From the human T2T-CHM13v2.0 reference genome, Homo sapiens, in the NCBI RefSeq assembly GCF_009914755.1, contig NC_060926.1: a stretch of 64,000 nucleotides of DNA. One strand, written 5' to 3'. The translations under genes were made by a program, and so were the position numbers. A model generated the notes under the pieces. That model saw only the letters and a list, made by a program, of their open reading frames with translations, had not been told where the DNA came from and did not search any database. Of the stretch, positions 1 through 64,000 are shown piece after piece (within the stretch, counting starts at the first letter, position 1; the number at the start of each line of letters is the position of its first letter).

Positions 1-309
1 ACAGCCATGCTTGCTTTACTCCATTGTCTTCAAATTCCAATTTGCCTCAGAATCCTCTGGGCATCTGATTTAAAATACACATTTCTAGACTACCCTCCCA
101 GATATTCTGATTTTGTTGCAGACCAGAATGTGCATTATAAACAAGTGCGCAGGTGATTCTAGTACAAATCCTAATAAGCAATGCTACACTTTATAATTTT
201 CAATCCAAAGATAAATGAAAGACAGCAACTCTCTTGGAAGACAAAATTTTTTCATTCATATTACTTAAGAACTTAAAGCCTTGTGACAATAAACTTCTAA
301 GAATAATTA

Positions 310-550
310 ATAATAACACACACATCTAGCACTTATTATATGTCAAGCATTGGTCAAAGAGCTTTTCATACAACAGCGCTTTAATCTTTACAACAACTTT
401 TTGAGGCAGGTACTCTTATTCTCATCATTTTATAAATGAGAAAATTGAGGCACAGAAAGTTTAAGCTCCTTGCCTAAGTCATCTATATAGAAAGGGACAA
501 AGCCAGAATTTGAATCAAAGAAGTCCAGCTTCAGAGCCTATGCTCCTAAA
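310..550. mobile_element. MIR SINE remnant
   Basis: MIR core-like text (cattttataaatgagaaaattgaggcacagaaag...cttgcctaagtc); boundaries approximate. Confidence 0.6.
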
Positions 551-726
551 CACAAATCTGTACTTCATTAAAAGTATAGCAAAATTCACTGTCTCACCAA
601 ATCACACAGAACTCTTCCATATAAGGGGCCAACTTTTCTGTAGTGCTTTTCTATTTAATGGTAGCCCTGGGAGAAAAGGTAACTAATATGGCAGTCACTG
701 ACTATCTTTCTGATGCATTCTACCAT

Positions 727-767
727 TGTGTGTGTGTGTGTGTTTGTGTGTGTGTGTTGTTGTTGTT
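727..767. repeat. (TG)n/(TTG)n microsatellite
   Basis: Directly visible. Confidence 0.95.
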
Positions 768-1869
768 TTAGTTTATCTTGATTAGGATGGTCTCTGCTTC
801 TTTTTTAATAATATCACAACCTCTATAAAAGGCCATTTTTGAGAGAAATTAATAACATGCACCAGAAAGCCTAAAGGTTACAGCTCATTTTTACCATCTA
901 CAATAAGAAATATCACTTAATGGGTAGCATCTCCCAGGCTATGTTCTCATGAGATTTTTATAGCTAAGAATAAAATTCATGCCTATGGCAGACTTTTGTA
1001 ACCAATTTTAAGGAGTGACTTGCCACTTTTTCCATCCAAAATCCTGAGGGAAGAGAGGAAAAGGAGTAAGAGAATGGCAGGAATCAGAACTCACAGTCAT
1101 TCCTAAGAAAAAATTTGTGGCAATTCAAAAGTGATTTGTTTTCTTTCCCATGTCTAAGCCCCCATGCTCCTTCTGCACAGACTTTCGGATAATAATAATA
1201 TGCATGCAGATGGCATGTTCCAGGTTTCACAGCCCTTTCACAACCAGCCATTCATTTGAGATGATTGAAGCAAACCGTTTCAGGCTGAATGCAACTGTGA
1301 GCTGTTCAAAGGCAACACCTGGCAGCCCAGGATCACAGACGTGTTGTCATTGACATGACATGGGCTTAGAGAAGCTGAGGGTGAGCAAAGACCTGTGCCT
1401 TTGCATCACACACAGAGAGCTAGCACAGTGCCTGCTTATCAAGTTTGTACTTCATAAATGTTTGTTGAATGAATAAAGTATCACACCCAACTGCTTCCTT
1501 TTATAGATGAAAAACCCAGATTTCTTAGAGGTGGAAAATTTCATGAGGCAGCAGTGAAGGCATGAAGATTAGTCAAGGGAGCCAGGAAAATATAAGAGAA
1601 CTTCTCTCTGCCTGCTTCCCTCCTTTTTCTAGGTTTCTCTCATCCTTCTTTCTCTGTATGTCTCTGAATCTTTCTTATGCTCCTTTGGTTCCTTCTTTAC
1701 TAAAGTAACTGGTATTAATATGTAAATAAAATATGTTTATGTGTAGAATTAAGGCAAATCTCGGCATTTTAAAACTCTCTTTTTTATGGCTAAAGATGGA
1801 AATAAACTCAACATAATGCATATAGTTTACAGAAGTGAGAGAATTACTACTAAGAACCTCCATCTTTTG

Positions 1870-2400
1870 GTCATAGAACCAAAGATGCTCAGGGATTAAG
1901 GGATCTTTCAGTTGAGTCTATAAAACTGACTAACTGTAATTGTATCTTCTCTACAACATCCATTCCAGGCATTTGACTATTGCCTTTTTGAACATCTTAA
2001 AATAATGGGGAATTCAGCACTTGATGGGGGCAGCTATTCTTTGAACTACTCTGAGTTCTGAAAACTTTTACTTGTGTAGAGCTGAACTTTCATGCCCTAA
2101 ATCTTTCACACGTTGATTGTTCTTGATTGAACCCTTTGGAGACACACAGAATGAGTCTAGCCTGTCTTCCACCTGACAATCAAATATTTGAAGACAGATA
2201 TTTGAAGACAGCTTTCATGCCCACCCCCTTCCCCCAAGTCTTCTCCTTTCTGGAATAAACATCTCTGTTTCCTTTAGCAGATCCTCATATACCTTTACAG
2301 TGCGTATCTTCACCCCATTAAACATTCTTCTCTGAACATACTCTTATTTGCCTATATACAAGGCTGATAGTGGACAGATACATACTGGGATAGATATAAT
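1870..2400 (-). mobile_element. L3/CR1 LINE 3' remnant (further pieces at ~3600-3944 and ~10945-11300)
   Basis: Degenerate similarity to recalled L3 consensus (caaatatttgaagacagct...cttctcctttctggaataaac); pieces appear colinear around later insertions. Confidence 0.5.
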
Positions 2401-3022
2401 ATGAATTAAAATATGGAAATGGTTTTACTAAAGTTGATAAAAAGCTATAGTTCTAATTCTCTCACCAAGTGTCCATCACTTGGGACCCTCCTGACATCAT
2501 TAGGATCAATAACCAAGGGTTGTTCCTGGACCAATGTCCTTTTTCATTGGTAAATGCCCAAGTCATACCAGTTGCTAAATAAGTAGGACTCATTCCTAAA
2601 TATCCTTTTAAAGGTTTTGTCCAGAAACCAATAGAAAAAAAAACTTAAAAAAAAAACAACAACATCTACTCAGCACTGTTTATTTGCCCAGCACTGTGGC
2701 GTGTTTTTAACCTTATCCTTATTTAATTTTCACAGCAAGACTGTGAAATAAGAATCATTATTTCCATTCTATAAATAAGCAAACTAAGATTCTCAGAGGT
2801 TATGTATCTTGCCTAGTGTTTTCATAATTGTTAAATTCCAGAACAAGAATTCCAAAACAGATCTATGGTCAAATAAATTTGAAAAATAATACAGGTTCTT
2901 TATCCACTTGAAAAAGCATGGATGAAATTGAGCAATGAAAGTTTCTAAAAAGTCCTTCATTAAAGAAAGGTTTAACCCAGTGTATTTGAGATTGGGTCTT
3001 TTTCTTGTTTAATACCTATAAG

Positions 3023-3590
3023 TGTTACAGGACAGGGGTCCCAATCCAGACCCTAAGAGAGGGTTATTGGATTTCTCTCAAGAAAGAATTCAGGGCAAGT
3101 CCTCAAGGCAAAGTGAAAGCATGTTTATTAAGAAAGTAAAGGAATAAAAGAATGTCTGCTCCATAGACAGAGCAGCCCTGAGGGCTGCAGGTTGCCTATT
3201 TTTATGGTTATTTCTTGATGATATGCTCAACAAGGGGTGGATTATTCATGCCTCCCCTTTTTAGACCATATAGGGTAACTTCCTGATGTTGCCATGGCAT
3301 TTGTAAACTGTCATGGCTCTGGTGGGAGTGTAGTAGTGAGGGCGACCAGAGGTCATTCTCATAGACAGTTTAGTTTTGGTGGGTTTTGGCCAGCTCCTTT
3401 CCTGCAACCTGTTTTATCAGCAAGGTCTTTATAACCTGTATTTTGTGCTGACCTCCTATGACTTAGAAAGCCTGTGACTTAGAAAGCCTTAACCATCTAA
3501 CCGTCTGAGAATGCAGCTCAGTAGGTTTCAGCTTCATTTTACCCAGCTCCTATTTAAGATGCAGTTGCTCTGGTTCACACGCCTCTGATA
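3023..3590 (-). mobile_element. MER41A solo LTR (ERV1)
   Basis: tgttacaggacaggggtccc...gcctctgata matches the reverse complement of MER41; lacks the tandem TTCCNGGAA (GAS) block of MER41B; imperfect 4-bp TSD taag/tgag. Confidence 0.85.
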
Positions 3591-3976
3591 TGAGCACTTT
3601 GGCAAACTGATACTTTAATTATATTGGAAGCTGATCCCCACTCTTGACTCATGATAACCAAAATGATGACTCAGAGCTCCACATCATTTCCATGGATGTC
3701 ATTGTTAGGATCCGCTCCTCTTTCCTATCCATGAAAGATATGTTTTGAAACCAAAGCAGGAACTTAAAGTTATCCTTCATATGATACATTTGGTTAAATT
3801 CATGTCATTATCCAGTTTAATAGTATCACAAATTTGCCACCTTATATTGTCACTGTTCTTATTGGTTTAATTCATCTTCAACTGGCTGACCAAATTCTTT
3901 ACATCTTCACCTAGACAATCATAAATGTTAAACACAGAAGAATTGAGGACTACCAGTTTCAGGTCTAATATGTAAA

Positions 3977-4166
3977 TGTCATGCACGTCTGTGTGAAGAG
4001 AGTCCATCAACAGGCTTTGTGTGAGCAACGAGGCTGTTTATTCACTTGGGTGCAAATGGGCTGAGTCCGAGAAAGGAGTCAGCCCACTTGCACCCAAGTG
4101 AATAAACAGCCTTGTTGCTCACACAAAGTCTGTTGGTAGACTCTCTTCACACAGACAGACATGACA
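3977..4166. repeat. 88-bp inverted repeat (hairpin) of LTR R-U5 with 14-nt loop
   Basis: 3977-4064 is the reverse complement of 4079-4166 (80/88 identical by manual alignment). Confidence 0.95.
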
Positions 4167-4168
4167 TT

Positions 4169-4186
4169 TGGTGCCAAAACCCGGGA
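4169..4186 (+). other. tRNA-Phe primer-binding-site copy
   Basis: TGGTGCCAAAACCCGGGA vs complement of tRNA-Phe 3' 18 nt, TGGTGCCGAAACCCGGGA (17/18; the mismatch is at a CpG). Confidence 0.85.
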
Positions 4187-4500
4187 ATAGTCAGGGAAGC
4201 AGAAAATTTAGTTAAAATGTCTCGACCTAATAAGGGAGCTGGGCAGGTGGGGATAACTGAAAAGGAGTGCATAAAAGAATGTTGTCCAAGTTGGCACCAG
4301 AGTTGGGGAGTTTTAAGAGGCTTAGAAGCCTGGTCATCAATACCTACAACAGTTATGGAGGCAAGGGAAACAGGCCCTTGAAAAGAAGGTAATGTGGAGT
4401 GGGTAGCCTCCATATTGATTAAGAAGGAGGTGGACTTACCCTCCACTGTAAGAGTTACCCAAAGCATCTGTGATGGTCCAGGAGGCTTCTGAGGTGATCA
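4187..4500 (-). pseudogene. pro: HERV-H protease remnant
   Basis: ORF 4147..4467: LTVEGK..FLINMEATHSTL...PLLGRDIL; catalytic DTG degenerate. Confidence 0.85.
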
Positions 4501-4505
4501 GGCAG

Positions 4506-5800
4506 CGTCAGTCTTCAGCCGCTAAGCCGAGAAGATCTGGGAAGGAGTCAGTCAGAGAGCCTTGGGCCAGAGTTCCAGGGGCTCTGGGAGTGGCTGCCGG
4601 GTGAGCTGGTTCCAGTGGGTTCCCACACAGATGGGACATGGCTTAGGAGGAATCCCAGGCTGGGCATTCTTTAGCCCAGTGGCCAGATTTCCAGCATTTG
4701 AAGCAAGATCCTGGGGGAGGAGGTCCTGGAGGAATGCCTGGCCACTGTGGTTTAGATGTTTTGAAGTTCTTTTGTGCTGGAGATGTGGCTGGGGTTTCTC
4801 TCTCACACAGCAGAGGCAAGTAATTGTAACTCAGAAATACATTGCTGCTTGGCTGCCTCTTCTCTATTATTGTACACCTTGAAGGAGAGGTTAATTAAGT
4901 CCTATTGTGGGGCTTGAGGCCCGGAATATAATTTTTGGAGTTTTTTCTAACGTTGGGAGCAGATTGGGTAATAAAATGCATATTGAGAATAAGACGGCCT
5001 TCTGGCCCCTCTGGGTCTAGAGCGGTAAAGCATCTAAGGGTTCTTGCCAAACAGGCCATTAACTGGACTAGGTTTTTATATTTGATGAAAAAGAGACTAA
5101 ATGCTAACTGATTTGGGAGAGGCTGGATAAAGAAAAAGGAGCATTAACCTTGACTATGCCTTTAGCTCCAGCCACCTCTCTAAGAGGAAATTGTTGGGCA
5201 GGTTGGGGAGAGCTAGTCACAGAACGAAACTGTAAGCTGGAACAGGTGTGAGGAGGGGAAGTGATAGAAGGATTATAGGGTGAGGGAGCAGAGGCTGAGG
5301 AAGAATTGGGACCTTGCTCGGCCTGGTGAAGAGCAGCCTGGGGAGGCTGGGAGAGGTCAGATGGGTTTGTAGAAAAGGAGGATTCAAAGGACTCAGAGCT
5401 TGGGGTGGAAACTGAAGGAACAGACAGGAGAGAAGGAAGAAAGATTTGGGACAAGTTGCATTGGGAGCAGAGACTAGGGAGGGACCAATGTGTAAAAGAA
5501 TGCCCGGATGTCAAGCACCTCAGACCATTTGCCCATTTTTCGACAAAAATTATCTAGATCTTGTAGGATGGAGAAATCAAAAGTGCCATTTTCTGGTCAT
5601 TTAGAACCATTGTCAAGTTTGTATTGGGGCCAAGCAGTATTGCAGAAGAAAATAAGGCATTTAGGTTTTAGGTCAGGTGTGAGTTGAAGAGGTGTAAGTT
5701 CTTGAGAACACAGGGTAAGGGAGAAGAAGGAGGAATGGAGGGTGGAAGTTTGCCCATAGTTAAAAGGTGAGTTTAGAGAAAAGAGAGGATAGAGACACAG
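4506..5800 (-). pseudogene. gag: HERV-H gag remnant
   Basis: Fragments LIFFCNTAWPQYKLDNGSK, QQFPLREVAGAKGIVKVNAPFSLS, Zn knuckle PCPICVGTHW; frameshifted and deleted. Confidence 0.85.
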
Positions 5801-6186
5801 TGTGGGGGGAGGTGGTCTTGCCACCCAGGGAAGGTGGTACTTGCCACCAAGGTGAAGGATCAAGGCAGGCATCCCCACAGTGATTAAACACCAAGGGAAG
5901 ACTGTCTTCCCAAGTCCATGACTGTTGCCGGAGTTTTGAGTTCATGGATAAAACGTGTCTCCTCTGTCTCTACCAGAAAAGGAAAGGAACCAAAATTAAG
6001 GAAGGGAGAGATTGAAGGGTGGAGGGCTAACAAGACAGGCTGGAGAAGAGAACAAAAAGAGGCCACTTACCTGATTTAAAATTGGTGAGATGTTCCTTTG
6101 GCTGGTCTGAGGACCCAAGGTCATAGGTGATCTCCTCACGGAGTGAGGGTGAGGACCCGGGATGAGTCTCCTGAAGGAGTCCCCTG

Positions 6187-6205
6187 TCCCAGGTCTTTGG
6201 CACCA
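6187..6205 (-). other. Proviral PBS (Phe-like variant TGGTGCCAAAGACCTGGGA)
   Basis: Directly follows the U5 end (..cataaca tt) on the minus strand and precedes the HERV-H leader. Confidence 0.85.
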
Positions 6206-6207
6206 AA

Positions 6208-6612
6208 TGTTATGCATGTCCATGTGAAGAGACCACCAAACAGGCTTTGTGTGAGCAATAAACTTTTTAATCACCTGGGTGCAGGCAAGCTGAATCCAAA
6301 AAAAAGGAGTCAGCAAAGGGAGATAGGGGTGGGACAGTTTTATAGGATTTGGGTAGGTAGTGGAAAATTAGACTTAAAAGGGGTTGTTCTCTTGTGGACA
6401 GGGGCGGGGGTCACAAGGTGCTCAGTGGGGAGCTCCTGAGATTCACTGTCCAGGAGAAGGAATGTGACAAGGCCAATTGATCAGTTCAGGTGGGGCAGTA
6501 ACAAATCACAATGGTGGAATGTCATCAGTTAAGGCAGGAACTGACTATTTTCACTTCTTTTATAGTTCTTCAGTTGCTTCAGGCCACCTGGATGTATATG
6601 TGCAGGTCACAG
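6208..6612 (-). mobile_element. LTR7-family LTR (LTR7C-like), missing first ~35-40 nt of U3
   Basis: Reverse complement of 8184-8588, about 95% identical by eye; TATA box and ATTAAA present. Confidence 0.9.
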
Positions 6613-6638
6613 AGGCTTATTCCAGAAGGAAGGAAAGG

Positions 6639-7985
6639 CAACTTTCTCCTTATGTCAATTCTACCCCCTGCCCCCCAAATATTTGGACCCCTCACCACAC
6701 AAACAACTATCCCTGTTGCTGCTCCTTTATGCATCTCCCAACAATAGCCTACTGGAATCCCTTTAGGCAACCTTCCACCATCCAAATGTTCCTTTACTCT
6801 ATCTCCAGAACCCAGCCACACACATTACCAAACAGATGGGAGTATTCCAACTTTGCATTACTGATGAGCCCTCTATCATTACTGACAAACCAAAAAACAT
6901 TGGCAGTCACTATTGTTTGGAAAGACACTTATCCTCCATCTCCCTCCATCCTTGGCTATCCTCCCCCTGCTCATCTGAATCTCCTCCTATCCCCTCCTCT
7001 TGCTTGCTTATATGCAGCCCCATGAATAGCAGTGAAAGGTTACTCATAGACACTATGTGCTTTCTTATACACCATGGAAACCAAACCTCTCCCTCTATGA
7101 GTTGCACTATCCATCCCCATTACAACCTCTAATGGCTGCTGCCCTTGCTGGAGCTCTAGGATTTTGGGTGCAGGACTCCTCTTTCAGTACACCCTCTCAC
7201 CTTTTCACTTTACATTTCCAGTTCTGCCTGACACAAGGTCTCTTCTTTTATGTGGTTCTTCCACCTACATGCACCTACCTGCCAACTGGATGGGCACATG
7301 TACTCTAGTCTTCCTTACCCCCAAAATCCAGTTTGCAGATAGGAATGAACAACTGCCTGTCCCCCTCATGACACCAACACAACAAAAAGAGTCATCCCAG
7401 TTATCCCTTTACTTGTGGGTCTAGAACTTTTCTGCCTCCACTATTGCACTTGGAACTGGAATAGCAGGCATATCAACTTCTGTCACAACATTCTGCAGCC
7501 TCTATAATGACTTCTCTGCTAGCATTACAGATATATCACAAACTTTATCTGTCCTCCAAGCCCAGGTTGACTCTTTAGCTGCAGTTGTCCTCCAGAACTT
7601 CTGAGGCCTCAATTTACTCACTGCTGAAAAAGGAGGTCTCTGTATGTTTTTAAATGAAGAGTGTTGTTTTTACCTAAAACAATCTGGCCTGGTATATGAC
7701 AACATAAAAAAACTCAAGGATAGAGCCCCAAAACTCGCTAACCAACAAAATAATTATGCTAAACTCCCTTGGGCACTCTCTAATTGGATGTCTTGGGTCC
7801 TCCCAATTCTTAGTCCTTTAATACCTCTTTTTCTCCTTCTCTTATTTGGACCTTGTGTCTTCCGTTTAGTTTCTCAGTTCATACAAAACTGCATTCAGGC
7901 CATCACCAATCATTCTATATGACAAATGCTCCTTCTAACAACCCCACAACACCAACCTTTACCCCAAAATCTTTCTCCAGTTTAA
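6639..7985 (+). pseudogene. env: HERV-H env remnant (C-terminal SU + TM)
   Basis: IFGPLTTQTTIPVAAPLCIS, LPANWMGTCTLVFLTPKIQF, ISU-like LQNF*GLNLLTAEKGGLC, CX6CC (CMFLNEECC), TM LLLLFGPC; stops and frameshifts. Confidence 0.92.
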
Positions 7986-8146
7986 TCTCTCCCACTCTAG
8001 GTTCCCATGCTGCCCCTAATCCCACCTGAAGCAGCCCTGAGAAACATCACCCATTATCTCTCCATACCATCCCCCAAAATTTTCACCACCCCAACACTTC
8101 ACCACTACTTTGTTTTGTTTTTCTTATTAACATAAGAAGACAGGAA

Positions 8147-8588
8147 TTTCAGGCCTCTGAGCCCTAGCTAAGCCATCATATCCCCTGTGACCTGCACATA
8201 TATATCCAGATGGCCTGAAGCAACTGAAGAACCACAAAAGAAGTGAAAATAGCCAGTTCCTGCCTTAACTGATGACATTCCACCATTGTGATTTGTTCCT
8301 GCCCCACCCTAACTGATCAATTGACCTTGTCACATTCCTTCTCCTGGACAGTGAATCTCAGGAGCTCCCCACTGAGCACCTTGTGACCCCTGCCCCTGCC
8401 CACAAGAGAACAACCCCCTTTAAGTCTAATTTTCCACTACCTACCCACATCCCATAAAACTGCCCCACTCCTATCTCCCTTTGCTGACTCCTTTTTTGGA
8501 TTCAGACTGCCTGCACCCAGGTGATTAAAAAGCTTTATTGCTCACACAAAGCCTGTGTGGTGGTCTCTTCACATGGACGCACATAACA
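8147..8588 (+). mobile_element. 3' LTR7-family LTR (LTR7C-like), preceded by PPT
   Basis: PPT aagaagacaggaa 8134-8146; tttcaggcctctgagccc...cataaca. Confidence 0.92.
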
Positions 8589-10305
8589 GTAATCAGATGA
8601 GAAGTCACCACTTCCATTCCTACAATAACAACAACAAGCTAGATAAACAAAAACAATGACTTTTCTTGGACCCATCAAATAACTGAAGTTTCAGGGCAAA
8701 ACACTACCCCAAATTTGGAGAGACAGGTGTATCTAGAGACACAGGTGGGATCTGCTTACGTGGAAAAGAAGCTGCTGGGATCTACTTACCTGGAAAAGAA
8801 GGTGCTGGAGCCATAAATTGTTAGGAGCATTTACATGGTAATGTTGGCAAATTGCTGGAGGCTGTGTGTGGACTCATGTGAGAAAAAAAGCTCAGGGGGG
8901 CCACCGTTCTAAGGGTACCCTCACACATTTGTGAGCTTTACCTCCAAGAACATGGCCAAATTCTCATAGTAAGGATGTGAGAAAGATCCTTCCCTGGATT
9001 TGGCAGGAAAAGAGGATGAAATCCCCTTGGAGAGTTCTCCATAACAAAGGCCTACTTTGCAGGGTGAAAGACTTTCCCAGAGCCTTATTCCAGAAGGAAG
9101 GGAGGAAAGGCATTCCTCTCTCTCCCCTGTCTTCTCTAGCTTTCTAGTCCCCACTAAGGGAAAAATTTAAAAGCTATGCCACTGGAGAAACACTTGTGAA
9201 GCTGACAGTTCAGAAACATGCCCCCAACCCCCACAAAAGATGGAGTTTTAACAAGATTATGGAATGCTTCTACCTCCCAGAACCTTCTCACCTCAGCAAT
9301 AGGGCTCCCGTATGACAGTGGATTACAGTTGAAAAATCTGCAAAACAGAGATTCTGAGAAGTACTTAGGGAAGCCTAAAGTCAAGGTGAGAGACAAAATT
9401 AAGGAAGAATCTGAAGCTTCTGACATCCACACCAATAGCAAACAGTAAACATAGCCCAGCACTTAGCCAGATTAACATAAATCCTCACAATAAAGGCCTA
9501 CTTGCCTATTTGTCTATTTTCCTCTCTGGTTTGAACAAAAAATTACAAAGCAGGCCAAGAAAAAACAAACACACACAGTCTAAGGAAACAAAGCAATCAC
9601 GAGAATCAGGCTCAGCTATGACACAGATGATGATATGATCAGACATGGAATTTACAATATCATAACTATAATTAATACGTTAAGGGCTTTAATAGAAAAA
9701 GTAGACAACATGAAAGAAGAGATGAGTAAAGTAAGCAGCGAGATGGAAACTCTAAGAATCAAAACAGATGATCAAAATAAAAAACAAAGACAGCTGAGAA
9801 AAAAACTATCAGTGAGATTGAAGATCATCAATAGCAAACTGAAATGCAAAGAGAAAAAAAGAATTTTTTAAAAATCACATATCCGCTAAGAACTGTAAAC
9901 AATTTTAAAAGCTATAACATACATGTAATTGGAATATCAGAAGGAAAAAATTAAAGAGAACAGAGAAAAAGAAATAGCTGAAGTAGTAATGGTTAAAAAC
10001 TTTCCAAAATTAATGACAGTCACCACATCACAAATTCAGGAATATCAGAGAATATCAAGCCAAATAAATACCAAAAACAAAACTAACTGCAGAAAACCAG
10101 ACACGAAGAAAATATTATGAAAGAAGCTAGAGGGGGAGAAAACTTTGCCTTAGATGAATGAAAATAACAATTATAATAGACTTCTCATCAGAAACTATAT
10201 AAACAAAAGGACAGTAGCATAAAATATTTAAAGTCTTGAAAGCAAAAAAACCCAACAAGCTTGAATTCTATATCCAGTCAAATTGTCCTTCCAAAGTGAA
10301 GGAGA

Positions 10306-10855
<550 letters not shown>

Positions 10856-12382
10856 AAGGGGAAATAAAGATTTTCTCAGACAAACAAAAACTAAGCTTCA
10901 AAACCAGCAGATCTAGCCTGCAACAAATTTTAAACATGGAAAAATTCTGGGAAGCAACATTAAGAACCTCCTCTGTGAATGCTATCATTTTGTTAAGCAG
11001 CCCTTGTTTAGATACATAAGAACCATCTTCCAATTGGGTATTTATTATTGCATTAAACCCATTCTTCATGATTTCCCCAGAAATATCATGAAAGTGTTCC
11101 CAAAATGCCTGTGGAATATCTGATACACTCATCCAACAGTCACTATTTCCTGCTAAAGAACAAAATGATGTTACTCCATTGTGAAGTGATCTTGGTGATC
11201 TCTTGCTGGATCTCCTTCTAGATTTTTATGAATCACATCTTTAATAATTCATTCTAGGACCTTGCCCAGGGTTAACTTAAAGCTCTCTAGTCCTGAATAG
11301 CAGCATGTATCCTTTTTTCCTCTAAAATGTGAATCTACGTTTACATTTTCCTCTTTTCCATTTTCCCTTTCTCCTTCACATATCACTGTCCTCATTTGCA
11401 CCTTAGGATATTATATTCTGGGGTTAAATTTGCTCACAGGAGGAAACTTGAACTCATTTTTAGCAGTAGGATTATCTCTTATAATATTTTATCTCATTTT
11501 CATCTTCTGTTCCTCCCAATCAATGTTTATTCTACACAGCTTAGTGTTGAAATCAGTCTCTTTAAGAGAAAAGACAAAGCAAAATAGAGATTAAAGAGTT
11601 CTCTCCTATGTCAACCATCAACTTTATGCTCTAAACCACAGCGCCGAGTTTATTCATTTGATGATCTTATTCTTACCGTAATGTAACTAGGGTCTTCTGG
11701 TTATCATTGGCTTTATCAAAAGTTGTAACCCATTTTATACTTTAGTCTTTGTAAATCTTATCTTCAGTTCTTTGCTTCTCCCTTAATCATTGCCTTGTAT
11801 TATTCAACATTAGGAGACCCCATTTCCATTGCTTTAAATCTGAGGTCACCAGAGTGCATTCTCTATACTGCCACCCAGGGTCACATCTCTTTCCTCCCCA
11901 TGTATCTATTACTATATACAAAAACAGATGAATAAAATTTACTTACCAAACTACATCCCTCTTAAAGCACACCATTGGCAGAGGCTGAGTGTTTCTCTAA
12001 TATAAAATGCTTATCAGGGTATTAAAATATGGAAAAATCAGCTTCCTATAGCTTGATAAAAAAATTCAGTAATTGTTATTATTACTCACTTATTTGAGTT
12101 CATTAATAATAAAATTGCATGAAATAATAGCTGTGCAATATATAATACATAATAGTATATAACATAATAATATAATGTTTGTATAAAGGGAAACAACTTT
12201 TTTCCCTCAAAAATCTGTGTTTGTGTCCATATCTACCACTGATTAAACACAGGGGGGTGCCTTTTAACCTCTTTGTGCCTTTGTCTCCTCATCTGTAGAA
12301 CTGGGTTAATAAATGAATGTGTTGTTATTCTTGTAAGGCTAAACAAAATTAAGTACATACACTTGACCTTGGAAGCCTTAAG

Positions 12383-12980
12383 GCAGTGAATACCAAAGTG
12401 TGGAACGTGATGATTTTAGATGACTATTGGACATGTATTCAATAATATTAAATCACATGGTATGAAAATTACTTCAATTTTGTTTTAACCCTTGTAATTA
12501 CATAAAAAGGAAAATCCCTATTTGGTGCCAGTGTGTTTTCACATCTTCTAGCACTTGTTATTCTCCCTTTTAAGCAAAGGAAGAGTAGGTGACAGGCTTT
12601 CCTTCAGCAGGCAAAAGTGTTTCTCTTGAAATGAATTACATTATTTTGTTTTAATTGCACTCATTTTGCAATTATATTTTATTATGGCAAGCAATATTCC
12701 TTTTCAAGTTTCAATTTCTTTTTCTTTTTCTTTTCTTTTTTTTTTGAGACAGAGTCTGGCACTGTTGGCTGGGCTGGAGCGCAGTGGCATGATCTCAGCT
12801 CACTGCGACCTCCGCCTCCTGAGTTCAAGCGATTCTCCTGCCTCCCATTTCTTTTTCAAATGAATTAATTGAAATAAAAAGAAATAATTTGTTTTAGATA
12901 ATAACTAAATGTATTACAGGTGGTTTGAGGTTTGGCAAAAATTATGAAGTTATTATATGAAAGACTGAGGAAACATTCGA
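12383..12980. mobile_element. Probable hAT-Charlie DNA transposon remnant containing a partial Alu (12716-12846, minus)
   Basis: Termini resemble Charlie/MER113-like ends; Alu right-arm fragment is clear. Confidence 0.4.
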
Positions 12981-15002
12981 TAATGTAATATACACATTTT
13001 AATCTATTTGCCTATTATCAATGAAGTTATATTTTTATTAATTATTATTAAAAAATAAGTCTCTGAAAAATTTGTGCTTTACAGGTTCCTAAGCCTGATT
13101 CTTGAAGCCTCTCACACAGAAGTTTTAAAAGATTCCCTAGTAAATAATAAAAAGAAAGTTTGCATTTGATATCTGACTTTTATTTCCTCTAGGTTAGGGG
13201 TAATATCTACCTTCTTTATATGCTCTACAGCATCTATTAGAAGGCTGAGTGCACAAGTGTTTTTAAGTAAATATTCAAATGTGCTGAATTGACATTTAGG
13301 TGTGTCAAAAATGTTTGTGGGTGATATATGTGTGCCTCCCCTGCTCTTCTCAAAGTACCTCCAGCTGTTAATACTACCAGAGCAATTTCCACCCAATTTC
13401 CCTCTCAACTCTGAAGTTATAGCTCAGATAATGTGGCGACCAGTCTGAATCACAGAATCTTTAGCTATTTGTCATTTCCATAATGTCTGCCAGCATCTTG
13501 TAAGCTGGCTGTGTGATGTCCAAGACCAGATAAAGGAATTGCACTTTTCTCCATAGCTTATATATGCTAAGTCCCTTTACCACACTATAATTGTCTTTAA
13601 TTTTTTCCCAGTTCAGTCCCTGCTCTCCAATGCCATGACAACACACATCCTATAAAGAGAGTCTTTACAAATAGTCATGAGATGAGGACTTTTGACATTT
13701 CTCTTCAGGGATCTTATCCACATCCATTTTCTCTGCCTGTTGGTTCTTGACATTTTAATGTCTGAAGAGCTTACATTCTATATAACCAATAGGAAGGGGA
13801 AAATAATATCTTTACCTTCTGATCACAAAGAAAGTTGTTCAAAGTCCTAAGCTTAATACAGTACGCAAAATGTTTCCAGAATTCTTGAGTGAGGCATTCC
13901 AATATTCATGAGAAACATTATTTACCATTACAGTATCTAAAGAGGAACCCAAAGTCTGCAGAAGTAGGCAAGTTAACACTAGATTTAAAATTTTCTGCCC
14001 TTTAAGCTGTGTTTGTAGAACCCACACCAATTCCATTTGATTAGCATCTTCTCTAAATCTATGTAATCCTCTCAACCTGTTCTATACTTTTCCTTTATCT
14101 CTGACTCTTGGTGTTAAAGTCCTTAATTAAAAAGTAACACAGATGACTGACAAGCACATACATATACATACACAATTGGCTAGAATCCAAAATTCTAACA
14201 TTTGTCTGGCTTGCTAGGTTGTCCACTGGAGCCTAGATTTTGAACCTTTTGAATATCAGGCTGGCTGACTGCCAACTGATGGTTCAAACATTCAACCAGT
14301 CTTCTATCTAATCTGCCCTCAAGAAGGAATCTGGGAAAAGCCAAAACCTGATTTTCCCTTTATATATGAATTCTCTCATCATCCTCCAAGCAGCCCAATA
14401 AGATAGGTCTTATTAACTGTATCATATGGAGTAGGAAACCTGAGATTAGAAAGTTAAATAAGTTGCTCAAGGTCATGGAACTAGTGAAGGGCAGAGTGTG
14501 GTTAAAAGTCAACTCTGTAGGATGAGAAAATCCATTTGTTTCTATTATACCAACCAGCTCCACAATGGTGTTATTCAAAAAGCTAATCTTAAGAAAGCTT
14601 TAGAGTAGTAAAGAAATATTAACTTGCCTTTAATATTAGCTTATCACTTGCTCTAGGAAGCCACTATTCTTCCTCATCTGTCCAATCAGATACTTGACTC
14701 TTAACAGCTGTAAAATATCATCTCTGGCAGCTTTTGATGATAAAACAACTCCAACGTTCAAATGCTACTGCTGTTGCTTCATGCAGGTGTACCTTGTTTT
14801 ATTGTTCCTCATTGTATTGCTCTTTGCAGATATTTCTTAGAAATTGAAGGTTTGGGAAAATTCTGCATGGAGCGAGTCTATCAGCACCTCTTTAACAACT
14901 GTTCTCACTTCATATCTTGCCTCTGTGTCATACTTTGGTACTTCTTGCAATATTTCAAAGTTTTTCATTATTATTATATCCGTTATGGTGATCAGTGATC
15001 TT

Positions 15003-15190
15003 TTTTGACTGTTTGTTTGCTTTTTTTTTTTTTGAAAACTTGAGACAGGGTCTCACTCTCTCACCCAGGCTGAAGTGCAGTTGCACAATCACAGCTCACT
15101 GCAGCCTCAACCGCCTGGGCTCAAATGATCCTCCTGCCTCAGCTTCCAGAGTAACTAGGACCACAGGGTATGCACCACCACACTTGGACA
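15003..15190 (-). mobile_element. Alu right monomer (FRAM/AluJ-like) in Tigger1
   Basis: Flanked by atcagtgatcttt/atcactgatcttt. Confidence 0.8.
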
Positions 15191-15979
15191 ATCACTGATC
15201 TTTGATGTTACTATTGTAATTGTTTTGGGGTGCCACAAACAAACTGTACCTGTATACGACAGTGAACTTAATTGATAAATGTTGTGTGTATTCTAACTGC
15301 TCCACTGACGGAGGAGCAGGCGGTGAACTTAATTGATAATGTTGTATAAGACGGTGAAGTTAATTGATAAATGTTGTATGTATTCTAACTACTCCACTGG
15401 CTGGCCATTTCTCCCCTCCCCACAACATATCCTTGGGCATCCACAATTCCCCAAGACACAATGGTACCAAAATTCAGCCAATTAACCCTACACTGGCTTC
15501 TAAGTGTCCGAGTGAAAGGAATAGTCTCTCACTTTAAATCAAAAGGAGGAAATGATTGAACTTAGCAAAGAAGACATGTTGAAGGCCAAGATAGACAAAT
15601 GCTGGGCATCTTGTGCCAAATACTTAGCCAAGTAGAAAATATAAAAGAAAATATCTTGAAGAAAATTAAAAGTACTACTTCAGTCAAAACATGAATGATA
15701 AGGAAGCAAAACAGCCTTTCACTGGAAGAAGATGACATCTAGGACTTTATAGCTAAAGAGGAGAAGTTAATGCCTGGCTTCAAAGCTTCAAAGGACTGGC
15801 CAACTTTCTTCTTTGGAGCTAATCCAGCTGGTAACTTTAAGTTGAAGTCAGTGCTCACTTACCTTCTAAAAATTCTAGGGCCCTTAAGAATTTTGCTAAA
15901 TCTACTCCGTTTGTACTTTATAAATAAAACAACAATGCCTGGATGACAGCACATTTGTTTATAGCATAATTCACTGAAT

Positions 15980-16271
15980 TTTTTTTTTTGAGATGGAGTT
16001 TCACTCTTGTTGCCCAGGCTGGAGCACAGTGGCAGAAGCTTGGCTCACCACAACCTCCGCCTCCTGGGTTCAAACAATTCTCATGCCTCAGCCTCCCAAG
16101 TAACTGGGATTACGGGCATGCGCCACCATGTCCAGCTAATTTTGTATTTTTAGTAGAGACAGGGTTTCACTATGTTGGTCAGGCTGGTCTCAAACTCTCA
16201 ACCTCAGGTGATCTGCCTGCCTCCGCCTCCCAAACTGCTGGCATTACAGATGTGAGCCACCATGCCCAGCG
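15980..16271 (-). mobile_element. AluS (Sp/Sq-like) in Tigger1
   Basis: Full dimer; TSD attcactgaat/atttactgaat. Confidence 0.92.
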
Positions 16272-16489
16272 ATTTACTGAATATTTTAAGCTCATTGTTA
16301 AGATCTGCTGCTCAGAAGAAAAGATTCCTTTCAAAATATTACTGCTGCTTGAAAATGTACCTGCTCACCCAAGAGCTCTAACGGAAATGTACAAGGAAAT
16401 TTATGTTCTTTCCACGTCTGCTAATATAACATTCATTCTGCAGCCTATGGATCAAGAAGTAATTTTGACTCGGAAGTATTATTATTATC

Positions 16490-16689
16490 AGCCCCCTGCA
16501 GCCTTGACCTCCCAAGCTCAAGCTGTCCTCTCTCCTCAGCCTTCTGAGTCACTGGAACTATAGGCATGTGCCACCACACCCAGTTAATTTTTTTAATTTT
16601 TTTTCTAGAGACAGGGCATCATATGTTTCCCAGGCTGGTCTTTAACTCCTGGGCTGAAGCAATCCTCTTGCCTTGGCCTCCCAAAGTGT
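16490..16689 (-). mobile_element. AluJ internal fragment in Tigger1
   Basis: Alu middle region lacking both ends. Confidence 0.8.
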
Positions 16690-16911
16690 CAAGTCTTATT
16701 ATTTAAGAAATATATTTTATAAGGCTATAGCTACCATAGATAGTGATTCCTCTGATGTATCTAGGCAAAGAAAATTGAAAACCTTCTGTAAAGGAGTCAC
16801 TATTCCAGGTGTCATTAAGAATATTCGTGATTCATGAGAGAAGGTCAAAATATCTACATGAACAGGAGTTACGAATAAATTGATTCCAACTCTTATGGAT
16901 GACTTAGTTGG

Positions 16912-17276
16912 TGTATTAGTCCATTTTCACACTGCTGATAAAGACATACCCAAGACTGCGTAATTTATAAAGAAAAAGAGGTTCAACTGGCTCACAGTTC
17001 CATGTGACTGGGGAGGCCTCATAATCAGAATGACAGAAAGCAAAAAGCCCTTCTTACATGGTGGCAGGGAAGAAAGAATGAGAACCAAGTGAAAAGGGAA
17101 ACCCCTTATAAAACCATCAAATCTCGTGAGACTTATTCACTACCATGAGAAGAGTACGGTGGAAACTGCCCCCATGATTCAGTGATCTCCCGCCGAGTCC
17201 CTCCCACAACATGTGGAAATTATGGGAGCTACAATTGAAGATGAGATTTGGGTGGAGACACAGCCAAACCATATCA
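16912..17276 (-). mobile_element. THE1 solo LTR (MaLR) in Tigger1
   Basis: tgtattagtcc...cagccaaaccatatca; TSD gttgg/gatgg. Confidence 0.92.
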
Positions 17277-18022
17277 GATGGATTCAAGATTTCAATGAAG
17301 GAAGTCACAGCAGATGTGGTGGAAATAGAAAAAGAAATAGAATTAGAAGTGGAGGCTGAAGTTGAGAGTGAATTTCTACAATCTTATGGTAACACTTTGA
17401 CAGATGAGGACTTGCTTCTTTTAGATAAGTGAAGAAAGTGGTTTCTTGAGATGGAATTTACTCCTGGTGAGGAGGCTGTGAACATTGTTGAAATGACAGC
17501 AGAAGATTTAGAATATTCCACAAATTTAGTTGATAAAGCAGTGGCAGGATTTGAGAGGCTTGACTCCAATCTTGAAAGAAACTCTACTGTGGGTGAAATG
17601 CTGTCAGACAGCATCACATGCTAAAGATAAATTTTTTATGAGTGGAAGAGTCAATTGATGTGGCAAACTTCATTGTTGCCTTATTTTAAGAAACTGCCAC
17701 TGCCACACCAACCTTCAGCAACACCACCCTGATTAGTCAGTGGCGATCAACATTGAGGCAAGACCCTCCACAAGCAAGAACATTATAACTCAGGCTGAAG
17801 TTGCATGTGAACATTAGCATTTTAGCAATAAAGTATTTTTGAATTAAGGTAGTATATTTTTTAGACATAATGTTCTTGTACACTTAATAGACTACAGTAT
17901 AGTGTAAATATAACTTGTATATGCTCTGGGAAACCAAAAAAATGTGCTACTCACTTTATTGTGATATTTGCTTTATTGTGGTGGTCTGGAACAAAAGCCA
18001 CAATATCTCCAAGGTATGCTTG

Positions 18023-18049
18023 TATATATATATATATATATATATATAT
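18023..18049. repeat. (TA)n microsatellite
   Basis: Directly visible at the Tigger1 end. Confidence 0.95.
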
Positions 18050-21000
18050 GATTAGAATGAAATGTGGATACTATGCCTTTTTCCTTCTCCACAAACCACA
18101 AAAAATAAATGGGCTTCCAATTATAATGGTCTGTCATTCAGACTCCTAAGCTGCTGTTTAAATTCTGCTTTTCGATTCACCTTCTATGGTTTCTTTTTTA
18201 CCACTAACTTTTGACTGTTGCTTTTTTATCCAGTTCAAGAAAATCATACCTCCTGGAGCTCTTTAACAACACTTCCCACTGACCAACAGCGATTGGAAAT
18301 GTAATAAGCCTGAGCACTCTGCAAATATCACTTCCCCCATGTATGTATAATCAGGCCATGGAGAAATATCCTATGATCCTTTTGGCTTGCTCAAAGACGA
18401 CAAGATTCCATCTAGAGGAAAACAAAGTTTGGAATAATTGGCTGCCTGCAAAAAGCTTCCATACGGAGGTCAGTGATTCTGAAATTTTCTGACCAGCAAT
18501 GCATGTTGGAATCTCTTTATTGCAGATAGAGGCAGTCTAGAGTATGTTAATTTTATATCCAGATTATTTTTGTCTTCATGTCTCTGAACAAAGTTTTCTT
18601 CCTTCATAGTATCTGTAAGTCAAAATTCTTTTTCTGTTTACTCTCTGAAACATACCCTCTTTCTACATTTGTGCCATACTTTCCTGAGTTCTTCCAACAA
18701 ACAAAGTGTTAGGAGAAAACACAACAGGCTCTTCTACCCCAAGAATGCTTTCATGAAGTTCTAAAAGTCCTTAGGACACAGTTTTCAGAAATACCAACAA
18801 AATAGTAAGGAGAAAGAAAGCCCACTATCATTATCATTTAGTGGGACAGCTTATTACCACCACTCTTCAGTTCCCATCGAGAACAAACTTCCACACCTCT
18901 CCTAAGAGAAAGCAGTTTGGGAGGATGGCCTTCTCTTCTCCCCCATGACTCACTCTGCAGGAATGCCTTTATTGTTGATATTGAGGAGATGAAACTAAGC
19001 ATGTGTAGCCCAATCTCTTCTTGCCTTTCTCCTCTCTTACTTTGGGACCTTCCCTTCCTGCAGACTGAATATGTTCTCCTTTCCAGCTCCTTCTTCCTTT
19101 ACACCTCTCTCTCTGCTCTCTCTGTTCCTGTCATTAGAGGAAATTTACTGCTGTCCAACTGTTCTGCTTCTGACTAGGTATATAAGTTAAATTCAAAAGA
19201 AGGTAGTGAGAAGCTTATTTGGCCTTTGATTCAAGCCACATTCTCCATTATATAATAACAATGAAATAGATCTTTTCATGCCTGTCTTACTGCTGTGTCT
19301 GTTTCTTAGTTGGGACAGATTGACACAGAGAGTGGTATGATTGATTAGCACGTTCAGACCCAACTCAAGCTTTCCCACTGGTCTCACTTTGCTATTTTGT
19401 AAATGAAGTCTTCAAACAAATGCTGTTTGCCCTGTCCTGCCTTCAAAACACGGAATGAGGCTCAGTTCTTAATTCCCCGGGCTATATTTATTAAAAGCTT
19501 GAAAATGCTTGAAGTTTAATATCCTAAGAAAAAAAATAAGTACTCTTAGAGAACTACAAATCTTCACCAAACTTCCCTCTCCAGGCTTAGGATCTGGCAT
19601 GTTCCAAGTCACAGGGAGTCCACTCTGTCCCCACAAGTGAGAATATCCAGACATCCCTCCATATTAGGGTCCTGATCATAATTCTATAAGCCTCAGACAG
19701 AGAAGCAGGTTAGTCTACATCCTAATTTCAGACTTGCTTTCTTTCTTGCTCTAAGATGATTGACAATGGGAATGTCCATTTCCTTTAGAGGAAATCACAT
19801 CACACTATCTGTATTTACAGTGTGTTTTTTACTCCATAGCCAGACAAAAAGAAAATCATCATATATGACAGCACATTTCCCAGTCTTACTCTTAAACAAT
19901 CATGTGAGATGTATCAAACATTTAGTCGTATTACGTCACGCTGTATTACGTCAAGCTATATCTAGCTTACTTGATTGTTTTATAGAGAGATGGTAAGCAA
20001 CACATCTTTGAGATGGTGCTCAGACTCACCTCCAAATCTTGAGCACTTGAATGAAGAGACCCACATATCACCATAGAACAAACAAATATTTTAGTCAAAA
20101 GGCAGAAGAGATCAAGACTTAGGAAAGGAGTGTCTCCAAATCTTTAGGTATATAGCTAAAATGTATGCAATCTATGTTACTAAATAGGATTCAGCATTTC
20201 TGTGATACATCAGCACTCAGATGACTTCACTGGTTCAGTCTTGCCAAAGCAATGGGTAGATGCATGCATGACTTGCGTCTGCCTGGATCACTATGGCAAT
20301 CCTTCCCAGAATAAATGCAATTTCTGCCTCAAAGATTCCGTTTTCACCTCCCAAGTGACCAATTTTAATAAAGTTAAGCCTCCAAATAACAAATAGCCTG
20401 CTACAACAAAAATTAAAATTTAGTCTGCTCTAGGTACTCCATTACATTGTTTGTATCACCGTTACTGACTACATGATCTATTCAGAACCTTTTTATATAT
20501 AATATTACTTAATCATGAGCAAGTACTTTTATTATTCCTAATTCATAGATGAGGAACCTGAGGACTCATGGCCTATGTACCCTGCCAATGACTTCTGTGC
20601 TAAGTCCTGAACCTACTTGACTTCAAATGTATTCATCCTTTCCTGTTCTGGATTACTTGGGGCTGCATTTCCTAGGCTTCTATGTCAGTTGAATTATACA
20701 GATAGGGGTTTGCTGGAACACTGAGAGCAAGAAAGGCAAAAGCCATAGTTTTCTCCCCATCCTCTCTATTTGTTCAGCATCTTTAGTATTAGCTCTGTCC
20801 CCCATGTGCTCCAATTCCTGACACAGATGCCTAAAACAAATGTTCTGTCTAAGCCACATCTTTTCCCCCACCAGCTCTCTTTCTTCCCTGCCTTTTCCAT
20901 TTCTGGATCACTTCACATCACAGGTAAAACAGGCAGCTGGGGTATTCTCTGGGACTACCCCCAAACATCTGAGTGGTGAAACACACAGGGGAGGCATTAC

Positions 21001-23166
21001 TATTTTGTATGAAGAAAGGGCACACCAAAACAGAGAAGTTATAAATATGGTCCTAATCCTGGTGTCACTTTCACATATTTATTTAATTCTTCTTTCAATT
21101 TCTGCCACAGGCAAAATAGGAAGAGATCAAAAATTTTTTAACCTGAAAAACATTTGAAAATATCAGAAAAAATTATTTTGAAATTGAATTCTCATTTGGA
21201 GTATTTATTATAAACAGCTGTCATCTCAACAGGCTCAGTAGGCAAAAGCTGTGTGTCTGATTTAGAGGTTGGGTTGAGACAGTCAACAAAAGTCTAAAAA
21301 CCCTTAGACCCAATGTGATGACACTCAGAGAAGTGAGAAAAAGGATGGAAAAGAGGAAAGATTTATGAGACATAGCAAAGAAAGCCAAGGTCAGTGTGAA
21401 TGACAAGAATTCTCAAGAAACAGCTGTTGAATTTAACTTAATCAAAACTAGCTGGTAAAGTGGAATTTTAGTTTGATATTTGAATAAGAGACTAAGATAA
21501 TTCTACATAAAAGTACATAATATGAAGAATAAAGAAATAATTTAGAAGAGGTCTGGTAATTTTATTTAAAAATGAAGACGTACATGAGCATTTTTTTTGA
21601 ATTTTGATGACAAAATATAAAAATATAGCAAGAAAAATCACATAGTGAAATAAAAATCTTAAAAGATAGTAATAAGAATAAACATTGTTTGAGCCCTTTA
21701 TATGGCTCAAACACTAAAAGAGGTACTTCAAATACATCATCTCCTTTAACATTCACAATAACCTTATGAGACAAATATTATCCCCATGTTATGGATTAGG
21801 AGGCTATGATTCAGGAAGATTCATAACATGTTTAAGGTCAAAAAGGTATTTGTGTTCCTGTAAATATTAGTAGGCATTCAACAAAATAGTTCCATAATAA
21901 AATTTTTGAGAAACAGCCAACACTATTTCTCTCTGCTAGAGATTAGGCTCTAAGGTTGTACAGAGATAACTTTTTTAACCCTTCTTTACCCTAAAACTTA
22001 TCAAATTTATAACATGGTGGAAAATATATGTATGTGTACGTGTGTTGTATAAATGTGTGTGTGTAATTACTACTTTTGTGGACATGAATCTTCCACAGAA
22101 CACAATTTGGAAAAGACAGCAAAAAGCTATAATAGAGCCAAATCACTAAGGCTAAATTCAATAGAGACAAATTTAAATCTAGCATTGATATTTTTAAAGT
22201 CCCATTATTCAAGAACAAAATTCAGGCCAAGAATGCCTTTTAAATGCCCTGGAGGTGGACTACCATGAGTCAGACGATGATGATGAAGCTGATGGTTAAT
22301 GAAATCTTAGGCTAATTTAATAGAAGTGTACTGTCTGTATCAAGGGAGATTAAGATATATGTCTGGCTCTGAATTAAGCCTTTAAATAGAGTGTTGACAA
22401 ATAAAAGGAGTGGCAGACTTTGACAATTAAGTTGAAAGTTATAGAAGTGATGTTATATAATATTACCGGAGAAACTAGAAATAATATTTTAATTGACATA
22501 AATATATGACTGGTTTAGGGTTGTTAAGGGTAACTAAGATGTGATACTTATGTTCCTATAGTTAACAGATCATCATTAAAATAAGGATGTAGACTTAACT
22601 CGTGTTTCTCTAGAGTCCAGGACTAGGACTAACAAATGATAAGGAATTCAGTTTAGGTTTAACATAAATAAAATGTTTCAACAAGCTGTCTCAGAAGAAA
22701 ATAGACTGACCAAAAATTAGAGAAAATCCAATCAAATTAAATAGTCTCTTAGAACTTGCCACAGAAAAGAGGCATTGTCCAGTCACCTAACTTACCTTAC
22801 TTACCCTGGAAATTTATTAGTAAAAAAGGAAATTTCAGAAATCTCATATTTAAAGAAGAAATGGAAATGTATGTATGGATGTCCGTAATTCAATAGCATC
22901 TTTGGTCATCAAAGAACTGCTCTCTTGACTCAATGGCATCAACTACACTTGAGATCTCACTTCTCTTTTCTGCTGTAAATGATTTAACTGCCCCACAAGC
23001 AACAGATGTCTTTGCTTCTCATGGCTACTCCTATTCTAGGCTTCTCCTGCCCCATGACTTTTCCACACTAGTTTTTTTTTTCCTATGGTGTTTTTTCTTC
23101 TGACATCTCTGCTATCTGATGATTTTTCTCCGTGACTTACTTTAAAATGTCCTGCTAGATAATCTT

Positions 23167-23444
23167 TTTTGTTTCTTGAGACAGGGTCTCACTCTGCCAC
23201 GCAGGCTGGAGTGCAGGCTCACTGCAGCCTTGACATCCCGGGTTCAAGTGATCCTCCTACCTCAGCCTCTTGAGTAGCTGGGACCACAGGTGCATGTCAC
23301 CACACCCTGCTAATTATTGTACTTTTGTAGAGACAGGGCTTTCCCATGTTACCCAGGCTGGTCTCAAACTCCTGAGCTCAAGCAATCCACCCACCTTAGA
23401 CTCCCAAAGTGCTGGGACTACAGGCATGAGCCACCACACCCAGA
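23167..23444 (-). mobile_element. AluJ
   Basis: Perfect 12-bp TSD ctagataatctt (23155-23166, 23445-23456). Confidence 0.92.
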
Positions 23445-23890
23445 CTAGATAATCTTATTGAATTGTCCTCTCAACATCGAATACAGTGCATCACTATTAA
23501 GTTCCTCTCACCAGGCCGTCTTACAGATTTCTTTCTCCAAATAGTTGCCTTTGTAGCAGCTACCCAGCCATAATCCTCTCAGTTGTGACCAGAACATTAC
23601 GGTCACAAGACAGCAAACACTGCAACCTATATGAAGGAAGTCCTTAAGAGGTAATAAATGGTGGACACTATAAATGGACTATCCAGGACCACCATCTCAT
23701 AGAAATACTCTAGAAGATGCTTCTGTTTTGTATTAGAGGTTAAATAAAATCTCAAAAGTCCCTTCCAACACTAATGTTCTACTACATGAATGTATAGATC
23801 TAAGCCATTATTGTTTCTTAATATTGATAAAAAATATTAGGGCTTATGGAAAGCATAGGTTTACTGGCATCATATTTAATACAAAGCCTA

Positions 23891-26184
23891 TGATATGGTT
23901 TGGCTGTGTCCTCACCCAAATCTCATCTTGAATTGTAGTTCCCATTATCCCCACATGTCATGAGAGGGGCCTGGTGGGAGGTAATTGATCACTGGGGGTG
24001 GATTCCCCCATACTATTCTCATGATAGTGAGCAAGTTCTCACGAGATCTGATGGTTTTATAAGAGGCCTCCTCCTTTGCTCAGCCATCATTTTTCTCCTT
24101 CCAACCATCATGTGAAGAAGGACATGTTTGCTTTTCCTTCTGCTATGCTTGTAAGTTTCCTGAGGCTTCCCCAGTCACGTGGAACTGTGAGTCAATTAAA
24201 CATCTTTCCTTTAGAAATTATACAATCTCAGGGGTTCTTTATAGCAGTGTGAGAACAGACTAACACAGTAAATTGGTACCACAGAGAGTGGGGCACTGAT
24301 ACAAAGATACCTGAAAGTGCGGAAGCAACTTTGGAACTGGGTAACAGGCAGAGGCTGGGACAGTTTGGAGGGCTCAGAAGAAGACAGAAAAATGTGGGAA
24401 AGTTTGAAACTTCCTAGAGATGTGGAGGGTTCAGAAGAGAGGAAGATGCGGAAAAGTTTGGAACTTCCTAGAGACTTGTTAAATGGCTTTGACCAAAATG
24501 CTGATAGTGATATGAACAATGAAGTCCAGGCTGAGGTAACCTCAGATGGAGATGAGGAACTTGTTGGGAACTGGAATAAAGGTAACTCTTGCTATGCAAA
24601 GAGACTGGTGGCATATTCCCCCTGCCCTGGAGATCTGGGGAACTTTGAATTTGAGAGAGATAATTTAGGGTATCTGGCAGAAGAAATTTCTAAGCAGCAA
24701 AGCATTCAAGAGGTGACAGAGTGTAAAAGTTTGGAAAGTGTGCAGCCTGGTGATGTGATAGAGAAGGAGCTGAATGTTAATCAGCAAGACAATGGGGAAA
24801 AAGTCTCCAGGGCATATCAGAGACCTTCATAGCAGCCCATCCCATTACAGGCCCAGAGGCCTAGGAGGAAAAAATGGATTCCTGGGCCAGGCCCAGGGCC
24901 TTGCTGCTTAGTGCAGTCTCAGGACTTGGTGCCCTGCATCCCAGCCACCCCAGCTGTGGGTAAAAGGGGCAAAGGTATAGATCAGGCTGTGGCTTTGGAA
25001 GGTTCAAGCCCCAAGCCCTGGCAGCTTCCACCTGGTGTTGAGCCTGTGCATGAACAGAAGTCAAGAATTGAGGTTTGGGAACCTCCACCTAGATTTCAGA
25101 GGATGTATGGAAATGTCTGGATGTCCAGACAGAAGTCTGCTGCAGGGGCAGAGCCCTCATGGAAAACCTCTTCTAGGGCAGTGCAGAAGGGAAATGTGGG
25201 ATTGGACACCACCACACACAGAGTCCCCACTTGGTCACTGCCTGGTAGAGCTGTTAGAAGAAGACCACCATCCTCCAGACATTAGAATGGTAGATCCACC
25301 AACAGCTTGCCCTCTGTGCCTGGAAAAGCCACAGACTCTCAACGCCACCCATGAAAGCAGCCAGGAGGGGGCTGTACCCTGCAAAGCCACAGGGGTGGAG
25401 CTGCCCAAGGTCATGGGAGTCCACTTCTTGCATCAGCATGACCTGGAGTCAAAGACATGGAGTCAAAAGAGATCATTGTGGAAGTTTAAGATTTAATGAC
25501 TGCCTTATTGGATTTTGAACTTGCATGGAACCTGTAACCCCTTTGTTTTGGCTAATTTCTCCCATTTGGAATGGAAACATTTACCCAATGCCTGTACCCC
25601 CATTGTGTCTTGGAAGTAACTAACTTGATTTTGATTTTACAGGCTCATAGGCAAAAGGGACTTGCCTTGTCTCAGATGAGACTTTGAACATGGACTTTTG
25701 GGTTAATACTGGAATGAACTAAGACTTTGGGGCACATTTAGAAGGGCATGCTTGTGCTTTGAAATGTGAGGACATGAGATTTGGGAGGGGCCAATGGTAG
25801 AATGATATGGTTTGGCTGCACCCCCACCCAAATCTTATCTTGAATTGTAGTTCCCATAATCCCCATGTGTTATGGGAGGGGCCCAGGGGGAAGTAATTGA
25901 ATCATGGGGGCGGTTCCTCTATGCTATTCTCATAATAGTGAGCAAGTTCTCATGATATCTGATGTTTTTATAAGGGGGCTTCCCCCTTCGCTTGGTTCTC
26001 ATTCTTCTCCTTCCAACCATCATGTGAAGAAGGACATATTTGCTTCCCCTTCTACCATGATTGTAAGTTTCCTGAACCCCCCACTCTCAGTCATGCAGAA
26101 CTGTGAGTCAATTAAACTTCTTTCCTCTATAAATTACCTAGTTTTGGGCAGTTCTTTATAGCATTGTGAGAACAAACTAATACA
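23891..26184 (+). mobile_element. Full-length THE1 (C/D-like) MaLR: LTR 23891-24267, internal, LTR 25803-26184
   Basis: Two tgatatggtttggctg...aca LTRs, perfect TSD gccta, internal MaLR gag-like peptide (LWNWVTGRGWDSLEGSEEDRKMWESL). Confidence 0.95.
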
Positions 26185-27204
26185 GCCTAATTGAAATACT
26201 ATTACTTCTTCCAACAGACACCCCTAATCCAGACCCTTTATTAATAAGTGAGATCAAAGAGAAATGACAATAAGATATAAACATATACAGACATAACTAA
26301 GTGTTTTACATATTCCACCGTAGCTCTTACATGCTGAATTTAAGCAAATCTCTTTGTCTGAGACTCGGTTTCCCCATTTGAAAAACTGAGAAATTATCAC
26401 TTGACTTTCAAGGTGTGGAAATTAAATTTTACCAGTATGCTAATTCTTTTTAACTTGAAAAATCTTTATAATACTCTTAACCAATAATCCAGAAGCAGTT
26501 TAAATCATTGATTTTGTCTTCCTCAGTTAGCAAAATAGACTTTTTCAAACAACTATAGAGTACCTGTTTGGTGCACAGAAGAAAATGAAACATTAAAAAT
26601 TTTCAAGTAGGCAAAAAAATTTCAGCATCCCCCTAGGTGACTGACTTATTACCATTTAGCTCTTCTTCCTCAGTTCTCCTCTTTCTCTCCCCAACTTTTT
26701 CTACCATTTGATTTTCCTGAATGACTCATAAGTATAGAACCACCAATTATTTTATATTTCATATTAAGCGGTGCAAGCCAAATTGAGTTACAGCTTAGAC
26801 AAGAAATCCTAGGGGAAACACCCAGGAGACTGTCATGACACACTTCTTGTTCTCTGGCATAAGCAGAGATAATAATTAAGCATCACGTGACATATTACTC
26901 TAAAAATAGATGCCCTGTGTGGTTTTTGTCATACACACATCCAAGGTGTTTTAAAAAAATGTTTATTTTAATGTGTTACACATTTAGCCTCTGGGAATCA
27001 TTTCACTGAGCAGCTGAAAAGCTGCAGTAAATTCTTGGTTACTGAAATGACATGAGGATGAGTTATTTAAATATCTTTATGTTCATAACATAGACTGGGT
27101 TGAAACAAATCTTCCTGCTGTGGCTAACTCATAAAGATCTCATGATCTAAGTAGGAGATGCCACATATCTTCTTTTTTTTCTCAATGCATGACTCTCTTT
27201 GGAT

Positions 27205-28045
27205 ATTCATTCATTCAACAAATATTTATTGTGTATCCACAAAGTACCAGGCACTGTTTTCAGGACACAGGATACTGCAGTCAACAAGATAAATGAGTAC
27301 AATGCTTGAATAAACCTACAATTCTGTTTTAAGATGGCAAACAGTAAACAAGGACATAAATTAATACATAATTTCAGATGGAGATGAGAGTTGTAAAGAA
27401 AATTAATGATAACTGAATAAGGAAAATGGGGACAAGGAAGAGCTTATTTAGATTAGGTAACTAAGACAAGCTCTCTAAGAAGTGAAGAACTGAATGAGAG
27501 GAAGCCTGCCAATCGAACCCTGGCAGGAAGAACAATTATAGAACAGGGAACCACAATGGTAAGCATGTCACGTTTAGAGAAAAGAGACCAGTGTGGCTGA
27601 AGCACAGAAGTCAGAGTGTGGTTGGAAATATGGCCAGTGTGGTAGGCAAGAGACAGGTCCCTCAAGAATACAAGAAATATGGTCTGTGGTAGGCAAGAGA
27701 CAGATCCCTCAAGAATAATTGTGGAAGTGAATGGATTTAACCCAAGTTCAAAGAGAAGCAATTGGGGAGTTTTAAGCAAAGAAGTGATATGATTTAATTT
27801 ATATTTTAAAAGCTTACTCTGGTTAGATGGGGGTGGAAATAGGAATGAAAGAAGGCAAATCATTTAGGTATTTGAAATATTCAGTAGTATAGGCAAAAAC
27901 AGCTGATGACTTAGATTACCATTGCAGGCAGATGAGTAGCAAAAATGGTGGTCAGATTTAGTATATACTATAGGGGTAAAACCAATGTGCTCCTCTGATT
28001 GATGTGATTTACAAAATAAAAAAAGGAATCAAGGCAACAATTTCC
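27205..28045. mobile_element. L2 LINE remnant
   Basis: cattcattcattcaacaaatatttattg L2 3' end with purine-rich body. Confidence 0.65.
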
Positions 28046-30152
28046 ATACTTTATTTCTCAGTCTATCTTATGGTGCTCACTGCATTTCATGGTAGGAGTT
28101 CAAAGGTAACATTAAAAATAAGGAGTATCTACACAGCAGAAGGTTGGAGAATGAGGAAGCATTGACCAGATATGAGAGAATTATGAAGCACTGCATTGTG
28201 ACCCCTGTAGGAACAAAAGTAAATATTGTCTCTAGCTTTTGTTATCATTGTAGGAAGACCAGGGATCCTAGGGTATGTAAAATTTTCCATCTCCTTCTTA
28301 TAACAGACTAGTTCTGTCTTTACATTTTACACAAGACCATAGATTTTGCACAGTGTTTCTTTCACTAAGCCCCACCAACATATTATCTAATCTTAATAAA
28401 ATTTGGTCAGCAGAGATGTAAAAAATGCAGAGAAAACAAAATAAAAGTAAAAAAGAAAATGTGAAGGCAAAGATGATGAAAAAAATAGAAGATAAAGGCC
28501 TGAAATATGCCTGAAAAGTGCAAAAAGTGTGCATTTCTAATTATCAGCTTCTGTGTACTTTTGAACTGCGGAAGTTTTGAACTGAATGAGTTCAAAAGGT
28601 GGCCAAGACTGATGAAGTGTCTCTGTTAATAGAAAAATTTAAACTGAGTCTTCTCAAGAGAGGCATACTTAGAAGCTCTAATGAGCTCCTCAGTGGAAGA
28701 AAAATCCGAACCTAATCTTTTGGTTCAATAAGTTAATTCTCTTAGTGAAAGATGAGTCGAGTGAGCCAATCTTTATGAACACTGAAAGCAAAACGGCAGA
28801 GAATTGAAGCTCTGAGCCACTACACTTCAGGCCTTTCCTCTCTTTTTTTTTTCACTTTCTTTCTTTCTTTTTATCTTCTTTGTTGGCTAATCTAGGAGCA
28901 GTTTACCAGGCTGCCAGGCAATGCAAAGGTCTAAACTCTTTGTGAAGAGAATTTGAAATAATCACATTATGTTTGTCAAGGCTTTGTATTTGTGGAGGTG
29001 AACAGTAACAAATAAGAGAAAAAGTCTGCAATCTGTGTTTGTATCACAGGGATAATGCCCAGGATTCTTTGTATTTTGTGGAAGAATAGCATGGGATCTC
29101 AGACTAAGTCCTTGAAGTACAAATATGATTGTACAAGGCTTCCTATAGAAAATGTCTACCTTGAATTTCATGGCCCTTGGTATTTTGGTAAACTTAGTTT
29201 TATAGCCTTATAAATGATGCCATCAAATTTCCATAAGGACATCATGAAAGTAGACTTAAGTTGTAGAAAACTGTACGAAGTTTACTTCTGTATGTCTTAA
29301 TGTAACTGTAAACATCCCGTTTTACCAGCTATGGCATCTAGGAAATATTCAGCTCCATTTAGCCACAGCACAAAGGGTAGAAGAAATTTAAAGGTCAGAG
29401 CCCTAAACTCTTTTACCCAGTTACAGAAGATGTTTTGTCAACATGAATAAATAAAAGTGGTACTTCAGTTAAAATTGAAGGTATTGCTTCACTAAATAAG
29501 TATTAATACAGAATGTTTCACGGTAAAATAACCAAGGTAAATTCGATAATGGGGCTGGGGATGGTGCTCATCATTTTTTGTGGTACGAAACTAAAGAACA
29601 AGTTTTCTTTTTGTGGTCATCAGCAAGTATCAGTGTGCTACTCTGGAGATAATATTTTCCATCAATGGAGGGAAAAGAACTAGTATATATGAGTGGTTAA
29701 GTGGAATCTGAAAAAAATAATATCAAAGGCAAGACCATGCATTATAGCTTAATCCATGTATGTAGGCTACTTGACTGGAAAGCCATATGGTATTGCAAAA
29801 AAAGCGCAGAGTATCTAATAAGAAAGACATGTTTGTATCCATACTCTACCTCTCACCGGAAACTGATCTTGGGCCAATTACTTCACCTTTCTGAGCTGCA
29901 ATGTCCTTAACTATAAAATAAAGTTTCAAAAATCAATCTTATGGGGTTATCAGAAGAAATAAATGTCTCTAGCTTAGAGATGTTTATAAATGTCTGTACC
30001 ACCTTATAAGTACCCGACCCATAGTATATATTATGTAGAACACCTTCACATCTACTTCACAGGGTCTTCACTGATATAGACAGCAAAGGTATATCAATTT
30101 GTATTCAAAGAAAACCAACATCTATTCAAGAAATTTTAAAACTATAAGAATT

Positions 30153-30447
30153 GGTTGGGTATGGTGGCTCACACCAATATCCTAGCACTTTGGGAAACAG
30201 AGGCCGGAAGCTCACTTGAGGCCATGAGTTTGAGACCAGCCTGGGCAACATAGTGAGACCCTGTATCTACAAATCTTAAAAATATTAGCCAGGCTTGGTG
30301 GCATGCACTCGTAATCCCAGCTACTCAGGAAGCTGAGGTGGGAGAATCACTTGAGACTGGGAGTTCAAGTCTGCAGGGAGCTATGACCACCACTGCACTC
30401 CAGCTTGGTCAACAGAGTGAGATGCTGTCTCAAAAAGAAAAAAAAAA
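30153..30447 (+). mobile_element. AluJ
   Basis: Full dimer with A tail. Confidence 0.92.
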
Positions 30448-31677
30448 GTATGTTTTAATTTTTCTTTAAAATAGTGCATCCTCCTCTGTAATTACATCTA
30501 GAGCATTTTATTAGTGGCAGGGCATTAACCACCTCTTTACACAAATACACTTCTTCCTGCTACCTTAGAATCTCAGGTAACAATAGGAAACTTGCCTTGT
30601 TTATAGGCTGAGAAAGAAAGAGAATATATTCAAGTAAGAAGCTCACAAAATCAGGAAATTTCTTCTCTCTAAGGCATTTCTGGAAAAGTTAGCAGAGTTT
30701 CTAGAGAAGAGCACCAACTGTGTATTTATATAAGGTGAATTTTATTAGTTGAAAATAATGATCTGCATTACAGGAACTCAGGTGAGATTATCTATAAATA
30801 TACAGAAATTCTAGAACTAGTGAAAGAGTTTCTCAACTTTCATCCTCTTAAAAGAGTTTGGAAGACAAAAGCCAAAGTATGGCAGTTTCTAAACGTAATT
30901 AACATTGGCTGAATCTTTCTTATGGACCAGACACTGTTCTGAGAGCTTCCACTAATGACCTTATTTAATCATCCAACAACTCTGTGAGTTATGCAACAAT
31001 TTAACCTCTATTTTAAAGATGAGGAAATAGGCAAAGGTCACACAACTATTAGAGAATACTGGCATCTGATTCCAAAGGCCAAATTCTCAACTATTTTACT
31101 GCACTCTTTGCCAAGACTGGTAAATCTCTTGAGCTTCTGCTCAAATATTTCCACTTACCAGTTATAGCCTCCTGGTGTTTACCCTTCAGAATCAAATTCT
31201 TTAAAAGGAACTGTATTACATGAGATATAGTCTGACTATTTGGTATTATTTTCTTAAAGAGCACATGAAAGTTATATTGGGATTTTGGGGGGTATTTTTT
31301 CAAAATAATTTATAAACAAAACTATTCCCATTTTATTTTTCTTTCACCACTATCACTAGATACCAATTTTACTAAACTTTGACTGTCAGACTGATTTGCA
31401 AGAATTCCCTCCTCTGATATAACCTCCTGCATTCAATAGAGAAATAAATAAATTACTTACAGTCCTTGTAGATAGCACTTACTGAATGCTTACTATATGC
31501 CAGCCATTGTGCTAATTGCCATACATATTAATAACTTATCCCATTGCATCCATACAAATCCCTACAGGTAGTTGCTGTTATTATCTTCATGTTATAGCCC
31601 ATGAAACAAAGGCTCAGAGAAATGTCATGCCCAATATCACAAACACAGTAAAAAGTAGGAACAAGGTTTGATTCCAG

Positions 31678-32582
31678 GAGGAGGAGCCAAGATGGCCGAA
31701 TAGGAACAGCTCTGGTCTACAGCTCCCAGCGTGAGCGACGCAGAAGACGGGTGATTTCTGCATTTCCATCTGAGGTACCGGGTTCATCTCACTAGGGAGT
31801 GCCAGACAGTGGGCGCAGGCCAGTGGGTGCACGCACTGGGCGCGAGCCGAAGCAGGGCGAGGCATTGCCTCACCTGGGAAGGGCAAGGGGTCAGGGAGTT
31901 CCCTTTCCGAGTCAAAGAAAGGGGTGACGGACGCACCTGGAAAATCGGGTCACTCCCACCCGAATATTGCGCTTTTCAGACCGGCTTAAAAAACGGCGCA
32001 CCACGAGACTATATCCCACACCTGGCTCGGAGGGTCCTACGCCCACGGAATCTCGCTGATTGCTAGCACAGCAGTCTGAGATCAAACTGCAAGGCGGCAG
32101 CGAGGCTGGGGGAGGGGCGCCCGCCATTGCCCAGGCTTGATTAGGTAAACAAAGCAGCCGGGAAGCTCGAACTGGGTGGAGCCCACCACAGCTCAAGGAG
32201 GCCTGCCTGCCTCTGTGGGCTCCACCTCTGGGGGCAGGGCACAGACAAACGAAAAGACAGCAGTAACCTCTGCAGACTTAAATGTCCCTGTCTGACAGCT
32301 TTGAAGAGAGCAGTGGTTCTCCCAGCACGCAGCTGGAGATCTGAGAACGGGCAGACTGCCTCCTCAAGTGGGTCCCTGACCCCTGACCCCCGAGCAGCCT
32401 AACTGGGAGGCACCCCCCAGCAGGGGCACACTGATACCTCACACGGCAGGGTATTCCAACAGACCTGCAGCTGAGGGTGCTGTCTGTTAGAAGGAAAACT
32501 AACAAACAGAAAGGACATCCACACCAAAAACCCATCTGTACATCACCATCATCAAAGACCAAAAGTAGATAAAACCACAAAG
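31678..32582 (+). promoter_or_regulatory. L1 5'UTR internal sense/antisense promoter, CpG-rich, YY1 site at 31688-31697
   Basis: caagatggcc motif; retained CpGs. Confidence 0.85.
31912..32127 (-). CDS. ORF0: L1 ORF0 (71 aa, intact)
   Basis: MAGAPPPASLPPCSLISDCC...RCVRHPFL; ATG at 32127. Confidence 0.85.
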   Translation of the reverse strand: MAGAPPPASLPPCSLISDCCASNQRDSVGVGPSEPGVGYSLVVRRFLSRSEKRNIRVGVTRFSRCVRHPFL

Positions 32583-33599
32583 ATGGGGAAAAAACAGAAC
32601 AGAAAAACTGGAAACTCTAAAACGCAGAGCACCTCTCCTCCTCCAAAGGAACGCAGTTCCTCACCAGCAACGGAACAAAGCTGGATGGAGAATGACTTTG
32701 ATGAGCTGAGAGAAGAAGGCTTCAGACGATCAAATTACTCTGAGCTACGGGAGGACATTCAAACCAAAGGCAAAGAAGTTGAAAACTTTGAAAAAAATTT
32801 AGAAGAATGTATAACTAGAATAACCAATACAGAGAAGTGCTTAAAGGAGCTGATGGAGCTGAAAACCAAGGCTCGAGAACTACGTGAAGAATGCAGAAGC
32901 CTCAGGAGCCGATGCGATCAACTGGAAGAAAGGGTATCAGCGATGGAAGATGAAATGAATGAAATTAAGCGAGAAGGGAAGGTTAGAGAAAAAAGAATAA
33001 AAAGAAATGAGCAAAGCCTCCAAGAAATATGGGACTATGTGAAAAGACCAAATCTACATCTGATTGGTGTACCTGAAAGTGATGGGAAGAATGGAACCAA
33101 GTTGGAAAACACTCTACAGGATATTATCCAGGAGAACTTCCCCAATCTAGCAAGGCAGGCCAACATTCAGATTCAGGAAATACAGAGAACGCCACAAAGA
33201 TACTCCTCGAGAAGAGCAACTCCAAGACACATAATTGTCAGATTCACCAAAGTTGAAATGAAGGAAAAAATGTTAAGGGCAGCCAGAGAGAAAGGTCGGG
33301 TTACCCTCAAAGGGAAGCCCATCAGACTAACAGCGGATCTCTCGGCAGAAACCCTACAAGCCAGAAGAGAGTGGGGGCCAATATTCAACATTCTTAAAGA
33401 AAAGAATTTTCAACCCAGAATTTCATATCCAGCCAAACTAAGCTTCATAAGTGAAGGAGAAATAAAATACTTTACAGACAAGCAAATGCTGAGAGATTTT
33501 GTCACCACCAGGCCTGCCCTAAAAGAGCTCCTGAAGGAAGCACTAAACATGGAAAGGAACAACCGGTACCAGCCGCTGCAAAATCATGCCAAAATGTAA
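32583..33599 (+). CDS. ORF1: L1 ORF1p (338 aa, intact)
   Basis: MGKKQNRKTGNSKTQS...QPLQNHAKM; ARREWG and YPAKLS motifs present. Confidence 0.95.
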   Translation: MGKKQNRKTGNSKTQSTSPPPKERSSSPATEQSWMENDFDELREEGFRRSNYSELREDIQTKGKEVENFEKNLEECITRITNTEKCLKELMELKTKARELREECRSLRSRCDQLEERVSAMEDEMNEIKREGKVREKRIKRNEQSLQEIWDYVKRPNLHLIGVPESDGKNGTKLENTLQDIIQENFPNLARQANIQIQEIQRTPQRYSSRRATPRHIIVRFTKVEMKEKMLRAAREKGRVTLKGKPIRLTADLSAETLQARREWGPIFNILKEKNFQPRISYPAKLSFISEGEIKYFTDKQMLRDFVTTRPALKELLKEALNMERNNRYQPLQNHAKM

Positions 33600-33635
33600 A
33601 GACCATCGAGACTAGGAAGAAACTGCATCAACTAA

Positions 33636-37490
<3,855 letters not shown>

Positions 37491-37811
37491 ACAATGAGAT
37501 CACATGGACACATGAAGGGGAATATCACACTCTGGGGACTGTGGTGGGGTGGCGGGAGCGGGGAGGGATAGCATTGGGAGATATACCTAATGCTAGATGA
37601 TGAGTTAGTGGGTGCAGCGCACCAGCATGGCACATGTATACATATGTAACTAACCTGCACAATATGCACATGTACCCTAAAACTTAAAGTATAATAAAAA
37701 AAAAAAAGTTTTGATTCCAGAGCCATGTGACTACAAACTCAAGATCTTAGTCATCATAGAATAGAATTACCTTCAAATTTTACCAGTTATGTGAGTCCGG
37801 GGAAAGACATA

Positions 37812-40157
<2,346 letters not shown>

Positions 40158-41624
40158 AAGATAACATATATCTTAGAGTTGAAGAGTACTGGAGTATATA
40201 TAGTAAGTATTAAACAAATTCTGACTAAAATTTTAATTCTACCCAATAATGTTCTTTGAATAGAAATTATCAACTCTATACAAACATAGTCAGGAATATC
40301 TTGGGTCCCATGGAGCATCAAGTCGCCATAGTGACAAGACAGAGAAACATCTTAAGAAGACCTCAACATGATCACATATTGTTAAAATGCTTCTGTTGTT
40401 GGAGATTACTCTTGCCTGAGTTTGTCCTTTAGCTCAAATCCCACTCTCAATGTGAACTGGTGTCTGAGTTTTACAGAGAGGGTCAGGTATAATGAAAGCT
40501 CATGTAATGTTTTTGTATTCAAAATGTCTATAAGACTCTGGAGGATAAAAACTTGAATGCAAGGTGTTACTTCATGATACAAATAACATGAGGGAAAGGG
40601 ATTCCTCTAAAAATGTTTTTTTGGAAAGAAGTTTATAGTGCATGCACTCTTTTTCTTGTTCTGCTATTTGGGTTGGGCACTTTGCAGCTAGCTTCTCGTA
40701 TTATACCACACTAACATCAAAGGACTATTCTCCAGGTGTACATTTAAAAAGAAACAACCTGGGCCTTACATTTAGCCCTATCTTTATGAAATTGGGTTTT
40801 GATTTTAAGGAAAATATATCATATTAAAGACATATTTATTCTACACCCTTCCTTGGAATCTACCAAAAGTACCAAAAACAGTTTAAAATTTAAATAATGT
40901 AATATCTACAAGTTCAGAAATGAGTGACAAAACAAATAAATAATTATGGGAACATACACACAGTCTACTGATTTCAATAAAATGTGGACCAAAATGAGGG
41001 ATAAAGCAACAAACCAGTACATCTTAAAGTAACACAAAAGATCTGTAAAGACTCTTCCAAAGACATTTTACGTAAAATAAGGAGGAATGAGAGTATGTGA
41101 AGTCCACAAAAGACTCAGGGGATACCTCTAAATAAGTCAAAGTCAACACTGCAAATAGCATAAGAAAAACTGCCTCTGAGGCTAGGATAACTTGACCTCA
41201 GAAACCATCTGGAGGTAATATGAGGAGGAGAAGAATCAAAGAGAAACACCGGCCAGATTTGCAGCTAAAAATGAATGCAGCTGAGCAGAAATAAATCCAG
41301 AATGATTACTTCTAAAACTCTTGTAAGCCAAGTAACTCCACTGAAACCCAAGGTAAACTCTCACTAGTTCACCTGATCATGCTGAAAGGAAATGTGCCAG
41401 ATAACGATGTTGAATTGATGAGTAGAAGTTGTAAAGTAGCATTCCTTTAAAGAACAATTAATACCAATTTTTCTCAAACTATTCCAAAATTTAAAGCAGA
41501 GAGAATTTTTCGTAACTCATTCTATTAAGCCAGCATAACCCTGGTACCAAAATCAGAAAAAGACACAGCAACGAAAAGGCAACCACAGTTCAACATTCCT
41601 GATGAACACAGATGCAAAAATCTT

Positions 41625-43714
<2,090 letters not shown>

Positions 43715-45659
43715 TCAAGTGGGATTTATCCCAGGAATGCAAAGATAGTTCAAATTATGCAAATTACTAAACGTTATACATTACATCAATAGAATGAAGG
43801 ACAAAAATCACATGATCATCTCAATTCAATAGATTCAGAAAAAGATTTTGATAAGATTTATTCTGACTTCATGATAAAAACTCTTAATAAATTAGGTATA
43901 GAAGGAAAGTTCCTCAACATCATAAAGTCCATATATGACAAACCCTTAGCTAACATCATACTGAACGGAGAAAAAACTGAAAGGCTTTCCTCTAAGAACT
44001 GGAATAAGATAAGGATACCCACACTAACCATTCATATTTAGCATAGTACTAGAAGTCCTAACTAGAACAATCTGGCAAAAAGGAAAAAAAATGGCATTCA
44101 TATTGAAAAAGAGCAAGTCAAATAGTCTCTGTTTGCAGATGACATGATCTTATCTTATATTTCAAAAAGCCTAGGGCATTGGACTTGGAAAAGTTTTTAT
44201 GAATAACACCTCCAAAGCATAGGCAACAAAAGTGAAGACAAATGAAATTATATTAAACTAAAAACCTTCTGCACAACAAAGGAAACAATCAACAGGGTGA
44301 AAAGAGAACCTGCAGAATGGAGAAAATATTTGCAAACTACTCATTTGACTGGAGATTAATATCTAAAAAGCTTCTGCAAAACAAAGGAAGCAATCAAAAG
44401 AGTGAAAAGAGAATCTGCAGAATGGAGACAGTATTTGCAAACTACTCATTTGACAGGAGCTTAGTATCTAAAATATACAAGGAACTGAAATATCTAGATA
44501 ATAAAGAAAACAATCTGATTAAAGAATGGACAAATGATCTGAACAGACATTCCTCAAAAGAAGATATACAAATGGCCAACAGGTATATGAAAAAAATGCT
44601 CAATGTCACTAATTATCAGGGAAATGCAAATAAAAACGACAATGAGGTATGATCTTACTCCATTTAAAATGGCTATCATCAACAAGATGATAAACAACAA
44701 ATGCTGCAAGGATGGGGAGAAAAGGGAACTCTTATCCACTGTTGATGGGAATGGAAAATATTACAGCCACTTTGGAGAACAGTATGAAGATTCCTCAAAA
44801 AAAAACTGTAAATAGAACTACCATATGATCCAGCAATCCTACTACTGGGAATTTATCCAAAAAAAGGAAATTATTATATCAGAGACACATCTGAACCCTC
44901 ATGTTTACTGCAGCACTATTCAGAGTAGCCAAGATATGGACTCAGCCTAGATGTTCAACAACAGATGAACAAATAAAGAAAATGTGATGCATATACCTCA
45001 CAAAATAAAATTCTGTCATTTGCAGCAACATAGATTGAACTGTAGGACATTATGTTAAGTAAGATAAGCCAGGAATAGAAAGTTAAACATTGCACATTCT
45101 CACTCGAATGTGGAAGCTAAAAAAAGTTGATCTCATAGAAGTAAAAAGTAGAACAGAGGATACTAGAGGCTGGGAAGGACAGGGGGAAGGGAGGAATAGA
45201 GAGAGATTTGTTGAACAATACAAAATAATGGCTAGATAATTTTAGTGTTCTATACCACTGTAGGATGACTATAGAGAGCAATAACATGTTATATAGTTTT
45301 AAATGGCTAGAAAGAGGATATTGAACATTCCCAACACAAATAAATGATCAAGGTTTGAGATGATGGATATGCTAATTACACTTATCTGATCACTATACAT
45401 AATATATATCAAAAAATCACTAAGTACCCCATTATCTGTACAATTATTATTGTCAATATAAAAAAGGAAATTTTAAAACAGAAAAAAATACACTTTGAAA
45501 GAATTATAAACTAAATCAGACTTCTAAAAAGCAAAAACTGAAGAAAGAAATAGTGAAATAAAATCTTCAATATGTTGTGAGAAAAAGCTACATGTCTATA
45601 GTTATAAACCCAGAAAATCCTTATTTAAGAAAACATAAAATAAATATTTTTGTATATTA

Positions 45660-45950
45660 GGCCATGCACCATGTGTGCCTAATATACACATGGGAGGCAG
45701 AGGCAAGTGGATCTCTTGAGCTCAGGAATTCAAGACTAGCCTGGGAAACATGGTGAAACCCCATCTTTACAAAAAACACAAAAGTTAGCTGGACATGGTG
45801 ACACACCCCTGTAGTCTCAGCTACTTGGGAGGCTGAAGAGGGAGGATTGCTTGAGCCTGGGAGTTCAAGGCTGCAGTGAGCCGTGATCACATCACTGTAC
45901 TCCAGCCCAGATGACAGAGTGAGATCCTGACTAAAGAAAATAAAAATTAA
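45660..45950 (+). mobile_element. AluJ (degenerate 5' end)
   Basis: Alu body from gggaggcagaggc to the A-rich tail. Confidence 0.85.
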
Positions 45951-45993
45951 AAAAGGGTTCACCACTAGATTTTCACTAAAGGATCTTCTGAAG

Positions 45994-46225
45994 CAGAGGT
46001 GTCCAATCTTTTGGGTTCCCTGGGCCATATAGAAAGAAGAAGAATTGTTTTGGGCCACACATAAAATAAAGTATCACTAATAATAGCTGATGAACTAAAA
46101 AACAAAACAAAAAACGCAAAAACATCTCATAATGTTTTAAGAAAGTTTACAAATTTATGTTGGGCTGCATTCAAAGCCATTGTTGGGCCACATGCAGCCT
46201 GTGGGCTGCAGTTTGGACAAGCTTG
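45994..46225 (+). mobile_element. MER30 (hAT)
   Basis: cagaggtgtccaatctttt...ggacaagcttg; 8-bp TSD ttctgaag/ttctaaag. Confidence 0.88.
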
Positions 46226-47308
46226 TTCTAAAGTATCAATATGAGGAAGAAAGAAAATGGTCTTAGAAGTAGTGTCTGAGATACAAAAAGAAACAGTAAG
46301 AAATTAATAAAGATGAAGGTAATAAATATTGTCCTTATAAAGTAACTACTATTATTATATTTAACTTGTATGGCTAGAAAAACAGAGTTGAAATATCAGA
46401 AAACAATATCATGTATGTCAAGAGAAGAGTGATCAGAGGTAATGGGTAACATTCTTACTTCCTTCAAAAGAAGAGATTGTTTTTATTAACTTCAGAATTT
46501 GCTAGGTCATTAAATGCACAAGGTACAAGTTCTAGGGTATCTAGTTAAAGACCAGAAATAGAATATATACTCTCCAAATAAACCCAATAGAGTGAGAAAC
46601 AAAAAATAAAATTCATTATCTTAAAAGGGATAATTGTGACAAGCATAGAAAAGCAAAATAAATAGCACAATATATTAGGACACCTACTAATAAATGAATA
46701 ATTAAAATAAATAAAATAGCACTAAGTATTACTTTTGCACCAATCTAATATTTCAAATTAAAGACAGACATTATAAGGATGACCTTTCAAAATCCAGCTA
46801 TATTCCATTTACAAGAGACACATGTAAGAATAAAGATCCAAAAATGTTGAAAGCATAGAAAATAATATGCCAGGAAAATAACAAGAAACCCCATAATATT
46901 TATATTAGAAATGTAGATTTGAATACAAGTATTATTAGAGATAAACACATCTCTTTCACATCACATAGTGATGAAAGTTTCCAGTCATCATAAAGATATA
47001 TTTCTAAACTTTTATGCATCTTTATGCTTCAGAATATATATAGCAAAATTTTACTTAAATGTGAGAAATTGACAAATGTAACTCAAAGTGGAAGACTTCT
47101 AAACACTTATTTCAATTTAATGACCAAGCATTAAAAATTAAATTATGTATAATTCTGCAACCAAAATGAGAGAATATATATCTGCTTGAATGCACATGAA
47201 GCAACAGTAAAAAGTGGCCATGTAACAAGCAAAATACAAATCTCGGCTAATTTTAAACAATAACTGTTATGTACATCACATACTTGTATTGTTTATCAAA
47301 TGCCTTTG

Positions 47309-49449
47309 ATAAACACAGTCAACATTACACTGAATGGGCAAAATCTGGAACCATTCCCTTTGAAAACTGGCACAAGACAAGGATGCTGTCTCTAACCACT
47401 TCTATTCAACATAGTATTGGAAGTTCTGGCCAGGGCAATCAGGCAAGAAAAAACAATAAAGTATATTCAAATAGGAAGGGAAGAAGTCAAATTGTCTCTG
47501 TTTTTAGATGACATGATTTTGTATTTAGAAAACCCCATTGTCTCAGCCCAAAAACCCCTTAAGCTGATAAGCAAATTCAATAAAATCTCAGGATAAAAAA
47601 TCAACGTGCAAAAACCACAAGCATTCCTATACACCAACAATAGACAAGCAGAGAACCAAATCATGAATAAACTCTCATTCACAATTGCTACAAAGAGAAT
47701 AAAATACCTAGGAATACAGCTAACAAGAGATGTGAAGGACCTCTTCCAGGAGAATTACAACCCATGGCTCAAAGAAATAAGAAAGGACACAAACACATGG
47801 ATAAACATTCCATCCTCATGGATAGGAAGAATCAATATCATTAAAATGGCCATATGGCTGAAAGTAATTTATAGATTCAATGCTATTTAAATCAAACTAC
47901 CATTGACTTTCATCACAGAATTAGAAAAACTATTTTAAATTTCTTATAGAACTAAAAAAGAGCCCATATAGCCAAGACAATCCTAAGAAAAAGAACAAAG
48001 CTGGAGTCATCATGTTACCTGACTTCAAACCATACTACAAGGGTACAGTAACCAAAACAGCATGATACTGGTACCAAAACAGACATATAGACTAATTGAA
48101 CAGAATACAGACCTCAGAAATAAGATCATACATCTACAACCATCTATCTGATCTTTGACAATCCCGACAAAAACAAGCAATGCAGAAAAGACTCTCTATT
48201 TAATAAACGGTGCTGAGAAAACTGGTTACCCATATGCAGAAAACTGAAGCTGGACCTCTTCCTTATGCCTTATACAAAAATTAACTCAAGATGGATTAAG
48301 TTAATGAATTTATAAGGAACTTAAACAAATTTACAAGAAAAAAACAGACATCCCCATCAAAAACTAGGCAAAGGACATGAACAGACACTTCTCAAAATAA
48401 GACATTTATGCAGCCAGCAAATACATGAAAAAAAGTTTAGCATCACTGATCGTTAGAGAATTGCAAATAAAAAACACAATGAGATACCATCTCATGCTAG
48501 TCAGAAGGGTGATTATTAAAAAGTCAAGAAGTGGCTGGGCGCGGTGGCTCACACCTGTAATCCCAGCATTTTGGGAAGCAAAGACGGGTGGATCACCTGA
48601 GGTCAGGACTTCAAGACCAGCCTGGCCAACATGGTGAAACCCTGTCTCTATTAAAAATACAAAAAATTAGCTGGGTGTGGTCATGGGTGCCTGTAATCCC
48701 AGCTACTCAGGAGGCTGAGCCAGGAGAATCACTTGAGCCCGGGAGACAGGTTGAAGTGAGCCGAGATCATGCCATCGCACTCCAGCCTGGGCAACAAGAG
48801 TGAAACTCTGTCTCAAAAAAAAAAAAAAAAAAGTCAGGAAGCAACAGATGCTTGTACTCCATTGGTGGAAATATAAATTAGTTCAACCATTGTGAAAGAT
48901 AGTGTGGTGATTCCTCATGGATCTAGTACCAGAAATACCATTTGACCGAGCAATCCCACTACTGGATATACACCCAAAGGAATAGAAATCATTCCATTAT
49001 GAAGATACATACAAACATACATGCACATGTGTGTTTATTGCAGCATTATTCACAATAGCAAAGACATGGAACCAACCAAAATGCCCATCAATGATAGACT
49101 GGATAAAGAAAATGCAGTACATATACACCATGGAATACTACGTAGCCATAAAAAGGAATATCATGTCCTTTGCAGGGACAGAAAACCAAACACTGCATGT
49201 TCTCACTCATAAGTGGGAGCTGAACAGTGAAAACATGTGGACACAGGGAGGGGAACAACACACTGCGTGGGAGTGGGGGGTGCAAGAGCATCAGCACAAA
49301 TGGCTGATACATGTGGGGCTTAATACCTAGGTGATGGGTTGATAGGTGCGGCAAACCACCCTGGCACATATACACCTATGTAACAAACCTGCACATTTTG
49401 CACATATATCCTGACACTTAAAGTAAAATTTTAAAAAAAGAAAAAAAAG
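47309..49449 (+). mobile_element. 5'-truncated, internally deleted older L1PA (approx. PA8-PA13)
   Basis: ORF2 RT/C-terminal peptides, 3'UTR, poly(A). Confidence 0.88.
48533..48828 (+). mobile_element. AluS nested in L1
   Basis: TSD aaaagtcaagaag/aaaagtcaggaag. Confidence 0.93.
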
Positions 49450-51300
49450 AATCAATAAGTAGGTCAGATGAGCACTCACAGTACCTGGTTTTAACTATAT
49501 ATCACTGAAAGGGACACTGAAGAGGTAAGAAAGACAGACTTGAATTGCAGATGCCACTCTGTTTCTAAGACCATCAAAGCAGTATCTCTATGAGTCTGCA
49601 AGAACCACAATGTCACTGGGCTTAAGGTTCCCCCTAAAGTAAATATAGCTTAGATCACAACACACAAGTCCTTTTGAATATCTGAAAAGCCTTCCCAAAA
49701 AGGACGGGTACAAACAACACCAGACAGCAAAAGCTACAGTAAATATCTAACTTTTCAATGGCCAGACACAGATGAACATTTACCAGTATCAAGACCATCT
49801 GGGAAAACATGACCCTACCAAATGAACTAAATAAGGCACCAGGGACTAATCAAGGAGAAACAGATATATGTGACCTTTCAGACAGAGAATTTGAAATAGC
49901 TGTTTTGGGGAAAGTCTAAGAAATTCAAGATAATGCAGAGAAGAAATTCAGAATTCTATCAGATAAATTTTAAAAAGAGAGATTGACATAATTAAAAAGA
50001 ATCAAGCAGAAATCCTGGAGCTGAAAAAATGCAGTTGGCATACTGAGGCATGCATCAGAGTTCTTTAAAAGCAGAAGTGATCAAACAGAAGAAAGAATTA
50101 GCTTGAGGACAGGCTATGTGTAAATACACAGTCAGAGGAGATAAAAGAAAAAAGAATAAAATACAATGAAGCACACCTACAAGATCTAGGAAATAGCCTC
50201 AAAAGGGCAAATCGAAGATTTATTGGCCTTAAAAAGGAGGTAGAGAAAGAGACCATGGTAGAAAATTTATACAAAGGGATAATATCAGAGAACTGCCAAA
50301 ACCTAGAAAAAGATATCAGCATTCAAGTGCAAAAAGATTATAGAACACCAAGCAGATCTAACCCAAAGAAGACTACATCAAGGCATTTAAAAATCAAACT
50401 CCCAAAGGTCAAGGATAAAGAAAGTATCCTAAAAACAGCAAGAGAAAAGAAACAGATCACATACAAAGGAGCTCCAATACATCTTGCAGAAAACTCTTCA
50501 GTGGAAAACTTACAGGCCAGGAGAGAGTGGCATGACATATTTAAAGTGCTGAAGGAAAAAAACTTGTATCCTAGAATAGTATATCTGGCTAAAATATCCT
50601 TCAAACATGAAGGAGAAATAAAGACTTTCCCAGACAAACAAAAGTTGAGGGATTTCATCAACACCAGACTTATCCTACAAGAAACGCTAAAAGGAGTACT
50701 TCAATCAGAAAGAAAATGACTTTAATGAACAATAAGATCTCATCTGAAGGTAAAAAAAAAATAGTAAGTGCACAGAAAAACAGAATATTATAATGTTGTA
50801 ACTGTAGTGGGTAAACTGCTCTTATCTTAAGCAGAAAGACTAAAGGATGAGCCAATCAAAAATAATAATTACAGCAACTTTTCAAGACTTCGTACAATAC
50901 AATGTAAATAGTAAGAAAAAAAGTTAAAAGGCGGAGGGACAAAGTTAAATTGTAAATTTTTATTAGTTTTCTTTTTACTTGTTTATGCAAACAGTGTTAA
51001 GTTTTTATCAACTCAAAATTATGGATTATAAGATAGTATTTGCAAGCCTCATAGTATCCTCAAATCAAAAATTGCAACATATACACAAAAATAAAAAGCA
51101 AGAAACTAAATCATAACACCAGAGAAAATCACCTTCACTAAAAGGAAGACAGAAAGGAAATAAAGAAGGAAGAGAAGACCACAAAACAACTATCAAACAC
51201 ATAACAAAGTGGCAGGAGTGAGTCCTTACTTATCAATAATAATATTGAATGTAAATGGACTAATCTGTCCAACTAAAAGACATATAGAATGGCTGAATGA
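49450..51300 (+). mobile_element. Old L1 (L1PB/L1M-like) ORF1, inter-ORF region and ORF2 start
   Basis: ORF 50255-50719 LQARREWHDIFKVLKEKNLYPRIVYLAKISF; ORF2 N-terminus ttgaatgtaaatggactaa near 51245. Confidence 0.85.
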
Positions 51301-51499
51301 GTTATGCAAATATGTATAATTAATGTAAATTTGTAAAGATTTTAGATATTAAAAACTTGATTCTGAATTTTATAAAAACAAACATATACTGAATAGAAAG
51401 AGAGATAATCATTTGTGAAGATTATAAACAAAGCGAAAATGAAGAAAAAATGGAAATCAAGAGAAAAGAAAGATAAGACTTGAAGAACAGAATATCCAG

Positions 51500-54400
51500 T
51501 TTTTTTTTAACTTTTATTCTAGGTTACGGAGTATATGTGAAGGCTTGTTACATAGGTAAACTTATGTCATGGGGGTTTGTTATACAGATTATTTCATCAC
51601 CCAGGTATTAAATGCAGTACCCAATAGTTCTATTTCCTTCTCCTCTCCCTCCTTCCTCCCTCCACCCTCAAGCCAACCACAGTGTCTGTTGTTTCCTTCT
51701 TTGTGCTCATAAGTTATCATTTAGCTCCCACCTATAAGTGAGAACCTGCATTATTTGGTTTTTTTGTTCCTGTATTAGTTTGCTGAGCATAGTAGCTTTC
51801 AGTTCCATCCATGTTCCCACAAAGGACATGATCTTGTTCTTTTTTATGGCTGAATAGTATTCCATGGTGTATATGTACCACATTTTCTTTATCCAATCTG
51901 TCATTGATGAGCATGTAGATTGATTCCATGTCTTTGCTATTGTGAATAGTGCTGCAGTGAACATTCACATGTATCTCTTTATGGTAGAATGATTTACATT
52001 TCTCTGAGTATATATCCAGTAATGGGATTGCTGGGTCTAATGGTGGTTCTGCTTTTATCTCTTTGAGGAATTGCCATACTGCTTTCCACGATGGTTGAAC
52101 TAACTTACATTCCTACCAACAGTGTATAAGTATTGCCTTTTCTCTGCAATCTTGCCAGTATCTGTTATTTTTTAACTTTTTCATAGTAGCCATTCTGACT
52201 GGTGTGAGATGGTATCTCATTGTGGTTTTGATTTGCATTTCTCTAATGATCAGTGATACTGAGCTTTTTTTCATTTGCTTGTTGGCCACATGCATGCCTT
52301 CCTTTGAAAAGTGTCAGTTCACGTCCTTTGCCCACTTTTTAACAGGGTTGCTTGTTTTTCTCTTGTAAATTGGTTAAGTTTCTTATAGATGCTGGATATT
52401 AGACTTTGGTCAGATGCATAATTTGTAAATATTTTCTCCCATTCTGTAGGTTGTCTGTTTACTCTGTTGATAGTTTCTTTTGCTGTGCAGAAGCTCATTA
52501 GTTCAATTACATCCCATATATCAATTTTTGCTTTTGTTGTGATTGATTTTGGCGTTTCGTCATGAAATCTTTTCCCGTTTCTATGTACAGGATGTTATTG
52601 CCTACGTTGTCTTCCAGGGTTTTTATAGTTTTGTGTTTTATATTTAAGTCTTCAATCCATCTTGAGTTGATTTTTGTACGTGGTGTAAAAAAAAGGGTTG
52701 AGCTTCAGGCTTCTGTATATGGCTAGCAAGTTATCCGAGCATCATTTACTGAATAAGGAGTATTTTCTACATTGCTTGTTTTTTCAGCTTTGTTGAAGAT
52801 CAGGTGGTTGTAGGTGTGTGGCCTTATTTCAGCGCTCTCTATTCTGTTCTATTGGTTCTGTTCCATGTGCCTGTTATTATTATTATTATTATTATTATTA
52901 TACTTTAAGTTTTAGGTTACATGTGCACAATGTGCAGGTTAGTTACATATGTATACATGTGCCATGCTGGTGCGCTGCACCCACTAACTCGTCATCTAGC
53001 AGTAGGTATATCTCCCAATGCTATCCCTCCCCACTCCCCCCACCCCACAACAGTCCCCAGAGTGTGATGTTCCCCTTCCTGTGTCCATGTGTTCTCATTG
53101 TTCAATTCCCACCTATGAGTGAGAATATGCATTGTTTGGTTTTTTGTTCTTGCGATAGTTTACTGAGAATGATGATTTCCAATTTCATCCATGTCTCTAC
53201 AAAGGACATGAACTCATCATTTTTTATTGTACCAGCATCATGCTGTTTTGGTTACTGTAGCCCTGTAGTATAGTTTGAAGTCAGGTAACATGATGCCTCC
53301 ATCTTTCTTCTTTTTGCTTAGGATTGCCTTTGCTATTTGGGCTCTTTTTTGGTTCCATATAAATTTTAAAATAGTCTTTTGTCTTTGTGTGAAGGATGTC
53401 ATTGTTAGTTTGATAGGAATAACATTGAAACTGTAAATTGCTTTGGAGAGTATGGCCATTTTAATGATATTGATTCTTCCTATCCATGATCATAGGATGT
53501 TTTTTCATTTGTTTGTGTTCTCTCTGATTTCTTTGAGCAGTGCTCATTCTCATTGTAGAGATCTTTCACCTTCCTCATTAGCTGTATTCCTAGGTAATTT
53601 ATTCTTTTTTGTGGCACTTGTGAATGTCTTTCTGGTTGGCTCTTGGCTTGACTGTTGTTGATGCTAGTGATTTTTGTACATTGATTTTGTATCCTGAGAC
53701 TTTGCTGGAGTTATCAGCTGAAGGAGCTTTTGGGCCTAGACTATGGAGTTTTCTAGATACAGAATCATGTCATCTGCAAACAAAGATAGTTTAACTTCTC
53801 CTCTTCCTATTTGGATGAACTTTATTTTCTTCCCTTGCCTGATTGCTCTGGATAGGACTTCCAAAACTACGTTGAATAGGAGTGGTGAGAGAAGGCATCC
53901 TTGTCTTGTGCCAGTTTTCAAGTGGAAAGCTTCCAGCTTTTATCCATTCAGCATAATATTGGCTGTGGGTTTGTCATAGATGGTTCTTATTATTTTGAGG
54001 TATGTTCCTTCAATACCCAGTTTATTGAGAGTTTTTAACATAAAGAGGTGTTGAATTTCATTGAAAGCCTTTTCTGCGTCTATTGAGATAATCAGGTGGT
54101 TTTTGTCTTTAGTTCTGTTTATGTGATGAATCACATTTGTTGATTTCCATGTGTCGAAACAACTTTGCATCCCATGAATGAAGGCTACTTGATCATGGTG
54201 GATTAGCTTTTTGATGTGTTGCTGGATTCAGTTTGCAAGTATTTTGCTGAGGATTTTCACATTGATGTTCATCAGGGATATTGGCCTGAAGTTTTATTTT
54301 TTGTGTTTGTCTTCCAGGTTTTAGTATCAAGATGATGCTGGTCCATAGAATGAATTGAAAAGGAGTCTCTCTTTGTCAATTTTTTGGAATATTTTCTGTA

Positions 54401-55876
54401 CAAATGGAACCATCTCTTCTTTGTACATCTGGTAGAATTTGGCTGTGAATACATCAGGTCCTGGGCTATTTTTCGTTGGTAGGCTATTTATTACTGATTC
54501 AATTTCAGAGCTCATTATTGTTCTGTTCATGAAATCAGTTCCTTCCTGGTTCAATCTTGAGTGGTTGTATGTGTTTAGGAACTTGTCCATCTTTTCTAGG
54601 TTTTCTAGTTTGTGTGCATAGAAGTGTTTGTAGTAGTTTCTGAAGATTATTTTTATTTCTGTGCAATCAGTGGTAACATTCCCTTTGTAATTTCTAATTG
54701 TGTTTATTTGGATCTTCTCTCTGTTCTTCTTTATTATTCTAGCTAGCACTATCTATCTTATTAATTTCTTCAAAAAACAAACTCCTATATTCATTGATCT
54801 TTTAAATTGTTTTTTGTGTCTCAATTTCCTTCGATTCAGCTCTGATTTTGGTTATTTCTTATCTTCTGCTAGCTTTGGGGTTGATTTGTTCTTGCTTCAC
54901 TTATTCTTTCAGTTATGATGTTAGGTTGTTAATTTGAGATCTTTCTAACTTTTTGATGTTGGCATTTAATGCTATGAATTTCCCTATTAACAGCACTGTA
55001 GCTGTGTCCCAGAGATTCTGGTATGTTGTATCTTTGTTCTCATTAGTTTCAAAGAACTTCTTGATTTCTTATTTAATTTCATTATTTGCCCAAAAGTCAT
55101 TTAGGAACATGTTGTTTAGTTTCCAGGTAATTTCCTGGTTTTGAGAAATTTTCTTAATCTTGACTGATATTTTTATTGCACTGTGGTCCAAGAATGTGTT
55201 TGGTATGATTTTGGTTCCTTTGCATTTGCTGAGGATTGTTTTATGCCCAATTATGTAGTCAGTGTTAGAGTATGTGCCATGTGGCAATGAGAAGAATGTA
55301 TATTCTGTCTTTTTGCAGTGGAGAATTCTGTGGAGGTCTATCAGATCCATTTGGTTCATTGTTGAGTTCAGGTCCTGAATATCTTTATTAAGTTTCTGCC
55401 TTGATGACCTGATTAATACTGTCAGTGGAGTGTTGAAGTCTCCCACTATTATTGTGTGAGATTCTATGTCTCTTTGTAGGTCTCTAATAACTTGCTGTAT
55501 GAATCTGAGTGCTCCTGTTTTGGGTGCATATATATTTAGGATAGTTAAGCCTTCTTGTTGAATTGAACTCTTTACCATTATATAATGCCCTTCTTTCTTT
55601 TCAAAATCTTTGTTGGTTTGAAGTGTGTTTGTCTGAAACTAGGATTACAACCTTGCTTTTTTTTCTGCTTTCCCTTTTCTTGGTAGATTTTTCTCCACCC
55701 CTTTACTATGAGTATCATTTCATGCAAGATGGGTCTCTTAAAGACAGCATACCACTGGGTCTTGTTTTTTCATCCAGGTTGGCACTCTGTTACTTTTAAG
55801 TGGAGTATGGGGCCTGTTTACATTCAAGGTTAGTATTGATATGTGTGAATTTGATCCTGGCATTGTGTTGTTAGCT
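51500..55876 (-). mobile_element. Older L1PA (approx. PA13-PA16) covering ORF2 + 3'UTR
   Basis: Many ORF2 peptides on the minus strand; degenerate TSD gaatatccag/gaatactcag. Confidence 0.9.
52874..53227 (-). mobile_element. Young L1PA (PA2-PA4-like) 3' fragment nested in the older L1
   Basis: Nearly identical to the 3'UTR at 37370-37700; (TAA)n tail. Confidence 0.9.
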
Positions 55877-58552
55877 GAATACTCAGATTTTTAAACTATA
55901 AAAAGTAAGAATTTAAGAAAAAAAATAGTTGAAGAAAAAGCAGTAATCATTTTAAAAAAGAAACAAATTATCTAGATGAAAAGGAAGATTATTTTTCAGA
56001 TCAAAAGACAAATCTAGACTTCTTTAATAAAAATGCACACCACTCACACTCTTAGTTTGATATATTGGCAAACAATTTTAATTCCAGGAATAAACTGAAA
56101 AAAAAACACTTTTACAAGAGAAATAAACTGGCTTTGGATTATTCATCCATAAAACTAGAAGTCAAAAGAGCAAATGATATTTATTACCATCTTGAAAAGG
56201 ACTGTGATCCTAAAATGCTCTCTTCTACTAGTATAGTATTCACATGGGAAAGCAGAGACATTTTCAGATATCAAAAACTTAGAAAATATACTCCTGATGA
56301 AATATAAAATATTAAGTTGTACAGCTGTATATCTGATATCATTTAATTTAAATATATATGCTAAATATTGGATTTATATGCATATATAAATACCTAGACA
56401 AAGGCTGATAAGAAAACTCACTAAAGTGTTAACAACAGTATTTCTGAAGAAATGAGTAGGAGTCAACTGAGAACATTTTAAATTTGATTTAATAAATATA
56501 TAAAAATTGTTTTGTCACTGCCAGGCAACTATGCTCATGAACATTCTCATTTGAGGACGTTCAATAATCCATACTTGACTCCCGTTAAGTATGTTCCCTG
56601 TTCTGGCACTTCACAAGGAGATTTTGCTCTTATAAACCTGACATTTTCAAATTCTTTTTTGTTTCCAAAATAAGCCCAAAGGGAACACATATTTCTATTG
56701 CTTTCTAAAATGACTGCCAGATTTTTGTCTGTTTCATTCTTAGTGACGCATATACAACATTTTTTGTTTTTTTGTTTCTAGGGCAAAAATGTCAAACATC
56801 TTTTGGACCATTTTGACTGTGATATTCTTCATCCTAAAATAGTAACAATCAAAAACCTCTAATTACACAAAGATAAAGCAAATTGATTATTATAATCTCT
56901 ACAATTATAAAATCAGCATAGATAATGCAAACACAATCACATATTAAATCCAAAAATTTTGCCAAGATCAATGATAATAAACATAAACATCATCTCATTG
57001 CACTGGTCTAGCAATGTACCACTCCTAATTTCAGTATATCTTTTTGCCAAGGGCTGCTTCAGGTGCCATCTCCAAAGACAGAGAGAAAGGAGAAATTCAC
57101 TTATTACAAATGGCCTGTTAAGTTCTGAGACAGATTCTAAGTCTCCTGAGTATCAAAATACAATACATTAAAAAACCATCTAATTACCAACAGTTTTGAG
57201 TACCCACCAAGTCTGAAGCCTAGTTGAGCTCGCCAGTCAGCATTATTTGATCTCACGTGAAAGAAGACATAAGAGTTTGGGGGGACAAGAAATAAAGCTC
57301 ATCTTATTTCCTATGTGTTCAATGACAGGTACTGTGGGATGGCACAGAAATGAATAAGTACACAAATCTGCCTTCAAAGAATGTGGCATTTTCAGAAGCA
57401 TAAGAACACTAATTTCTATACTAAGTATAAAAAAAGGAATATAATCAATATTTTTAGGAAAGAACATCATAAAGACTTAGGATGTGTAAGGATGGTGAAC
57501 TCATATCAAGGCGGAGAAATCAAAGGGAAATTGTGAGTGTGGATATGGATGTGTATGCGTATATACACTTACACATGTGTGGGATGATAGGGAATGTGGC
57601 ATTTGAGCCTATTTGAACATAACAGGTTGAATTTCAAAAATTTAGAAATGAAGAGAAGGGGATCTGTAGACTGATAGAACAGCATAAATAAAACCCTAAT
57701 GCCAAGGAAGCTTGGGAGTGAAATGAGAGCGCAAAATACCAAATACAATCTAAGATAATTTTGACACATAATTGGTCGATCTACAAAGTCTATCGAGGCA
57801 GGTAATCATAGAAATGGTGTATATATCTGAAAATGTTTTATTTTAACCTAAAATGTACAGGTGGAGATTCACCAGCATTTTGCCATATGGCCAACTATTC
57901 TCCTTTGAAAATGAGTCCACTAATTGGAATCCCCATATTATCACCTTTGTACAAACCTTTATCCAGAACATCCAGTCTCAGTTTCTTTAAAGTAAAAAAG
58001 GAACTAAAATATCCTTGTGAAGCAATCTTAGTACAGAATTTTGGATTTTTGCTATTTCTTTTCTGTCTTTCATATTATCCTGCCCGATTTTGGAAGCAAC
58101 TTTTAAATCACAAATACAGCTGGGAACAAAATCAACCAAACTTTGAGTAACACACAATTCAACCAAAGAGAACAGAGGTGCCTGAGCACACCAAATGTGA
58201 ATTAACAAGGGAATGGGGAGCATGACTTAGGCTCATGGGGCAGATAAGCAGAGGTCTTTTAAGTCTCCACTGCAGCCCAGAGGCATGAAATACATGTAGG
58301 GAAGCAGGGAAAGATAAGGCTGCAAAGGAGAGCTCAGAGTACAGTGAGAAGAGGCTCTAGAGTTCAGCTGAAGTTTTGTGCTTAATTTAATCAACAATGA
58401 AATATTTTTCTTGGAAAATGGCATGATCTGTGGTTCACTTTAGACTTAAAAAGATTAATCAAGCTATTGTCATAGAATGAGAGGGAGGAGGCAGCACCTA
58501 GAGTAATAGTATGGATTATGTAGGGAGTTTCCTCAGTAATCTAGGTATAAGT

Positions 58553-59215
<663 letters not shown>

Positions 59216-60254
59216 AAAATTGTTTGTTCAATACAACTGAAATACAGGGTCTATACTGGAGAAAGAGAGCAATAGGGTCAAAGAGTTATATTAGGAGCGA
59301 GGAATTCTGGTCTGGGAAAATGAAAGAGGTATAGAGAAGTGATATTTAAAGTTGTGACTGAGGATAAAAACCACAAGGAAAAGAATATATAGAGAGGGGA
59401 AAAGTAGAGATAAGAGGATAGAACTTGCAGAAGGCTCCATTCAGGTACGGAAAGAGGAATTTGAAAATAATCAAGAATGCAGGAATAGACTATTTCATAA
59501 AGGAAAGAGGCCAATAAAAAATGTAAAATTCTACAAAGAGCCTGATGAGGACAAGATTTAACAAAAAGCCATAGCGTTGTTCTTTAGAAAGTTGCTAATT
59601 ACGAGATTGTTTTATAATTGAATGATGCGGCAAAAACTGGATCACAGAGGATAAGCCAATGAAAAACTGAGTCAAAAGACAGAGGAGATAGTGAATGAGT
59701 AGAACACTTTTCCAAGAAGATTGGTTGTTAAGAGAAGGAAAAAGACACAGAAACAGATTAAAGGGAAAATTAGTCAAGAGAAAATGCATGTATACATATG
59801 TATACATACACATAAACATTTGGGTATGTATACATGTATATATCTGCAGAAATACACATATATTTAAGGCATGTAAAATTATGACAAATTTTTCTAAGTG
59901 TAGAAGTAAAGACAGCAAGTTGTCTTGGAGTATGATTTTGCTATTGAGAGAAGAATTCCTAAGACCACAGCGCCTTCCAATTTGGCCATGCCATATAGAA
60001 GGGGGATTGAAGACAAAAGACTGAGAATGTGAATGAAAACTAGAACTGCCATCTTGGGAGCTCATATTCTCAGGACTGAACACATACCAGATGACTGAGA
60101 TTGATTTTTTTCCATGAAATACAAAGATATGGAAGGCTCTGGACCATGAAAGTTATAAATGCCTTGAATGCTGCAGGGCAGGATCTCAGTAATGGCACTT
60201 TGTGATAGCAACAGAAGCAACAGAAGGGCAACTTGGGCCCACTTGTGGCTGTTT

Positions 60255-60681
60255 CTTTTCTTTTCTTTTTTATTATCATACTTTAAGTTCTACAGCACAT
60301 GTGCACAATGTGCAGGTTTCTTACATATGTATACATGTGCCATGTTGGTGTGCTGTACCCATTAACTCATATTTACATTAGGTATATATATGTATACCCA
60401 TTTACATTAGGTACATCACCTAATGCTATCCCTCCCCCCTCCCCCCACCACATGACAGGCCCTGGTATGTGATGTTCCCCACCCTGTGTACAAGTGTTCT
60501 CATCGTTCAATTCCCACCTATGAGTGAGAACATGCGGTGTTTGGTTTTCTGTCCTTGCGATAGTATGCTGAGAATGATGGTTTCCAGCTTCATCCATGTC
60601 CCTACAAAGGACATGAACTCATCATTTTTTATGGTTGCATAGTATTCCATGGTGTATATGTGCCACATTTTCTTAATCCAG
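60255..60681 (-). mobile_element. Short L1PA 3' fragment
   Basis: L1 3'UTR reverse complement with T-rich tail. Confidence 0.9.
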
Positions 60682-60699
60682 TTTTTTGTTGTTGTTGTT

Positions 60700-64000
<3,301 letters not shown>

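What the first reader, a model, noticed from the sequence alone, without database searches (positions are those of the whole stretch)
3972..8593. Provirus integrated with U5 ends at both termini inside one 5-bp TSD
Seen: the left terminus is reverse-complement U5 (TGTCATG...) and the right is sense U5 (...CATAACA). Both lack the 2-nt spacer beyond CA and are flanked by GTAAA/GTAAT. The flanks rejoin into a continuous old-L1 5' end, so no flanking DNA appears lost. Inside, LTR-gag-pro points left, env-LTR points right, and pol is absent. Known: normal proviruses have one U3 and one U5 end; integrase trims 2 nt after CA; HERV-H makes ~5-bp TSDs. Inference: integrase used two U5 attachment ends of an aberrant reverse transcript, so the inversion largely predates integration.
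Basis: partly seen in the sequence, partly recalled or inferred. Interest (0 to 1): 0.8.

Follow-up and report, generated by a model that had tools for sequence, protein, structure and literature searches.

The report
Rearranged HERV-H provirus with two U5 ends
This is a dead, scrambled HERV-H provirus whose left end is a fold-back copy of the first piece of DNA a retrovirus makes, so both outer ends are U5 ends, which suggests that a faulty reverse transcript was still inserted by the viral integrase.

Summary
Window 3972-8593 holds a 4.6-kb composite HERV-H element. Both outer ends are U5 termini (TG...CA), abutting GTAAA/GTAAT.

It is a 95-nt R-U5 palindrome centred on the natural hairpin at the start of R. 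It is followed by the TT spacer and an 18-nt primer-binding site (PBS). That is the anatomy of a fold-back-primed minus-strand strong-stop DNA.

The PBS end joins inverted pro through 7 nt of microhomology. Then follow inverted gag, the leader and a 5' LTR lacking about 35 nt of U3. After about 21 nt of filler come env and the 3' LTR. About 3.7 kb (pol and the 5' part of env) is missing.

The palindrome's R-U5 is only about 80% like that of the two LTRs, which are 94% alike. So two HERV-H lineages contributed.

Two more such palindromes exist. One on chr1 is a clean U5/U5 provirus with a perfect 5-bp duplication.

I favour pre-integration assembly followed by U5/U5 integration (0.6). This is unproven: no empty site could be examined, the "continuous L1" claim was not confirmed, and loss of the left spacer is ambiguous.

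The parts
3972..3976 (.). Left copy of the putative 5-bp target-site duplication (GTAAA).
   Evidence: It matches GTAAT at 8589-8593 in 4 of 5 positions, with a chance of about 0.018. Its last AA(A) could instead be the retained complement of the spacer.
3977..4083 (-). Outer arm: the reverse complement of U5 and R up to and including the whole natural R hairpin. The stem is 4060-4068 / 4075-4083 and the loop 4069-4074. This is the sequence expected of a complete minus-strand strong-stop DNA.
   Evidence: arms 3974-4068 / 4075-4169, 91% complementary. In one search, ordinary LTR7 copies match query 1-72 (window 4012-4083) on one strand, loop included; folded as DNA it ends in a paired 3'-terminal hairpin.
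4075..4168 (+). Inner arm: sense R-U5 ending in CATGACA (4160-4166), followed by the TT spacer (4167-4168).
   Evidence: In one search, ordinary LTRs match from query 64 (window 4075) on the other strand; 86 of 95 positions are identical to the outer arm.
4169..4186 (+). 18-nt primer-binding site (PBS1). Likeness to normal copies stops exactly after nt 18.
   Evidence: an alignment with the window's own 5' LTR-PBS junction and 14 junctions from other loci. Normal copies continue into a conserved leader, whereas this one continues into inverted pro.
4180..4186 (.). Junction J2: 7 nt (CCCGGGA) shared by the 3' end of PBS1 and the reverse complement of the end of pro. The match is 6 of 7 to the three intact copies.
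   Evidence: alignment. Searches give the extent of likeness on each side.
4180..6186 (-). Inverted internal half: the leader, gag (a weak p30 hit, NC zinc knuckle) and pro up to its end. It is colinear with L062 positions 3026 down to the PBS.
   Evidence: 79% over 2264 columns. (RVP 3.7e-08; zf-CCHC 2.1e-05; Gag_p30 0.0016, below the cut-off). In one search the best other copy is 86% identical.
6187..6207 (-). PBS2 (about 6187-6205) and the AA complement of the spacer (6206-6207) of the inverted half.
   Evidence: This is a normal U5-TT-PBS junction, seen in reverse complement.
6208..6615 (-). Inverted 5' LTR (U5, R, U3) lacking about 35 nt at the start of U3.
   Evidence: 94% to the right LTR; the next best copy in the genome is 91%. 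(likeness ends at about 6612-6615). (387 of 412 aligned bases identical).
6616..6636 (.). Junction J3: about 21 nt of filler with no detectable source.
   Evidence: alignments. In one search, short-word BLAST against the element and L062 gave only chance words of 7-11 nt.
6637..8146 (+). The 3' 1.5 kb of env (part of SU, and TM), plus the polypurine tract at 8134-8146.
   Evidence: 89% to L062 6738-8389. (TLV_coat 1.5e-26 and 6e-08). In one search the best other copies are 91% identical.
8147..8588 (+). Complete 3' LTR ending in CATAACA. Its first bases read TTTCAGG where other copies read TGTCAGG.
8589..8593 (.). Right copy of the putative 5-bp target-site duplication (GTAAT).

Best explanation
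The 4.6-kb insert is one defective HERV-H DNA that was put together before integration and then inserted by the viral integrase using two U5 ends.

Step 1 (anatomy shown, process inferred). A minus-strand strong-stop DNA copied from one packaged HERV-H RNA did not make the first strand transfer. Its 3' end is the complement of the hairpin at the very start of R. That end folded back (or paired with the second strong-stop DNA of the particle) and was extended back through R and U5 and 18 nt into the tRNA primer. The result is outer arm, loop, inner arm, TT and PBS (3977-4186).

Step 2 (junction shown, enzyme inferred). The free 3' end of that PBS paired through CCCGGGA with a near-identical word at the end of pro in plus-sense DNA or RNA of a second HERV-H genome of another LTR7 variant. 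It was joined or extended there. This placed pro, gag, the leader and the 5' LTR of that genome in inverted order.

Step 3 (junction shown, mechanism open). The U3 side of that LTR, about 35 nt short, was joined through about 21 nt of filler to env 1.5 kb upstream of the 3' LTR of the same genome. About 3.7 kb (pol and the 5' part of env) was lost.

Step 4 (inferred). Once double-stranded, the molecule carried a U5 attachment end at each terminus. Integrase trimmed both ends to CA and inserted them in concert, duplicating 5 bp of target (GTAA[T/A]).

The element has no working gene and no shown function. Its value is as a fossil of the process.
For: 1. Three boundaries of the left 213 nt coincide with strong-stop DNA landmarks.
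- The outer end is the U5 terminus.
- The palindrome centre is the natural 9-bp-stem hairpin at the start of R. The loop is in the orientation of the outer arm. The strand folds into a paired 3'-terminal hairpin (-19.3 kcal/mol, z -3.0).
- Likeness to normal copies ends exactly at PBS nt 18. The 7-nt microhomology lies at that 3' end.

2. Both outer ends are exact TG/CA termini next to a 4/5 five-bp repeat, with chance about 0.018. The family makes 5-bp duplications in 5 of 5 solo LTRs examined.

3. Neither half has a terminus or duplication of its own. The inverted LTR stops about 35 nt short of its U3 start, and the env half begins inside env.

4. The two full LTRs are each other's closest relatives: 94% against at most 91% for the other 38 scored places. 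They therefore come from one reverse-transcription event.

5. The divergence of the palindrome arms (9/95) does not differ significantly from that of the LTR pair (25/412; Fisher p 0.25). This is compatible with one date of formation.

6. Precedents in the same genome. The same three loci were found by an exact pattern (2 loci, reversed control 0) and by three BLAST queries.
- chr1 (C1:53315036-53317415) has an inverted R-U5, the hairpin, R-U5-TT-PBS-leader-gag-pro, the PPT and a full 3' LTR. It has U5 ends at both termini and a perfect GTGAT/GTGAT duplication. The base outside its left TG is T, so that end was trimmed.
- chr3 (C3:90147763-90149650) has the same palindrome plus an inverted LTR, inside a perfect TTCTC duplication.

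7. [quoted passage not shown]

8. Co-packaging of HERVH lineages and recombination between them are described in PMC8912925 (passages).
Against: 1. The palindrome's R-U5 is only 79-81% identical to the R-U5 of both LTRs. The two types are separate variants genome-wide. One-step formation therefore needs a particle carrying two different HERV-H RNAs, or cDNA from another particle.

2. The duplication is imperfect (4/5). The mismatch is the base next to the left terminus. The AA(A) there equals an untrimmed spacer, so an end not processed by integrase cannot be excluded.

3. J3 carries about 21 nt of untraceable filler. That is more typical of host end joining than of template switching, and it could in principle be younger than the integration.

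4. Three separate aberrant joins in one molecule is a lot.

5. The continuity of the two flanks in an empty site was not tested.

6. The start of R was placed at the hairpin only by the distance from the TATA-like box (about 28-31 nt) and by the palindromes themselves. No mapped start site was seen, because the paper I sought was not held.

7. In the chr1 locus the loop belongs to the inner arm, so the priming geometry is not identical in all three loci.
Confidence: 0.6

Rival explanations
1. Normal integration followed by host rearrangement. An ordinary plus-oriented provirus of the D/F type sat inside the GTAA[T/A] duplication. Later its 5' half was inverted, pol was lost, and a stray HERV-H strong-stop hairpin cDNA was captured at the left breakpoint during double-strand-break repair.
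For: - The 7-nt microhomology at J2 and the roughly 21-nt filler at J3 look like microhomology-mediated end joining.
- The first five bases of U3 and of the inverted U5 end are the same (TGTCA), so a join at the very edge could hide.
- This reading explains without a mixed particle why the palindrome is a different LTR7 variant.
Against: - It needs the remaining 35 nt of U3 to be removed exactly to the edge of the duplication, and the captured cDNA to end exactly at its own U5 terminus there.
- The chr1 and chr3 loci show the same palindrome ending exactly at a perfect duplication. Three independent host accidents with that precision are unlikely.
- Capture of retroviral cDNA at breaks in the primate germline is recalled from yeast and cell-culture work, not shown here.
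Confidence: 0.15
2. Insertion without integrase. The aberrant composite cDNA formed as in the best explanation but was ligated into a chromosomal break by host end joining. The 'duplication' is then chance or 2-3 nt of microhomology (GT or GTA), and the left AA(A) is the untrimmed spacer.
For: - The palindrome pairs three bases beyond CA on the left (AAA 3974-3976 with TTT 4167-4169). That is what an untrimmed strong-stop 5' end would give.
- The duplication is only 4/5.
Against: - The right end is trimmed exactly to CA.
- Two of the three A's are also present in the right-hand copy GTAAT, so they are most simply target bases.
- End joining usually nibbles ends, yet both are exact here.
- The 4/5 five-bp repeat sits in the register the family uses.
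- The chr1 U5/U5 element was demonstrably trimmed and has a perfect 5-bp duplication.
Confidence: 0.13
3. Two or more independent HERV-H insertions, placed close together or nested in opposite orientations, were later fused by deletions.
For: Two LTR7 variants are present. The halves point in opposite directions.
Against: - No half has its own pair of termini or its own duplication.
- The two full LTRs are each other's best match in the genome (94% against at most 91%), as expected of one provirus.
- Independent insertions do not explain a palindrome bounded by the U5 end and PBS nt 18.
- The outer 4/5 repeat would be a coincidence (0.018).
Confidence: 0.07

Closest known systems
Self-primed (fold-back) minus-strand strong-stop DNA, described for HIV-1 in vitro (Guo et al. 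1997; Driscoll and Hughes 2000; as reviewed in PMC6088434, passages read)
   Same: A hairpin at the 3' end of the strong-stop DNA (the complement of the start of R) primes copying of the strand itself. This gives an inverted R-U5 repeat. The outer boundary lies at the tRNA junction.
   Different: - Here it is seen as a germline fossil of a gammaretrovirus-like ERV, not as a test-tube product.
- The hairpin is a 9-bp stem rather than TAR.
- The review calls such products dead ends and says they are not detected in endogenous reactions. Here the product carries a complete 18-nt PBS copy, was joined to further viral DNA and reached the chromosome.
Ordinary HERV-H (LTR7 / HERVH-int) provirus
   Same: - LTRs, leader, gag, pro and env are 79-94% identical to many genomic copies.
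- The 5-bp duplication is the same.
- The LTR start and R motifs are the same as in the LTR7 reporter sequences printed in PMC8912925.
   Different: - It has four R-U5 copies instead of two.
- Both termini are U5, with no U3 terminus.
- The 5' half is inverted and pol is missing.
- The parts come from two LTR7 variants.
Autointegration (intramolecular integration) products of retroviral DNA, which give circles with an inverted segment and inverted LTRs. This is recalled knowledge; only the reference entry for Lee and Coffin 1990 was seen.
   Same: The LTRs are in inverted orientation, and the 5' half is inverted relative to env and the 3' LTR.
   Different: Autointegration joins a trimmed CA end to an internal target with an internal 5-bp duplication. 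Here neither internal junction is at an LTR terminus: J2 is at PBS nt 18 and J3 is 35 nt inside U3. No internal duplication is present.
Concerted integration of donor DNA carrying two U5 ends, the usual substrate of in vitro intasome work (recalled, no paper read here)
   Same: Two U5 ends are trimmed to CA and joined across a staggered cut.
   Different: That is an engineered substrate. Here, and more cleanly at the chr1 locus, it would be a natural product in a germline.
Inverted or scrambled defective proviruses in HIV-1 reservoirs (recalled, no paper read here)
   Same: Internal inversions and large deletions arise in a single replication round.
   Different: As I recall, those are recovered with primers in normal LTRs, so U5/U5 termini and strong-stop palindromes would not be seen.

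Membership tests
HERV-H (LTR7 / HERVH-int) | LTR homologous to the LTR7 family | tested here: met
   2799 first-look candidates, of which 40 were scored at 88-94% (self apart); the LTR start motif and the R hairpin and poly(A) region occur in the LTR7 sequences printed in PMC8912925.
HERV-H (LTR7 / HERVH-int) | Gammaretrovirus-like gag-pro and env, colinear with other copies | tested here: met
   (colinear with L062, L063 and L064). (RVP, zf-CCHC, TLV_coat; Gag_p30 only below the cut-off).
HERV-H (LTR7 / HERVH-int) | 5-bp target-site duplication abutting TG...CA | tested here: met
   5 of 5 solo LTRs (2 perfect, 3 at 4/5). At this locus the match is 4/5.
HERV-H (LTR7 / HERVH-int) | One U3 terminus and one U5 terminus (normal provirus) | tested here: not met
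   both termini are U5. It is a member by sequence but not a normal provirus.
Self- or mutually primed minus-strand strong-stop DNA | Inverted repeat made only of R-U5, centred on a hairpin at the start of R | tested here: met
   That R starts at the hairpin is inferred from the TATA distance, not from a mapped start site.
Self- or mutually primed minus-strand strong-stop DNA | Outer boundary at the U5/tRNA junction and inner boundary after 18 nt of PBS | tested here: met
Self- or mutually primed minus-strand strong-stop DNA | Made by reverse transcriptase inside a particle | not testable with these tools
   Inference only. It is supported by recurrence at three loci.
Integrase-mediated concerted integration | Both ends trimmed to CA, 2 nt lost | tested here: inconclusive
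   The right end is trimmed. The left is ambiguous, because AA outside TG equals the spacer complement.
Integrase-mediated concerted integration | Single duplication of family-specific length, and an intact empty site | tested here: inconclusive
   The 4/5 five-bp repeat is present. The empty site could not be examined, because no primate genomes are on hand and the left flank has no paralogue.
Autointegration product | Internal junction formed by a trimmed LTR end, with an internal 5-bp duplication | tested here: not met
   J2 lies at PBS nt 18 and J3 lies about 35 nt inside U3 with filler.

The most novel reading that the evidence does not exclude
[quoted passage not shown] The product keeps a 3' PBS end that can stand in for plus-strand strong-stop DNA. 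It yields linear DNA whose left end is an inverted U5, which integrase inserts as a U5/U5 molecule. The chr2 element would then be a three-junction product of a particle carrying two different HERV-H RNAs. Together with the chr1 and chr3 loci it would define a small, recognisable class of 'strong-stop palindrome' proviruses that could be searched for in any ERV family.
Probability: 0.5. Interest if true: 0.65.

Novelty: new variant of a known kind. Interest (0 to 1): 0.55.

Why it matters
Errors of reverse transcription are mostly known from test tubes and single-cycle vector work. This locus and its two relatives record, base by base, what a natural gammaretrovirus-like virus did wrong in a primate germline 15-30 million years ago.

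If the reading holds, it shows three things:
- A strong-stop DNA primed on itself can be rescued.
- The 18-nt PBS copy is a reactive end that can land elsewhere by microhomology.
- Integrase accepts two U5 ends in vivo.

It also gives annotators a simple signature: two opposed R-U5 pieces meeting at the start of R and ending at a duplication. That signature explains 'odd' LTR fragments next to proviruses. The element itself has no intact gene, and no function is shown for it.

Tried and rejected
1. Rejoining the flanks through paralogues of the alleged old L1.
- The right flank has paralogues at 64-79% identity (40 of 262 candidates scored).
- In 5 of 9 fetched loci the alignment starts at window 8600-8601. 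None of the 9 aligns to the left flank.
- The stretches upstream of 8 paralogues share nothing with each other except one unrelated inverted pair, and nothing with the window.
- The left flank is single-copy. The first left-flank search was swamped by an abundant repeat at 3402-3598.
- So this test gives no answer.

2. Naming the right-flank repeat. Pfam on the ORF at 9584-9871 gave only sub-threshold coiled-coil hits. A call with three frames failed because of stop codons.

3. Source of the J3 filler. Only chance words of 7-11 nt were found.

4. Deciding which LTR variant the internal halves belong to. The nearest relatives of gag-pro and of env carry a mixture of R-U5 types, so there is no verdict.

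5. Host fold-back at the hairpin after integration. I rejected this because at 3 of 3 loci the outer arm stops exactly at the U5 end next to the duplication.

6. Autointegration. I rejected this because the junctions are not at LTR ends.

7. A mapped LTR7 start site. PMC3580499 gave none, and the 1996 promoter paper is not held.

9. Prior descriptions. Full-text searches found no U5/U5 provirus or R-U5 palindrome provirus. The library lacks most subscription journals, where the older retrovirology literature sits, so this is weak evidence of novelty.

Full report
**What is there**

The window is human chr2, as given in the hub annotation and confirmed. Reading 3700-8900 and searching for repeats gives the following order on the plus strand:

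| Coordinates | Feature |
|---|---|
| 3972-3976 | GTAAA |
| 3977-4068 | Reverse complement of U5 and R, starting TGTCATG |
| 4069-4074 | 6-nt loop |
| 4075-4166 | Sense R-U5, ending CATGACA |
| 4167-4168 | TT spacer |
| 4169-4186 | 18-nt primer-binding site (PBS1) |
| 4180 to about 6186 | Reverse complement of pro, gag and the leader |
| about 6187-6205 | Reverse complement of a second PBS (PBS2) |
| 6206-6207 | AA (complement of the spacer) |
| 6208 to about 6615 | Inverted LTR |
| about 6616-6636 | Filler |
| 6637-8133 | env |
| 8134-8146 | Polypurine tract |
| 8147-8588 | Complete sense LTR, ending CATAACA |
| 8589-8593 | GTAAT |

Pfam confirms the genes and their strands:
- RVP at 4150-4497 on the minus strand.
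- zf-CCHC at 4646-4894 on the minus strand.
- A Gag_p30 hit below the cut-off at 4898-5143 on the minus strand.
- TLV_coat at 7425-7922 on the plus strand, with a weak hit at 7101-7424.

Against an intact copy (L062), the window holds positions 835-3026 inverted and 6738-8389 direct. About 3.7 kb (pol and the 5' part of env) is missing.

**Family**

All parts have hundreds to thousands of relatives in the same genome:
- LTR: 2799 first-look candidates.
- gag-pro: 1197 candidates.
- env: 1361 candidates.

Forty candidates were scored in each search. The LTR start and the R region match the LTR7 sequences printed in the methods of PMC8912925. I therefore call the element HERV-H on that basis.

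Sixteen LTR-bearing loci were examined. Five of them are solo LTRs with no internal sequence beside them; the other 11 were set aside for that reason. All 5 have a 5-bp duplication abutting TG...CA, 2 perfect and 3 at 4/5.

**The left end is a strong-stop palindrome**

The arms 3974-4068 and 4075-4169 are 91% complementary, with 86 of 95 positions identical.

I searched the genome with the centre of the palindrome (40 of 1521 candidates scored). Ordinary LTR7 copies match positions 1-72 on one strand and 64-120 on the other. The two orientations therefore overlap only in a 9-nt stem (4075-4083). The loop belongs to the outer, inverted arm.

That stem and loop is a natural hairpin of the LTR. 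It begins 28-31 nt after the TATA-like box of the right LTR. I take this as the start of R, by the usual TATA-to-start distance. This is an inference, and I saw no mapped start site. Folded as DNA, 3972-4083 ends in a paired 3'-terminal hairpin.

I aligned the inner arm with the window's own 5' LTR-PBS junction and with 14 U5-PBS junctions from other loci. It follows them through the TT spacer and exactly 18 nt of PBS, then departs. So the 213-nt block has three boundaries:
- the U5/tRNA junction;
- the start of R;
- the 18th base of the tRNA copy.

These are the boundaries of a minus-strand strong-stop DNA that was extended on itself or on a second such molecule. Self-priming of this kind is established in vitro for HIV-1. 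There it is described as a dead end that is not detected in endogenous reactions (PMC6088434, passages; also PMC4668388, passages).

**Internal junctions**

*J2.* In provirus sense, the end of pro in three intact copies matches the window up to a 7-nt word. That word is at the same time the reverse complement of the last 7 nt of PBS1; it matches the three copies in 6 of 7 positions. Beyond it the window continues as PBS and U5 while the copies continue into pol. A 3' end finishing at PBS nt 18 thus paired by microhomology with plus-sense pro. Either reverse transcriptase (template switch) or host microhomology-mediated joining could have done this. I cannot tell which.

*J3.* Likeness to the LTR stops at about 6612-6615, some 35 nt short of the U3 start. 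Likeness to env starts at about 6637. The roughly 21 nt between has no detectable source.

**Two lineages**

- The two full LTRs are 94% identical (387 of 412 aligned bases). Each is the other's best match in the genome. The next best of the scored places is 91%.
- The palindrome arms are 79-81% identical to the R-U5 of either LTR.
- The 6 non-self loci cut out in the LTR search (L003-L008) match the right LTR's R-U5 at 90-96% and the inner arm at 79-83%. Most loci cut out in the inner-arm search show the reverse.

So the palindrome comes from another HERV-H variant than the rest. The nearest relatives of gag-pro and of env carry mixed R-U5 types, which gives no further resolution. PMC8912925 (passages) describes co-packaging of HERVH lineages and recombination between them. 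A mixed particle is therefore not far-fetched, but it is an added assumption.

**Termini and flanks**

- GTAAA and GTAAT match in 4 of 5 positions, in the register the family uses. The chance of at least 4/5 at the local composition is 0.018.
- The right end is trimmed to CA.
- On the left, the AA outside TG is also what an untrimmed end would carry, and the palindrome pairs three bases there. Two of those A's recur in the right copy, so target origin is the simpler reading.
The left flank is single-copy. The right-flank repeat starts, in its paralogues, about 10 nt after the insert and has nothing in common with the left flank.
- No primate genome is on hand, so the empty site is untested.

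**Relatives of the structure**

An exact two-motif pattern found one more locus, and the reversed control found none. Three BLAST searches with the palindrome centres of three LTR7 variants were run, each scoring 40 candidates, out of 1521, 2097 and 1801. All returned the same three loci spanning the centre. The count of 3 is a lower bound.

*chr1, C1:53315036-53317415.* The order is: flank ...GTGAT; inverted U5-R; the hairpin; R-U5-TT-PBS-leader-gag-pro; a jump to the polypurine tract; a full LTR ending CA; then GTGAT.
- This is a provirus with U5 ends at both termini and a perfect 5-bp duplication.
- The base outside its left TG is T, so that end was trimmed.
- It is what one expects if the primed strong-stop DNA, with its 3' PBS, replaces plus-strand strong-stop DNA in the second strand transfer.

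*chr3, C3:90147763-90149650.* This locus has the palindrome, the PBS, the leader and gag. An inverted full LTR follows, with its U5 end joined to gag. The whole lies inside a perfect TTCTC duplication.

In chr2 and chr3 the loop goes with the outer arm. In chr1 it goes with the inner arm. The priming geometry therefore differs, for instance priming on the particle's second strong-stop DNA.

At all three loci the outer arm ends exactly at the U5 terminus beside the duplication. This argues against a host fold-back after integration.

**Age**

- The LTR pair differs by K2P 0.064 and the palindrome arms by 0.103. The raw counts do not differ significantly (Fisher p 0.25).
- With rates of 1.0-2.2e-9 per site per year (recalled range), the LTR pair gives roughly 14-32 million years.

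**Verdict**

I put 0.6 on assembly before integration followed by U5/U5 integration. The remainder is spread as follows:
- host rearrangement with cDNA capture: 0.15;
- integrase-independent insertion: 0.13;
- several insertions fused by deletions: 0.07.

I found no earlier description, but the older retrovirology literature is largely outside the searched library. I class it as a new variant of a known kind (a defective provirus). Its interest is moderate: the biochemistry of two U5 ends is unsurprising, but natural fossils of primed strong-stop DNA are, as far as I could see, not in print.

Noticed in passing
L069 and L071 (G000:C1:53315036-53317415): A 2.4-kb HERV-H element whose 5' LTR is replaced by an R-U5 palindrome. 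Both termini are U5 ends and the duplication is a perfect GTGAT/GTGAT. There is an internal jump from pro straight to the polypurine tract.
   Followed up: yes
L066-L068 (G000:C3:90147763-90149650): A 1.9-kb HERV-H element with a full LTR, then inverted gag, leader, PBS, U5 and R, then sense R-U5, inside a perfect TTCTC duplication. The U5 end of the LTR is joined directly to inverted gag. The locus lies near the chr3 centromere.
   Followed up: partly
window 4169-4186 and about 6187-6205; L066 1430-1450: The PBS differs among HERV-H copies. The window and 13 other copies share one type, with or without one extra G. The chr3 locus has a clearly different type. By recall these look like the Phe-like and His types; they were not tested against tRNA sequences.
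   Followed up: partly
window 3402-3598: An abundant interspersed repeat of about 175-195 bp (2142 first-look candidates, 84-88% identity). It lies 380 nt left of the insert and was not named.
   Followed up: no
window 8600-9160 and 9584-9871: An old repeat starts about 10 nt right of the insert, with paralogues at 64-79% identity. An open frame 1 kb further on gives only sub-threshold coiled-coil hits. The RefSeq enhancer 8650-9502 lies inside this repeat, not in the provirus.
   Followed up: partly
window 4147-4497, minus strand: The 116-aa open frame listed for pro runs on across junction J2 into the inverted PBS and U5. Its last residues are a by-product of the junction, not protease sequence.
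   Followed up: no
window 8147-8153: The right LTR begins TTTCAGG where other copies begin TGTCAGG. This is a point difference in the terminal inverted repeat of U3, which here is internal to nothing and irrelevant to the U5/U5 reading.
   Followed up: no

What the first reader, a model, noticed from the sequence alone, without database searches (positions are those of the whole stretch)
3977..4186. Candidate fossil of self-primed minus-strand strong-stop DNA: U5'-R' folds back at the cap site, recopies R-U5, then exactly 18 nt of tRNA-Phe
Seen: 3977-4083 is antisense U5-R. It stops at ...GGAGTCAGC, which corresponds to the G of GCTGAC lying about 30 nt downstream of the TATA box in the intact LTRs, the expected 5' end of R. 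TCAGC pairs with GCTGA (4060-4064), a natural R hairpin. From there the sequence continues as the sense copy of R-U5 (88-bp stem, 80/88), then 'tt', then TGGTGCCAAAACCCGGGA. Known: the complement of the 3' 18 nt of tRNA-Phe is TGGTGCCGAAACCCGGGA; RT stops at m1A58 after 18 nt; strong-stop self-priming through an R hairpin is a known in vitro dead-end product (HIV-1 TAR) suppressed by nucleocapsid. Inference: here that product was rescued and fixed in the germ line.
Basis: partly seen in the sequence, partly recalled or inferred. Interest (0 to 1): 0.9.

Follow-up and report, generated by a model that had tools for sequence, protein, structure and literature searches.

The report
Self-primed strong-stop DNA fossil, integrated
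An ancient retrovirus insertion on human chromosome 2 begins with a short DNA palindrome that looks like a failed first step of reverse transcription which was nevertheless extended and pasted into the genome, and a few similar insertions exist elsewhere.

Summary
3974-4068 and 4075-4169 form a 95-nt inverted repeat (91%). It consists of antisense U5-R of a HERV-H-type LTR, a turn at the first base of a natural 9-bp hairpin, a sense copy of R-U5, TT, and a primer-binding site matching tRNA-Phe at 17 of 18 positions.

The self-priming reading is supported, but the palindrome is not an isolated fossil. It is the left end of one 4,612-bp insertion (3977-8588) flanked by a 5-bp target-site duplication, GTAAA/GTAAT. 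The inverted U5 end appears to have served integrase as a second attachment site.

After the primer-binding site comes the antisense protease-gag-5'LTR of a different HERV-H variant, joined through a 7-nt microhomology. Next comes a 21-nt filler copied from host DNA 496 nt beyond the insertion, then sense env and the 3'LTR.

Three further loci carry inverted R-U5 ends with 5-bp duplications: chr1 and chr3 (both 5/5) and a 266-bp element on chr5. In two of them the primer-binding site runs on into leader and gag.

"Exactly 18 nt" is compatible with the data but blurred by the microhomology. Orthologues and mapped transcription starts could not be checked here.

The parts
3972..3976 (.). Left copy of the 5-bp target-site duplication, GTAAA
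   Evidence: It matches 8589-8593 (GTAAT) at 4 of 5 positions. Ordinary relatives show 5-bp duplications, also 4/5, in 3 of 4 proviruses checked.
3977..4083 (-). Antisense U5-R. [quoted passage not shown]
   Evidence: Homology in 28 relatives ends at 4081-4083 in 27 and at 4075 in 1. The arms are inverted repeats.
4060..4083 (+). 3'-terminal hairpin of that strand: stems 4060-4068 and 4075-4083 (8 of 9 pairs), loop 4069-4074. The loop is in antisense orientation.
   Evidence: The DNA fold places the last base in the stem; z = -3.4 against shuffles. The matching RNA hairpin from nt 1 of R is predicted in 26 of 28 relatives.
4084..4168 (+). Sense copy of R (from about nt 25) through U5, plus the TT spacer
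   Evidence: 75 of 83 positions identical to the reverse complement of 3977-4059. Sense homology to relatives starts at 4075-4089.
4169..4186 (+). 18-nt primer-binding site, complement of the tRNA-Phe 3' end (17 of 18). The last 7 nt (4180-4186) are shared with the next segment.
   Evidence: tRNA-Phe gene found by pattern and ARAGORN. (microhomology).
4187..6186 (-). Antisense internal part of a second HERV-H variant ('P'): leader, gag with zinc knuckle, and protease, about 2.07 kb from its primer-binding site
   Evidence: Collinear at 87-88% with five relatives. Pfam RVP at 4147-4497(-) and zf-CCHC at 4643-4894(-).
6187..6207 (-). P's own primer-binding site (6187-6205) and AA spacer (6206-6207), antisense
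6208..6615 (-). P's 5' LTR, antisense, lacking about 30 nt at the start of U3
   Evidence: 383 of 409 positions (94%) identical to 8182-8588 on the opposite strand. Mapped against relatives.
6616..6636 (+). 21-nt filler. 6616-6633 is an exact 18-nt copy of host 9084-9101.
   Evidence: 25 of 27, E = 6e-5. (longest exact run 18 nt; the 18-mer occurs twice in the window). No homology in 5 of 5 env-bearing relatives.
6637..8146 (+). Sense env fragment of P (with stop codons) up to the polypurine region
   Evidence: 90-92% identical to env-bearing copies from 6637/6638 onward. Pfam TLV_coat at 7605-7922(+).
8147..8588 (+). P's 3' LTR, sense, ending ...AACA
8589..8593 (.). Right copy of the target-site duplication, GTAAT
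9075..9112 (+). Host source of the filler, inside an old interspersed repeat (about 8585-10945)
   Evidence: The motif is native to that repeat family, as seen in L046-L048.

Best explanation
Window 3977-8588 is one integrase-made insertion of an aberrant HERV-H reverse-transcription product. Its left end is a self-primed minus-strand strong-stop DNA.

Proposed steps:
1. A tRNA-Phe-primed strong-stop DNA was made on one HERV-H RNA ('X'). Its 3' end, the complement of the first 24 nt of R, folded into the natural 9-bp hairpin. This happened in cis, or on a second strong-stop DNA in trans.
2. Reverse transcriptase extended that end. It recopied R-U5-TT and then 18 nt of the still-attached tRNA.
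3. This strand has the same 3' end as a plus-strand strong-stop DNA. At the chr1 and chr3 sister loci it made the normal second jump and ran on into leader and gag. In the window, its last 7 nt (CCCGGGA) paired instead with TCCCGGG at the end of protease on a plus-sense template of another variant ('P'). It was then extended back through gag and the primer-binding site into P's 5' LTR.
4. Once copied, the outer arm ends ...CATGACA-TT, exactly like a normal U5 end. Integrase joined it and the U5 end of P's 3' LTR to target DNA 5 bp apart.
5. The inner junction, between the truncated U3 and env, was closed by host end joining. That repair copied 21 nt from host DNA 496 nt away.

Shown by the data: the anatomy, the duplications, the sister loci and the origin of the filler. 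Inferred: the enzymes, the order of steps, and whether one or two DNA molecules were integrated.
For: - Palindrome anatomy and pivot.
- The 3'-terminal hairpin has its last base paired.
- The pivot is 30 nt after the TATA box. A paper states that the mapped HERV-H start 'corresponds to GC/G' after the TATA box, and that a stem-loop follows the start site (PMC2664473, passages read).
- The loop lies in antisense orientation and is contiguous with the outer arm. This is as expected if the outer arm is the original minus strand.
- The primer-binding site is present on one arm only. The other arm abuts unique host DNA.
- The primer-binding site matches tRNA-Phe at 17 of 18 positions, with A at the 19th base.
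- Termini are TG...CA with GTAAA/GTAAT flanks. The chance of at least 4 of 5 matches is about 0.016. The family makes 5-bp duplications.
- Sister loci were found with the palindrome centre as query. Only the window, chr1 and chr3 gave full-length matches, and the searches were reciprocal.
- The chr1 element has the form [U5'R'][R-U5-PBS-1.9 kb-3'LTR], flanked by GTGAT/GTGAT. The chr3 element is flanked by TTCTC/TTCTC.
- The chr5 element is 266 bp, of the form [U5'R'U3'(57)][R-U5]. It sits inside an Alu whose two halves rejoin without a gap once one 5-nt copy is removed.
- Arm divergence in the window (9 of 95) does not differ from P's LTR-LTR divergence (26 of 409; Fisher p = 0.27). This fits one event.
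- The arms are 82-84% identical to P's LTRs, whereas those LTRs are 94% identical to each other. Two parental variants were therefore involved.
Against: - The 21-nt filler is an 18/18 copy of host DNA next to the insertion. That junction cannot have been made inside a virus particle, so a host-repair step has to be added.
- P's 5' LTR lacks about 30 nt of U3 at that junction.
- The window's duplication matches at 4 of 5 positions, not 5 of 5.
- LTR ends are inverted repeats, so the first 5 nt (TGTCA) at 3977 could equally be the start of a normal U3.
- Because of the 7-nt microhomology, a strand that ran past nt 18 and was then trimmed would leave the same sequence.
- At chr1 the loop has the sense orientation and is contiguous with the inner arm. 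Simple cis self-priming does not predict this.
- The transcription start was not mapped here. The primary paper (Feuchter and Mager 1990) is not held.
- No orthologue or empty site could be examined.
- Only 40 of 1,326-1,762 first-look candidates were scored per search, so the count of sister loci is a lower bound and unsystematic.
Confidence: 0.6

Rival explanations
1. This was a later chromosomal rearrangement. A normal provirus P integrated in the + orientation with the duplication GTAA(A/T). Breaks near the start of U3, at the end of protease and in env then inverted the 5' 2.5 kb and deleted pol. Alternative end joining closed the gaps. One gap was filled with 21 nt copied from nearby host DNA. 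The other was filled with a free self-primed strong-stop cDNA from another active HERV-H. The palindrome would still be a strong-stop fossil, but captured at a break rather than integrated.
For: - All three inner junctions show microhomology or templated filler, as in polymerase-theta-type repair. They are TGTCA at 3977-3981, TCCCGGG at 4180-4186, and 7 of 9 plus GGCA around 6607-6640.
- The filler is certainly chromosomal in origin.
- U3 is truncated.
- The arms come from a different LTR variant than P.
- Capture of retrotransposon cDNA at breaks is known in yeast (recalled, not read here).
Against: - The break in U3 would have to fall within its first 5 nt, and the captured hairpin would have to be joined so as to mimic an intact inverted U5 end.
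- The same inverted-U5-plus-duplication end occurs at chr1, chr3 and chr5. Those elements have no second LTR of their own at that end, so integrase use of such ends is independently shown.
- Arm divergence is as old as P's LTR divergence.
Confidence: 0.22
2. This is a purely DNA-level palindrome. A genomic HERV-H 5' LTR suffered a break or a replication-fork switch at its natural short inverted repeat. Fold-back synthesis then duplicated R-U5 in inverted orientation, without any reverse-transcription intermediate.
For: - The pivot sits on a natural 9-bp inverted repeat present in 26 of 28 relatives.
- Short inverted repeats are known to seed palindromes (recalled).
- Flap trimming would place the pivot at the end of the stem whatever the true start of R.
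Against: - The outer arm stops at the U5 terminus and is flanked by a 5-bp duplication, at this locus and at three others.
- The primer-binding site is on one arm only, so the copy was not made from chromosomal flank.
- No U3 of the same variant is present.
- The same nucleotide-level pivot recurs at three independent loci.
Confidence: 0.05
3. This is an assembly or sequencing fold-back artefact in the T2T assembly.
For: Fold-back chimeras occur in some library types (general knowledge).
Against: - The two arms differ at 9 of 95 positions. An artefactual fold-back would be a perfect complement.
- Arms of 95 nt are far below long-read length.
- Three other loci have the same architecture with diverged arms.
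Confidence: 0.01

Closest known systems
TAR-dependent self-priming of HIV-1 minus-strand strong-stop DNA in vitro (Guo et al. 1997; Driscoll and Hughes 2000), as summarised in the review PMC6088434 (passages read)
   Same: The 3' end of the strong-stop DNA is the complement of a hairpin at the very start of R. It folds back and is extended by reverse transcriptase along its own strand. The anatomy here is what that reaction predicts.
   Different: The review calls these dead-end products. It says they are not detected in endogenous reactions with HIV-1 particles. Here the product carries the 18-nt tRNA copy, was extended further, and sits in germ-line DNA with a target-site duplication. The virus is a gamma-like endogenous family with a 9-bp hairpin rather than TAR.
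Defective HIV-1 proviruses with internal inversions or asymmetric LTRs (Joseph et al. 2022, PMC9278108, passages read)
   Same: These are integrated proviruses whose LTRs or interiors were rearranged by strand-transfer errors during reverse transcription. Two of the proviruses summarised in that paper contained inversions.
   Different: That paper reports deletions, mostly in the 3' LTR, and gives no case of an inverted R-U5 replacing U3 or of an inverted U5 acting as the attachment site.
Plus-strand strong-stop DNA and the second strand transfer of normal reverse transcription (textbook knowledge)
   Same: The strand ends in an 18-nt copy of the tRNA, stopped at the modified A58. It uses that copy to find its next template.
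   Different: The strand is primed by fold-back of the minus strand rather than from the polypurine tract. It therefore carries U5'R' instead of U3 at its 5' end.
Capture of retrotransposon cDNA at chromosome breaks, and templated insertions in polymerase-theta end joining (recalled; no paper read here)
   Same: The 21-nt filler copied from DNA 496 nt away, and the microhomologies at the junctions.
   Different: Such events do not make 5-bp duplications next to TG...CA termini.

Membership tests
Self-primed minus-strand strong-stop DNA | The minus-sense part starts next to the primer-binding site (U5 terminus plus a 2-nt spacer) | tested here: inconclusive
   The arm starts at the U5 terminus, 3977. 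The AA expected before it is present (3975-3976) but overlaps the target-site duplication GTAAA. It therefore cannot be assigned.
Self-primed minus-strand strong-stop DNA | The minus-sense part ends at the complement of the first base of R (the cap site) | tested here: met
   Homology ends at 4081-4083 in 27 of 28 relatives. That G lies 30 nt after the TATA box. The literature statement 'GC/G' for the HERV-H start is in PMC2664473. The start site itself was not mapped here.
Self-primed minus-strand strong-stop DNA | A 3'-terminal hairpin whose last base is paired, followed directly by a sense copy of the same strand | tested here: met
   DNA fold. The copy starts at 4084, with 75 of 83 positions identical to the arm.
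Self-primed minus-strand strong-stop DNA | The copy runs into the tRNA primer and stops after 18 nt | tested here: inconclusive
   17 of 18 positions match tRNA-Phe, and the homology ends at nt 18. The last 7 nt are also homologous to the next segment.
Self-primed minus-strand strong-stop DNA | Made by reverse transcriptase and suppressed by nucleocapsid | not testable with these tools
   Needs biochemistry.
Integrase-mediated retroviral insertion | TG...CA termini flanked by a duplication of the length typical of the family | tested here: met
   TG at 3977 and CA at 8587-8588, with GTAAA/GTAAT flanks. A 5-bp duplication at 4/5 is seen in 3 of 4 ordinary relatives; the fourth shows no match.
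Integrase-mediated retroviral insertion | Two LTRs in direct orientation, with U3 at the left end | tested here: not met
   The left end is an inverted U5. The two full LTRs are inverted relative to each other.
   1,550 first-look candidates for the R-U5 query. Collinear matches to five proviruses. Pfam RVP, zf-CCHC and TLV_coat. The family name itself was not tested.

The most novel reading that the evidence does not exclude
Self-primed (snap-back) strong-stop DNAs of HERV-H were not dead ends. They worked as substitute plus-strand primers. Because their outer arm ends like U5, they also gave integrase a second U5 attachment site. The result is a small, so far undescribed class of U3-less proviruses with palindromic ends, down to a 266-bp element made of little more than a snapped-back strong-stop DNA. 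At this locus, two incomplete viral DNAs from two different parental RNAs may have been integrated together by their outward-facing U5 ends. The host would then have stitched the inner ends together, copying 21 nt of nearby chromosome.
Probability: 0.5. Interest if true: 0.75.

Novelty: new variant of a known kind. Interest (0 to 1): 0.66.

Why it matters
Self-priming of strong-stop DNA is a classic test-tube side reaction. It is used to explain why retroviruses need nucleocapsid chaperoning. The review read here says it is not seen in endogenous reactions with HIV-1 particles (PMC6088434).

Germ-line copies with target-site duplications would be natural evidence for three things:
- The reaction happened in vivo in a primate retrovirus.
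- Its product could complete later steps of DNA synthesis.
- Integrase accepts an inverted U5 as the partner end.

The palindromes also give a sequence-only read-out of the first base of R for this family. They add a mechanism for U3-less or inverted proviral ends that repeat annotation would record only as scattered LTR7 fragments. Finally, the host-templated filler shows viral and host repair steps acting on a single insertion.

My searches of the held library found no paper describing this for endogenous retroviruses. Older subscription papers are not covered by that library.

Tried and rejected
- An empty-site test from paralogues of the old repeat to the right of the insertion. The relatives L046-L048 share no homology beyond the point matching about 8585-8609, and the left flank is unique. 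No test was possible.
- The idea that 3957-3966 (TTTCAGGTCT, 9 of 10 to the first 10 nt of the 3' LTR) is a stump of U3. The 5 nt before it (ACCAG) do not match GTAAT, so I treat it as chance.
- The idea that 6616-6636 belongs to env. None of the 5 env-bearing relatives has it.
- Telling hairpin orientation from the central mismatch alone. Many natural LTRs read GGAGTCAGC in sense, so only the loop composition was used.
- A pattern scan with GGAGTCAGCCNNNNTGCACC gave 10 hits. They were the window, chr1, one unrelated-looking hit not examined, and 7 others that I fetched. None of those 7 is palindromic.
- The primary papers on the HERV-H start site and on self-priming are not held: PMC189804, PMC330443, PMC191753 and a 1985 J Virol DOI.
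- A 1985 report of fold-back retroviral DNA forms is only recalled and was not seen.
- A search for papers on integration with two U5 ends found nothing. That intasomes assemble on two U5 ends in vitro is recalled knowledge.

Full report
**1. The observation.**
- The inverted repeat is real. Its arms are 3974-4068 and 4075-4169: 95 nt, 91% complementary, with a 6-nt gap. Self-BLAST gives E = 4.5e-32.
- Exact coordinates were checked by script. They are antisense U5-R at 3977-4083, stem 4060-4068, loop 4069-4074 (GAGAAA), stem 4075-4083, sense copy 4084-4166, TT at 4167-4168, and TGGTGCCAAAACCCGGGA at 4169-4186.
- Folded as single-stranded DNA, 3977-4083 ends in a hairpin whose last base is paired. 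The z-score is -3.4, and none of 200 shuffles folds as well.

**2. Where the turn lies.**
- The whole human assembly could be searched. The R-U5-PBS query found 1,550 first-look candidates, of which 40 were scored.
- In 28 related loci, homology to the antisense arm runs through the loop. It ends at 4083 in 23 loci, at 4081-4082 in 4 and at 4075 in 1. It never goes further.
- Sense homology begins at 4075-4089 and never crosses the loop. The loop therefore belongs to the antisense (outer) arm, and the break is after the complement of the G of GCTGAC.
- Upstream of that G all 28 relatives carry a TATA-type box. In 21 of them, and in the window's own 3' LTR, its first base lies 30 nt before the G. 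In the other 7, a variant group reading TATAAGA, it lies 32 nt before. In 26 of 28, the first 26 nt fold into a hairpin of at least 6 bp.
- A 2009 paper states that the mapped HERV-H start 'corresponds to GC/G' after the TATA box. It also states that a stem-loop just after the start site is a conserved feature (PMC2664473, passages read). The primary mapping paper is not held.

**3. The primer-binding site.**
- A pattern search found six genomic sites. ARAGORN called the one I fetched tRNA-Phe (GAA).
- The complement of its last 15 nt plus CCA matches 4169-4186 at 17 of 18 positions. The one difference is a G-to-A change at a CpG. The 19th base from the tRNA 3' end is A.
- That reverse transcriptase stops at methylated A58 is textbook knowledge, not tested here.

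**4. What follows the primer-binding site.**
- All 5 relatives continue with (C/T)AGG(A/G)GGACTCC, the leader. The window continues with ATAGTCAGG.
- From 4180/4184 to 6620 the window is the antisense of a HERV-H 5' LTR, primer-binding site, leader, gag and protease. It is collinear with five proviruses at 81-88% identity. Pfam finds RVP and zf-CCHC on the minus strand.
- At the junction all 5 relatives read GACTATTCC followed by TGG, TGG, TAG, TGG or CAG. This is the signature of a decayed CG, so the ancestral site was probably TCCCGGG. That is a 7-nt match to the last 7 nt of the primer-binding site.

**5. The rest of the insertion.**
- The antisense LTR (6208-6615) and the sense LTR (8182-8588) are 94% identical, 383 of 409 positions.
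- The palindrome arms are only 82-84% identical to those LTRs. They also carry a different poly(A)-signal variant. Two parental variants, X and P, were therefore involved.
- Homology to env begins at 6637/6638 in all 39 non-self hits, and in all 5 relatives inspected. Pfam TLV_coat lies at 7605-7922.
- Between the LTR and env lie 21 nt, 6616-6636. Their first 18 nt are an exact copy of 9084-9101, which is 496 nt beyond the insertion and inside an old repeat where the motif is native.

**6. The borders.**
- The left flank is unique DNA.
- The element starts TG at 3977 and ends CA at 8588. Its flanks are GTAAA and GTAAT.
- Ordinary relatives have 5-bp duplications, also 4 of 5 today, in 3 of the 4 proviruses checked. 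The fourth shows no match.

**7. Sister loci.**
- Searching with the palindrome centre gave full-length matches at only three places: the window, chr3:90.15 Mb and chr1:53.3 Mb. Each search scored 40 of 1,326-1,762 candidates, and the three loci found each other.
- chr1 53315036-53317415 has the form [U5'R'][R-U5-PBS-leader-about 1.9 kb-3'LTR]. Its flanks are GTGAT/GTGAT.
- chr3 90147763-90149650, read on the minus strand, has the form [U5'R'][R-U5-PBS(His type)-leader-gag 1.26 kb][inverted LTR]. Its flanks are TTCTC/TTCTC.
- A fourth locus, chr5 155041440-155041705, is a 266-bp element of the form [U5'-R'-57 nt of U3'][R from about nt 4-U5]. It lies inside an Alu. Joining the Alu's flanks, less one 5-nt copy, aligns without a gap to another Alu.
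- Arm identities are 75/83, 73/83, 75/83 and 94/103. All four events are therefore old.
- A further pattern scan added no new palindromes: none of the 7 new hits examined is palindromic.

**8. Interpretation.**
- The inverted U5 ends next to duplications show that integrase used them. An outer arm copied to its end reads ...CA-TT, like a normal U5 end.
- At chr1 and chr3 the tRNA copy led on into leader and gag. The snap-back strand therefore acted as a substitute plus-strand strong-stop DNA.
- In the window, its 3' end paired with a 7-nt site on a plus-sense template and ran backwards into P's 5' LTR.
- If that junction was made by priming, the 3' end stood exactly at nt 18. If it was made by end joining of longer molecules, this cannot be said.
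- The host-templated filler and the missing 30 nt of U3 require a chromosomal repair step. One economical inference is as follows. Two incomplete viral DNAs, each with one outward-facing U5 end, were integrated together. Their inner ends were then joined by the host. The chr3 junction, where a U5 terminus is joined to gag, fits the same scheme.

**9. What does not fit.**
- At chr1 the loop is in sense orientation and is contiguous with the inner arm. Cis self-priming of a complete strong-stop DNA predicts the opposite orientation.
- Priming in trans by a strand paused inside the hairpin would explain this, but it is untested.
- The main rival is a later inversion of a normal provirus with capture of a strong-stop cDNA. 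It explains the filler and the microhomologies well. It still needs a break within the first 5 nt of U3, and it does not account for the sister loci.
- Under both readings the palindrome itself is a strong-stop snap-back product.

**10. Literature.**
- A review states that self-primed products are dead ends for strand transfer. It also states that they are not detected in endogenous reactions with HIV-1 particles (PMC6088434, passages read).
- Rearranged HIV-1 proviruses with inversions and asymmetric LTRs are described, and are attributed to strand-transfer errors (PMC9278108, passages read).
- Four searches combining strong-stop, self-priming, inverted repeat or inverted duplication with provirus, endogenous retrovirus or HERV-H terms returned no paper describing such fossils. 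For most listed papers I saw only titles and abstract openings. Older subscription papers are outside the library.

Noticed in passing
L056 1441-1706 (chr5:155041440-155041705): A 266-bp mini-element inside an Alu. It consists of antisense U5-R plus 57 nt of U3, then a switch (3-4 nt microhomology) to sense R from about nt 4 through U5. There is no primer-binding site. The flanks are CCCAT/TTCAT. It looks like a minus strand that snapped back just after the first jump and was integrated on its own.
   Followed up: partly
L055 1619-1642 (chr1): The central hairpin of the chr1 palindrome is in sense orientation, opposite to the window and chr3. This is unexplained by simple cis self-priming.
   Followed up: partly
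window 3957-3966: TTTCAGGTCT matches the first 10 nt of the 3' LTR (8147-8156) at 9 of 10 positions, just left of the insertion. The 5 nt before it do not match the duplication, so it is probably chance.
   Followed up: partly
window 3000-3598: A different LTR-like repeat lies upstream. Its last 39 nt (3560-3598) recur on chr2 and chr7. The family was not identified.
   Followed up: no
window 8746-8808: A roughly 30-nt tandem duplication (91%) inside the old repeat that RefSeq marks as an enhancer.
   Followed up: no
window 4147-4497 (-): The open frame holding the protease domain runs on across the junction into the primer-binding site and U5 (116 aa). This is presumably chance.
   Followed up: no
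L079 (chr15:35046533-35046852): A HERV-H 5' LTR whose sequence between the TATA box and the first base of R is replaced or deleted, while R-U5 and a His-type primer-binding site are intact.
   Followed up: no
L034 (chr14:47336500-47346499): Three LTR starts lie within 10 kb (positions 232, 6610 and 7385), suggesting a tandem or nested arrangement.
   Followed up: no

What the first reader, a model, noticed from the sequence alone, without database searches (positions are those of the whole stretch)
6610..6640. Inversion junction contains a ~30-nt filler templated from flanking DNA about 2.5 kb downstream
Seen: between the truncated antisense U3 and sense env lies CAGAGGCTTATTCCAGAAGGAAGG----AAAGGCA. 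This matches 9078-9112 (CAGAGCCTTATTCCAGAAGGAAGGGAGGAAAGGCA) in the host L1 with one mismatch and a 4-nt gap, overlapping the LTR by CAG and env by CA. Known: templated inserts with microhomology are signatures of Pol theta-mediated end joining or MMBIR. Inference: this junction formed in the chromosome during or after integration, probably by trimming the centre of a longer unstable inverted repeat.
Basis: partly seen in the sequence, partly recalled or inferred. Interest (0 to 1): 0.7.

Follow-up and report, generated by a model that had tools for sequence, protein, structure and literature searches.

The report
Host-DNA patch inside a two-piece provirus
A scrambled ancient retrovirus copy in the human genome is joined in its middle by a 31-base patch that matches only the chromosome 2.5 kb away, likely because host repair fused two viral DNA pieces that had each been inserted by one end.

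Summary
Observation confirmed. The filler 6610-6640 matches 9078-9112 at 30 of 31 bases with one 4-nt gap. Its 24-mer has 2 matches within 2 mismatches in the whole genome, itself and that donor. It is not native HERV-H, and 19 paralogous L1 copies match at only 20-24 of 31. Overlaps are CAG with the LTR and GGCA (not CA) with env. So the junction formed on this chromosome, at or after integration. The whole element (3977-8588) has U5 ends at both termini, a 5-bp target duplication and no host loss. Its left end is an R-U5 fold-back that turns at the RNA 5' end, as expected of self-primed strong-stop DNA. Two other human HERV-H copies have such ends with perfect 5-bp duplications. Best model (0.5): two viral DNAs were each inserted by one U5 end, and host repair, probably Pol theta, joined the free ends. 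Known processes in an unusual combination; interest 0.45.

The parts
6610..6640 (+). Templated filler. 6610-6612 overlaps the LTR, 6637-6640 overlaps env, net insert 24 nt (6613-6636).
9078..9112 (+). Donor of the filler, in the 5' region of an old L1-type repeat, 490 bp beyond the element's right end and in the same orientation as the filler.
3972..3976 (+). Left copy of the 5-bp target duplication (GTAAA).
8589..8593 (+). Right copy of the target duplication (GTAAT, 4 of 5).
   Evidence: both copies stack on the same five columns of uninterrupted L1 paralogues
3977..4166 (.). R-U5 fold-back (antisense U5-R, then sense R-U5), arms about 90 nt, apex 4058-4085; LTR type differs from the other two LTRs (78-80%).
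4169..4186 (+). 18-nt primer-binding-site sequence, 17 of 18 complementary to the 3' end of tRNA-Phe (gene plus CCA); its last 3-7 nt overlap antisense pro.
4187..6186 (-). Antisense leader-gag-pro of HERV-H, broken by stops; ends within pro.
   Evidence: PF00077, PF00098, PF02093
6187..6205 (-). Primer-binding site of the antisense arm (19-nt form).
6208..6612 (-). Antisense 5' LTR lacking the first 35-38 nt of U3.
6637..8146 (+). Sense env fragment, broken by stops.
   Evidence: PF00429
8147..8588 (+). Sense 3' LTR; 22 of 403 columns differ from the antisense LTR.
3945..3971 (+). First bases of the host L1, left of the insertion, continuous with 8594 onward.

Best explanation
The 31-base filler is a copy of host DNA at 9078-9112 that joins two HERV-H pieces, and it was likely laid down by host end-joining, probably Pol theta, after two viral DNAs had likely each been inserted by one U5 end at the same site. 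Shown: filler and donor match; short overlaps at both ends; U5 ends at both outer termini; a 5-bp target duplication with no host loss; a fold-back that turns at the start of R. Inferred: (1) a strong-stop DNA from a second HERV-H RNA folded on its R hairpin and copied R, U5 and 18 nt of the tRNA primer; (2) its 3' end misprimed in pro and was extended through gag and the 5' LTR, giving piece A (3977-6612 plus the lost U3 tip); (3) piece B carried env and the 3' LTR; (4) integrase inserted A's left and B's right U5 end 5 bp apart, leaving the chromosome open between A's U3 end and B; (5) A's 3' end lost 35-38 nt, primed at CAG on the strand of the right-hand end, copied 31-35 nt, let go and annealed to env at GGCA. 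It is a one-off repair scar with no sign of function.
For: Donor unique in the genome and absent from HERV-H copies. Overlaps of 3 and 4 nt; chance of both about 8e-4 at even base use. Direct orientation is what priming on the opposite end's strand gives (PMC12426944, passages). Left flank continues into right flank in L1 paralogues: summed score 326 over 15 of 19 loci against a shuffled maximum of 220. The two LTRs share 4 rare states; each of 17 other LTRs shares 0-2 with the 3' LTR. The arms do not overlap on six relatives; 2.8-3.9 kb lies between them. 17 of 19 other fetched pattern hits are HERV-H copies whose LTR sequence stops at this same R start (read by eye), and the strand's 3' end folds there (z -3.5). 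Both other long fold-backs found carry perfect 5-bp duplications, one with U5 at both ends. Templates near the opposite junction are reported for Pol theta-dependent random integration (PMC5508229, passages). A free viral 3' end primes host synthesis on nearby DNA (PMC5041404, Discussion).
Against: Nothing dates the junction to the integration: 1 difference in 31 has a 95% interval of 0.08-16.7%, against 5.5% between LTRs. The donor is 2.47 kb from the junction, so long resection or a loop is needed; the review read describes templates flanking the break and inserts generally under 25 bp. Shared LTR states could also come from two virions of one parent or from gene conversion, and identity alone (94.5%) barely exceeds the best other LTRs (93.5%). 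The tRNA-like form of the primer site is not diagnostic: 20 of 58 matches to the two patterns have it. One base of the target duplication differs (chance of 4 of 5 about 2%). In the two other fold-backs the loop reads in the opposite sense to this one, so their route may differ. The polymerase cannot be read from sequence.
Confidence: 0.5

Rival explanations
1. One reading: piece A and a full-length viral DNA were joined U3 to U3 before integration, forming a palindrome with arms of about 2.4 kb. A later break at its centre removed 35-38 nt on the left and about 6 kb on the right, and repair added the filler.
For: The junction lies 35-38 nt from where the symmetry centre would be. Long spacerless palindromes are break-prone (PMC7999016, passages). 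Such a molecule would also have two U5 ends and a 5-bp duplication.
Against: It needs an extra ligation and a second copy of LTR-gag-pro of which nothing remains. The deletion would run about 4 kb past the arm. The passages read did not describe central trimming in mammals; that part is recalled.
Confidence: 0.22
2. A and a longer B were joined without a palindrome at integration. The present junction is a later, ordinary deletion with a templated insert, made by break repair or a replication template switch (MMBIR/FoSTeS).
For: Filler divergence cannot date the event. Template switches over kilobases with microhomology are typical of MMBIR (recalled).
Against: A later break should fall anywhere, yet it falls 35-38 nt from a natural viral DNA end. 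It needs two events where one suffices.
Confidence: 0.15
3. The spacer between the inverted LTRs (6613-8184) flipped by recombination after the junction formed. The first form was env-LTR-gag-pro in one run plus a lone clipped LTR, whose 3' end folded back about 0.9 kb onto the donor.
For: Inverted 405-bp repeats can invert their spacer (recalled). The priming distance would be shorter, and env-LTR-gag is the order in a one-LTR circle.
Against: No sequence evidence for a flip; it adds a step.
Confidence: 0.08
4. Reverse transcriptase captured the filler from a co-packaged cellular RNA or another L1 copy before integration, or the match is chance.
For: The other junctions of the element look like reverse-transcriptase switches. 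The DNA search scored a limited set of paralogues (26 candidates).
Against: The only other genomic match within 2 mismatches lies 490 bp from the integration site; paralogues match 20-24 of 31; shuffles never approach it.
Confidence: 0.02

Closest known systems
Pol theta-mediated templated insertions (TMEJ), including those at random integration sites (PMC5508229, PMC12426944; passages)
   Same: Short insert copied from linked DNA, 2-6 nt microhomology, template near the opposite junction of an integrated DNA.
   Different: Here the junction is virus to virus inside an integrase-made insertion, the template is 2.47 kb from the junction, and POLQ dependence cannot be tested.
Aberrant one-ended retroviral integrations of ASLV and HIV-1 (PMC5041404, Discussion read; HERV-K cases in PMC4422153, passages)
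   Same: A free viral 3' end is clipped, primes on nearby host DNA through a short homology and can switch templates.
   Different: There the host-made joint is an outer junction and the normal short duplication is lost. Here both outer ends look integrase-made with a 5-bp duplication, and the host-made joint is internal.
Self-primed minus-strand strong-stop DNA of HIV-1 (PMC4668388, passages)
   Same: Fold-back at a hairpin in R, copying back through U5 into the primer.
   Different: Described there as abortive products in vitro; here the fold-back is the integrated end of germ-line proviruses at three loci.
Two-donor concerted integration in vitro (recalled, no call)
   Same: Two separate DNAs each give one U5 end and yield the correct target duplication.
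   Different: In a chromosome this leaves a break that must be repaired; this locus would be such a repaired product.

Membership tests
TMEJ templated insertion | Insert copied from DNA linked to the break | tested here: met
TMEJ templated insertion | 2-6 nt microhomology at the joins | tested here: met
   CAG on the left; GGCA on the right in 12 of 17 close env copies
TMEJ templated insertion | Short insert, generally under 25 nt | tested here: met
   Net insert 24 nt; size range
TMEJ templated insertion | Template flanking the break | tested here: inconclusive
   2468 bp away now, 490 bp from the opposite junction; that class is reported in PMC5508229, distances not seen
TMEJ templated insertion | Dependence on POLQ | not testable with these tools
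   Ancient event
Aberrant one-ended retroviral integration | Clipped viral end joined through short homology to appended host sequence | tested here: met
   U3 end lacks 35-38 nt and overlaps the donor by CAG
Aberrant one-ended retroviral integration | One outer junction host-made, with host duplication, deletion or inversion in place of the short duplication | tested here: not met
   Both outer ends are intact U5 ends in a 5-bp duplication without host loss; works like this class, not filed in it
Self-primed strong-stop DNA | Turn at the 5' end of the viral RNA | tested here: met
   17 of 19 fetched pattern hits stop at the same R start; indirect, and the pattern selected for them
Self-primed strong-stop DNA | 3'-terminal hairpin able to prime | tested here: met
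   Predicted fold, -8.4 kcal/mol, 1 of 200 shuffles as good
Self-primed strong-stop DNA | Copy of 18 nt of the tRNA primer after U5 | tested here: inconclusive
   17 of 18 to tRNA-Phe, ending at nt 18, but 20 of 58 genomic sites have this form
HERV-H provirus (Phe-primed subgroup) | LTR, primer site, gag, pro and env homologous to HERV-H copies | tested here: met
Centre-trimmed palindrome | A precursor with longer arms | not testable with these tools
   No primate orthologues available

The most novel reading that the evidence does not exclude
This locus is a germ-line record of two-donor concerted integration in vivo: integrase paired U5 ends of two separate DNAs from one mixed virion, broke the chromosome, and Pol theta sealed it with a local template. 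Self-primed strong-stop DNA, held to be a dead end, recurrently supplied integrase-competent ends in HERV-H (three loci so far).
Probability: 0.4. Interest if true: 0.7.

Novelty: new variant of a known kind. Interest (0 to 1): 0.45.

Why it matters
The filler alone is an ordinary repair scar. Its value is as a marker: it shows that a junction between two viral pieces was made on the chromosome, while both outer ends look integrase-made. If the best model holds, aberrant reverse-transcription products can be integrated in pairs and rescued by host repair, a route to rearranged proviruses that keeps a normal target duplication and would pass as a clean insertion. The three fold-back ends give a searchable signature for counting such events across endogenous retroviruses and in long-read data of vector or HIV proviruses. 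No function is implied for the locus.

Tried and rejected
Native HERV-H origin of the filler: rejected. Equal match to other L1 copies: rejected for 19 paralogues and by the genome-wide pattern. A second copy of this junction elsewhere: none among 40 scored candidates. Host fillers at the other junctions (4055-4100, 4165-4215, both outer ends): only LTR matches and hits of 12 nt or less. Simple in-place inversion of a normal provirus: rejected, since it would leave the U3 tip at the left end, where a U5 end of another LTR type stands. LTR identity as proof of sisterhood: too weak alone. Primer-site form as proof of tRNA copying: not diagnostic. Dating by filler divergence: uninformative. C9:98.03 Mb as a second example: it is a different rearrangement with U3 at both ends. 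Which copy changed at the 4-nt gap: unresolved; 10 of 19 paralogues span 30 nt (range 27-37), the filler 31, the donor 35, which leans to a later insertion in the donor, but slippage at a shared AGG explains it too. L1 ORF1 by Pfam: only sub-threshold hits. Literature searches (listings only) showed no description of this locus or of fold-back-ended HERV-H; subscription papers and supplements were not seen.

Full report
The observation. The sequence at 6610-6640 aligns to 9078-9112 at 30 of 31 bases with one 4-nt gap. Its first 24 nt have exactly two matches within two mismatches in the 3.1-Gb genome, the filler and the donor 2468 bp downstream; the reversed control has none. Window shuffles give no match, and shuffled cores score at most 28 against 37 observed. 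Other HERV-H copies match the LTR side or the env side of the junction but none spans it (40 of 675 candidates scored), and nine LTR and 19 env loci show unrelated sequence where the filler lies. Nineteen paralogues of the donor repeat, of 26 candidates found, match the filler at 20-24 of 31. The donor is native to that repeat, since the paralogues have the homologous stretch, so copying ran from 9078 to 6610.

The joins. On the left the LTR and donor share CAG, and 5 of 6 bases with one mismatch. The LTR lacks the first 35-38 nt of U3. On the right the filler ends in GGCA, which 12 of 17 close env copies have at that position. At even base use the chance of both overlaps is about 8e-4. The single substitution is what age predicts: the LTRs differ at 22 of 403 columns, and P of at most 1 difference in 31 is 0.49. 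The 4-nt gap is unresolved: it may be slippage at a shared AGG during synthesis, or a later insertion in the donor, as 10 of 19 paralogues span 30 nt, the filler 31 and the donor 35.

The whole element. It spans 3977-8588. From the left: antisense U5-R, sense R-U5 and a primer site (3977-4186); antisense pro, gag, leader, primer site and LTR (4187-6612); filler; sense env and LTR (6637-8588). Against six relatives the two long arms do not overlap, and 2.8-3.9 kb of pro-pol-env is absent. Both outer ends are U5 ends. The flanks GTAAA and GTAAT stack on the same five columns of uninterrupted L1 paralogues, and the left flank continues into the right: summed score 326 over 15 loci against a shuffled maximum of 220; 4 of 19 loci were left out for lack of the homologous stretch, and individually 7 of 15 reached p under 0.01. 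So the outer ends were set in one event with a 5-bp duplication and no host loss. The two long LTRs share 4 states rare in 17 other LTRs, which share 0-2 with the 3' LTR, though identity alone barely separates them from the best others. K2P distance is 0.057, roughly 13-25 million years on recalled rates.

The left end. The fold-back is only 78-80% identical to the other two LTRs and 89-93% to other copies in the genome, so it came from a different HERV-H template. A pattern for its apex gave 24 sites. Three are long fold-backs: this one, C1:53.315 Mb and C3:90.149 Mb. Of the other 21, 19 were fetched: 17 are copies whose LTR sequence stops at this same point, the start of R, and 2 are point variants in whole LTRs (read by eye); 2 that did not look like LTRs were not fetched. 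The turn therefore lies at the likely 5' end of the viral RNA, where the strand's 3' end is predicted to fold. After U5 come 18 nt complementary to tRNA-Phe at 17 positions, then antisense pro with an overlap of 3 exact bases in six relatives and up to 7 in others. This is the anatomy of self-primed strong-stop DNA, known for HIV-1 in vitro (PMC4668388, passages). The primer-site form is not proof, as 20 of 58 genomic matches have it. Both other fold-back elements have perfect 5-bp duplications, TTCTC and GTGAT, and the C1 element has U5 at both ends. Fold-back ends were thus present before integration and accepted by integrase. Their loops read in the opposite sense to this one, so their route may differ.

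How it most likely arose. The donor lies 490 bp outside the element, so the filler junction was made when env was already tied to this chromosome: that step is as good as shown. The simplest history that also explains the ends is that two DNAs from one reverse-transcription complex each gave a U5 end to a concerted insertion, leaving A's U3 end and B's internal end free. A's 3' end was clipped, primed on the right-hand end's strand at CAG, copied about 30 nt and re-annealed at GGCA. The direct orientation fits the model of extension on the opposite end followed by dissociation (PMC12426944, passages). Templates near the opposite junction occur in Pol theta-dependent integration of transfected DNA (PMC5508229, passages), and free retroviral 3' ends prime host synthesis on nearby DNA (PMC5041404, Discussion read whole). 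These steps are inferred. I give the model 0.5, later collapse of a U3-to-U3 palindrome 0.22, a later ordinary deletion 0.15, a flipped spacer 0.08 and capture before integration or chance 0.02. Against the best model: the 2.47-kb reach is long, nothing dates the junction (95% interval 0.08-16.7%), and the enzyme is unknowable from sequence.

Comparison and novelty. The filler meets the sequence features of a TMEJ templated insertion, with template distance inconclusive and POLQ dependence untestable. It works like the one-ended aberrant integrations of ASLV and HIV-1, also noted for HERV-K (PMC4422153, passages), but fails their defining loss of the short duplication, so it is not filed there. 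Searches, seen as listings, showed no account of this locus or of fold-back-ended HERV-H; most subscription papers are not in the library and no supplements were read. HERV-H background was checked in passages of PMC12228294 and palindrome instability in passages of PMC7999016. Verdict: real, locus-specific, made of known processes in an unusual combination; new variant of a known kind; interest 0.45.

Noticed in passing
L061 337-901 and L095 1-1816 (G000:C1:53315036-53317415): A 2.4-kb HERV-H with a U5-R fold-back in place of U3 at its 5' end, U5 at both termini and a perfect GTGAT duplication.
   Followed up: yes
L094 7264-8701 and L062 1-501 (G000:C3:90147763-90149650): A 1.9-kb HERV-H: sense LTR, switch to antisense gag-leader-U5-R, fold-back into R-U5, perfect TTCTC duplication.
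   Followed up: yes
L073-L091: 17 of 19 are U3-less HERV-H copies that begin at the start of R with one extra G, as L1-made processed copies of capped RNA would; the pattern selected for that G.
   Followed up: partly
L093 111-4119 (G000:C9:98031410-98035418): A rearranged HERV-H with U3 starts at both ends, an inverted leader-U5-U3 piece with an internal deletion, and antisense pol to its left.
   Followed up: partly
window 5076-5083: A gap of about 340 bp in gag relative to six relatives; L093 has a gap at the same place, so it is probably inherited.
   Followed up: partly
G000:C1:226021816 and 226026276: Two U5-primer-site junctions in the same orientation 4.5 kb apart, a possible tandem provirus.
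   Followed up: no
window 8650-9502: The RefSeq enhancer listed in the gene table covers the donor and the L1 5' region; no link to the filler was sought.
   Followed up: no
window 3020-3590: An unmasked stretch that looks like another LTR-type repeat (recalled resemblance) just left of the L1 start.
   Followed up: no
window 3977-6300: The HERV-H element is absent from the list of longest masked repeats in the gene table except 8025-8325, so repeat masking in that file seems to miss most of it.
   Followed up: no
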